From Octopus vulgaris (taxonomy: Eukaryota): 64,000 nt of DNA. Positions 1 to 64,000 of this stretch are shown piece by piece. Location: contig OX597815.1 in the NCBI GenBank assembly GCA_951406725.2, forward strand, positions 96,472,001 through 96,536,000, written 5' to 3'. The notes under the pieces were generated by a model that saw only the letters and a list, made by a program, of their open reading frames with translations, had not been told where the DNA came from and ran no database searches. Both the position numbers and the translations under genes were made by a program. The stretch's first letter is position 1; each line of letters begins with the position of its first letter.

Positions 1-1808
1 CGTTTGTCTTTAAATATGGAATGAGATGAGAGTATTTCCAAAATCTTTTGTAAATATAAAGTTTTAACATCAAAATTTCCAAAAAGACGTCATTTCAAAT
101 TGCAATTCACGAGTTCCGCAAAGAGCTGTTTCTTCATTTCATCATCGTAGGACATTTTTGTATAATTATAGGTAAACTGAAGTCAGGATTTATTTTCCAG
201 AAAACTTCATGTGTCAGGCAACAAAATTAGTATTAAAAAATTTTGACACCTTTCAAATGAGTCACAATTTTATTCATGCATAATACGAGTTATAGATCCA
301 GCATTATGATTCATCTCTTCAAATGAATGGAAATTTGAGTGATTGCCTCATTGCATCCTTTGATGAATATTATTTGAATCGGTTTAAATTTTCACAAACT
401 TTCTAAGTTTCCAGTAGGTTCATTGATATAAGAGTAAGCGTAAGCTAAATCGGTCAGTATTTCAGCTAATTCCTGAGTTTCCCATGTAAAAACAAGATCG
501 CATTCTCACTTATCCAGAGAAATCATGTTACATTTTGCGTAAAACATATAAGTGGATTTAACTTATCTCCGATATCGCCAATGGACTTCGATGTGCTAAT
601 GTAAAACTGGACTTTAACTTCGTAAGTCTTCGCAAAGTGATCTAAAGATGCAATACCATGATTTAAAGAACTGTTCCTGATTAGCTGATAAACTTTAGAT
701 GCATATCGTGTATTTTTTGCTCAACTGAGATATTTTTCATAACAAAACATGAGAATGAATAAAATATGGGGTATCTTGCATTTCTAGAACCTACCTTTCC
801 ATCAGTGTAGATAACGCAGGTTATTTCCAAACATTTCAGATGCCTGTCACTGCACACATAAAAATTATCTTTGATATCTAAATTGTTTGGGAAAGAAGTA
901 TTTCACTAGTTGCATTTCGCCATTTGTAGTTGTCTATTCTTAGCTCTATATAACCAGTGGATCTGTCACTTTATTGCCATTTCTGTAAAGCTCACTAATG
1001 TGTTTTAGTACAATTGGTGACAAATCATGCAACAGAATGGAATCAGCTGAAGATACCTACACTCTCGGGTGATGTTTCTTTTTATTCGAATGAAAGATTA
1101 ACATAAACCCATTAGTTTTTGAACTCGGTACAGTGTTCATTATCTTTTTTTACATGCTGTCCTATCTTGTAGGACTAAGAAATCATAGATGTTGTTTTGT
1201 TCAAGCTTAACCGTTGTTTAGAAAAAATATAGTGAAAAACATGAATCGCAGATACAATGCAGCCAGAACATTTCTTTTCAATGAAGATATATTCTCTTTT
1301 CAAAGTGTTTAATGTGTGGTTTAAGCGCCAGCGAGTAGGGGAACGCAGGTTAGTAAGATTATTCTTTTGATTTCTTCGTCTATTGTGCTTTCTACAAGGG
1401 TTAGGCGTTATAGGTTGGCTGTAAAGTTCATTACTTTTAGTATTATTTTTGCATTCATCATGTATGGAGGAAATGGCTGTGTCAAACCCACTGTGATGTG
1501 TCAGATCTTCTAGATATATAGCGTACTCATGTACGCAAGAATACCTTGAATAAAGATAGTCATCCCATAGGACATTCTTTCGAAGTCACAGTAATCGTCA
1601 AAATAACTACAACGGGAGCTAGGAAGCAATTTCTACATAACAAGAAGGGTGAGACCAGAGGAGTGTAAAGAGTTGTATTAGCCGCAGTTGTAGAATGTGG
1701 CCTAGAAAAACACGTTTTTGGTCGTGGGTTGCTCATATTCTCATACACCAGTAGCTTAACGCTAGCGTTTTGGGGGTTGATTTCCGGATATTTTCCTGAG
1801 CAGGTCAA
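1..1808 (-). pseudogene. Possible decayed protein-coding sequence of unknown identity
   Basis: Chain of open stretches on the minus strand, incl. a stop-free 136-codon frame 1585-1178 (LRKNVLWDDYLYSRYSCVHEYAIYLEDL...) and MSYDDEMKKQLFAELVNCNLK*RLFGNFDVKTLYLQKILEILSSHSIFKDK at the window edge; no recognisable family motif. Confidence 0.25.
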
Positions 1809-3862
1809 GTAGAGAGACGTAGGACAGAAAGTCGTTCAAGAAGATACTATATTAATTTTACATCTCTCTTAGGCTTATATGTGTCACAGCATATTTCATA
1901 ACGTGTTCACTTGTATTTGATATAGTTTTCTTGCTGATATACATATTGCTTTCTGCAGTATTCGATCTTTATCCGTCTTACTTTGGAGTATATTAAAGAT
2001 AGAGATCTGTTTTCGCTTTACACTTATAATTTTCTCATGAAAATGATTTTGTTCAAATAGTTTATTTTATTGTATTCCTCTGTGCGGTGTAATGTATATA
2101 ATGTATAAGTGTTATACACAAATCGTTGCTTCCTATATCCTTTGTTCGAACGCTTTATTGGTTACTCTGAAAGTGTTCAGTTACAGTATCGGTATTCTTT
2201 CTTTTTTGGCTATTAGTTTTGATCCTTCTCTTCTGACTTTTAAGTCAACTAACAGGTCATCTTTGTATGTGTGTTAGAGAGAGAAGGAGAGAGAAAGAGA
2301 GAGAGAGAGATAGAGACTGTGTTTGTGCTGAAATCATTGACCGTATATATTTTCGTCTTTTATGTTCAGCTGTATTATATGTTTATTCTTCGCACTTTTG
2401 GCTGGTGTTATATTTATTTGTATTAACCAAAATTTTCTGTTTCTGCTTTGTACTAAGTTACAGTGATAACGTTTGTATTTACGTATATTGAATATATTTC
2501 GTATAATATTTGTTAATATATTCATATCAACATTCAATCTGTTAGTCAGCTTTTCCTATCTGATGTTTTGCGTTACCTTCACTATATGTGTATTTTTCAC
2601 ATCATAGATATCTTTCGCCACCTTCTGTTTTCCATAAATCTCTTGATTGATGTCCCTTTGGGCATTGGGAAACTAAGTGTATTTATTCATTTGTACTTAG
2701 GACCGATCATTTCTGATTTTCTGAAGTATGAAATATTTTTTCTCTTCAGACAGATGTGGGTGCTTCTAATGTTATATCCCTTCTAATTAGGCCCACATCT
2801 AAAGTAATTTTAGAGGTTGTATGTATTTTAGCAGGGGATAGCATAGAACTCTGCTTTACACCACACTTTTCTGACCCGAACAAAGAAATAACACCGTATA
2901 TAATGTAATCCACTGCAGGAAATAAAGTGACAGGGAGGTCACGGAGAGAATGCGTTTGATCATACGTCTGTTACTATAGTTTCTCTTTCCTTTTGTTATA
3001 TCGTTTCGTTTGAAGATATTGAATGGTAAATTATGATATTGTAAATGAACCGCATTGCTTAGAAATAGTATCGTTACATAGTAGTGAAAATGCTGCATAC
3101 TTCACGCTATGAACCAATCTCATATTCTCCTCTTCTATTCCTATAAACGTCCATTTGTTGTTGGAGTTATTAAATGTAGACGTTTAAGTTTTTCATACAT
3201 TTTTATTTGATGACCCTAAATGACGTACTATAATCATAGAATCTTTGATTTTCCCTTCGGTCAAGTCTATGGTATTATTGAGAACGATGCTGAGGTTAAC
3301 TTTATGTTGAAATAAACTATATTCCTTTATGATAATATCTATATAACAATTCTTGCACTTTGTCCGTAATTTTTGGAAATCTACGGAATATAATTATCTT
3401 TATGAATTTTGGGCAGCTGCATCTTAGTGCATAGCTATTACCTAGGTTTTAAAAATTTACGTTTATTATAGAAGCGCTCTTTGACAGAGAAATTAACACA
3501 AAATAAAATATATAAGCCATTTAAGAAGCACACAAAATCCGTTAGACTTACTTCAGCATTTAAATTTAAGTTGTCAAAATATTTTCGTCGCTCTGAGACT
3601 GCGACCCTTTCACTGACAAAATTCCGTAGAATATAATACAATAAAACAAAATTCCAGTACACGATTTCAGATCAGATCACTCCCTATGCAAGTACATCTC
3701 CGTAAATTATATTTGAAACGTTGAATATTTTAACATTCCCACTGAATGAGAAAGCAGGGTATATGTACTTTATATTAGATTTGGCGGATTTCGTAACCTT
3801 GTTGCTGTATGGGACGATTCATCATTATCATTATTTGAGGATATTTTATACACATTTCTAAT

Positions 3863-3920
3863 TAAGGTGGAGCTTCAGCATGGCCGCAGTGAAATACCTG
3901 AAGCAATTAAAAAATTAAAA
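3863..3920 (+). mobile_element. SINE 3' tail fragment (same family as 53869-54279)
   Basis: AAGGTGGAGCTTCAGCATGGCCGCAGTGAAATACCTGAAGCAATTAAAA matches AAAGTGGTACTCCAGCATGGCCACAGTCAAATAACTGAAACAAGTAAAA at ~54225-54272. Confidence 0.65.
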
Positions 3921-4687
3921 CAATAAAAGAATGTTGCTTACAAGTGTATATGCATGCTTTCAAACATGCACACACAGGTATGAAGTTTCTATTCGTTTGT
4001 GTTGTATTTGAATTAAATTAGTCATTTGTGCATTTAATGTTTTGAATTGTTGATAATGGCGCAATTTAACATCAGATGGCGAAATACTGCAAAATATTTT
4101 GACCGTTGTGCTACGGATACTGCCAGCACGTCGCCTTATGATACACACACACACATTTATGTAGAAAGTTGAAAAGTAACACACTTGTTGATATGTATAA
4201 GGAAAATAAGAAAAGGTAGATGCTAACATAATTTTATCACGAAATACATTTTGTATTAGTTTCAATCTTTAAATAGGAACAGTAATTAAATCGAAGAAAA
4301 AATAAAATGAAATGTTTTCCAAATATTTCCATAGTCTTCAAGTACGTAGGACATATTCCTTTTTTCTGTCTTTCACTCGGTTTTCCTTTGTAAGTGCTCA
4401 GTAGACTGTAGAAGATCTGAAAACACTTCAGAACCAACATTTCTTTGCACCCATAAAGTCTATTTTTTACGGATCTGCTACTATCTACCGACGCTTTAAA
4501 AAGGAAAGGTAGAGAGGCAGAAAAATTGTTCTACTTATTTGAAGACTGGGGAAATATTTGCAAAGCATAACATTAATCTTTTCCTGTTTTTGCTCTTATT
4601 TGAAAAAAATCAAAAAGATTGAAACCCATACAAAATGTATATCATGATAAGATTATTTTCGCCTCTTCTCCCTTGTCCTATTCTACT

Positions 4688-4884
<197 letters not shown>

Positions 4885-4886
<2 letters not shown>

Positions 4887-5191
4887 AGGCACAATGGCCC
4901 AGAGGTTAGGGCAGCGGACTCGCGGTCGGAGGATCGCGGTTTCGATTTCCAGACCGGGCGTTGTGTGTGTTTATTGAGCGAAAACACCTAAAAGTTCCAC
5001 GAGGCTCCGGCAGGAGGTGGTGATCCCTGCTGTACTCTTTCACCACTCTCTCTCTCACTCTTTCTTCTGTTGGCCTGCTCACTTAGCCAGCGGGGTGGCG
5101 TCGTTCGAAGGCTAAAACAATGCAAACGCATTGTGACCAGCGATGTGTAGCAACATCTGATGGTTTGGTCGGTCACGGTGATCGGTGAACG

Positions 5192-5196
<5 letters not shown>
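4885..5196 (+). mobile_element. tRNA-derived SINE inserted in (TA)n
   Basis: GC-rich head with A box TGGCCCAGAGG and B box GGTTTCGATTTCC at tRNA spacing; 3' tail of short tandem CGGTGA(T/A) units; (TA)n on both sides. Confidence 0.85.
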
Positions 5197-5228
<32 letters not shown>

Positions 5229-6609
5229 TATTCGGGGGGGGAGCAAACGAAAAAAAACGGAGACAAAAATGTATAAGTATTAACGCGTCAGCATCATATA
5301 TGAAAATTTTTACTGTTTAAAAATCGATGAAACATGTAAAAAGTATGTGGAGATAATACATTTGGCTTAACCAATCGAAAGCCTCCGAACACCATTATTG
5401 GCTAAGACTGAGTAGGTGATAGATAATACATTAATAATCATGCAGTGGAAACTTGCTGGCCATTTTGTTAACGTCGACGAGGTCACTGCCTTCCGCTCTT
5501 GTATGACACAAATTATATCGTAATTTATGGCATGATATATGATATGTGATATTATGTCTATATTAAACAAACAAATTACCACAAAGTTGTGGATTATGAG
5601 TTCCGTTTAAGAAGTAAATAAAAACAAGTTTTCCGGTATTTAGATGCCTCATTTAATTGTGGAACTACTGATATTTCTTAAATCATTTTGAAACACTCGT
5701 ACCAATTTACAACACTTCATATACCATTAACATTTTTTAAAATTTAATAATTTTGTAATAAATTTATTTCATTATCTTAATTATCATTACTTTGATGCTC
5801 TTCATCTAATATCCAATATCTGTTTCTAAACAACCAAAGTTCATAGAAATCTTTTGCCATAAGTTTAACTAGAAAGATAAAACAATGAATCACATAGATA
5901 CTTTCATTTCCAATTCACTTTTCCTTTCTGAATATTTCAGTAACATTTTTCTTTTGCCATTATATGCAATATTCAACTTTTAAATAAAACATTAAATATA
6001 CAACGTACACAACGGTTAAATGATTAGATGGTGTTGCTCATGACAACTTGGTGTTTTGAATAATTTTATTAATAATTTTAGCAGTACTTACTAAATTAAC
6101 TAAATTTCGCATGCTGTGTGATTCGGAGGGAATATTACTCAAAATCACGCAAAATACAAACACTCAAATGTAAGACACAGAGTCTCTGTGGCAAGAATCT
6201 GTGGAAGTACTAAGTTCTTTAGCTGAACAAAATTACCTTCATGTATATATGTATTGCTATATTGAACGCATTAACTACTTTCAAAAGCTTATTTTCTCCC
6301 CTGACTTACCTTTTCCTATTCCAATGACGACAGCATGTAAAATACATCCCTATCTTTAAATGTTGCTGGCATGGGATAGTCTAGCTAAGTGTGGTCATTA
6401 GTTGTACCCGTCATACGTTGTCATCTGTGTTGTATAGGGGTCACCATCAATTAGTTACTAGAATCCGTGCGGGCAGTAAGTAAAATGGCTTGAAAGGCAG
6501 TGAAAGGAATTTTATTTGGAAATGTCTGACATTTGCCACAATACCAATGAATTTCTATTATTCTCAAGGTATTTTGACACATTTATGAGACAAGGCACTT
6601 AAACTTGTT

Positions 6610-7115
6610 GCTTTAGAATAGGGTATATTATCGATCCAAACATACTTCTCAGCTCTTCTTCCATTTATTATCAGTTCATCAAATACATTTAATGGCTTCT
6701 TTGTAAAGTAGAACACACGATAAAGCAACGCATACAACTTAGCTTTCAACTCACACTGAAACCTACGCTCTATATCAAGTTGATTAAAGCTTCGCAAAGA
6801 CCTTTCTCTCAACTTCCAGCTAGGTTTTAATGTTTGTGTGAACATTAAAATATACAACTTTGGAAATATATTATGAATAATCGAAAAAGTTAGAGCGCCT
6901 AGAATCTTTAATTTTAGGAACATGAAATTTATTATTCTTTCTCGATCGCAAGTTATTTTCGTTAATTGTTTCGATGTATAAAGACTTGAATACGAATAAT
7001 AAACATGAAAATCTTATCGAGTATCTCCATTGACTTCATATTTCTTTCAAAAACACACCTGGTTACAATTTTCCCTGACGAAAGATTGACGGGTTTCGAA
7101 AACTGTAGAGTAAAT
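6610..7115 (+). mobile_element. Highly decayed Penelope-like element relic (GIY-YIG-like peptide remnants plus hammerhead-like motif)
   Basis: Remnants SSIYYQ...KVEHTIKQRI...LWKYI resemble PLE GIY-YIG segments; CTGACGA...CGAAA-ACTG-TA at 7075-7107. Confidence 0.3.
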
Positions 7116-7899
7116 AGAGTTAACTTACGAGCAGACACAGAATGAATCTAGCGTGTGGGAGGAGGGATTGATAGTTGGATGGAAGATGATGATGAAAGGT
7201 AATTAATTATGGAATGGATAAAACATAGGAGAGCATGACAACATAAAAGGTCAATTCTTGCCTGGTAATAACTGCAATGCACAAAAAAGCGAAATTCACT
7301 ATCTATTCCCTCACTCGTATATACAGAAACCTATTTCTCTGCACAAGTCATTTTATGATCCATACTTTTCAAAAACATAATTTCAGTTGATAATTTTACT
7401 ACACACAATCAATAAACATAATTTCCACACATATGTTTCCTTCGAAGTTTATCATATTTTTGAGTATTCTAAACAAACGATCTAGCGCTTTTACTAGAAA
7501 ATATAGTCTAATATTCAATAATATTTCGATTTATGAATCAACATCTGTTCTACCAAAATAATAGTGTTCATCTTGAAAGAACGTTAACAAATTTCAACGA
7601 GCTGTGGGACAGAAAATGACTGAGAGATTTCTATGCTGTACAAAGCATGCCACTAACTTATTCTGAGTGGCTGTAACTCATTGGACGAAGTTTTTATTTT
7701 ACGAACTACAATTTATAGCTACATTCACGTTCATGTTACATCATCAAGGAAAGAACGAATAAAACCTTCGTATCACCTTCTCTCTTTCTTCACATTTCCC
7801 TCTCTCTTTCAATCTCCCTCCCTCTGTCTTCCTTCTTCTCTAACGTCTCTATCTCTCTCTCTTCCTCCCTATCCTTTCCTCCCCCTATAGGCTTAGAAA

Positions 7900-8943
7900 A
7901 CGAAAATGGCACCAATGTTGGAGAGCAAAGAATTGAATATTCTGTTGCGAGCATGGATGATTGCTAGCGGCGATCCGCCAGACATCATCACTGCTGCACT
8001 GAAGAACAATGGCTTCTGCACAACCATTGAGCAGATAGAGCGGAAGAAAAATAAATTCATCCGATCCTATGCCCTTATTAGACCACTCTTGATGTCACTA
8101 TGGAAAACTTCTGTGCGAGGCTGATAAGGATAGAGAAAGCGACGTAAAAGACCAGAAGTCTATTTGATCCAGTGGTCCCACAAAAGAATGGCTCCCCCAA
8201 TCCTGTGAACAACCAGACTGATAAGGATAGAGAATGAAGCAACAACCAGAAGTCACGGACTCCTCATCCCATTAGACAACCAGAGGAATGCAATTGCTAC
8301 CACCAGAAAAGGAAGGAAAGTACAATGGCACATAAAGAAGGAATGGGAGAAAAGGAAAACGAAAAGATGAAATAACTAAAACCGAAACTCCAAACGACAA
8401 AATAAAAAAATGGAAAACACGAATATGAACGCTCCAATGGAGTTCGAAACCTTAGAGGTTTGAGGAAATTTGGAGTGAACTCTAGTACCTGGAAATTTTA
8501 CCTTCGAGGCAAACGGTTCAAACTGCCGGTTTGTTCACCCAAAGCAAAGATTTTTTCCTGAGAGACCTTGTTGCAAGCAATCACCTCCTTGCACAGCACT
8601 CGTGGAAACTAATCTGAGCCCTGATATAGAGGATGCAGAAGTAGACGTGCCAAAATATACTATACTTCGAACAGACAGTAAGGAAAGGAGTTGGTGTATA
8701 TATCCGCGAAAATCTCAAACCTCAGGTCTTACTGCCATGCTCAAATCAGTATGGGACATTCTACTTGTATACATAAGACAACACAATATAGTCACGTGCA
8801 ATACATATCACCCACCGGATGCTTCAAAGGACATAGACAAATGTGAAGGTTGCTTCGCAAGAACTAAAGGAATTCTCATGAAACCGGAACATCATATGAA
8901 CGTATTTATTATGGGAGATTTCAGATTCCCCAATGTCAAATGA
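7900..8943 (+). mobile_element. Decayed 5' part of an APE-type (CR1-group) LINE: Myb-like, CCCH remnant, APE endonuclease
   Basis: ORF 7906-8124 (ELNILLRAW...TIEQIERKKNKF) parallels the N-terminus at 37763; KFYLRG/NGSNCRFVHPK at ~8490-8544; ORF 8602-8943 has APE motifs ETNL, ILRTD, YHPP, IMGDFRFP. Confidence 0.75.
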
Positions 8944-9222
8944 CGTGAATTATTCAAGCCCCGAAGAATACCTCTCACAACATGGCTATGACGCGCCCCT
9001 ACTACATAGCTTGTGATCAGAGATGCACATATCGTCAGCCACCAAGCGATATACTCAACTGGTTAAGGTCAAACAACTAACACGCAAATATTTTGTATTG
9101 AGCAGAATATTTACTGTAGCCCATTTCATATACCAAGACAAAACAATGTACATGATAGCAATTCCAACCAGTTAAAATCAGAAGCGATGAAAGTCACTGC
9201 CTTGTATTGCATCAGTGCATTT
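8944..9222 (-). mobile_element. Partial copy of ~550 bp non-coding (ATT)n-associated interspersed repeat
   Basis: Aligns by eye to 59390-59619 (GTGATCAGAGATGCACATATCGTCAGCCAC...CTCAACTGGTTAAGGTCAAAC) and to 51214-51403; ends GCATTT-(ATT)n. Confidence 0.85.
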
Positions 9223-9265
9223 ATTATTATTATTATTATTATTAATATTATTATTATTATCATCA

Positions 9266-9297
<32 letters not shown>

Positions 9298-9319
9298 GTT
9301 ATTTTTTTTTATTATTATT
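9223..9319. repeat. (ATT)n microsatellite
   Basis: Direct reading. Confidence 0.95.
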
Positions 9320-10141
9320 CAGTAGTTTTATTTTTATTTTTATAGCGTGCTTTCACTTCACTACCGAGCGCAGCTCTGTGTGCCTTGGGTATGTGCTGTG
9401 ATTTGTTGTGATGCTCTGATGGTTATTGTATGGAAAGTGTTCTGCGTAGGATGTGGGCAGTGCCTAGTAGTGCAATTTTCTGTATGTTATATGTGTTTGT
9501 AAGTCCTGGTGTTTTTGTTATGTATTTGTCTGAATATTTTTTTATCATGCCTAATGCACCTACTATGATAGGAATTGTTTCTGTTTTCAGATTCCACATT
9601 CTAGTTACCTCTATTTCCAGGTCTTTGTATTTTGAGAGTTTCTCCATTTCTTTTAGAGACACGTTGTCATCTGCCGGTATTGATACATCAATTAAAAAGC
9701 ATTTTTTTTCTTCATGATCTCTGACAACTATATCTGGTCTATTGGCCTTAATTTCTCTATCTGTGTGTATCGGCATATCCCAGAGTATGGTTGCTTTCTC
9801 GTTTTCTGTGACCTTTTCTGGTGTGTGCCTATACCATCTTTTTTCTGTTGTTATTCCATAATGTTGGCATAGCTTCCAATGTATGTAGGTTCCAACTCTG
9901 TCATGTCTGTGAATATATTCCTTCTTAGCCAGGACTGGGCAGCTAGAGATAATATGATTTATTGTTTCTTGTCCATCTCCACATATTCTGCAGTTACTTG
10001 TAATATTACTTTTCATTACATGTTTTTGGTAATTTCTGGTGGGGAGGCTTTGGTCTTATGCTGCAATTAAAAGTCCCTCTGTTTCTGCTTTGAGTCCTGA
10101 GCTTCTCAACCATTGCTGGGATTTTTCTTTATCTATTTCTT
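9320..10141 (-). mobile_element. 5'-truncated R4/Dong-type RLE non-LTR retrotransposon (family A, young copy)
   Basis: Intact C-terminal coding region with CCHC knuckle and RLE; 3' end ...AAAACTACTG joined to (AAT)n; (ATT)n on both sides; close paralog of 10345-11170. Confidence 0.92.
9423..10016 (-). CDS. C-terminal fragment of retrotransposon ORF: CCHC zinc knuckle + restriction-like endonuclease (PD-(D/E)xK)
   Basis: CRICGDGQETINHIISSC, YIHRHD, RPDIVV...LIDVSIP...EKLSKYKDL, IIVGALG, QKIALLGTAHILRR. Confidence 0.9.
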   Translation of the reverse strand: MKSNITSNCRICGDGQETINHIISSCPVLAKKEYIHRHDRVGTYIHWKLCQHYGITTEKRWYRHTPEKVTENEKATILWDMPIHTDREIKANRPDIVVRDHEEKKCFLIDVSIPADDNVSLKEMEKLSKYKDLEIEVTRMWNLKTETIPIIVGALGMIKKYSDKYITKTPGLTNTYNIQKIALLGTAHILRRTLSIQ

Positions 10142-10146
10142 CTTCT

Positions 10147-10344
<198 letters not shown>

Positions 10345-11294
10345 CAGTAGTTTTATTTTTATAACGTGCTTTTACTTCACTACCGAGCGCAGCTCTGTGT
10401 GCCTTGGGTATGTGCTGTGATTTGTTGTGATGCTCTGATGGTTCCTGTATTGAAAGTGTTCTGCGTAGGATGTGTGCAGTGCCTAGTAGTGCAATTATCT
10501 GTATGTTATATGTGTTTGTAAGTCCTGGTGTTTTTGTTATGTATATGTCTGAAAAAATTTCTATCATGCCTAATGCACCTACTATGGTAGGAATTGGTTC
10601 TTTTTTTAGATTCCACATTCTAGTTACCTCTATTTCCTGGTCTTTGTATTTTGAAAGTTTCTCCATTTCTTTTAGAGATAAGTTGTCATCTACTGGTACT
10701 GATACATCAATTAGTAATCATTTTTTCTTCATGATCTCTGACAACTATATTTTGGTCTGTTGGCCTTAATTTCTCTATCTATGTGTATTGGCATATCTCA
10801 GAGTATGGTTGCTTTCTCGTTTTCTGTGACCTTTTCTGGTGTGTGCCTATACCATCTTTTTTCTGTTGTTATTCCATAATGTTGGCATAGCTTCCAGTGT
10901 ATGTAGCTCCCAACTCAGTGGTGTCTGTGAATATATTCCTTCTTAGCCAGGACTGGGCAGCCAGAGATAATATGATTTATTGTTTCTTGTCCATCTCCAC
11001 ATATTCTGCAGTTACTTGTTATATATCTTTTCATTACATGTTTTTGGTAATTTCTGGTGGTGAGGCTTTGGTCTTGTGCTGCAATTAAACATCCCTCTGT
11101 CTCTGCTTTGAGTCCATGATGGGGCATCGTTTTATCTCAACCACTGCTAGGATTTTTCTTTGTCTATTTCTTTTGCATTTTGTTTAGTCCAGTACTTGCC
11201 ATGATGGGGCATCGTTTTCTTGCCATCGTTTTATCATAGTCCGTTGCTGTTCTAGTTTTAGTTTGGATTTCATTTGCTTTATAGCTTCTGTTGT

Positions 11295-11417
11295 TTCTTC
11301 TTCTTCTTCTTCTTCTTCTTCTTCTTCTTCTTCTTCTTCTTCTTCTTCTTCTTCTTCTTCTTCTTCTTCTTCTTCTTCTTCTTCTTCTTCTTCTTCTTCT
11401 TCTTCTTCTTCTTCTTC
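11295..11417. repeat. (TTC)n tract, in-frame poly-Glu inside the retrotransposon ORF
   Basis: About 41 units; ORF 11184-11480 reads PPNRY-E(n)-TTEAIKQMK. Confidence 0.95.
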
Positions 11418-11909
11418 ATATCTGTTAGGTGGTATGATTTCTTGTTTGTATTTGTCAGCTTCCTTAAATACTGAGAACAATTTTTTGTTTTGCTCGTGTT
11501 TTGCCGCTATTTGTATCAGTTTTCATTGCTTCTGATGTAGGTATTTTTGCAGTATATGGTAGTTATTTTATAGTAGTTTTCCAGCTTTATAAGGCTTCTG
11601 CCACCTTCTATACGTTGTATATATAGCCTTTCTATGTCAGATTTTGGGTGATGCATCCTAGATACTGTTATTATTTTTCTTGTTTTCCTATCTATTTTGG
11701 TTAGTTCATTTAGCGTCGAGTTAAGGATATTATAGCCGTAACTTATAACTGGGACGGCTAAAGTCTTAATACCTATTATCTTGTTTTTAGCATTGAGCTC
11801 TGTTTTAGTATTGATCTGACTCTTTTTATATTTTCTCTTTCATTTGTGTGTGTTGTGTCTTATCTAGTTCATGTATTCCTACTTATTTGTAAGTTTGGCT
11901 TTGGTCTAA

Positions 11910-12695
11910 TTATTTTGTTTCATTGGTTTTATCTAGTGTGATGTTGCTACTCTTAACTAGTTTTCCTTTTTTCAGGGTTACTTTGGCGTATTTCTCTAAT
12001 GCAAATTTTATAATTATGTCTTTGGTAAATCCATGAATAGTCTTTAGTAGTGTTTCCAGCTGTTTGTCATTTGTAGCGTAGAGTTTTAGGTCATCCATAT
12101 ATAAAAGGTGGCTGATTGTTTTGCCGTAACATTTGTATCCGCATCCAGTTCTGTTTAGCATATCAGATAGAGGTGACAGTGCCAAGCAGAAAATGAGTGG
12201 AGAGAGCGTGTCTCCCTGGAATAATCCTCTTCTAATGGGGATGGCTTTGGTTTTCACAAGTCCATCTTTTGTTTGGAGCTGTAGCACTGTTTGCCATTTA
12301 TTCATAGAGTGTCCTATGTACTTTATAATTGTTGGTACTACTTTGTTCATGGCTTGTGATTCGAGAATCCATGTGTGGGGGATGCTATCAAACGCCTTTT
12401 TGTAATCGATCCAGGCCATACTGAGGCATTTCTTCTTTCTGTGGCTGTCTTCAGTTATGGCTTCATTGATCATTAGTTGATCTTTACAACCATATGAGCC
12501 TTTGCGGCATCCTTTCTGCTCTTCTGGAAACAGGTTGTTTTCGTCCAGGTGCTTGTTCAATATTTGCGATATTACTGCAGTAAATGCCTTGTACATTGCT
12601 GGGAGACAAGTTATAGGCCTGTAGCTTTCTGGTTGTGCTGTCTCATTTGATTTGAGAATTAAGATGGTTTTCCCCTTCGTGAGCCATTCGGGCAT
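11910..12695 (-). pseudogene. Reverse transcriptase domain fragment (R4/Dong-type)
   Basis: YRPITCL, EEQKGCRKGSYGCKDQL, WIDYKKAFDSIPH, GLFQGDTLSPLIF, HLLYMDDLKL. Confidence 0.93.
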
Positions 12696-14112
12696 TGTCT
12701 CTGGCTCTGCCAGTATGTTGTTAACATGTTGTATTTGCGGAGTATTTTTGTTTTCTTTTTGTTGCGCAGTAGCGTTGATTGTCTACTGATTTCATTAAGA
12801 ATTGACAGATCTTTTCTCATTTTTTGTATTTTGTTTCGGATGTTAGCTATCCACAGGGCTTGTTTGGGTGGTGGTACTCCTGTTTGGATGGGTTTGAGTG
12901 AGCATCCAGCTTCTTTTGTGGCTCCAGTGGCTGCTGCGTATACTAAGTCATTTAGCTCAGTGATATCGCTTTTTGTTTCAGTGGCTATTAGTTCCGTGAC
13001 GGCTAGGTTTATGTTGTTTATAATTGATGTTGTTGTTTTGTCTATTTTGATTTTTGGTTTTCAGTTCTATGATTATTCTAGTTTTTATAGTTTCATAATT
13101 AGGCTCCCCTTCGTTGTTTCCAGGTTTTAGATTTGTGTCGGTTTCTATCTCATCCGTATGTTTGTTTGTCGTGTTTTAGCTTGCTGTTTGTCGTGTATTA
13201 TTATGTATCCTTACGATCTGGGGTTTTTGTTACATCGTTTTTGTTGGAAATGTTACGTTTGGCTTCATGTTTTACTGTTTCAGTGTTTATATTATTTGGC
13301 AATTTTGTGTAGCTTCTATCTACATTTTTCTGATGTATTTTTTCTTTTAAATGTTCTATTTCTATTTCTGATATTTTTTGCGTTGAGAATATATCTCCGT
13401 ATATTTGCTAGTTTATTAGGGTTCATTGTTGTATCCAGGTCTTTATTTATGTTATTTTTCTTCCATATTTTGTATGTATGTGTTGTATTTTCGTTCTTTG
13501 GGTAGAGCACTGCTGTAAATTAAGCGTGTAGGATAGAAATGTATTCCTCACGTGTCCATTTATGTCTTTTGGGTTTTAGTTGCGGCTCATGAGGAACAAC
13601 GCCCGGCCCATTATTTTCACGGACGTCATTTTCGTAGGGTACCGGTCCGTTCATTTCTGTTGTCACGTTGTTTTGCACGTGTAGTTTTTGTACATTTTAT
13701 GTTGTAAGTTTACAGTACGTACTTCCCGATTGTTATTCTTGGGTTGAATAATACCGGTATTATTTAATTTATTCGTAGTTTTTTTTTTGTACATGGTGTT
13801 TGGGGCCGCAGATGATCTGGTGTTGATGGATCGTAATGTATCAAGCATGTTTACATGTGTTGTGTTAGAGGTGGAAATGATATCGAGTTAAAATACATCA
13901 TTTCGTTTTGAAAATAGTAATAAATTTCAATGAGTATTATTTACTCGGGCATAGTCCAATCCTTTGTCAGTCATTTTTTCGCTCCATGCGATGTCGTTGT
14001 TTTCGATGTTTGTGGATAGATTTCGGAGCACTGTTTTATCGCTCTCACATGTGTAACGTCCCCGGTGTAATCTACGTCCCCGGTGTAATCTCACGTCCCC
14101 GGTGTAATCTCG

Positions 14113-14113
<1 letters not shown>

Positions 14114-14198
<85 letters not shown>

Positions 14199-14213
14199 CA
14201 TTATTATTATTAT
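14114..14213. repeat. (ATT)n microsatellite at the 5' flank of the RLE element
   Basis: Direct reading. Confidence 0.97.
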
Positions 14214-15689
14214 TTCCATATTTTTTGTCAGAGCTGTCGACTGTAGTTGCTCCGGATAATTCTGCGGATATCAACCTGTCTGATTGCATGACGAAATAGG
14301 CTCTCCTTGCCCGCAACTATTATGTACGGACCAATTCCCAGGAACGTATTCAATATATGAATGTTGGTATATCGAAATGTGCTCCTAGATTAAAATGGCT
14401 TTGATATGCTGCTGGAGAATGAGCAAGAACTGAGATATGCATATACACCCACTACTTATTATTTCTATCTTCAATCGCATTGTTTACACACACACACAGG
14501 CGCACGCACGCACACACATACACACACCTACAAACAGACGCACATGTGTGTGTGTGTGTACATCCATTCATTAAATTTATAGGATATTGGCAACAGAGAG
14601 AATATCTTCTGCTTGTAAGTAGCAAACCGAGTAACATATGGAACTCTATAATTTGCTCTGGAATACAACCCAGTAGATATCAAGATATATATAATTCTTA
14701 ATTATGCATACCACTGTTATATACTTTATCCACTTGCAATTCGATCTGCGTATATGAAAAAATTGATAAAGCTATGCTGTGTCATACACAATACATTTAA
14801 GCCAGAACGTGGGAAATATAGATAATCGGGTTAAAATACAGAAGCAATAATGTAAAGTTTCGTTAAAGACTTGAAAAGATGCCTTCAGTTGAAACAATTC
14901 GTTGATTTTCAGGATGAATGATCATCAAAACCATTGAGAAATCTGGCCTAGCCATTCAGAGTTGTTTAGCGTAACCGACACCATGAACTAGACATTAATT
15001 TCATCTTTGTACTGTATCATTATTTCGTTTATGTTTCTGTGTAAATGTGGAATACATAACACTTATAAAAGCAAAACCTCCAATATTCAATTTCATTTTC
15101 TATTTTAGAATGTTATATTCAGATAAAAACATGTTGCGATACAGAGATATATAACGGTATGTGTTAGTGTATATTTGATACATTTCCGTACAGCTGGGAT
15201 TACAGAACTTACAGGAAAAATTATATTGCATAATATCCATACATAGACTAATTTGTTGCAACGTGAAAAAAAAAACAATATTCCAAAGACAAAATAATGA
15301 AATATTCTTTGTACAAATATTACTATTCGCAAACCTACAACTATATGCACACTTGCTTTTATTATAATATATTTTGTAATTTCTACAAGAAATTAACAAA
15401 CACAAGAGGAACCCTCATTTTTAAAGTGTAAAATTTCTATACTTTTGTGAGCGAGCTTGTGTGTTTGCTTGCTGATAATAAAAAGCTCTCCTTTTAATAA
15501 TGATATTGGAAGATTTCTGTTAAGCGCTTCTTGATATATTTGGTTGTTTATAATTTATGGGTTTTCTATGTTCTAATTTTATAACCATATTGTAATTTTT
15601 CCGAAATGGCTACGTTTGTACTGTGATAGAGTTATTATTTAGCATTAGCTGATATTGAAGGGGCAAACATTCTTTCTATCTCTCTCTTT

Positions 15690-16444
<755 letters not shown>

Positions 16445-18811
16445 AGATAGGAAATGACTGACATGAAGCATATAAATTGTAAATGCAGTCTAGCACGTAA
16501 TAGATTGATTAAAATTTAGGGTAAGCTGTGTGCAACAAATTATTTTTAATCTATTAATACGAGAACAGTAATTATCGAACCAAATTGATGGTAACTGTTG
16601 TCAAGAAAAGCCAGGAGCAAAATTCCGAAAGCAATTATACTAAAATTTAAGTGGTTCATGTGGGAGAAATGAAACTAACATTTGATAAATACCGTAACAA
16701 CACATAACGGCGACGGTTATTATTTCCACCTGCTCGGGAATGCTTCGACTCAACCGTACTTCTCAGATTATTCAAGAACTCAGAGAGTGATAGTCTTCAC
16801 GAATGAATATTCAGAAATTACACGTGAAAACATTTCGCTCAATGATTGGCTGGTTAGATAAAGCATAGTTAAATTGACTACTATATGGGGTAAAAAAAGA
16901 TCAACCTTAAGCGTGTGCATCTTAAACGATCACCTTAAACGTGTAGCTTATTTATGTACTTCATCGCAACGTAGCAACAAGTCTACTATGTGGAATGTAC
17001 ATTATAAACATTGACTGGCGTGGCAAAATTGCACATTCTAATAGCATAATTAATAATGTTGAGTGTCACTATAATTTCAAAAATAAATTATAAATATGAC
17101 TTCAATAATGAATTATACATATGACTTAAAAATATCAAAATGTGAAACGCTCCTCGTGATCGCAGATTCGTGAGATGGTTGTGACCTGTAAACAGCTTTG
17201 GGTAGGAACCAGAAATAAAAGTATGAAAATACAATGAACACATGCACACTGGATTCGTGAAACGGAAGAGAAGAATAAAAACGCAATGTGCATATCACAT
17301 CTCGCTTCATCTCACTGTTATAATTATGTTGATGACACCATATTTTACGTATCTTTTTCCCAAACTTTTCTCCGCGCTTGGAGGGGAGAAATTAAGAAAA
17401 GCAGAAAAAAGAAAGAATTGAATTGCTGTTTCTATTCCCGTTTCTATTCACTGCACTGCCACCTATCGGAAATATCCAAATGATATTGCAAATATAACCT
17501 GAAAATTAAAGGCTATATAATAGGATGAAAATAATATTCTTATATATAGAAACAAGGACAGTTATTAAAGATTTCTGGAAAAATATCTCGACTATCCTAT
17601 AAACTCCAGAAGCAACTTTTTAATCCATACATGTATATCAATTAAAAAGTTGTAATAAAATACTATATGTAATTGTTTATATTTCACGATATTTATACCG
17701 TTGTAAACGCGTGTACGCTCCTACTACTGTCCTGACAAGATATTCGGTACCTAATATTTACTAAATACTGTTCCTTTATGTTTCTGCCTTTGTAAATGAA
17801 TCACGCCGGTTCCTCAAAATGCTCTGAAAATAATAGACGAATTTTCACAGAATCCTAGATGCAGAACCGGTGTGTTTTTGTGGGGGACTGGCAGAGCAAT
17901 AATTTTAGCACCTACATACAACCAGAGGATATTGATATATTTTATATTATCAGGCAGGGTGTCACATTTGACAAATCAACTAAAAGACGTGTAATATTCT
18001 AAATTCTTTACTTGTCCATAAACACTCACCCATTAAGATTACTGCATGTATTAATGATTTTCTAAATAAAAATTCATCTGATTTTGTCTGTTTCTCGTTT
18101 CTCAGGATAATGTTCATGAATTGAAAATGTTCAATTCATCTGTTAGATCTGCAATCCATCAGTAATTTTTGGATTTGTCACCATTCCCACTGCCAACTTT
18201 TTGTCTCATTAATTACACTTTTATCAAATATGGTGTTCTTAAAACAGTTAAACTTGAACTTGTACTGCAAAGATTAAACAGTTTATTATATGACATAAAT
18301 AATATCATTAGATATTTAAATCCTACATGACAATTCTGTATGGCAATTCTAAATGACAATTCCTTGGTACCAATATATTGCTAATGACCATAAGAAGGGA
18401 GCAGAAAAGATGCACCATTGAGATATTACCTAAAATATATTTATCAAAATATATAATTGTTTTCATGACACGTCTGACACCAAAGTGCATTATTTTAACC
18501 AATTACTAACAGCTTTCCGTTCAGATATCAAATATACGTACACGGAAAGATAGCTACAGAGAGCTTCTGTTACATATGCAGGCATTATTTAAAATATTTT
18601 GAAGAAAAATTGCTCAGATTGTAAATTTGTAAATGGGTTGGAAGTACGACTTTTAAGTTATTGTCTATGAAAAACATTTTTGATGCAGTGTTGCTGGAAT
18701 GTTCTTGTTTAAAATATTGAAAATATCAGAGAACTCAAAAGTCAAGTTACTCTAAAAGAAAATACCAATAGACTCAGATATATATTAACCACTGTTTGTG
18801 AGTCTTCTATT

Positions 18812-18868
18812 CTTTTATTCTTTTACTTGTTAGAGTCATTTGGCTGCGGGCAGGATGGGGTACCGCTT
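18812..18868 (-). mobile_element. SINE 3' tail fragment (family of 53869-54279); another at ~50325-50375
   Basis: CTTTTACTTGTTAGAGTCATTTGGCTGCGG is the reverse complement of that SINE tail. Confidence 0.6.
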
Positions 18869-18899
18869 GGGAAGAAGTGTGGGACACTTTCCAGACGTA

Positions 18900-18990
18900 G
18901 GTTTCTGAAGTCCGCATCTACCTAAGCACTAACTAGGCCCGACGTAGTTTAACTTCGGTGGTCGGAGGAGGACGTGATACGGCAATGTAG
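18900..18990 (-). pseudogene. 5S rRNA-derived relic (5S pseudogene or SINE3 head)
   Basis: Reverse complement CTCCGACCACCGAAGTTAAACTACGTCGGGCCTAGTTAGTGCTTAGGTAGATG matches the animal 5S core (GTCCGATCACCGAAGTTAAGCAACGTCGGGCC.GGTTAGTACTTGGATGGGTG); both ends degraded. Confidence 0.8.
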
Positions 18991-19496
18991 TATTCGCTTG
19001 GTACAATTTATAAAAGCTTCTATTCGTGATAAGAATATACAAGAAATAATATTATTTTAGATCTGTGCGGACGACAGCATTTCTGTGAAAATAGTAGGAA
19101 AATATATTTCATAAACACACTCACACACACACACATACACAATCACAAGCACATACATGCATACACACATACACACAAATACACACACACACACAGAGAG
19201 AAACAACCTCACTTTTAGTTGCAATGCTCAAGTAAAAAAAAGTGTGATATTTTGAATTCGTTGAATACGTACGCTTCACGTTTGTGTAATGGAAATATCA
19301 TTCTCAGTTGAATCACTTTCGAAATATTTTGAATAAATGATTGCAAACTATCACTATTTGGTTTCTCTTTACTATTACATCGTATACGACCCGGTGTTTA
19401 TAGAAACATCTTGGTACAGGCTACACTTGTGAGGTTACTCTAACAATTTGATTCGCAACTCCACTGCTTAGCGTAACATAATACACACATACATTA

Positions 19497-19565
<69 letters not shown>

Positions 19566-20147
19566 TACGTATAGTGACATTAAGACCGAAATTTAAGACA
19601 CGTAGTAGGAAAAGTTGAGAGTCCTGTTGCGTCCGTTTTGCTTGTATTAAAAGTTTAGTCAGAAAGTTTTAATACATGAGTGTTTCAAACTTTGGTCAAT
19701 GTAAACAGCTTTAGAGAAGGTGTTAATCTAACACATAAATATCACTACTTGACTGGTACTTATTTTATCCACTCCTAAATAATGGAAGCAAAGTTGACCG
19801 TAGCGTGTGTGATGTAGGAAAATATGAAACCTTGTCATCACTTAAATATTCAGCATACCATAATTATATTATCACTATATTGCTTTTCCCGATGCCACAT
19901 ATGCTTTTATGCTAATCCACATTCTTGTTTCAATATGGAAGTTATAAGAGTTAAAATAAATACCACATACACTAGCATAAAATATTCTGTGCAGGTATTT
20001 ATGAATAAATTAAATGAAACAAGGTGGATACCTTTCCTGAATACGATTCATACACCATAGTCAAATTCTCTTTTTTCATCGTTGCCCCAATTTACAATTG
20101 GTTTAATAGGTCGAACGTCTTAATATGTACTAATATTGGTTACAGTC

Positions 20148-20562
20148 AAGGCGACAACCTGATAGAATCGTTAGTATGTCGGCAAAATATTTCGCGGCAC
20201 TTCGTTCGACTTTACGTTCTTAATCTAAATGACGCTGACATTGACTTTACCTTTCATCCTATCGGGGTTGATAAAATACGCATCAGTTGATCAATGAGGT
20301 CAATGTAATCGACTTTTTCCCTCCCTCCCAACTTTCTGACCTTCAACCAGAATTTGAAACAATAGTTAACACTAAAGCTAGTGCGTTAGCAGAATACTTA
20401 CTGCGACGGGCAAAATGCTTAGCAGTATTTCGTGTTTGCGCTCTACGTTCAAATTTCGATGAGGTCGACTTTACTTTTCATCATTTCAGGGTCGATAAAA
20501 TAAGGAACAGTTGAGGATTGCGGGTTGATGCAATCGACCCATCCCCCACCTTATTATTGCTG
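20148..20562 (+). mobile_element. Two tandem decayed SINE copies (family with CTTTCATCCT.TCGGGGTCGATAAAAT motif)
   Basis: 20148-20362 and 20374-20562 align to each other and to 59810-60060 (+) and 45885-46092 (-); fragments also near 19740-19810 and 26040-26160. Confidence 0.75.
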
Positions 20563-22805
20563 GTTACATTTATACACGGGTTGAATATTCTGTAATTAAC
20601 TATAGGTATCAATGGTATTGTTATCCAAATAGGATGCCTTTATTTTCCCGTTAGAAATAGTAAAACATTCACTCAGATCTTTGGTATATAACCGGATACC
20701 TCACTTAAAATGAGTCATCCAGTTAATGTTGTCCGGGATACACTTTGCCTGGTCTGCTTGATCAGGACTGACCTACGGCTAAACAATTACGATTAGGACA
20801 ATAAAGCTTGCTGTATAATACCGATGGCTTTAATTAAATCCCCCCCTTTTTTCTCGTCACAGACGCTGACCGTTACTAGTTTTCTCGGATTCTTATTTTT
20901 CTCTCTCACCATATTAATATTGATTAACATCCGAGGAAGAAAAGAACAGAAGCAATAAAACCTACATGAAAAAAGTGTTAAATTTATGTCTGTTAATGAA
21001 ATCTGACAATCATGAAGTTTTCTATTTGCAAAGCTTGAGAAAATAGGAAAATATGATATTCATAATTTCCTCAAGGACATGAACGATCTAATTAACATAA
21101 TTACAAACTCTAGTTCACCGAGATATTTTTTAGGCTCAACAATATAACTTTGCCTGTATCAATAACAAGCTAGTAGCAAGAATAATAAAATAGAATTGAC
21201 AGAAATACACGCATACAATACTGGATTCGCTTGCTTTTGGATTTTCTGTTTCTTGTTGGTTTACAGAGCGTCACGTATTTCTGCCGCTCCATCTGTCTGA
21301 AAACAATTACTGTTCGTTTACTCTAATAAGGATGTTTTTATATTTACACCTTGAAATCGCACGTTTATTTATTTTTTTTCGGAAATGACCGAAAAAAGTG
21401 TGATTATTTCTGTCGGTGGAAGCCTCTCCTAACTTCATATATATATATATATAATGAGAAGGGAGAGAGAGAGAGAAAGAGATCGGTTGTCGATGTGTTA
21501 TTTTTGATAATATTGTCAAGTGCACATGGGGTAACATGCCACGATAACAGGAGAGCGAATGAATCTTTGTAAAACAAGAGATATCTGCTAATTTACGACG
21601 TTATTCCTCACGTTCAACATCCGGTAAACATATTCACAACAACACACGAAATACTACTACCATTACCATGTTTTTAAATAATTACAGCAAGAAACAATGC
21701 TGCTGTCAGTAATTATAGCAACAACAATAACACTTATTTTACCAGTGAACGTATTTCTAAAGCAGATATTAAAAACGTAACAATGGAAACAACGTCCATA
21801 CCAAAATCCAATCCACTGTTACAAAAGAAAAAAACTACATTTTTCCACCACCGTCGTCATTACCATTATCAATGCAATGTTGTTCAGTAAAGCATCATAA
21901 TTGTGAGTCGTGCATTCTCTTGTAGTTAATGAATCATTCAGGCGAACATACAAGGACTGCATATTACGACCTGACTTGTTAAAATCAGAAAAAAAATGTT
22001 CAAAAGGAGACAATATGTTGCAGTTGATTAAACTAGAGATCCGCGGACACAAAATAACATAGGGGTCTAAATGACGTTACATAGATGGGAGTGAAATAGC
22101 ATCGGTATCCAAAGATCACAGCAACGAGTAAGCCAATAAATAGCGAAACGCGCATGCTCTTCAGTTGATTATTTATTAATGTCAAACAGTAAAACTGTGT
22201 CACTCAAGAAATGTCAGTTGAGACAAACAAGCTGAGACATAGCCTCATTGGCAGCAACAGCAGCATCAGTGGCAAGACAAATACTGAAACCCGTAATGGG
22301 GGTATGGATATCTTTGGAAAAGGGAGTTGGGAAGTATAGCCTTAGGCCTAAAACCAATATAAGCACCAACGTGAGACGTGCTGATATTGACATACATATA
22401 AATCAACATCTAATACTTTCCTCCAAACTCTCATAACATAAGGACAGGACACCAGAAACGAAGAAGTAAACCGTCATCATAATGCATGTGATCCGATACA
22501 ATCTACGTATTTAAATAGCAAATTCAGCGATGTTGAGTCCGGGATAGCGCGTCTATGCACTAGCAATGTTACGGACATGTAAGTATTTTGTCCCTCCAGT
22601 TATGCACTCATTGACAAGTATTGACCGAATACAACATGTACGTAAAATGACAGAGGATTGCACTTACAGCACGTACTCCACAATCGACTATGGGCTCCAG
22701 TTCCAACGCAGGGAAGGTTCGGACAATGGTGAAGTATAAACAATAACACAGATGAGCTGAAGTTACTACAACTGTTCCAGGCATTTCTTTACTTCGTGTA
22801 ATATG

Positions 22806-22854
<49 letters not shown>

Positions 22855-23656
22855 ACATCTTTGCTTCAGGTGAATTAAGATTAAAATTAAACGCTTAAGA
22901 TTCTTCACATAAATAGGACATAATGCTAGCTGACGCTCCCACCTAGGTTACCGCTGAAAGACATGATAAAATATCATTGTTCATTAAAAAAAATCCATAT
23001 CTGAAACGGCTGTAATTAAATGCAATCTATCAGCGTTACACACACACACAGAGACACATGTATAAATCGATATACATATTTACATCACACTTATTTACAT
23101 ATATAGCTAACAGACTTAACTTAAATCTCATTTTAGACGCGTACGTACATCATATCAATTCACCGAAATTGAGGCGGAACAGAAATTCTACTTCGTTTTC
23201 AAAATATATGTGGTTCCTAAACTAGAGCGACCACGGTATTAGTAACATCTTGCAAAGCACATTTGCAAAGCTGATGCATATTTATGTGCAAGTAAAAATT
23301 TCGGTGTGCAAACTTTGCATGATGACGTTATCAATACGAAACAGAAAAAAATGATCTTTAACAAATATTTTTTCTATAAATTGTGTTCGGAGTAACTGCA
23401 AATTCATTTAACATATAACTAACATTTTGAATAAGGGCCAGAAATATGTGACTACTACAAGGAAAAGTAAGTCCGTATATCGACGCTAGTTCCCTTCTTC
23501 TTCAACAAACAAGTTTCACTTATAATTGGTATTTATTTTACAAATTTCGTTATTAGCCACTCAAAATTTGTAACTTGAAACTTGAAAATATAATTTCTGC
23601 TATAACTAGAAGAGGGTAATATCCACGTGTGTACATATGCATGTTTTTATATTGTG

Positions 23657-23687
<31 letters not shown>

Positions 23688-24959
23688 GTCTGGATCTTCT
23701 GGATACCAAAACCTCCCATATATATGTATATATATGTGTGTATGTGTGTGTGTGTATTTGGGTGTTCTCATCTATATCGATTAATATAACTATACACACT
23801 GATACACAACTACGCACAAACATACGCATACAGACTCACACACACATATCTGTCTATGTAGGTAACATATACATACGCCTCTAAATACATATAGGTATGT
23901 GTATGTGTATGTATGTTTCTCCGATATATGTACGTGCACAACAAGTTTTGCTCGATGTATCTTACATTGGGAAATATTCAAAGAACTATTGTTTAAGACA
24001 TTGGAAGCGGTTTATGTAATATCATTGCTATGTAGTCTAAAGAGATTTCAAAAATACCCGAAGTAAAATATCTTTATTGATATTTTTTGAAATAGACTTA
24101 ATTAAATTATTTTCCTGATGACTTAATTCTTAAAGCTTGTAGTTATAATGTCACTAAATTCTTGTCTGAATTTAGATTTTAAGTTTTAGACTTGCTAGAC
24201 ATATACTAATGTTTGTACCTATACCATTGATTTGGTTTCAGAAATTTTTTGGTCTATACGTATAGTTACTGACACAGCCGGTCAGGGTGGTGGGGGAAGA
24301 CTTGTATTTATATGCCACTATATAAATTCTAGTCTCGACATTTTCTTGTGAATGTCGATGAAGCAAATGCCAGACAAAAAAAAAAAAGATCTGGATGTTT
24401 TTGTCAAATTATTGGACATAGCGGTCCTGTAAATATTGAAATCGTGTTAAAAATTATTTGATATTGAATATTTTCATTAATATATTATTCATAAAATTAA
24501 TATCATTATAATTTTGGAAATGTTATCAAAATAATCACAAAAAGACCTGGCTCATTTATGTAATTAGATGAATATCCACAATTGGGATACACACACACAC
24601 ATACAAACGCGCACACACATACGCATGCACACAAACACACACATACACAAACACACACACATATACACTTATATATATACATATAAATATCATTAATGTG
24701 TAACATAATAAACAGACTAAACGTGAGATCAAATCATAGTAAGTGAAAATTCAGATTAGAAAATAGTCGTCAACAAATGGAATAAACGTCTTTTCCGCTT
24801 CTCTCTTCTGACTATTTAATACACTCTCTACCATTTTGATTCCTCGATTTTCAGAAGGACGGTCAGATTAATCCATGATTAATCCTATGCATTTTTTGCA
24901 TTAGGGAACTTACAGTCAGCTGTGTTTGTTCAACACACACATATATACATACATGTAAA

Positions 24960-25237
24960 GTCTCATGCCTCAGTGGTTAGAGCGTCCAGCTCACAATCAT
25001 GAGGTTCGAATGCCAGACTTTATTTCACAATCATTTATCAGTAGAAATGAGCTGAACTGTGACTGGTGTCAAGCTGTACCGACCTTTGCCTTTCACTTGG
25101 ATAACATTCGTGGAGAGTGGACGCTGATATGCATGGGTGACTACCGATCTTCCATACACAGTATTGCCCAGACTTCTGTTTCGAAGGGAAACTTTCTAGG
25201 TGCAATCCCATGATCATTTCTGACCGAAGTGTGTCTT
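24960..25237 (+). mobile_element. tRNA-derived SINE (third family), followed by (ACAT)n at 25268-25372
   Basis: A box TGCCTCAGTGG-TTAGAGCG and B box GGTTCGAATGCC. Confidence 0.7.
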
Positions 25238-25268
25238 GAAATACATCCAAACAGAGATATGTACTTAC

Positions 25269-25299
<31 letters not shown>

Positions 25300-27402
25300 C
25301 ATACATACATACATACATACATACATACATACATGCATACATACATACATACATACATACATACATACATGCAGACAGACAGACATTCATTTCAGTACCA
25401 CTTAAACTGCTGCAATCAGTCGGTAGTTGTACAAGTTGGTTTTAGAATTTATGCTGCTCACGATTTAATCCGGATGCTCAACATTTTCGAGAAACATTCT
25501 CAGGCCGACTCATTTCGTTTGATCTGAATTATGTTAAGAAAACTGTGTGATATCCCACTGAATACTTTTAGCTGTCAACGATGATGGTTTGAATAGATCT
25601 GTTGGTCTGAAACATTATATCAATATTACTCTGCTAGGAGTATTTATCGCACTTAGTTCGATTGTATTTATATTTGCATAGTTGCTCATTTGATCCTTAC
25701 CCACCTTGGTTGAACTTTTATCATACCATGCGTTGAATGCCTCGTCCTCTAATATAAGAGATTATCACTGATCTAAACATGATCTATCATATATTTAAAC
25801 ATGCGACATGTTGAGTTACGAATAACGTATAATTTCTTTAAGAGGCAAAGTACATCCAACGATTTCGTTTAGAGATGCAGCATAAAGGATGTCATGGTGT
25901 ATTCTATAACAACTGTCCTGCTACTTGTGGTAACACAATATTGGATAAATTAAGGTGCATTCTTACTCAGGAGCAACTTTCTTAGATTCCAACAATGCGT
26001 TGCAGTTCTGAAAAATTGGGAAATAATGGTTTCTAATTTAAATACAAAAACAGCAATTTGTCGGATGGAATAATCGATGAAATCGGTCTCAGTTCTTGAT
26101 TTTTATATTTGTATCGATATAGTAGGATGAAGACAACTTAGAGTGGATTAGAACACATATTCTGAAGTACTTTAATTAAAATCAAGAAGGTATTTTGTTA
26201 AGAATTGTGTTTGTTCTACCAATGCACTGACCTGATGAACGTAGACATAATAGCACATAATATAGAGTAATTTCATTCTAGATCCTGAGGAAAGAACACT
26301 AGTGTGTGCGCGCACGCGCGCGTGTGTGTGTGTGTGTATGTAAGTGAATGTGAAATTACTAAATAACACGCTAAAAATGTCTAGACAATTTTTCATGTTT
26401 TGCCGGAAAGCAACATATATTTTATTTATTATTATTCTTGTGTAATCGAACAAGTAACAAACTACAATAATGGTAATGGGATTTCCATTCTTGAATTGTT
26501 TGAAGAAAATGTTTTCCTTTAAGGAATATGTCACTAACTTTAGTTTCTTTGCTGAATGGTCAGACAGTGAATATGAGCACATCAACATGACAATAAATAT
26601 TACATTCAACTTTCTCTTATGTACTTATTTTGTTATAGTTTATTAAATTGAACAATTCATATTTAAGAAATTTACAGATCTGCAGTTCCTTTTGAGGCAA
26701 TTTATAGAGATCATAATAGTATGTTAAATACACACTAATATGAGGTTGTTAATTTAGCATTACTTTTTATATAACCATAAAAATGTTTTGTAGTTATAAC
26801 AAAAAACAGGCCTGCATCATTTCCGGAACGAATTAGTCTTGAAATTTGTCATCTATGTCTATGGATATTTCTGTTGTTGTTTCCCTATTAATATACTAAT
26901 TCGGCCTACAACGTCGGGGCACATGTGTGTAGAATGATTCAATGCAGTCGAGGGTTGAATTTGGGCGTTATTTCTTCGTGCACTTCATGGGAAGCTGGCG
27001 CAATTATACCATGATCACACAAAACGATCGTAGTACTTCCTGTCAATTGTATTATTCTATATAAATGAGACTCCTGAAATGATGAGTGCTAATGGTTTCT
27101 ATAAAGAAAATACGAATTTCTTGATAAAAGATTAAAAGTGTATTAAGTAATGCCTCAAAAAGACTCTGTCCCATAACAAGATTAAACAGTAAATTCCGAT
27201 AGGACGACATATCCTGCACACCTTCAACTCAAGTTCAAGAAATATCCTAAATTCAAGTCTGTAAATAAAAGGAATGGAAGAAGTAATCGAGTACTGCTTC
27301 CATTCTTTATTCACAGAGAAACACACACTACACACACGCTCACAAACACATTGTATAAAATATGTAGTCAATTTTGTATATTATATATATATATATATAT
27401 AT

Positions 27403-28985
27403 GGTTGTTGTCTACCCCTTATGCAGAGCCTGATCACCTATTGTACCTAAACTTAGATCCATAATGGCGTCTGATGTGGCTTTTTAAACCATACAATTTA
27501 TTGAAATGACACCCACATATTACATAATTGATTTGGACCACCAACAGCTGCCGTTAAGTTCTGACCTTTGTCATTCTTCAAACGTCTTTAGATGCCTCCG
27601 TTACATTTGCAGACCTTAAAGCATATACAGCAATGAAAGTTGCGCACAGATAAATAGGCAGAGTAGTTGGTGGAGGTTCGTCTTTTATAGGTCTAAGAGC
27701 AGCAAAAGAAGGGCATGGTCTGTCATGAAATGTGTACACAAAAATATCAATGAGATTCACTTTCCCGATCGCAATGTTCTTCTTTAAATCTCTCTGGAAT
27801 CTTGCATTTGTCATCTTGGCCTTCTCAAAAGCTTTCACTCAAACTTTTGTTCGCCATCCAGCTCAATCCAAGGCAAGGGTTTCTATGGCCTTTCGATTCA
27901 TTCCAACTGAATTCATGATAGTCCTTATTCCATTCTCAAACCACTTTTTAGGTTTACACAGATTGCCTTTCCCCACTGCAAGCTCGCCATGAAACAGCTA
28001 TTCGAATAATATGACCAGACCATCTCATTTGATTTTTTAGATTAAATGCTTAGACGTGATATCTCTAGACGCAAAGATATCTGCTTCTGGAGCAGAAAAT
28101 ACCTATTTAAAGTCTAAAATGCAGCGTAGCAATTTCTGGTGGAATCGTTCTAACAATTAGAAATGTCTTTCATAACACATACATATTTGAGAAGAATATA
28201 AAACGGATGTTAAGACAAACTATTTGTAAGGAGTTAATTTTGTGTTGTTATTTATATGTCGTTGGCAACAAACGCGTGACTGCAAGCCACCAAATGCTTG
28301 TGCTGCTCTTTGGATTTGCAGATGTATTTCTGTGTCTAGAGCCCCATCAATTTGTACAGAGCTTCCGAGGTAGATAAAAGAGTCGACAACCGTAAGTAAC
28401 TTGCCCTTAACACAAGATTTAGTGGGGTTCCAAATAGCACTACGTGCGAGTTGATACAGCTCTTTCTTTTTTACAAGTTGATGGTCAAGCCAAAATCATA
28501 ACAAGCTGAGTCAAATGTAGATACGAAAGAGTGCAAGCCAGTTTAAGGATGACTGACTAAATCGCAATCGTCATCATATATGAGTTCCCTAATGAGTGAA
28601 GTAAAAATCTTTGTTTTGAGTTCCAGACGGGTCATATTGAAAACATTCCCTGTTGTTCGATATTTTATGCAAATACCTTCTACGGAGTTTTGAAAAGCGT
28701 GTGACATCACAACAGCAAAAGTATACTACATTTTCAACGGCAAATCGTTCTGAAAGCCTGCCAACAAAATTAACTCTAGTCTTTATATTTTGATGCAAAG
28801 CCCTAATCATATTTACATTTTTTCTGGACAACCTATTTTCCTTAGAATTATCCACAGAGTATTTCGATTACCTTGCTGAAGTAAACAAAGCAATGGTATA
28901 GGGCAAGATTTTGTTCAATGCTCTCTTCCCGAAATTGTCTGATAGTAAAAATACAATGAACTGTACCTCTGGATGAAGGAAATTT
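27403..28985 (-). mobile_element. Degenerate RTE-clade LINE (RT to 3' end)
   Basis: Broken-frame peptides SRGTVHCIFTIRQFREESIEQNLALYHCFVYFSK, ELIYDDDCDL, VVDSFIYLGSSV...IQRAAQAFGGL, ELAVGKGNLCKPKKWF; 3' end ACAACAACC next to (TA)n. Confidence 0.85.
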
Positions 28986-28989
28986 CTGG

Positions 28990-29720
28990 ATCACAGTTGC
29001 AAGAGTTTCACCATCAATGTTCTTTTTCTTGTATTAAACGCAGGAGAAATAACGTTTCTGATTTCTTCCAGCTTCAGAGCATCTTAGTTAAATTCCTTCT
29101 CTTCATTCCAGATTTTCCTTCAGAAGAATTCTGTGTTTTCTTATGAAGGAGCTTTCGTGATGCTCACTGCTCCTCATCTCATGTCTCTGTATACTGCGGC
29201 CTGGTTCCGGTTAAATTTTTGTTTATTGTTCTTCTCTCAGTTATTCTCTTCTGATGTCGGAGGTTTTCACTGACAGCTTTTAGCTCCTACTTGAGGGTAA
29301 TCACTCTGCAAGTGGGTATCCTCTTTTGGCTGTCTCAAATATCATGTCTATCTCCTTCTTTACTTTCTATTGGTGGAATGTATAGTGATTAGCTTGTTTG
29401 CATGCAATAAGACTGGTGGTCTTCCGTAAACCAGTTGTCTATTATCTTTTCTGTCTTCAAAACTCTGCTGGTACTGTCTTTGTTGATTGGGTTTTCTTTA
29501 CTTTTTGAACGTCATATATATACTGCTTTGCAGTAGCCAGAGCATATAGACAGGCGTTAATCTGCTAGTATGCGGGTTCATCACATTGCTGTAAATGCAT
29601 ATTACCAATTTCGTTAACAGCTTTGAATACCTATCTGGTGGTTCTTTACTTACTTTGGTAGCGAATACTGTCTCCTTGAGAGAGTTCTTCAAAGCCAAAG
29701 TTATTTTTTCTCGGAAAATT
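28990..29720 (-). mobile_element. Possible relic of the N-terminal region of another RLE-type LINE
   Basis: Remnant QINACLYALATAKQYI resembles the pre-RT helical region of R4-type ORFs; heavily decayed. Confidence 0.3.
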
Positions 29721-30296
29721 TAAGTAAGAGCACATTTCACTGGAGTATAATCCTGAGTATCACTACTACTGCAATAATCGTTGCGGTAGTACCTGTTATT
29801 TACCATAGTAACAACAGTCAAGATGCAATCCATGCTTTGGGTATGGAGAAATACATTTAAAAAAAACAGTCCTTTTAAAAATCTAAAATGTTTGGGATTC
29901 GGAAAAATCTGACAAATGAATTCATATTGTTGGGTAACACAAAAAGGTCGAACGAAAAAAAAATTGGAGAAAAAAATTATTGTCAACACAAATGCAAAGC
30001 GAGACACAAAAAAGAAAATCTATCTCCATAAAAAACTAATGTGAACACGAGACTGCAGTTGGGCACAAGATAATTAACGATGTTACATGGGGAAAAATAG
30101 GGAAGCTTACATTGAAAAAACTTCGAAAATTGCCCAAGGTATTTCAGAATCAGGGATGCGATATTTGGGAAAAAAATGATAAGTGAGGTGACATTTCGTA
30201 TTTTCTTTATTATAGGTATAAAGCCTTAATATAGAAGAGACACCATAAGGACAAACAACACGAAACGTGGGGTAGATACAACAATTAACGAATGAG

Positions 30297-30908
30297 TTAC
30301 GAATTATGAAAATAATAATAATGAAATGGCTTTCCTACCCACCAAAGTAGGTAGTTCCATTTTACTGTTTTTTTTTTTAAATCAGTAATTATTTCCAGTT
30401 TGTATCGTGTGAACATCATAAAATCCATAAAATCCTCGAATTCTATCACTGATGCTAATTCGTCATATCTAAATCGTAATGCTGTATTCTCTCTTCTGTC
30501 CCCGAATATTTCTCTCAATCTTCCCATTCTCTCATCTTCCAACAACACTGCTTTGATATTCTGGTTCTCTTCCTTGTCGGCCAGCTTAATCCTTAGCACG
30601 CCTTTCATCTTGGAAAATATTTTCCCTATTTCCACGCTCCTTCCGTATGGCACCATCACTCTTTCGTATTTCCCCTTCGGTGGCTTTCTCAGCTCTATCA
30701 CTTCACTCTCTGCCAATGTTGCTAGTGTTTCCATCTCTATTTGTTGCTCATTCTCACTTTCTAGTCTCTTCTTCTGTCTTTCCTCCTCATTGCTTGTTGA
30801 AAGCTCTGGTCTTTCCGTTCGTTCTGCCGTTGATTCCTGATTTTTTTCTGCTTTCCTTTTTATTTTTTCCGCCCTCCGCCTGTCTTTTCTTTTTAGGTAG
30901 AGATTCAA
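30297..30908 (-). CDS. 203-codon charged ORF, probably a LINE ORF1/gag-like fragment
   Basis: Open frame in AT-rich DNA, E/K/R-rich N-part then a mixed alpha/beta-looking segment; upstream frame gives GEENEFTVVKMKIKK, typical of ORF1 basic patches; no diagnostic domain. Confidence 0.4.
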   Translation of the reverse strand: MNLYLKRKDRRRAEKIKRKAEKNQESTAERTERPELSTSNEEERQKKRLESENEQQIEMETLATLAESEVIELRKPPKGKYERVMVPYGRSVEIGKIFSKMKGVLRIKLADKEENQNIKAVLLEDERMGRLREIFGDRRENTALRFRYDELASVIEFEDFMDFMMFTRYKLEIITDLKKKTVKWNYLLWWVGKPFHYYYFHNS

Positions 30909-31004
30909 ATTTTTTTTATCTTCATTTTTACCACTGTAAACTCGTTTTCCTCCCCGCCATTAAAATCTCTTCTTCCCGACTCTCTTTCTCAGCTTCCTCC
31001 GGAA

Positions 31005-33545
31005 GAAGATTTAAAAATGAAATTAAAAAGAATTATTTCCGATGTTTCTAATGAAGAATTATGTAGGTACACCAAGAGAAAAGTAAAAATTCAAGTAAAA
31101 GAAAACGCTGTACTGGTAATTAAACCGAAGCGAGCTGTACCTTTCGCGGCGTTGAATCAAGTCAACGAGGAATGGGATAGACTTGGAAAGCTTGGAGTTA
31201 TAGAAAAAATTGATTATTCAAAATGGGCATCACCAACTATATAAAGAAAAAGATAATATAATACGTGTATGCGCTGACTTTTCAACAAGCTTGAACGAAT
31301 GCTTGATGATATACAATTACCCATTACCATGTCCGGAAGAAATGTTTGCGAAATTCAATGGAGGAAATTTTTTCTAAAATTTGGACTTGCCGGAGGCGTA
31401 TTTACAGTTACATGTCGAGGAGGAATGTTCTAAATTATAACGATAATTTTGGGATAAAGGTGGCACCTAGTATTTTCCAACGTGCTTGCGGATGCGAATT
31501 TCGCCATAGCTTACTTGGATGACATACTCATAAAAAGAGTGTCTCGGGGCTAGCATGTGGAACATGTTAAAAAGATATGTGAAAGAACTAAGGAGTATGG
31601 ATTTAAACTTAATGAGGAAAAATACGACTTTTCCATGCTAGTTATCGATAAAAACTGTCGCAGGCCAGATCCTTCAAAATCGACTGCAATAAAAAATATG
31701 CCTCCCCCAAAAAATATTACAACGTTACAAGCTATCTTAGAACTCGCAAACTATTTGCAAACATGTATACCGAATATGCATGAGCTAAGAGCACCCCTAA
31801 ATAACCTATTGAGAAAAAGACGTTAAGTCATATTGGTCGGACGGGTGCCAAAAAGCGTCTGAAGAAATTAAAAGAGTTTTAACATCGGAAATTTCATTAT
31901 CGCACATCCATCCAAATTTAAAGATAGTAGTAGTATCAGATGCTAACGAAAGAATATAGAAGCGGTAATTTTATAGAAGTATGAAAATGCTAGCCTAAAG
32001 CCCATCGCGCATGCTTCATGTTCATTGTTGGTGGATAAAACATATATAGCCAAATTGAGAAGGAGGCATTAGCCATCATTGTTGCGGTGAAAACAATTTC
32101 CTAAATCATACATGGAAGGAAATTCAGTCTGCAGACAGATCACCGCCCATTGTTGTCAATTTACGGATCGAAAAAGAGTATGCCAACACTTCCAGCCAAC
32201 TGGTTGTAGCGCAGGAGGACGACCTTGCTAAATTATGACATTAAGATGGAAATTGTACCATCAACAAAACTGGGACGTGCGGATGGGCTGTGAAGATTGA
32301 TACCTAAATACAATGAACCGTTAGAGGACACATTAATCGCGGTGTTAAAAGCTTAAATCGAAATAAAAAATATATTCTGCAACATAGTAGTATGTGCTCG
32401 TAATAAAATTGAGAGAAATAGTGAAGTCAGAAGCAAATACGAAAACTCATGTAGCCCAGTTTCGAAATGGTATTCGATATGTGATGACGTATTTTGTACG
32501 CTCAGTGGGTTGACATATTTCTTTGCAATAACGTATGCTAAAACAATTCCACATCGGACATTCAGGAATCGCGATTCAGGAATGCACTGATGTGGATCTA
32601 CGTGTACTAGTCGAATATGGATCAGTATATTGAAAAATTTGTGAAAGCCTGCAGGGATTGTGCCCTGGCAGCAAAAGCACCACCTATAAAATTTCAGCCT
32701 TGGCATACCTTAGTCCAGTTTACACAGACTCGCAGGACCGTTAAATGGAGGGATTATCTAATGGTTGTGGATAGTTACACGATATTTTTGGAAATATGTA
32801 AATTCAAGAAGCCAACCTCCAAAGTAACAATAACATTTCCGCACGAAATTTTGCGTGATGTGGCATCCCAGACTCTATAGTGTCTGATAACAGATCACAG
32901 TTCTCCTCGAAGGAATTTAAAACATTTTTGCAAAATGCATGCAATGGAGCATATTACTACTCCGCCTACCATCCGAAATCGAATGGACTAGCGGAACGTT
33001 TTCTAGGAATCAGCTACAAGCTGTTACTGCAGTGATGCAATTCTTAAGTGACTGCCGAACAACACCTAACCCAACGCCATTTCAGGTATAACGCCGGCTG
33101 AATTAATGTTCGCCAGGAAAGTCAGGCGCGAAGTAAAGAAAGAATGGAAAGAAACACCGAAAATTAGATATGATACTTCAAAATCAGTGGAATGGTGTTG
33201 TTTTGTTTTTAAATATAGACAAAAGGAAAATTGGTAAGAAGGTATAATAAGTAAACGCCAAGGGAAAATAACGTATATGGTAAAAGGTCATACGTGGAAA
33301 CACAAAAGACAAGGTTTACGAAAGAAGGAATAAGACATGGAAAACCAATGGAATTTTTTAATAGCATTTTTGACGTCTCGGTACCTTAAGGAATAGTCGA
33401 ACCAACGAATACATTGACTAGGAAAAGACAAACAAAAATTTTGAAAGTTGAGCCAAAACGAAAAAATATTCCAATATCTTCCTAGGGAATAATAAATATA
33501 TAATACATAAAAGAAAAATATTGACTTCCAAGGTAAATCAAACTC
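31005..33545 (+). mobile_element. Degenerate Ty3/Gypsy pol (Mag/K02A2.6-like): RT - RNase H - integrase
   Basis: KPKRAVPFA...GVIEKIDYSKWASP, IRVCADFSTSLN, AYLDDILI, YSQIEKEALAII, LQTDHRPLLSIYG, IEKFVKACRDC, YLMVVDSY, YHPKSNGLAERF; many stops and frameshifts. Confidence 0.92.
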
Positions 33546-33858
33546 AAAAAGAAGAGATGTGGTGAAATCCTGGCACCCCTGTAGGATAGCAAGTGAACTG
33601 TATTAAATCGTGGGACAGTTGCATTTGTGAAGGCATCTCAGAAGTCGTTGAGAAGCGAAATAATTTTGTTTCGTGTTTGTTACTGATTAGTTTTTGTAGT
33701 GTTATAACACTGATACAGCGTAGTCTATATCCAAACTCAAGGATATTATAAAATAAATGTGTATATATATTAATGTTTGAACATATCTTTAGTGTTCAAT
33801 ATATGCACATAATTCTTTAATTATATTTATACGCTTCCAATATATTTTGCACGCAATA
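33546..33858 (+). mobile_element. Polypurine tract and putative 3' LTR of the Gypsy element
   Basis: AAAAAGAAGAGA (33546-33557) directly followed by TGTGGTG; AATAAA near 33752; right end approximate; no 5' LTR seen. Confidence 0.6.
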
Positions 33859-34716
33859 CTAAACAAAACAAATATACATATACGTGTGTGTGTGTAAGGT
33901 GGGAGGCGTATATATGTATGTATGTATGTTTGTATGTGTGTATGTAACTATGTATATTATGAACACTGAGACTGGATTAACACCTATATTTATTTCAATT
34001 TTCAAATTAAAGATACTTGAATTGCGATATTCTCCTGTCGACAGCAAATAAAAGCAGTCATCTAGGAGATTCATAATCCATAGACACACGCGCACGAGCA
34101 CGCGCACACACACTTGCACACGAGCATACATATAACTTTGTTCTATGATAGTGAACTTTTAATATATGTAGAGATGTTCTAACAATTTTAATATGGTGAG
34201 CGCAACAGCATCCGTTACTAGCTCATAATGGTGCCAATGTTTTATGCATTGTTAAGGATTACTTAAATGCAGTGTAGGCAAAAATTGCTTCTGAAACTCA
34301 AAAGGGGAGAATCTTAAACATATTTGAAACGAGATATTCAAATTCGTGAAAACTCTAAGTAAAGCGATGATGTCCAGAAGAAATTATAGCATGGCTTGAG
34401 TCAAAATATCACTATTTATTATCATGAGCAGTTTGTTTGATTACTCCGCTATGATTTTACAAAAGGAAGTGAAGTGACGAAATGTTACAAATATTAACGT
34501 TGTCCAAATGATGTCTATCACTCGATGACTGTAGGTTAGCTAAAGGGTATCTCCTGATATCCTTCTATACTTATAAACTCTTAAAATCAAAACTGCAAAA
34601 AACTTCACTTCATAAATGCAGACGGCTGAATTGCAGGTCATATAGCAAGGTATCTAACATTCTCGTCAAAGATATCCACATATGGCTGTAAAAGCGCATA
34701 TTTATTTATGCACGTA

Positions 34717-34910
34717 TTAACTGGCACTCAATCGGTTACGACGGAAAAAGTTCCAGTTCATCCGATGAACAGAAAGTCTGCTCGTGAAATGAATGCGCAA
34801 GTGGTTGAGCACTCCACAGACAAGCATACCCTTAACGTAGTTCCCTGGTAGATTCAGTGTGACACAGAATGAAGTACCTTTGAGTTATAGGTAAAACTCA
34901 TTTTTGCTTA
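34717..34910. mobile_element. Decayed interspersed repeat, probably SINE body
   Basis: GC-elevated block resembling a recalled cephalopod SINE segment (CTGCTCGTGAAAT...GAGCACTCCACAGAC...TACCCTTAACGTAGTTC); not verified. Confidence 0.4.
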
Positions 34911-36561
34911 ATGGACTGAGTGCACGTATTACTAAAGAAACTTTCAATTTTATCAGGAACCACAAGCAATTATTTTTTTTGTTTTGTTTTAGATGTTAAA
35001 CCCTTTAAGATTGACAATGTTTGTCTAATAAGGACTTGCATAGCCTGAGTTGGTCAAAGATTTTCAACTCTTCTATTTTTGTATGTGAGACCCTTCTCTG
35101 TTTTGCATGATATATGCGTAACGATTTTCTTACCTATTTTCTGTATTTCTATAGTTGTTACGCATTCCTTCTGTTTCTCTGCATATTGATCACGCTTAAT
35201 CACGCCTACAAGTATGTTTCCTGTAGGAGATCTCATAAAACCAAAATACGTCCGCTACTACCAGCTTTTAAAGCAATGTTCACTATTATCTACATAGCTT
35301 ATAGATTTCGTGTATTTTTTATATTATTGCGGTAATTTATGTTTAATTTAATAGTTAAAATCATATTTATGTGGGACTTTACTGCATAATAATTGTTCCG
35401 ACTGTATATAATGCAGACATGTATTTCAGTCTTTTTAAACAACATTATCCTTGGTCTTGCCTCATTTTCTGCTCTTTTGTTTCTTTTGTACTCTGATCAT
35501 CGCTATGTTTCACCGATCAAATCGATTAATGTGTCGAATCATCATAAGTGAAATTGATGTGTCTAACTCTCTGACAGCCCTCATTAACCAAACGTGGATG
35601 AAAAGCATTTAAAGTATGACTATCATGTACATATTATACTTCAGATATCGTTCAGGACCACATTATTTATCATATTTCACCATCTTAATATTAAACATTG
35701 GGACTTTAAAGAGACATCGCAGACATTGAAATCAGGCCGAGCGATAGCATATATAAGCGATCGTTGGCTTATGAGGACAGGATTAAATTTATAGATTAGA
35801 TTTTAAGTGAAAAACTCAAAACGAAATATTTTTCTGGAAACTGAAATTGAAAAATAAAGATCAAATTACGCCGCATTTTTGCAATTAATTTCACTTGAAA
35901 CAGCAACATTCTTCTATGTCCATAATTACCAGACTGTCTTTGGTATTTCATATTACTGGAATCACTAGTCAAATCCCTTTTAAATCACACGATGTCCACT
36001 TATATTAGACAACGTGGATAATGGCATTTTAGAGAATGAAATCCTACATGGTCCTAAAAAGATGGCGTAGTCACCGATGGAATGTCTCTCATAATATATG
36101 ATCGACCAGGTCTCATATGCCAAATCAACCATAACACCGATGAATTGTTGCAAGCATTCCTCATATGGCATTAATATTTACATGTATTTTAGAGTAGTAA
36201 ATGCTGTAGTGATATTATTTTCTGACCGCAATGCTGCGTGTCAAATTTCATTATATTTCTCCACCACTTTTCTCTGACTAATTGCCAGTATTTCTCAGCA
36301 TAAAGCTGGGGTATTTCTATTCCTACAAATTTAAATAGCAGAAAATGCATTATGTATTGGTTGTCAACGTGTTCAGACGAATGAACAGCCACATGTGAGA
36401 GAAATGTTTACTTCTTTATGCACGTATACGCATAACTCTTGGTATTGAAAATGTACACACCATCCTATATATATGTATATATATATATATACATATATAT
36501 ATATAGATGTATATATATATATATATATAGATGTATAAATATATATATATATATATATATA

Positions 36562-36668
<107 letters not shown>

Positions 36669-36736
36669 TGTATAAATATATAGTTGTATATATATAGAGA
36701 GAGATGTATATATATATATATATAAATATATATATA

Positions 36737-37155
36737 TAAGAAAATAGAGAGATTTAATGGATATAAATTGCTTACAATTGTTTAAATTCACACTCAATAC
36801 AAAATACAAGACATATATAAAAAAGTAAGCTTGCATTTTGAAAGTTTTGAGCGAAGTATCATGAGGCTAAAGGACATTAAGAAAGTTAGATGCTCATCGG
36901 CTTAAAAATTCCAACATATTCTGTTGATCAGTTTAGACACCCCAACTGAGTTTTTGGGAGTATCAAAGTCGATCAACATGTAGCTTCGTTGCTGTCCTTT
37001 TTCCCTGGTGATATTTTACTCAAAAGTTTCAAAAAACCGACCTATCTTTTGATATCTGTTTTCTAATTTGTATTGAGTATGAATTAAAACAATTTCAGGC
37101 AATATTAATTAATTAATAAATCAAATTATATCCATTAAATCTCTTCGTTTTCTTA
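36737..37155. mobile_element. Diverged fold-back element / MITE (~200 bp imperfect arms) next to (TA)n
   Basis: GAGATTTAATGGATATAA...CTCAATACAAA...TTTTGAAAGTTTTGAG on the left mirrors CTCAAAAGTTTCAAAA...TTTGTATTGAG...TTATATCCATTAAATCTC on the right. Confidence 0.75.
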
Positions 37156-37343
37156 CTTCATAATATTTCATATTTATATGTTTATTGAAGAAATAACTCT
37201 TCACAATATGATATATTAAACCAGTTTAACTTGGATGCAGCCATCCATATAAGAGGTGTATAGAACCTCCTAGCGATGATATATGTATATAAAATAATCT
37301 ATATACTTACATATATATATATGTATATGTATGCCTGTGTCTT

Positions 37344-37385
<42 letters not shown>

Positions 37386-37387
37386 AG

Positions 37388-37441
<54 letters not shown>

Positions 37442-37762
37442 GATTAACTGTTGAACTGGACGGACGTCTATTTGTTTCTCTCCCGAGTCAGTAGCAAGCT
37501 ACACAGCTTCAAAACTAACTGACCTTAAATATATATATATTTGTAACCACGTGTTTGCCTACAAACCCGTAAGTACGTTTTCATTTAACTACAAATTGTT
37601 ATATACACCTGTTTTTCTTTTAATATCCTCAAACAACCAAATAATCAAAAACTCACACCCTTAAGAGAGAACATTTATATATATATACACTTCTTTAACT
37701 CCCAAGAAAGAATATATATATTTTCAAAAATCAAAAGGAAAACAAACAAAAGAAAAACAAAC

Positions 37763-39739
37763 ATGACTAACTTGCAGGCCTGCAACAGACGAAATTGGTC
37801 TGATAACGAAATTGATGTTTTAATAAACACATGGCTCTCTCTTTCCCAAACAGAAAATCTAAATGTCTTGTGTTTGAATGAGATTGCCGAAAAAACATCA
37901 CAAGTGGTCAACACACGATCCGTCAAACAGATTCGTAGCAAGTTGAAACATATCGAAGTATCTTTCAAACTGATAAGAGGCCATTATGAAAAGCTTCTAC
38001 ATATTTTCACAGTTCAAGAACAACAACAGCTAGAAAATCAGCAGCCACAACAACAACAACAACAGAATGAGCCACTCCTGGTTCCCAACACAATGGCTGA
38101 CCCTGACATCGGTCAGGCACAACAACAACAACAACAGCCACAGCAACAAGAACAACAACAGCCACTCCTCAACTCTAGCTTACTAGACGATTCACTAAAT
38201 GCCAGTATCTTTTCACCGCTCTCACAGCAACCACCACAATTATCATCATCATCATCACCACCGCTGCCACCATCGTCTTCTATCACCAAAAATACCAACA
38301 GAAAACCAAATAAGAAACCACTGCCCTCTTCCCCCACATCACCACCTCAATACTACTGCAGTAACAAAAACTTAAAGAAACATAGGAAGCAGAATGCGCC
38401 CCCCACGGCACAAACAAGAAATCCCCAAATATGCCGCTATTCACTGCGCCAGAGACTCTGCACAAATAGTGACTGCATCTTCACGCATCTACCCGGCACT
38501 AGACGCACTACTGGCCAAGGCCAAAGCACGCATCCCACAATAACATCAACACCACCAAATAGTAAATCGAAATTCAAAACACACACAACTCGGAGTCCCA
38601 AAATCTGCCGGTATTCCCAACGTGAGAGAACATGTCTACTGAGTGACTGTCCCTTCACTCATCTTCCAGGGACCCGACGCACAAACAGAAACGGGGCCTC
38701 AAGCCAACACACAAACCTGAATAACAATAAAAATAGAAACACACCATGCTGCAGTAATGCTGGTCCAGTCTTTTCAGGAAGACACAAAAACAACAACAAC
38801 AAAAGTGGAAACTACAACCCTATCCAACAGTGCAACCACACCTCCAGCCAAAAACTGCTCCCTAAGCAGGAAAATTCTTTTAGCCATGTTGAACATGGCA
38901 AAAGAGATACACAAAAACATTCTAGCCATCACTCAACACCATCCTATGCTATTACCCCAGTGCACCAACTCCCCACATTGCTGCCACTAACACACACAAA
39001 AAATCCAAGCCCCCTGCAACAGTCAAAACCAGCCACTACACTAACCTCCACATTCCTACTCAATGCACAAGGTGTCAGCCCTTCCATCAATGCACAAAAA
39101 TGGAAGGTCCAATTCATTGAAGACTGGGTTGGTAACCATTCACACCACATCCCTTTCTTCATTCTCACTGAGACCCACCTTGACAACTCCCACTTGGAAG
39201 CCGAAGTGAGAGTGAAGAATTTCACAACCATCCGCGCGGATCGTATCGGCAGGAGGAAGGGTGGAACTGCCATTTTCCTGCATGATTCATTTACGGCAGA
39301 TGGAAATAGTATATTCTCCAACGGCTACTGTGAATCAGTCACCGTGCACAACAAAGCCAATGATCTGACAGTAATTGGGCTCTATAGGCCGCCCCAAACA
39401 CCCATACTGTGCTTTAAAGAATGCCTCAACAGCATTAAGTGCTTTATTCAACAGTGCCATTCTAGCAACATACTCATGATGGGAGACTTCAATCTACCCT
39501 GTGTTGACTGGACTACAAACTGTTTGAAACCAAGCACTCCCGCCTCAACCGCTGACAAAGAAGCAGCAGAGTCACTTTTCGACTTTACGAATGAGTTTTT
39601 CTTGTCCCAACTTGTCCTTGCACCAACAAGACATCAGAACATTTTGGACCTAGTGTTTAGTAACCACACTAACACTATACATAACGTTACAGTGGAAAAA
39701 CCCTTCTTTCAGACCATGACATGGTTCTCTGTAACATGA
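37763..39739 (+). CDS. LINE protein N-part: Myb/SANT-like domain, polyQ/Ser-Pro linker, two CCCH zinc fingers, APE endonuclease
   Basis: RNWSDNEIDVLINTW...RSVKQIRSKLKHI; C-x8-C-x4-C-x3-H at 38432-38488 and 38606-38662; APE motifs LLNAQG, LTETHL, RADR..RKGGTAIF, LYRPP, MGDFNLP, PTR..NILDLVF; the terminal SDH lies in the -1 frame at 39709-39717. Confidence 0.9.
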   Translation: MTNLQACNRRNWSDNEIDVLINTWLSLSQTENLNVLCLNEIAEKTSQVVNTRSVKQIRSKLKHIEVSFKLIRGHYEKLLHIFTVQEQQQLENQQPQQQQQQNEPLLVPNTMADPDIGQAQQQQQQPQQQEQQQPLLNSSLLDDSLNASIFSPLSQQPPQLSSSSSPPLPPSSSITKNTNRKPNKKPLPSSPTSPPQYYCSNKNLKKHRKQNAPPTAQTRNPQICRYSLRQRLCTNSDCIFTHLPGTRRTTGQGQSTHPTITSTPPNSKSKFKTHTTRSPKICRYSQRERTCLLSDCPFTHLPGTRRTNRNGASSQHTNLNNNKNRNTPCCSNAGPVFSGRHKNNNNKSGNYNPIQQCNHTSSQKLLPKQENSFSHVEHGKRDTQKHSSHHSTPSYAITPVHQLPTLLPLTHTKNPSPLQQSKPATTLTSTFLLNAQGVSPSINAQKWKVQFIEDWVGNHSHHIPFFILTETHLDNSHLEAEVRVKNFTTIRADRIGRRKGGTAIFLHDSFTADGNSIFSNGYCESVTVHNKANDLTVIGLYRPPQTPILCFKECLNSIKCFIQQCHSSNILMMGDFNLPCVDWTTNCLKPSTPASTADKEAAESLFDFTNEFFLSQLVLAPTRHQNILDLVFSNHTNTIHNVTVEKPFFQTMTWFSVT

Positions 39740-41835
39740 AATTCCACCAGCCGAAAGCTAATCCTAGTGACCTTCCTCCAGCCCACCCATTTGACAACAT
39801 GGATCTCCATAAAGCCAACTGGGATGCAATCAGGAACGAGCTATCAAATGTTGACTGGTCCTTTACACATACACACATCTCCACCAACCATAAAACATCT
39901 TGGCAGATCTTTGTAGACACCGTCACAGACATATGTGCAAAACACTCCCCACCAAGACCTGTGAACAAAAAGTGCAGAATCCCCCAAAACAGAAAAACCA
40001 TTATCAGAAAAATAAAAAGAACAAACAAAAAAATTAACAAACTAAAGTACTGCCAACAGCAACACACACATTCGACGGCTATCGCACTGCTTGAATCCAA
40101 AAAATATAACCTCCAACAATGCATGAAGTCCCTCATCAATAACCAAAGATCAGCTGAGGAGAAGTGGGCCATTGAAAAAATCAAACTCAACCCCAAAGTG
40201 TTCTTTTCATTTGCGAGGAAACGCAGGGTCACTGTCTCCACTGTAGGCCCTCTAATTGACGAAACTGGCACTCTCCAAGATAATGCCAAATCCATGGCCG
40301 AGATACTGCAGAAACAATACTGCTCTGTTTTCAGCAATCCTGATATGGCCGATCTGGGCTGTATCAGTGATGTCAACCCCCAACACACTATATCGGACAT
40401 AACGTTTAGTGCCCCTGATGTCTTAGCGGCGATAAACGAAATAAAACACAATTCAGCAGTAGGCCCCGATAGGTTCCCTGCTTGTGTCCTGAAGGTGTGT
40501 CGACACCAACTTGCATCTCCCCTTGCTAATCTGTGGAGAAACTCACTGGATGCTGGCTATATTCCAAAAAACCTTCTGTCCCAGTCTGTTGTCCCAGTTT
40601 TCAAAAAGGGAAACAAGTCCCTTGCAGTGAATTACCGTCCGATCTCACTCACCTCTCATATCATCAAGGTATTTGAGAGGGTGGTGAGATCTCAAATAAC
40701 CCAATTTCTGGAAAGCAACAGACGGCTGATCTCCAACCAACATGGGTTCCGTAATGGAAGGGACTGCCTAACGCAGCTCCTGCATCACTTTGAGGACATT
40801 TTGAGAGCTTTGGGAGAGGGCTCCAACACCGATGTCATCTACCTTGATTTCAGTAAGGCCTTCGACAGGGTCGATCACAAGATCCTATTGAAAAAACTAT
40901 CCAACATTGGTGTCTCTGGAAAGTTACTGAAATGGATTAAGTGTTTCCTGACAGACAGATCTCAACATGTTGTAGTTGAAGGGGTAAAATCAAGCCCAGC
41001 CAAAGTCAGTAGTGGCGTTCCGCAAGGCACTGTGCTGGGCCCACTTCTTTTCATCATTTACATTAATGACATTAATGACATCATCAAGCACAGCAACATA
41101 AAAATCTTTGCAGATGACTCCAAGCTACAGAAGGTCATAAATGAGGCGAGTGACCGGACATGCCTTCAGTCAGATCTACTGGCTGTTATCCAATGGGCAG
41201 AAAAAAACAATATGCTGCTGAACGAGGATAAATTTGAGCTAATCCACTTTGGAAAAGAGGATGCCCTGAAACTCCCATACTCCCTTCCTTCAGGTGAAAC
41301 TCTCGCGGCGTCCAACAACATCAGAGACTTGGGAGTAATTGTGGACAACAACGTAAGCTGGGCCACTCATATAAACACCAAAGTTGACATGGCCCGCAGA
41401 ATGTGTTCCTGGATTCTCAGAACTTTCCAGTCGAGAGATATCCACACCATTATCCTTCTCTTCTCCACTTTTGCCCGACCCCACCTTGAATACTGTTGTC
41501 CACTGTGGTCTCCCCACACAATACAAGGTATCAAAAAAGTCGAAGCACCTCAAAGGGCAATCACAAAAAAGATAGATGGCATGACAGGCCTCGACTATTG
41601 GGGTCGACTAGAAAAGCTAAAACTCTATTCTCTCCAACGTCGTCGTGAGCGCTACATCATCTGCATGATGTGGAAAATATTCCATCAGCATTGCCCAAAT
41701 GATGTTGGCATCACCTTTAAGGTACATCCAAGGCTTGGGCCCCGTGCCATCCGCCCAAAACAAAAATCGCACTCTCATCTCATAACAACAATACGGCACA
41801 ATTATTTCACCTCAATTGGCCCCGCCTCTCTTTAA
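39721..41835 (+). CDS. LINE reverse transcriptase (continues after a 1-nt shift to the stop at 41995)
   Basis: GPDRFP, YRPISLTS, NQHGFR, YLDFSKAFDRVDH, SGVPQGTVLGPLLF, IFADD, RDLGVI, LQRRRERY; shifted tail LFNITPKHIK...FKKSLDRFLQEIPDKP...NSLLEW. Confidence 0.95.
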   Translation: MVLCNMKFHQPKANPSDLPPAHPFDNMDLHKANWDAIRNELSNVDWSFTHTHISTNHKTSWQIFVDTVTDICAKHSPPRPVNKKCRIPQNRKTIIRKIKRTNKKINKLKYCQQQHTHSTAIALLESKKYNLQQCMKSLINNQRSAEEKWAIEKIKLNPKVFFSFARKRRVTVSTVGPLIDETGTLQDNAKSMAEILQKQYCSVFSNPDMADLGCISDVNPQHTISDITFSAPDVLAAINEIKHNSAVGPDRFPACVLKVCRHQLASPLANLWRNSLDAGYIPKNLLSQSVVPVFKKGNKSLAVNYRPISLTSHIIKVFERVVRSQITQFLESNRRLISNQHGFRNGRDCLTQLLHHFEDILRALGEGSNTDVIYLDFSKAFDRVDHKILLKKLSNIGVSGKLLKWIKCFLTDRSQHVVVEGVKSSPAKVSSGVPQGTVLGPLLFIIYINDINDIIKHSNIKIFADDSKLQKVINEASDRTCLQSDLLAVIQWAEKNNMLLNEDKFELIHFGKEDALKLPYSLPSGETLAASNNIRDLGVIVDNNVSWATHINTKVDMARRMCSWILRTFQSRDIHTIILLFSTFARPHLEYCCPLWSPHTIQGIKKVEAPQRAITKKIDGMTGLDYWGRLEKLKLYSLQRRRERYIICMMWKIFHQHCPNDVGITFKVHPRLGPRAIRPKQKSHSHLITTIRHNYFTSIGPASL

Positions 41836-42105
41836 CATTACACCAAAACACATTAAAACAGAAACTGACCCTATAGGGTTCAAGAAGTCTTTGGACAGAT
41901 TCCTTCAAGAAATCCCGGATAAACCCCCTACACCCGGATATGCCTCTGTAAACAATAACTCTCTACTTGAGTGGGCCATAGTGCCCAAATTCTGACTTGA
42001 AAGACTTCACCAGGTGGTGCTATTAAGTTAGACATGGCCTGGGCCAATAATGGCCGAAACCTATCAAAGTATCAAAGTATATATACATATATATATATAC
42101 ATATA

Positions 42106-42152
<47 letters not shown>

Positions 42153-42367
42153 GGTATGAGAGGTGTTGATGTCAAGAAGACCCAAAGGTGTCAGGTAATG
42201 CTGAGTAAGTGAAATGGACAGACTACAGTTAAGTTCAAGTTTCAATAATGGTACGAATGTGGGGTCGAACATAGGTCGTGTATTAGCATGCATATATAGA
42301 AAAATTAACAGTATGAGTTAGAAAAATCAAAGCTTGTGAGTAGTTTTTAGAAAATTTATAAAGAGAA

Positions 42368-42417
42368 GGTCTTACACCTGCTTCCGGGATATATTATATA
42401 TCCCTTCATCAGAGACG
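42368..42417 (-). ncRNA. Minimal type I hammerhead ribozyme motif (Penelope-like pLTR type), slightly degenerate
   Basis: GUCU-CUGAUGA-A-GGGAUAUA-UAA-UAUAUCCC-G-GAAG-CAGGUG-UA-AGAC: stem I GUCU/AGAC, perfect 8-bp stem II, near-palindromic stem III; GAAA mutated to GAAG. Confidence 0.7.
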
Positions 42418-43449
42418 GTGCGAGAAGATGTTTAAGTAATAGTTATTATAGAGAAGATATGAAATATAGAGTAAAGTGATGGATTGAAAATAGACGTGAG
42501 ACACATAAGGATAATGTATTTGCAGTTCCATGATTTAAGCCAAAACAAAAAAAGCCTCGACCGAATAACACCGTTTACAAGACTCTATGCTTGGAATGAC
42601 CAATTATAAACACCAGTGCGCACAAGTCGAAGTAAGGTGAATAAAATCGAAATAAGCTACAGGATATCAAAAAGTGGTGCAATACGACCGTTTCAAGCGA
42701 CTCCATTTAATTGGACAATGCAATTATTACATCAATTTAAATGAATAGCTATCATCAGCTGCACAAATAAATAGAATTTTAATCAGTTGGACACATTAAT
42801 ATAACATTTATGATCATAATGATTGCAGTGTTCAGTTAATTCTTGAAAAGCAGCTTAGACCCCGTTACATGTCTAAATAATTGTCACATTATATTAGTTA
42901 AATTCCTCATTTTACATAATATCGAGGTCCCATTCATTCTTTTGTTGCCTTACCATTACCATTAATATATATATATATATTTATATATACAAGAGAGAGC
43001 GAGGAAGACATATGTATGCATGAATATGTGTAACACATATTATCTTTGTCTTTAGAATGGGTATGTGAGTTTTATCGAAGTTGCTAAAATCTGAAATCGA
43101 AAATAATCTGTTGATTGGATTTTTTGAAATGTCTATATATATAGATGTCCATAAATGAATATCGAGCACCAATACTGATTTGCTAAAGTATTCATAATCC
43201 TTATACAGAGGAAAATCGCAGAATCAAATTAATTAACCACTAGGTAGTTCTGTTGTGTTATCAAGGAGTACATAATACTGATTCTACCGATATGTTTTAG
43301 TAATATATTCTGGAAGATTTTTCTTATTGTCAAAAAATGCACAGAATTATGAAAGGGCATTGTTATCGATTACTCTGACATAAATGTTTGATTAGTTTCC
43401 ATACTGGAAGAATGACTTATTTTATCTCAATATTGAAAGGGATGTTACA

Positions 43450-44070
43450 CACAATCAAATCACACAATGGGATGTTTTACTATCTCCATAGTCTTCGTGG
43501 TAGCGTAAAGCTTAAATTTATAAATCAGCTCTAATCGGTGCATGATCTTTCTGTTGACTCGGAAAGGTTCTAATGGAGGAAATTTCAATTTGAATTTCTG
43601 TACACAATGTTTGTAAATGCACTTTACGAAATCATATATTTGATCTTGCCTTCTCCGCTGTACCAATATTATAAGCGGTCTATCCATATTAGCCGATGAC
43701 TGCACATACGAAGTTCTGCAAATTGTATTGTGCATCGCTTGTCTTTGCGGCTCAACAGAGTATATTGAAGCCAAACTTTGTGATGCTATGTCTCATCACA
43801 TTCTTGAAATTCATTTGCAGAATATCGGGGTGCCTCCTATCATTACACAACTTTAATGACGTTGTTTTTGTTTCTCTTGTCATCAATCATACTCAATTTT
43901 TGCACTTGCCTAATGTAGCACAATGTTCGCTATATCAATATCTCTCCATTTTAAGAACACTTAACATATATAACATTAGTTTATTAATGTTTCGTTTTGA
44001 CTTCCACGGGTCTTAAGTTTTCCAAGATATCTTATTCTCAATTTAAGTGGTGTCTTTCTTTTGCTGTTTG
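43450..44070 (-). mobile_element. Very decayed LINE (RTE-like) C-terminal relic
   Basis: Remnant KLCNDRRHPDILQMNFKNVMRHSITKFGF resembles the RTE C-terminal G.R..G.P...FKD motif. Confidence 0.35.
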
Positions 44071-45351
44071 ATATGTATTACCCAGACCTTCGATTAGTAT
44101 AATAACGCATATTACAGTGTTACTAGATATACTACAAATTTCAATTGGAATAGTGACGCTCAAACTTACAGGCATAGCTCACCCTACACTTTCGCTGAAC
44201 ATTAATGAACAATCACTACTCATTGTAACCTCCCAATAGATAAAGTGCCACGCTCTAAATTTCAGCAACATTGGGTCTAGTCAGTGTTACTTTCACGAGT
44301 CAAGACTAGTGTCATAAAGAATTTCAGGCTTTTGAAACTTAATTTTAAAGTCAAACTTAGTGTCGTCTGCAGGTTCTATAGATACAAATTCAAACATCTA
44401 CAACTAACCAGTTGTTTATCATAACAAAGGAAATATTTCACTAATAATGTTAACCGAAATGTATAACATTGAACAAAGCAATTGGAATAATTGAAAGTAT
44501 ACTAAACTAAATCCTATTTTCGATTTTAGTCCGGTATTAGAATGAAGGACAATTGTTTTGAACACGTATTCAATACAATCCGATGCGGCAGGAAGATCTC
44601 TCTGAAGAGACTCACCCAAAAACTTTTCTGTAATAATAGTTATATGAAATAAAGCTTGTAAGCACAAAAGTATTTGATTTATTTATTGATCATAGTATGT
44701 CGAGACAAAATTCTGTTTTACATTGTTTGTTCTTCGTATCTACTTTATACATAAAAGACTAAAGACTGATAGACGTTTTCATTTAAATAATCTGTTGTAA
44801 ATAATAGACGAGCTATTTGCGATAATCAACGCAAGTGTATATATATAATCGGCCGTTAAAGACGGCAACGATTCTTACTAATGTTCTGCAAGCTAAAATG
44901 AATTATGTTAAAACATTGTTATTTATGATAGAAATAAAAACTAAATTTACCTTAAATTAAAGAATTTTATGTGTAAAAAAACGAAGCCTAGTGCATTAAA
45001 TAATGTTATCTTGAATATATCAGGAAATATAGAATTTTTTGTAGATTGAACCCGTTTTGTAAAATATTTGATCGCTCAAAGCTAGCCTCACTTAAGGTTA
45101 AACTCTAATTGCGATGCTCATTAACCATCTCATTAACCACACTAAAGAGACTTTACTAACTTTGTTTGACCATACTCAACCTCGAGCAAAGAGATTGAAT
45201 ATGGGATATAAAAACCCTGCCAACATGATCACCACTCAAATATAAAAGCGAAAGATGGTCGAAAGAGACGTATGAAATATGAAGTAGTTAAAAAATTGAG
45301 AAATTCGGGGTGTGGGAAGGGTAAACGATAGAACAGAAGGAGGAAGAGGGG

Positions 45352-45470
<119 letters not shown>

Positions 45471-45884
45471 AGGAGAACGTGGATGATGACGATAATCTCC
45501 TATCTTGATACAATACGAAAACACCCGTGATAGTTACAAAATTTTATGCATTTGCGTCTGAATTAGTATAATGACGTTGTGGATGAATGCACTGGCGCTA
45601 ATGATTTATTGGATGGATGTTGTAAATACCACAGTGATATTTATGGACTGAAATTACAATAACATAAGTATAAGATAACAAGGCAAAATAACATGAGTAT
45701 ATACAAACTGTTAATGTTGAGAAATCTTCACACTAGAATATATTATTAGATGGTCATCGCTCAGACGTAATTGTAGATTCGGTAAACGGGAAAATTTGGT
45801 ACCTTTTTAATTTCATGTTAGAAAGTTTACTTTATGGTATAGGAAATTCATTATGAATGTAAATATAAATAATGATAATAATAT

Positions 45885-46092
45885 TTTCTACTATAGGCAC
45901 AAGAACTGAAGTTTTAGGGGTGGACTAGTAAATTACATTGACTCCAGTGCTCAACTGTTACTTAATTCATTGACGTTGAAAGGATGACCTCTAAAGCCAA
46001 TCTGGGCAGAACTTGAACTCAGAAAGTAGAGGCAAATGAAATGTCGATAAACATTTTACAGACCAGCGAATAATTCTGCCACTTCGCTACCT
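45885..46092 (-). mobile_element. Decayed SINE (family of 20148-20562)
   Basis: GAAAGGATGA...AAAGCCAATCTGGGCAGAACTTGAACTCAGAA...ATTCTGCCACTTCGCTACCTT is the reverse complement of the family head and body. Confidence 0.65.
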
Positions 46093-46526
46093 TCCGTTGT
46101 TGGAGTGTATATGAATCAAAAGTTTCATTAATAATGGATGACAAGAGTCATGTAATGTCCTTCCTTATCCGAAAAGTGTTTTAACTACATGAAAACTTGT
46201 AACCAGATTTGTGTGACAGTGTGGAGATTTCTATGATTATGTGATACAGACAATCAAATCTAGCTGCACTGTTCATCATAGCCGAACGAGATGTGAGATT
46301 GGTGATTATATAACTTCTCTTTTGAGAAGTTATGTAAAAACACAGCCCAGAAACTCTATCCCCTTCAAACACAAGAGTTAAGATTTTAAAATATAATCTA
46401 TATATATAAAACTGAGAATGTGTTCTGTCTGTCTGCCTGTGTGAATCCCCAAAACATATGTATAGATGTATTTCTATAGATATACATGTATGTCTAGATG
46501 TATATATAGATGTACATGTAATATGT

Positions 46527-46578
<52 letters not shown>

Positions 46579-46633
46579 GCATACATATATACACCCATAT
46601 ACTCATGCACCGATCCACCAACCCCAATACACA

Positions 46634-46995
46634 CATAGGTGCATGTGTGGCAACAAACTTGGTTCCAAAACACATGGTCCTCAGTTCAGTCCCACTGTGT
46701 GGTAACTTGGCATGTGTCTTCTGCTATAGCCTGAGACCAACCAAAGCCTTGTCAGTTGATTTTGTAGACAGAAACTGAAAGAAATCAATTGTATGTATAT
46801 GTATGAATATATGTAAGTCTATGTGTGTGTCTTTGTGTTTCTCCCTCATCACTGCTTCACAACTGGTGTTCGTTTATTTACATCCCCATAACTTACTGGT
46901 TTCACAAGAAACTGATAGAAAAAGTACCAGGCTTATCAAAATATTAAAAAGCACTATGCAGTGTCTCAAATTTTTGTTTGCCCACAGAATTTATC

Positions 46996-47058
<63 letters not shown>

Positions 47059-47360
47059 ATACACACGAACACACATATGTATATATATAGAGAGATTTCG
47101 TAGACAGAAACTTAAAGAAATCAATATATATATATATGTATGTATATATTTAAGTGTATGTGTGTGACTTTGTTTCTGTATTTCACCCTCATTACTGCTT
47201 CACAACTGCTGTTCGTTTATTTACATCCCCATAACTTACTGGTTTCACAAGAAGAAACTAATAGAATAAGTACCAGGCTTTTCAACATAAAAGAGCACTA
47301 GACTGTGTCTCATATTTTTGTTTGCCCACTCAGTTATATCTATCAATTTATCTTTGTGTT
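46634..47360 (+). mobile_element. SINE (family of 53869-54279) with a local tandem duplication of its 3' half
   Basis: 46758-47000 and 47093-47360 share GTTCGTTTATTTACATCCCCATAACTTACTGGTTTCACAAGAA, separated by (GT)n. Confidence 0.75.
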
Positions 47361-47443
47361 TATATATATATATATATATATATATTACACACGCACGCAC
47401 GCGCACACATACAAACACACACACACACGCACGCGCATACACA

Positions 47444-47510
<67 letters not shown>

Positions 47511-47522
47511 ATATGTGTACAT

Positions 47523-48752
47523 TCTTATTTATTATATCAAAGACAATGTCTTTCTGTGTTCGTGTATTACTAATACATTCGAAAACCGTTGCACCGATCA
47601 GATGAAATTTTAAACATAGATATTAGATACAAATGAAGTAATATTTATAAAATTTCATCTTCTTACAAGTTAGAAAGACCCCTTCATAGGGACTTAACAC
47701 CCACAATTTAGGCATTTTATCTAAGCAAAGACGAATAGTTGTACTCTTGGACGTTGTGGGGTCATCCGAGCACAGAAGATAAGCATTATTTGTAATTCAA
47801 AGGTACAACAGTGTAAGAGTTTGCTTTGGCATACACTTAGATTGTGATTTCTGCAAAGTGGTGCATAAATTGTCAAGTAAATGAGAGGCATCTTTGCCTC
47901 CACTGATTCAGTTGCAATGTGTTGAGTAAAGTTATTTGATTGCAGACCTCCTTTCAGTCTGTTTATTATCACTGGGTCACAAATAGTCCCCACATGGTGA
48001 CATTGATTCCAAGGCCTTCCCAGATGAGTGACTGGTTATTCAAAGACATTTATAGATTTTAAATTTATTCTTTCCAGGTACGTATCAGCATAGTGGTCAT
48101 CTGCAAACTCCAGAGGTGACACTTTAATTTCTCCTTAGCCCTCACGTCACACAGTTGTTAATGTTGATTTCAGTTGTGTCACGCCCTTCCAATTGTTATA
48201 GATTCGTAATGCATCATACGGCTGTGCCTGTCATCTGGATGGTAATGAATCCTACATTGGGAGTGGTAACGACTAGGGCAGGGTAACTGACTTCTTATTG
48301 TGATCATTCGTCTTTTGGTTGCATGTAGATTTGCTCTCTTTTACAAACCCAGTGAACATATATTTCCTATTTCAAAGAAATTCAAATAATAGATATAAGA
48401 CCCAAGTTAAAAAGATTTTCAACAATTCAATTTCTCCGGTTGACATTAAGATGTCCACCCCCAATAGGGGCCTTAACTCTCACATTTTAGAGCTCCATGA
48501 CCTTCATTTTTCAGGAGCAAAATCTTTTTAACAGTTTCAATAAGAGTGGAATTTTGGAATATGCGCATACAAATATATGGGATATATGTGGCATGATTAC
48601 AATTTTTTAGTGTGTGTAAAGAGGCTAATAACCCTCAGCTGCAATTTTGATGAAATTCGAAACATAGATATCCAGTTCATTACAGAAGATATAACAGAAA
48701 AGTCTAATTCTTCAGTTGAATGTAACCGGGCAACGCCGGGTATCTTTGCTAG
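47523..48752 (+). mobile_element. Non-autonomous Helitron-like element (alternative 5' end A|TC at 46397)
   Basis: 3' hairpin ACCGGGC-AAC-GCCGGGT then CTAG|T at 48749-48753; TC-initiated 5'-like ends at ~47523 and 46397 (A|TCTATATATATAAAAC). Confidence 0.6.
47690..48140 (-). mobile_element. Decayed LINE RT relic (RTE-like) inside the Helitron-like interval
   Basis: GEIKVSPLEFADDH, THLG and SKLLHCCT remnants in RT motif order. Confidence 0.5.
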
Positions 48753-49349
48753 TTGTTTATGAAACAATAAACACCTAGAAAGAAACGTACAGACTAACGA
48801 TCTTTACACCTGCTGCCCACATCCTCTTCTGAACACTAAAGCACAAGGTAAAAGAATTTCCTACCCAAAACACCATGACATGGCTGAATAATAGTCCCTA
48901 CCTTCCAAATATAAAAAAGGAAACAGCGAAAATAACACCAGCAAGTAAAGAAACTGACAAGCTTATACAAACTCCTACTTATATTCTTTTGTGAACCACT
49001 AAAAATTTGCATTAGCAAAAAGTTGAAACTCCCAATCACTAAGTTTACACATAGTGGACTAAACTATAAAACTTTGACCTTTACACTGTTTTTTGACTAA
49101 GACGACTGAAAGAGATGAATTATTCCGGCCCTATAATATTCTGCTTCGATACATGTTTTTGTGGACTTATTGTGTGAAAGTTTTGACTGTGCCGGTCATC
49201 CTTCACCCACCCAAGTTTCACAATTTAAAAAAAATATTTCATATTTGATACGTCTCCTGCAGACAGTGAACATGTTAGCGGGATGTTTATGTTTTTTTTT
49301 TTCCCGCTCACTCGTTAACCATTAAAATTTCTTCAGAATTTTAGCTGAG

Positions 49350-49940
49350 TATTAAACTTATTTCACAATGCCTGGTGTTATATTTCCTTTTTCTGACTTT
49401 CCAAATTCGTATTTCTTGGTTCCTACGAATAAGAGGAGTCCAATATTCTCAGCTTTCATATTGTAGTTATTTGTATTAACTTTCTGTATGCAGTAGTTAT
49501 CTTTACATCCTACAACTGATATTTTAGAACAGTTTCCCAGTTGCATAAGGCGAACACATTTCCTTATTGCTGTTGCATATAATACTTTCCATAAAAATTT
49601 GGATGGTTTATTTTAAATGCTCTTGATTTTCTTATTTTATCTCTAGCTATGGAAGTTCAATTAGATTCTGTATAATATTATTCATATTATAATAATACTC
49701 ATAAACAGCTGTAGTACTTTGAGTATTTTTCTGTATTTCTGCATTTAGTTATGTTTTACTTAGCAATTTAATGCGCCGACGGTAATATTTTCTAAACTTC
49801 TCATTAACGTGTGTAATGCACTCTGGTTTATTCAATTTTAGGTTCATATATATTTCTTTATAAAACAACACGTTATGATTCTGAATTTTCGTTTCTCCAA
49901 TTTTGGATGGCGGTATATTTTTACATACAAGTTTCATTTC
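49350..49940 (-). mobile_element. Decayed Penelope-like GIY-YIG relics
   Basis: IPPSKIGETK...KEIY..LKLNKPEC...RRRIKLLSK (C-terminal-like) and LGNCSKISVV.CK...NIGL (N-terminal-like). Confidence 0.4.
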
Positions 49941-50587
49941 AGCTTTCTTTAAAATATATATATATATCCTTTATTAGTTGTCATTTATACGCTACAAGTC
50001 AGTTACTGATAGTCCTATTTGCAATGTTTATGTCAGTGTTGTACTTAATATGTTAGTTAATAGTATCAACACTGAAGAGCGAGACTATTATCCTTAACAG
50101 AAATACTTTTGAGATGAATCTGTTTTTCTAATTCTTTCTACTAAGCCTCTTCCAAATTCTTTGTCACTTTCTCAAGATATGCTTCATGCGATATCTTCTC
50201 TTCGGTGTATTCTTATTCTGAGATATTTCCCACAATATATATATATGTGTGTGTGTGCGTATGTCTGTGTGTATGTGTTCATGTGTGTCTCTGTATGTAT
50301 GTGTGTGTATTTTCTCTCTCTTCCTCTTTTACTTGTTTCAGTCATTTGACTGCGGCCATGCTGGAGCACCGCCTTTATATGTATGTCACTATTCACTTTT
50401 ATTTCTTGCCAGCAGAGAAAAAGCCATTTTCTAACATAGATCCAAGGCACCTTCAATGGAATTTCAACAGCATCATCAACGTATCTTTCTATGCATGTAT
50501 GTATGTATGTATGTATGTATGTATGTATGTATGTATGTATGTATGTAGGTATGTAGGTAGGCATGTATGTATATGTATATATGTATA

Positions 50588-50849
50588 CGTTCAGAATTGT
50601 ATGTTTGTTTGGTATATGAATTTTCATGAACAAAGTTGCATATCTAGGCATTCTCATATATATTTAAATGGTAAACATCTGGAAAGTTCTACAGCCTTTA
50701 CAATTCCTGTGATGGTTTGGATCTGTAATCTTGGAATCAGCTTTCTCCTTTCTGGTGTTGAGAAGCTTAATTTCTCAAGATGGATATTTAGGCAGCGTGT
50801 TACATATCCCAGTGCACCAATATTCATAGGTATAAACATGAACATGTAA
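50588..50849 (-). mobile_element. 5'-truncated RLE non-LTR retrotransposon (family C) within (ATGT)n
   Basis: FIPMNIGALGYVTRCLNIHLEKLSF...LIPRLQIQTITGIVK, an RLE C-terminus distinct from families A and B; (ATGT)n at 50492-50587 and 50850-50930. Confidence 0.75.
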
Positions 50850-51213
50850 TATGTATGTAATGTATGTATGTATGTATGTATGTATGTATGTATGTATGTA
50901 TGTATGTATGTATGTATGTATGTATGCATGCATCTAAGATGGATTATGGGACAAAGACTCTTCGTACCAAATCAATGCTGTTCTCAGACACTAAATACTC
51001 TTCTAGCATCTTCGATTGACGTCTCTGTTATTGACCACCTTTTCCATCCCATTCCTACTGTAATAGACGATATGTTTTTTCTAGGCGTTTGCTTTACCTT
51101 TTGCGATAATATTGAATGCAACTCAATATTTTGCACACGGTGGAAAAATTTGTCAACAACCAGCCATGGGACACGAGATCTTATCCCTCAAAAACCCTTG
51201 CTGAGTGCTTTGC

Positions 51214-51567
51214 CATGCACATATTATCAGGCACTAAAGGGCATGCTCAACTGTTTAAAGTCATACAACTGACAATGAAATCTGTGTTGTTGAGCAGTAT
51301 ATTTTCTGTAGCCCCAAGAAAAACACATGTACATGATAACACTTCCAAACAGTTAAGATCAGAAGCCATATGAACTAGTACCTTGCACTCCATCAAGGCA
51401 TTTATTATTATTGTTATTGAGTGAGGCAGCAGTGCATGCCATCAAAGTGACACTGGGGTACCCATCATAACTACCCGTGTGTTAAGGGTACAGCAGGTAC
51501 ATGCATCACAACAATACCTGCAGGACATGGTGACCTAATATCAAGATAAACGGCACATGAACTTGCA
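51214..51567 (-). mobile_element. Two partial head-to-tail copies of the ~550 bp (ATT)n-associated repeat
   Basis: 51214-51403 matches 9020-9222; (ATT)5; 51419-51567 matches 59112-59281. Confidence 0.85.
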
Positions 51568-51697
51568 TAGGCGTTGCCGTTGCATCGTAAGAGTTCTTAC
51601 AAAAGAACAAAAGAAGAAATGCCTCGCTCCCAGCTCAAATATGGAGAAAATGTGCTGAGGTGCGAAAGCGGGCGCATCGACCTTATGGCAAAGCGGT

Positions 51698-51826
51698 CTT
51701 CTTCTTCTTCTTCTTCTTCTTCTTCTTCTTCTTCTTCTTCTTCTTCTTCTTCTTCTTCTTCTTCTTCTTCTTCTTCTTCTTCTTCTTCTTCTTCTTCTTC
51801 TTCTCCTTCTTCTTCTTCTTCTTCTT

Positions 51827-51925
<99 letters not shown>

Positions 51926-51970
51926 GTTGTTGTTATTATTATTATTACTATTATTATTATTATCATTATT
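51698..51970. repeat. Compound (TTC)n(TTA)n microsatellite
   Basis: Direct reading. Confidence 0.97.
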
Positions 51971-51976
51971 ATATAT

Positions 51977-52150
51977 AAAATTCACACCCTATTTTACTGT
52001 GTATGATGGAAAGTGTCAGCTGTCCACAGCCAGCAGACTAAGGTGACATTCGTTTACTTCAATACCCCCGCGAAGAATTATTGTAGTTCCAAGCAATGCT
52101 AATTTTTGTAGGTGCTCTTCCTTTTGTAAGTGCACCAATCTTTTTAGCCA

Positions 52151-52151
<1 letters not shown>
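51977..52151 (-). mobile_element. Short 5'-truncated RLE element (family B-like) within (ATT)n
   Basis: EHLQKLALLGTTIILR plus 3' UTR with ACAGCTGACAC, like ACAGCTGGCAC in the element at 56544; (ATT)n on both sides. Confidence 0.7.
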
Positions 52152-52211
<60 letters not shown>

Positions 52212-53868
52212 TGGGGTTGGGCTTGAGTATAATGGAATTTTGTGTCTCAATACGTTTTACGATTTTCAGTTGAATTTCTGCTTTGAAGGCGATCAGATCT
52301 CATTTTTCGTTCATAACTTTCTTGAACTACTGACATAATTGCAAAAATGCAGTTTTTTTTTCTGTAAGACGCACCTCGTTGACAGTGTTTTCTTTGAAGA
52401 CGTATTCAGTTTTGAAAAAAATCGTTACATCTGTATTTAAAAAGCTGGGGGAATGAAAATCAATCATGACCTTCAAAGCCAGTCTCTATTATTGTCCGAT
52501 TCGAAAACAAACAATGATGATGTCACCATGACGATAAAAGAATTTGGCGCCATTACGATACCATATTCCATTGATTCTTTGAGGTCACTGCAAGACAACG
52601 AGACCAATTTTAGAAACCGCAGAATCGGAAACAACAACAGAATCGACAATAAAAATGTCGTGGACAACATCAAGAAAAAGAACAATAACAGTAATAACTA
52701 TAAGATTAACAATAACTATATGAGCAGTCATATCAATAATAGCAGCAACAACAACATTAACGGGAACATTAGAAATATAATGAATTGAAACTATTTTCGA
52801 GCACACCGGTCTCCAATAAACAAGCTACAACAGCAAAAGCAACAATGATAACTGATCCTCCCCCTACAGCGTGGCCGTAACCACGATCAGAATTGATGAA
52901 GACTTCGGAATCTTCAACACAGCAACGGCAGATATTTCAACAAACGCACAATTTTCACCGCCGTATATGAATTACAAATAAAAAAAATTAAAGAAATTAA
53001 TTAAGTCTATATAACGAAAACAAGTGCAAAATCTGTCTTGGATTAACAGCAAGAGAAGAGTAATATACTAGTGGATGTCGTTTAAGAAAGGGTGCCTCCA
53101 AAAGATCTTTAATCCCCAAGTGGAAATTTGCTTCAGAAGAATATTGTTTGACAATTCCAATATAGCAGTGTTGAAGTAAGATTCGTTACAGATGTTGAAC
53201 CAGACAATGTCATGCGTAGGAATGAAGATTTTCGGTCCGTATGTCTGTAACTGTACCACACACACAATAACAGTAATTACACTACCAGAAGCAATATCAG
53301 AAGTGTCATTACCTTACACTGGAACAATGATAGCCACAGAATTATTAACAGCAGGAAGACTACCACGAACATAAAACGCAGCGGTAGAAAATGGCCTCAA
53401 CAATTCGCAAAACACAACCACTATCGTCACAGACAGTACCGTATCAAATTCCGCTGAAATCCTCACACATTCACCTCTTTAATTGAGATCTGTGAATTTT
53501 GAGAATAGACTTTGCGGACTACTCTCTTTCATCATGAGGCTATGGCAAGAAGGAATCATCACAAGAAATATTTATCGAGGCCAAAGAGGGCTAGCAGTCT
53601 CTTCCCACGTGACCGATAGGCCAAACTGCTAGCCTTCTTTTGGGTCTGACCGTGGTCAGTGCAACATCGATATTCTTCCGTGTGTTTGTGAAATCTTAGT
53701 ATCTCTGCTGTAAGGCTTCCTTTCCACACACGCCAGCTGAATTCAATTCGTCCTCAGTCGAAAGACACCTGTTGTTATGTCCTGTTATTATTTTCATTGT
53801 ATCTATATTGTATCTATATTTGTGTAACGTCGTCTGGTTTTCCGTCCTATGTGGTGTAACTGTGTGGC

Positions 53869-54279
53869 GGCGCAGCAGGCGTGGCTGTGTGAAGGCGCAA
53901 GAGTGACTATGTGATAAGAAGCTTGATTCTCAACCGCATGGTTCCAGGTTTAGTACCACTCTGTGGCACCTTGGACAAGTGCCTTCCACTATAGCCTCAG
54001 GCCGACTAAAGCCTTGTGAAGGGGGTTTCGATGACGAAAACTGAAAGATACCCGGCGTATATATTTATATGTGCCTGCGTGCGTCTGTTTTTATCGTCCA
54101 TTACCATCGCTTGACAACCAATGTTGGTTTGTTGACATTCTCGTAACTTAGCTGTTCAGCAAAAGAATTAATATTAGGTTAACAAAGAAGTCTTGGGGTC
54201 GGTTTCTTCGACTAAAACGCTTTAAAGTGGTACTCCAGCATGGCCACAGTCAAATAACTGAAACAAGTAAAAGATTAAG
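53869..54279 (+). mobile_element. Near full-length tRNA-derived SINE
   Basis: GCAGGCGTGGCTGTGTG head, GGTTCCAGGTTTAGTACCAC B-box region, CACCTTGGACAAGTG core, tail CCAGCATGGCCACAGTCAAATAACTGAAACAAGTAAAAG; several paralogs in the window. Confidence 0.8.
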
Positions 54280-54689
54280 AGTGTATAATCATGAAATAAA
54301 AAAGACGAGATGTAGGAACAAACACAACAGTCAACGACACTCACCCTACAAGACCATATCAACTTGGATCAAAAATATAATGCTGTAGGAGAGTGTACCA
54401 CATAAAAAGAGATTCACCACATGGAGTGGCTTTGACAAACATTTCTTAAAACACAACTCGATACATTCAAAGTGTTGATGGACACCAACCCCCAGAAAAC
54501 ACTAACGACTATATGCATTTTTGACATAGACCACTGCTTAAGGTCCAAATGAGATCATGCATGCATTAATTTCAATTGGTATTGGTAACTGCAATATTCC
54601 TTTCCAGGTGAACTGATATCTCACTGTTCAGTGAACACCTCAGAAGTAACCCTTTGTGACTCCTCTGTGAAATCCACAATATTTAGCAT

Positions 54690-55220
54690 GCTGGGACCAT
54701 GAAGTAGCTGCAGAAATAGGGTTTATTCCCGAAGGACATTCATGCTGAAAGAGTTGCTACATTAGGCAATAAAGCTCAAGTTTGTCAATAGTGAAAATGT
54801 AAGCACCTGAATTGAGGAAAAGAAGAAAAATTGTTGAACATGACCAAGTTTGGAAAGTCCTGCACCTCCCACCTACAAGGAAAATATTGATCGCGTTAAC
54901 CACATGCTGGTGCAGGACATGCTATTGATCAAATAACAAGTGCTATTAGCATATCTCCGGAGAGAGTTGAGAATGTTTTGGACAATGTACATGACGAAGG
55001 TTTCTGCTCGGTATATGCCACATTTTCTGACACACACCAAAAAGTGTACTACTCTTATCACATCACGGAAAAATTTGAAATTGTATGAGGCAGATCCAGC
55101 TGGTATTCTGAAACATTTCTAACTCAGGATGAGAGTTAGATTCCTTACTTTGAGCCGGAGACAAAGAGACAATCCATTCAGAATGAATATCCCTTCCTCA
55201 CCTGCTCCAATAAAAGGCCA
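54690..55220 (+). mobile_element. Decayed mariner transposase fragment
   Basis: PKDIHAE.VATLG (HTH), ENIDRVNHML, KVSARYMPHFLT (WVPHxL motif), LYEADPAG..FLTQDES, FEPETKRQSIQ, PSSPAP. Confidence 0.82.
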
Positions 55221-55647
55221 TGGACTTCTAGTTTTCCTATTCAAGTTCTATAGCTCGACCTTTATCTATTTCAGAAGAGGAGCAGAGTACCTCAGTACAT
55301 ACATTTTCAATTTCTTTATTGTTCCTGCTCTTTAATTCCAATCCTCTTCCTGAACCCTCTTCTGTACTCTTTAGTGACTTTCTCTGCAATTTCTCATATT
55401 ACCCTACAGTCTTGCTTGACTTCTGAATATTTGTACCGTTCATTGTTCCACAGCGCTCAGTAGGCGGTGTCTTGTGGTAATTTTCTCGTATTAGAATTTA
55501 AATTCAGGCCTCATTTCATAATTAGCATCGTTGCAAATATGTTATCCTGTGATAATTTTATGCTGCTATCAAATTTTTTTACGACCATTCTTTACCATTA
55601 TCGTTAAAATCATCGTCGTCATCGTCCTCCTCATCAACATCATCGTC

Positions 55648-55928
55648 ATCATTTTCACTACTATATTTATCACGTGTTTTCACCGCACTACTGGGTACAG
55701 CATTAGGCATGTGCTCTGGTTTGTTGTGGTGCTCTTGTTTTCACTGTATTGAAAGTGCTTTACGGAGGAAGCGTGCGAGGCCTAGTGGAGCTATTTTCTG
55801 CATGATATATACATACATTCTTAACTTTTGATGTTTTTGTTATGTATATATCTGAATGTTTTTAATCAAACCTAATGCAGCTATTATTATAGGGACTGTT
55901 TTGTTTTTATGTTCCATATTCATGTTAT

Positions 55929-55964
<36 letters not shown>

Positions 55965-56091
55965 TAGCTTTATTTTTATAGCGTGCTTTCACTTCACTAC
56001 CGAGCGCAGCTCTGTGTGCCTTGGGTATGTGCTGTGATACACAGAGCTGCGCTCGGTAGTGAAGTGAAAGCACGCTATAAAAATAAAGCTA

Positions 56092-56148
<57 letters not shown>

Positions 56149-56433
56149 ATAACATGAATATGGAACATAAAAACAAAACAGTCCCTATAATAATAGCTGC
56201 ATTAGGTTTGATTAAAAACATTCAGATATATAAATAACAAAAACATCAAAAGTTAAGAATGTATGTATATATCATGCAGAAAATAGCTCCACTAGGCCTC
56301 GCACGCTTCCTCCGTAAAGCACTTTCAATACAGTGAAAACAAGAGCACCACAACAAACCAGAGCACATGCCTAATGCTGTACCCAGTAGTGCGGTGAAAA
56401 CACATGATAAATATAGTAACTAGTGAAAATGAT
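55648..56433. repeat. Near-perfect long inverted repeat (arms 55648-56017 and 56039-56433, 21-nt spacer) built from RLE family A 3' ends
   Basis: By eye, the arms differ only by 2 substitutions, one 4-nt indel and (ATT)n length. Confidence 0.95.
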
Positions 56434-56457
56434 TATTATTATTATTATTATTATTAC

Positions 56458-56539
<82 letters not shown>

Positions 56540-56543
56540 TATT

Positions 56544-59055
56544 CTCTTTACACAGTTTCTAACGCTATAGATGTACAACGGTGCCAGCTGTTCACTACCA
56601 GTGAACATCCCTTATTTTTCGAGCATCATCCGGAGTATTCGAGCGGTTCTAAGCAATACTGTTTTCTGCAAGTGCTCTTCCCTAATTGCAGCCCCTATTT
56701 ATTCCAAATACTTTTCAAGATTTCTACTCACTGTTCCCCAAGGCTCCGACAATTATTGGTACTAACACCGCCTATTTCAGTGACAACATATGCTTAACCT
56801 CCAAAGAGAACGTGTCATATCTTTCGACATGTCTTTCTTCCATATCGCATACCTTGTTTTCAGCTGGGCATACTATTTCTATGATACAATATCGTTTCCT
56901 TTATTTCTATCTTAACCTTGTCTGGCTTCCTATTCTCTATCTCATGGTCGTACTGAATCATAAAATCCTATAGGATCTTTGTATTATCATTTTTAGATGA
57001 TGCACTCAGGTTCATGATCTTACTCTATTTTTTGCTGTGTCAAATCCATAGTTGTTGCAAAGTGTCCAATGAGCAATCCTTGCTATATTGTCATCACATC
57101 TCTTGTATTCTTTCTGAGAAAGTGTCGAACACAACATTAGAGCAAAAGAAAGCAACATAGCATGGTAATATTCTTTACGGTTTCACCATTTTGTCCACAC
57201 ATTCTGGACTTATCACTTTCAGATGTGTTCTCTATTCTGTATTTGATGTAATTCCTTCGTAGTACTTGCTCTAGGGCAGCACAGATTAGAGCCACCATTT
57301 TCTGTTTTAAATCACTTTTAGTCATCGATAGCCATCTTGTTTTCTCTCTCTGTTTTATCTTCAACATCCTTACGTAATTGTACATACATTTTTTCTTTAT
57401 CCTGCTATTTTCAGCTTCATTCATTCTCAAGTGCTTGTACAGTGCTTTATCCTTGCAATCTTTCAATCTACACAAGCTTGACCTACTTACTTCTAATAAT
57501 AGCGGTTCTGTTGCATTTTGCACGTGCCATGCTATGTTGCTTTCTTCTGCTCTAATGCTGTGTTCGATTTAATAAGTCTTCTTTCCCCACATTTTTCCTG
57601 GTCCATACAGTCTGTCTGTGTCACTTTTTCGATGAAGTGACCCATATCTAGTTAGCAATTTCCCTGTCTTTCTGTCAAAGCTGTTAAGTTCGTCTGCTGG
57701 CCATGCGATTACCCCTACTCTATATCTAAGGAGTGAAACCGCCCAGGTGTTGGTAGTTTCAATCTTATTCCGTCCGTTTAAATTCAACTTGAGGTTCTTT
57801 GCTAGTACTTTACATTAATTTTTTCTGTCATTTCTTTCTCCATCACTTTATCCATTTCCAATATCCCTAAGTACTTATAACCCGTCTTTTCTGTCTGCTT
57901 CATTACCTCCCCCGACGGTATCGTTAGCCCGTTCATACATTTGATTTTGCCGCACTTCAAGACTAATACACCACACTTTTTCAGTCCTAACTCCATTCAG
58001 ATATCAGTACTGAAAGTATACACCGTATCAACGAGGGAATTTACTTGGGATTCATATTTACCAGTTTGAGGTCATCCACGAATAACAAGTGGTTGACTTT
58101 TTGTTGACGGCTTTTGAATACATACTCAGTTTTTCTTTCCGCAGAATCAGTGTTCGTGGTATCATGCACAGTACAAAGATCTGTGGGGATAGACACACTC
58201 CTTCGAAGATACCTTTTCTGATTTCTCTTGTCTCTAAATTTCTTTCATATGTTGTCAGTTCCGTTCTCGTCTTCGCCATAGATTTTCCAAGCAATCGCTT
58301 AACATTTGATGCAATACTAAATTGGATCATAGATTTCATACTACAAGAATGTTGGATCATATAGTAAGTCTTACGATAATCAATCCATGAAATGGCAAAG
58401 TTTTCCTCCTCTTCCAGTCTCTATTTAAAGTTTTGTCTAACAGGAGTTGAGTTGATCCTCTGTACCTCTGCAATTAGGCTTATAACCCCTCTGCTCATGT
58501 GGCAGGACACCATTTTTTCCAGATGTTTGTACATGATTCTGCGAATATTACAGTCAATAATTTCCACAAAAGTTGCAAGCATGATGTCGGCCTGTAACTG
58601 TCTACCGTATTGTCTTTTACGATGTTTTTCAATTGCCAACTACCCTGGTGTTACTTGGTCGACATTTAACATTTGTGTTGTGCAGCTATTCGTGCATGAC
58701 ATTCACCAAATCTTTTTTATCGAGTAGGCTTGAACTTTATCTGGTCCCGGGGCATTCGATTTGCCCATGGTTTTGCAGATTTCCTTCACCTCCCTAACTG
58801 AAATTACTAGTTCTGCCTCTTTTGGAAGTCTACTATTTGTTTCAATTCTTGCAACCATTCAGCATCCTTCATGTGCTCCTTGTCTTTGCTCCAAATGACA
58901 GTTCAAAACCTTTGACTTTCAATGTTGTCTGGTATCAACTTTTCACCTGTATACTCTCCATGTATTTTTTTTTTCGTACAATCACTTTTGATCTACTCTG
59001 AATAACCTATTCTGCTGGTAACCCTTCATCCTATGGTCGCTCGTTTTGCTATCTA
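56544..59055 (-). mobile_element. Degenerate, 5'-truncated R4/Dong-type RLE retrotransposon (family B) within (ATT)n
   Basis: IRKGIFEGVCLSPQIFVLCMIP, GLKKCGVLVLKCGK...YKYLGILE, LNGRNKIETTNTWAVSLLRY...HRKSDTDRLY, RMCGQNGETV, LQKTVLLRTARILR; (ATT)n on both flanks. Confidence 0.9.
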
Positions 59056-59111
59056 TTGTTGTTGTTATTATTATTATTATTATTATCATTAGTATTATTA
59101 TTATTATTATT

Positions 59112-59618
59112 GAGTGAGAGAGCAGTGCATGCCATCAAAGTGACACTGGGGTAAAATATACGAAGCCCAATATACCCATCATGACTACCCGTCTGATAAA
59201 GGTACACCAGGCACATGCATCACAGCCATATGTGCGTGACATGGTGATCTCATATCAAGATAAACAGCACATGACCTTGCAGGTGGGGCCCAGTTAGAAT
59301 TTTCTTCAGGTTGAGTAGCCCATCCCGCTCAAAAGGTCCCTGAGTAAGGGTTGTTTAAGGATGTTGAAAGAACCACCCATGTTTCCAGAGGTGAATTATT
59401 CAAACCCCAAAGAATCCCTCTCAACACATGGCTATGATGCTCCCCCACTACTTCTGCTCGTGATCAGAGATGCACATATCGTCAGCCACTAAGGGACGTG
59501 CTCAACTGGTTAAGGTCAAACTGACAAGCAAATCTGTGGTATTGAGCAGAATATTTGATGTAGCCCATCTTTTATACGAAGACAAAATGTACATTATAAC
59601 ACTCCCAATCAGTTAAAA

Positions 59619-59619
<1 letters not shown>
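59112..59619 (-). mobile_element. Best-preserved copy of the ~550 bp non-coding (ATT)n-associated repeat
   Basis: (ATT)n on both flanks; matches the copies at 8944 and 51214/51419; no ORF or tRNA boxes seen. Confidence 0.88.
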
Positions 59620-59672
<53 letters not shown>

Positions 59673-59809
59673 AATTATTATTATTGTTGTTGTTGTTGTT
59701 GTTGTTTTATTATTGTTATTATTATTATTATTACTATTATTATTAATAGTAATCAAGAAACCACTTCTCCAACATACTGAGTCTTTTACCTGTAGCATCA
59801 AGTACTATT

Positions 59810-60060
59810 GTGGCAGCAATATTGCAGAAACTTTAGCAGCCCGGTAACAATACTTAGCAGGATTTGCCCTGTCTTTCAGTACTGAGTTCAAATTCAGCCA
59901 TGGTCAATGTTGTTTTTAATCAGTTTAAGGTTGATAAAACATGTACGAATTAAACACTAGGTTTGATGTAATCGACTAACTTCCTTAAAAAATCCCAACC
60001 CGCCCACCTGCACACAAAAAAATTCCTTCTTGATGCCTGTAGTGGAATGGATTAATATTA
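59810..60060 (+). mobile_element. Decayed SINE (family of 20148-20562)
   Basis: CTGAGTTCAAATTCAGCC...GGTTGATAAAAC...GATGTAATCGACT. Confidence 0.6.
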
Positions 60061-60736
60061 CAAGACAACATACTATCCTCCGGGGAGTGTTTTGCTACTT
60101 AACAATCATCGTCGTGTATATGAGTGTGATGGAAGACTATTATCGTATTTGTAGTATCGTTTTTTATTATTTTATTTTTATTTTTAATTAATACTAGTAT
60201 TATCTATCGTTATCAGGAATTATTTGTTCATGTGTCAAGAACTTTGTGACATGTACTGCTAAATCTTATCCATAGTATAGCTTCTATTTCAAAACCTTGT
60301 ATAGACCCTCCAGTCATAGTTTCAATGACATCTCAAACAAACAGTTATTATCAACTACGTTAAAATTCACTCCACCATCACCTTATTTCTCCTATCAAAT
60401 TTTACAAACTACAAGCTGCACTGCTAGCATCACCACTGCATTGACATCACGATTAACCTCACTCTGATCAACATCTTCACCATTACCATCGTTATTATCA
60501 TTAATACCATCATTTCCATGACAATTATCTCTTATTTTCTTTCTAATCACAACCAACAATAAATTGCACTACTTTTCTCTTACCATTTCTCACATACCCA
60601 CACAAGAATTATTTATTTCTCTGTGTAAAATTTTCTGTCAGCTGTGAGATACGTATATACATATATATATATTCATGTATGTATGTTTTTATATGTAAAT
60701 ACGTACACACACATAAACACACGCAATGACACACAC

Positions 60737-60777
<41 letters not shown>

Positions 60778-61901
60778 TGCGTATATATGCATATATACAC
60801 GAACACACATATATACATATGCATGTATGTATGTATATATATGTACGTATGTATATACATATGCACATATATGTATATACATTCATGCACATAGTTATAT
60901 GTGTTTATGAGAGTGTGTGTGTATGTGTGTGTGTACGCTCGTGAACATACGCGTACGATATGTATCTGAATGTGTAGTGTGTGTATGTATATATTTATAC
61001 TTGTATTTATTTTATTAAACGTTGATTTATTTTTCTTTTTATAAATATTTTGCATAGCTTCTCACATTGAAATTCATTTCTGTCGAGGTTATCAATGCTC
61101 GACTTTCGCTTCTACTCCAACCTACACTGCATTACATGCAATATAACACATCTATAAAATTCAATCATCTTAACAGTCTTCTATCTGCATCTTTTTCCTA
61201 GTTGCCTCGTCACTATCCATTTTATCTTCATTTCTATGTCATTTATTAGCATTTCTCATTTCCATTTCCCCTCCTCTTTCTCTCTCAATGTCTATTTCTA
61301 CTTGTATCACTCACTCAGTATTGCTGCCTCACCCTGTCAAATGTCTTTAAATTGCAAAGCTTAAATAATACACTAAGTAATGTTTATATCATATCATTTA
61401 AATTTTGAATGAAAACTTACACGCATGATATACATACGTGGAAATCCAATTTTCATATAAAGACGCAAACAGAACACATCGAATGTTTTAAAATCTCACT
61501 TGTAAATAATGGAATTATATACATTTATATCCGTTTTCTTGAATCTCTGTCTTTGTTACTCTATGTACATAAGCATATAAGAATGTCGCCTGGTATCTGC
61601 ATAGGAGTATACAACAAGAATAGGAATACTATACAATTTGTGACAAGACGTATATTTAGAAAAAGGAACAGCTTCTAGCGGCGTAACCTCTTGTCATCAA
61701 AAACGACGTGCATAAATTCATACATACATACATAAATACATATATACATATATACATATATACATACATACATACATACGTACTTACATACATACATATA
61801 CTTATATTATGTTATAAATATATATATATATATATATATATACATACATATATTTCGTTTGGGGATTTGGTTTGCAAGATTCTTTATTTGAGTTCGTGTG
61901 T

Positions 61902-62826
61902 TGAAGTATATTCTGTTGTGTCTGGGGAAAGTAATTTTCTTCATCGGTAAATATTCCACTTATTTCTTATTTTTCTTTTCCTAAAATTTTCCTACAATAG
62001 TCTTGATTCTGTCCGTTATTTACACTGCGTTTCTTTCTGTTTGTTTGTGCGCATGTGTGTGGGTTAGTGTTTGTGTGTGTGTGTGTGCCTTTGCATGCAT
62101 GTATGTATGTGTGTGTATGTATATATGCATGTGTGTATGTATACATGTATGTGTATGCATATGTATATATGTGCGTGCATATGTATGTATGCAGTCTACA
62201 TATTCATGTGCTTGCACGTCGTGTTTGTGTATTTTCAATGTTTGTGTGTTTGAGCATGTGTTTGTATATGTATGCACCTCTGTCTCCTTGTGTGTGCATG
62301 CCTGTGTGTGTGTGTTTTACAACTATGTACCACGTGTGTCCTTGTGTGGAATAAACTATGTAGCATATGTGCCCTTGGGTGGGGTAAAGTGTATGTGTAT
62401 ATATGGTCATGTGTTTCAGTCTCCATTTAAGTAGGTGTGCTTGTCTTTTCATATAACCTATGCACCTATCCGTCTGTATGTTGATCTGTTTCTATTCATA
62501 TCCATATGCTTACATACATATGCATACACATCCACACACACATGCATACATCTATCTACATAGCAGCCCACTAACTATTCTACTATACCTGTGTATATTG
62601 TGTAACAGACAAGCACACATACGCAAATGGAGACTGAAACACATGACCATATATACAGACACTTTACTCTACAAAAGGGCACATGTGGAGAGACGGGTTC
62701 ACATATGTAGAAATGCACATCCATACATACAAACACGGTACATAGTTACAAAAGACACACACAGACATGCACAAACAAGGAAACAGAAGTGCATACATAT
62801 ACAAACACACGCTCACACACACACAC

Positions 62827-62862
<36 letters not shown>

Positions 62863-63070
62863 ATCCACATACATGCTCACAAACAAACAAATAAAAACAC
62901 AGTGTAAATAACGGACAAAATCAAAGCTATTGAAACGATTGTGAGACGCAACGAAAATTTTAGGAAAATAAAAATAAGAAATAAGTGGAAATTTTACCGG
63001 TGAGTGTGTTAAATTATAAGGAACAATAAGAAAATGACTCTCCCCAAACACAACAGAATACATACATTCA
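61902..63070. repeat. Diverged inverted repeat (arms ~61902-62446 and ~62607-63070)
   Basis: TATTCTGTTGTGTCTGGGGA...TTCCACTTATTTCTTATTTT...GTCCGTTATTTACACTG...GTGTTTCAGTCTCCATTT mirrored on the right arm with indels. Confidence 0.85.
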
Positions 63071-63092
63071 TATATATATATATATATATATA

Positions 63093-63935
63093 CTAGCTTA
63101 AGGTGACTCGCTCTACGCGTGGATGAGGGTGTGGTTGTTACTTTCTGTTGCTTCCTTTCTGTCTCTTATCACCACATTCTACCTCTTTGTATCTCTCTCC
63201 TTTCTCTCTCAATTTACCACCCTTATTCTTCCTTTCTATCGGATTCTCACTCGCTTTCTCTCACTCTCTATCTTTATCTATCTCTCTCCCATTTATAAAA
63301 CAACAAAAGATCTTGTGTAAGTTGAGAAAGAAAATATTTAGAAAGATTAATCATAAATATCAGGCAGTGACAACGGTAAGCACACTTTCCTTTTGTAGGT
63401 GCCACTATTTGAGCGATTGAAATAAGGAAAAAAGGATTTCTTTGTTGAATTTAGTAATTATTTTGGGAATTTTTTCGGCGATTCACCATGCAAATGAAAG
63501 GTCTAAACACGGGTTACATGCAGCTGTAAATTTCTTTCAGAAAAATGAAAACTGTAAACAATAAAAAATAAACGACAAAAATACGTAAAAAAAGTAATTT
63601 TTCAACTTCAAAAATATTGCCCTAATTTTCAAAATTTCGAAACCATTTTCTTCGCTTAAATTACAAATCCGCTTCCACTTTACCATGTTGAAAATTTGAT
63701 TGAAATCGGGCAAAAGGTGTCCAATCTAGACTCTCAAGTGTCCTCCCAAATCAAGAAAATCCCCGTTTTCACACCAAAGCAAACACTGTAGTACCCCAAA
63801 AGTGTTCCTATCAATTTCACGCCTCAAGTTACCTCCTCCTCTAAATTTTAATCCCCTTCCAGTCTCATTTAGACCTCTTTTTACATAAAAACCCAATTTG
63901 TATCAACTTCTTCCTTCTTTATTTTATAGATTAGA
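63093..63935 (-). mobile_element. Non-autonomous Helitron-like element
   Basis: Minus strand starts A|TCTAATCTATAAAATAAAG and ends with an imperfect GC hairpin (CCACGCGTAGAGCGAGT) followed by CTAG|T next to (TA)n. Confidence 0.55.
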
Positions 63936-64000
63936 TTAAACATAACCGCATTTAGCCCGTGCAGCAACAGGAAAAGCCACCATTATTCAAAAAGCGCAAC

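Follow-up and report, generated by a model that had tools for sequence, protein, structure and literature searches.

The window, a stretch of 64,000 nucleotides from Octopus vulgaris, contains a palindrome of 786 bases in which the 3′ end of a retrotransposon is followed, in reverse, by most of itself, by its target repeat and by its flank. How does an insertion come to duplicate the DNA that lies beside it? A preliminary description, made from the sequence alone, read the locus (55648–56433) as a fossil snap-back event: a cDNA primed at a nick in (ATT)n would have stopped early, folded back and been extended along its own strand into flanking DNA.

Anatomy of the palindrome

Self-comparison confirmed the inverted repeat with the coordinates and the order of parts first assigned to it: a left arm at 55648–56017, a 21-nt spacer at 56018–56038 and a right arm at 56039–56433. 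The arms differ by two substitutions (55844 G versus 56233 A, and 55673 C versus 56404 A), by one 4-nt indel, the extra nucleotides of which lie in the right arm at ~56419–56422, 11 nt from its outer end, and by the unequal length of the repeat. On the + strand, the first half consists of the degenerate triplet tail of an old element (55600–55647, − strand), its 5′-truncated, family-A-like 3′ fragment of 284 nt (55648–55931, −), (ATT)10 (55932–55961, +), which would combine target repeat or primer with element tail, and the 77-nt 3′ end of a young family-A element (55962–56038, −), recognized by sequence comparison, whose + strand would correspond to the first-strand cDNA. The spacer lies within this end and would represent the last 21 nt synthesized, as first proposed, and the loop of a hairpin. 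After the turn come 56 nt of inverted young end (56039–56094, +), identical to the left copy down to a subfamily variant base, (AAT)17 as the inverted copy of target repeat and tail (56095–56145, +), and the inverted old flank, which carries the two substitutions and the four extra nucleotides (56146–56433, +). The other half of the target tract, (ATT)36, then resumes in the original orientation (56432–56539, +), with the return junction at 56432–56433. It is the 3′ tail of an older, decayed and related RT element of family B (56540–58420, −), which gives tblastn matches of 27–43% to the family-A ORF, with frameshifts, and a weak RVT_1 match.

The 77-nt end is identical at 70 of 70 positions to 9333–9402 and shows 96% identity over 77 nt to 10345–10421, in keeping with the near-identity reported earlier to the ends at 9320 and 10345. 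The latter belong to the family-A reference copies of the window (9320–14113, −), namely one truncated copy, which reaches ~10141, and one broken copy of nearly full length, which begins at 10345. Elsewhere in the genome, the same 77 nt occur with 100% identity at 19 other places, among 40 candidates scored. The old fragment shows 70–73% identity to young family A and 75–82% to its nearest copies elsewhere in the genome (best 40 of 1,622 scored), and it codes for the last 55 residues of the family-A ORF, at 47%. The right arm, which duplicates 56 of the 77 nt, the repeat and the 284 nt of the old fragment, is taken as the copy because only the left arm runs on into the tail of the old element. 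The extent of the duplication agrees with the ~290 bp of older flank first estimated, but what was called host flank is, judging by its sequence, itself a decayed retrotransposon fragment.

At the center, direct microhomology is absent from the turn, and to this extent the preliminary description stands; it is refined in that the first bases past the turn can also pair with the last bases of the cDNA in a 5-bp hairpin that has a loop of 3 nt. This match was noticed post hoc, and its background is 80 of 4,945 simulated end/landing pairs (1.6%); a comparable match of 6 nt is found at the turn of another locus, L048. At the outer junction, the copy overlaps the (ATT)n tract by 2 nt and ends exactly where the degenerate, repeat-like tail of the old element starts.

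Two other origins were rejected. For a 3′ transduction of the flank, no second locus with the flank was found (best 40 of 1,622 scored), and the left arm passes without a break into older sequence. For a MITE or foldback DNA transposon, the center junction is matched here only, among 40 candidates scored of 343, and the arms are matched above 82% here only, among 40 scored of 1,622.

The window also holds three old degenerate palindromes with arm identities of 65–70% (4198–4689, 36754–37116 and 62253–62813), which are possibly MITE-like or Penelope-derived. A near-intact APE-type LINE at 37589–41835 (+) has two overlapping frames of 716 residues with one frameshift between them, the first with Myb-like, CCCH-like and endonuclease matches and the second with the RT. 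Decayed sequence at 54400–55200 gives the impression of a mariner-type transposase remnant.

The source element

A near-complete family-A copy elsewhere in the genome (L156) carries an ORF with an RT (Pfam RVT_1, E 7.9e-33), followed by CCHC and PD..D motifs, which, by their familiar definitions, we take to be a zinc knuckle and a restriction-like endonuclease (RLE) motif, in this order. The protein aligns in one stretch with solved R2 proteins over residues 40–794 of 813 (E 5e-37); a zf-RVT match lies below the cut-off, and Pfam detects neither a Myb/SANT-like domain nor zinc fingers in the N-terminal 408 residues. From these sequence features, the 77-nt insert is the 3′ end of a (TAA)n-targeting, R2-like (RLE-type non-LTR) retrotransposon, probably of the R4/Dong clade. 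The fit to this clade follows from the combination of an RLE element with a (TAA)n target, as the accessible portions of PMC7998251 describe R4/Dong elements; a Dong element is on record from an octopus (PMC9115989). A Penelope-like inverted insertion, which would bring a GIY-YIG endonuclease, pseudo-LTRs and hammerhead motifs, was rejected: the L156 ORF has no GIY-YIG match, and no Rfam family reaches its gathering score within the window.

A 15-nt 3′ motif of family A is matched exactly at 10,040 places in the genome. An unselected sample was formed by the first 100 matches listed (93 stretches, all in the first 18.6 Mb of contig C1). These 100 copies have a fixed 3′ end and random 5′ truncation, with lengths from 56 to >3,800 nt and a median of ~680 nt. 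The 5′ junction is in view for 93 of them, with a triplet repeat at 69; one of the 93 is a snap-back of 21 nt (L087) and one a twin-priming-like inversion (L097). Full-length copies (10345–14113, −, and L157, L158 and L159) carry a variable number of short G/C-rich tandem units at their 5′ end, beside (TAA)n; those at 14056–14111 are three units of 19 nt.

Presence of the copied arm in independent sequence data

Contigs of four public runs (X1, X2, X18 and X3) were compared with the right arm. In X18 and X3, which belong to two studies with two organism labels and of which at most one could be the assembly's own sample, contig pieces cover 56374–56446 without difference, a segment that takes in the two variants at the outer end as well as the joint with (ATT)n. 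The depth of this segment is 38 in X18 and 34 in X3, and that of the shared arm 77–83 and 72–90, respectively; the contigs of both runs break at 56403, the point of arm divergence. Contigs of X1, X2 and X3 run from the arm into the degenerate triplet tail that marks the left arm as the original. In X1 and X2, a single contig leads from the arm into the left flank, with arm/flank depths of 75.5/66 and 24.4/22.9, respectively. These depths look like those expected for alleles without a second arm, the absence of which contigs cannot prove. The palindrome allele appears to be carried by some individuals and not by others.

The same data bear on the possibility that the palindrome is an assembly artifact, produced by a fold-back chimeric long read or by merged haplotypes. 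The right arm is absent from the contigs of two of the four runs, and the base matching 56233 is C in all four, the assembly's A, found in none of them, being private or collapsed. For the 60-nt center junction, no spanning piece occurs among the contig pieces listed for the four runs, a list swamped by ~2,000 repeat pieces and drawn from contigs that drop rare paths; the linkage of the arms across the center rests on the assembly. A chimeric long read is nevertheless very unlikely as the source, because the outer junction of the right arm is present in the contigs of X18 and X3, with its variants unchanged and with doubled arm depth. In addition, the original orientation resumes after 395 nt, and the same architecture, with the turn at the truncation point of the element, occurs at more than 20 loci. 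We regard an artifact of either kind as extremely improbable. The concern voiced in the preliminary description, that a fold-back chimeric read might be the only support, is countered by the presence of the outer junction of the copied arm in the short-read contigs of X18 and X3, which come from two studies.

The four extra nucleotides of the right arm are missing from the left arm in X1, X2 and X3, and for this reason their interpretation as a plain deletion from the left arm was withdrawn. They resemble the state in 18 old-family relatives, to which two alternative alignments require about equal numbers of changes. Simple copying in cis accounts for them only if a new insertion, an exchange between alleles at a later time or a subsequent loss of the palindrome is added. 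They may have been inserted while the junction was made, or the right arm may have been copied from, or exchanged with, another allele. Alternatively, the left arm may have lost 4 nt after the duplication, the palindrome being later lost from X1 and X2 by slippage between its flanking direct repeats. Slippage of this type is a mechanism by which long inverted repeats are lost.

Recurrence of fold-backs across the genome

A genome-wide search for the 3′ motif facing its own reverse complement within 300 nt returned 11 head-to-head loci among the 10,040 exact motifs, and none with a backward-pattern control. By chance, ~0.06 loci are expected (2.7 random pairs, of which 2.1% of length pairs are short enough). 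Palindrome centers are therefore enriched at the truncation points of this family, as the preliminary description had anticipated. The two pieces abut in all 11 loci, none of which has a microsatellite between the arms. The inverted copy ends inside the element's 3′ end in one case, in the repeat in six and in the flank in four, where it extends over 60 nt (L039), 106 nt (L030), 284 nt (L032, the palindrome described here) and ~320 nt (L034). Fold-backs reaching the 3′ motif amount to ~0.1% of the family-A 3′ ends, and four with flank are known. The tail-to-tail arrangement of the motif occurs at five loci, against 2.7 expected at random; these pairs were rejected as related events, four being separate insertions and the fifth a neighbor of L033.

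Another 10 abutting fold-backs in which the 3′ end is kept came from five internal anchors, and the reverse search with four anchors yielded a single one that loses it (L055; 10 versus 1, p = 0.012). An internal anchor near position 620 and the first family-B anchor had no match in the genome. Related fold-backs were found at one locus of family B and three loci of family C. All these counts are lower bounds, since the gap was limited to 300 nt and long-armed fold-backs from the 3′ motif escape such a search. L052 and L161 (two insertions with a repeat between) were dropped as head-to-head pairs; L050/L051 and L056/L057, which are tandem copies of L049, were dropped from the counts, as was L058 as a reverse-orientation match, being itself a snap-back.

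The orientation bias is relevant to an account in which an ordinary, maybe longer, insertion later suffered a break or blocked a replication fork, after which its end folded and was rejoined to (TAA)n by host repair. Such a process predicts fold-backs in both orientations, contrary to the observed skew. In its favor is L055 (G000:C2:5235534–5235705), where an element without its 3′ 363 nt is followed by an inverted 64-nt piece and then by (ATT)n: this orientation is allowed after insertion, not by TPRT, and it counts against the snap-back account.

Among 19 scored events, the loop measures 5–24 nt in 15. The turn has no overlap in four, 1–3 nt in seven, 6 nt in one and 1–6 untemplated nt in five; the remaining two, L038 and L039, were mis-scored owing to substitutions near the turn. 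At the 5′ junction, 14 of 18 events regain the repeat in the original orientation. Run lengths across the series range from ~20 nt to >400 nt. In loop and junction, the palindrome of the window is a typical member of the series, and its run is one of the longest; the event at 55648–56433 belongs to a rare recurring class and is not a one-off.

Several members of the series have features of their own. L030 and L039 are independent insertions with unlike flanks whose cDNAs stop at the same place (56 nt) and land at the same point (35), a coincidence which suggests a fold-back site favored by sequence. At L049 (G000:C10:41196596–41197221), a 288-nt snap-back unit occurs in three tandem copies, after which comes a long copy that has a deletion inside it. 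In L058 (G000:C14:47290608), the end of a 1,439-nt copy jumps back by ~1,280 nt and, before it joins the repeat, copies 58 nt; L100 and L127 show short tandem duplications of the last-copied element sequence at the 5′ junction. Inspection by eye of the four flank events revealed 8 scattered substitutions in ~1,000 paired sites and no A-to-G hyper-editing of the arms.

Timing and route of the fold-back

The age of the fold-backs relative to the insertions can be gauged from the differences that the arms share. In 15 events, L032 being set aside as its old fragment was aligned instead of the young end, 1,083 duplicated sites hold two shared differences from the family majority, one of them a common variant, and six arm-specific ones; the 1,518 single-copy sites of these events hold 12. 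The scarcity of shared differences points to folding at or near the time of insertion, on a test that comprises eight differences and with exact-match anchors that favor similar arms. Folding long after insertion would predict many shared differences, and the direct return of most events to the target repeat at the 5′ junction does not favor it either. Other observations speak for it: in yeast, plain breaks lead through fold-back, polymerase delta synthesis and end joining to short inverted duplications (PMC11724301, accessible text), (TAA)n tracts beside family-A elements are cut again by later insertions, and X1 and X2 cannot be shown to be free of the 77-nt insert. Taken together, we consider a fold-back formed after insertion unlikely.

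The palindrome probably arose, as its sequence indicates, by snap-back of the cDNA at insertion, with extension through the primer into 284 nt of flank and joining to the other (TAA)n end. The snap-back proposed in the preliminary description is supported by recurrence, orientation bias and timing, the order of events being read from the sequence. The element's endonuclease would have placed its nick in the (ATT)n strand that separates the old fragment from family B, and synthesis of the cDNA would have halted after 77 nt. The free cDNA end would then have turned back 21 nt, possibly through the tight 5-bp hairpin followed by a slip, or a later deletion, between two 5-nt direct repeats. A polymerase would have continued from this end along the cDNA and across the primer repeat, reaching 284 nt into the flank on the primer side. 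The sequence fits the element's RT, acting by strand displacement, as well as a host repair polymerase acting after resection; DNA-directed activity and strand displacement by the R2 RT are announced by the title of a work cited in PMC13000458. At the repeat-like tail of the old element, the copy would have been released and joined to the other (TAA)n end through the 2-nt overlap, and second-strand synthesis would have fixed the product. Both junctions agree with this course: the cDNA end is followed directly by its own reverse complement, and the extended end is joined to the upstream half of the target, with the return to (ATT)36 at 56432 present in X18 and X3. We infer that the palindrome formed during insertion by outward extension of the cDNA, a direction of synthesis that sequence cannot show.

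An identical sequence would result from inward synthesis of the twin-priming type, in which the second-strand (TAA)n end anneals 284 nt out, copies to the nick, jumps to the 3′ end of the RNA, copies 56 nt and joins the 77-nt cDNA head-to-head. This route takes three steps, against two for the snap-back, and predicts neither that the inverted piece ends 5–24 nt inside the first cDNA, as in 15 of 19 events, nor the double fold-backs at L052 and L054, where the copied strand turns again before joining the repeat. L1 twin priming with internal duplication, of median 22 bp, is known (10.1101/2024.08.27.596794, accessible portions), and twin-priming-like products exist in family A itself: L165, with an inverted piece to 383 and a first cDNA of 366, and L097 both display the L1-type pattern, and L033 and L036, with spacers of 168 and 162 nt, are probable further cases. 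At the palindrome, by contrast, the inverted piece ends 21 nt inside the first cDNA and holds 284 nt of single-locus flank. With polarity fixed by the flanks and scoring by eye, the inverted piece lies inside the first cDNA at 19 loci and beyond it at three to four. Both snap-back and twin priming seem, from these junctions, to operate in family A, because L165, L097 and probably L033 and L036 fit twin priming better; for the palindrome of the window, we hold the twin-priming route to be quite unlikely.

A bolder extension of the snap-back reading, which we find doubtful, is that microsatellite-targeting R4/Dong elements might routinely seed long, near-perfect inverted repeats in the germline by strand-displacing snap-back, their own RT passing the primer and entering the chromosome for hundreds of bases ahead of second-strand cleavage, that direct (TAA)n repeats might allow their clean excision, and that some empty alleles, such as those resembling X1 and X2, might be revertants. 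If this were true, the genome would hold a dated natural series of stalled intermediates, from normal insertion to chromosome-breaking fold-back.

Comparison with known systems

Snap-back is known from engineered R2 insertions and fold-backs from human L1; the events described here are natural and inherited, and run through the primer into the flank. The octopus genome keeps a natural record of an insertion accident so far described mainly in cultured or somatic human cells, and offers an inherited series from one natural family, with measurable loop lengths, run lengths and return points; some of its events cross the primer into chromosomal DNA. The way in which non-LTR insertions form their 5′ junction and second strand matters for R2-based gene insertion, and the snap-back would be a specific route from retrotransposition to long inverted repeats. 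The value of the finding is mechanistic rather than functional, because the events are rare and the duplicated DNA is a decayed repeat; the dsRNA and the instability named in the preliminary description would be putative consequences. The comparisons that follow concern the accessible portions of the papers cited.

Family A resembles R4/Dong elements in its RT and restriction-like endonuclease, its (TAA)n target and the lack of detected N-terminal zinc fingers, whereas fold-back junctions are absent from the R4/Dong descriptions found. In the literature searched, chiefly the text of freely available papers, we found no report of inherited snap-backs in R4/Dong, nor of a copy that runs through into the primer-side flank and then returns locally.

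The 5′ junctions of insertions made by R2 protein include snap-backs as a named minor class (PRINT; Zhang et al. 2024, PMC11371274; PMC11331408). The PRINT snap-backs are engineered, occur in the rDNA of cultured human cells and often follow a full-length cDNA, whereas those of the octopus are natural and inherited, follow 5′ truncation and lie at (TAA)n. The text on PRINT, figures aside, does not describe run-through of the primer into flank, as seen at four loci here. When second-strand nicking is lost, R2 insertions turn towards large direct duplications, inverted ones being unmentioned in the portions of PMC13486585 available.

An inverted truncated copy is frequent in Penelope-like elements (Craig et al. 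2021, PMC8557442), which share with the octopus events the head-to-head position of this copy at the 5′ junction and the microsatellite targets. It is a regular feature of these GIY-YIG elements, whereas in family A it is a rare by-product of an RLE element and includes copied host flank. The local foldback inversions of yeast (PMC11724301) are similar in that a hairpin forms, synthesis is short, and the new strand is released and joined to the second end with 0–5 bp of overlap; they differ in that no retrotransposon takes part, in their size, mostly 5–34 bp, and in being driven by 10-bp inverted microhomology.

Among ~1,200 somatic L1 insertions, four (0.3–0.4%) show foldback inversions of 52–220 bp of upstream flank (Nam et al. 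2023, PMC10191854 and preprint). As proposed for the octopus, these are rare inverted duplications in which additional DNA synthesis, starting at the cDNA end, has copied target flank. In those APE-type, somatic events, the flank upstream of the 5′ end is copied in trans, whereas the octopus cDNA would copy itself and then the downstream, primer-side flank. An inversion of this L1 type was rejected for the palindrome, the duplicated flank of which lies beyond the element's 3′ tail.

Self-annealing of L1 cDNA has also been proposed as a source of long-range foldbacks (Mendez-Dorantes et al. 2024, PMC11702581). The likeness is close, in that the TPRT-extended end folds on its own side and the primer-side flank is duplicated in inverted orientation around the cDNA. 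In the L1 case, ligation and replication of the hairpin produce a long-range foldback and a change in copy number, whereas in the octopus synthesis would extend over 60–320 nt and the end be rejoined to the other target end, which gives a small and stable palindrome.
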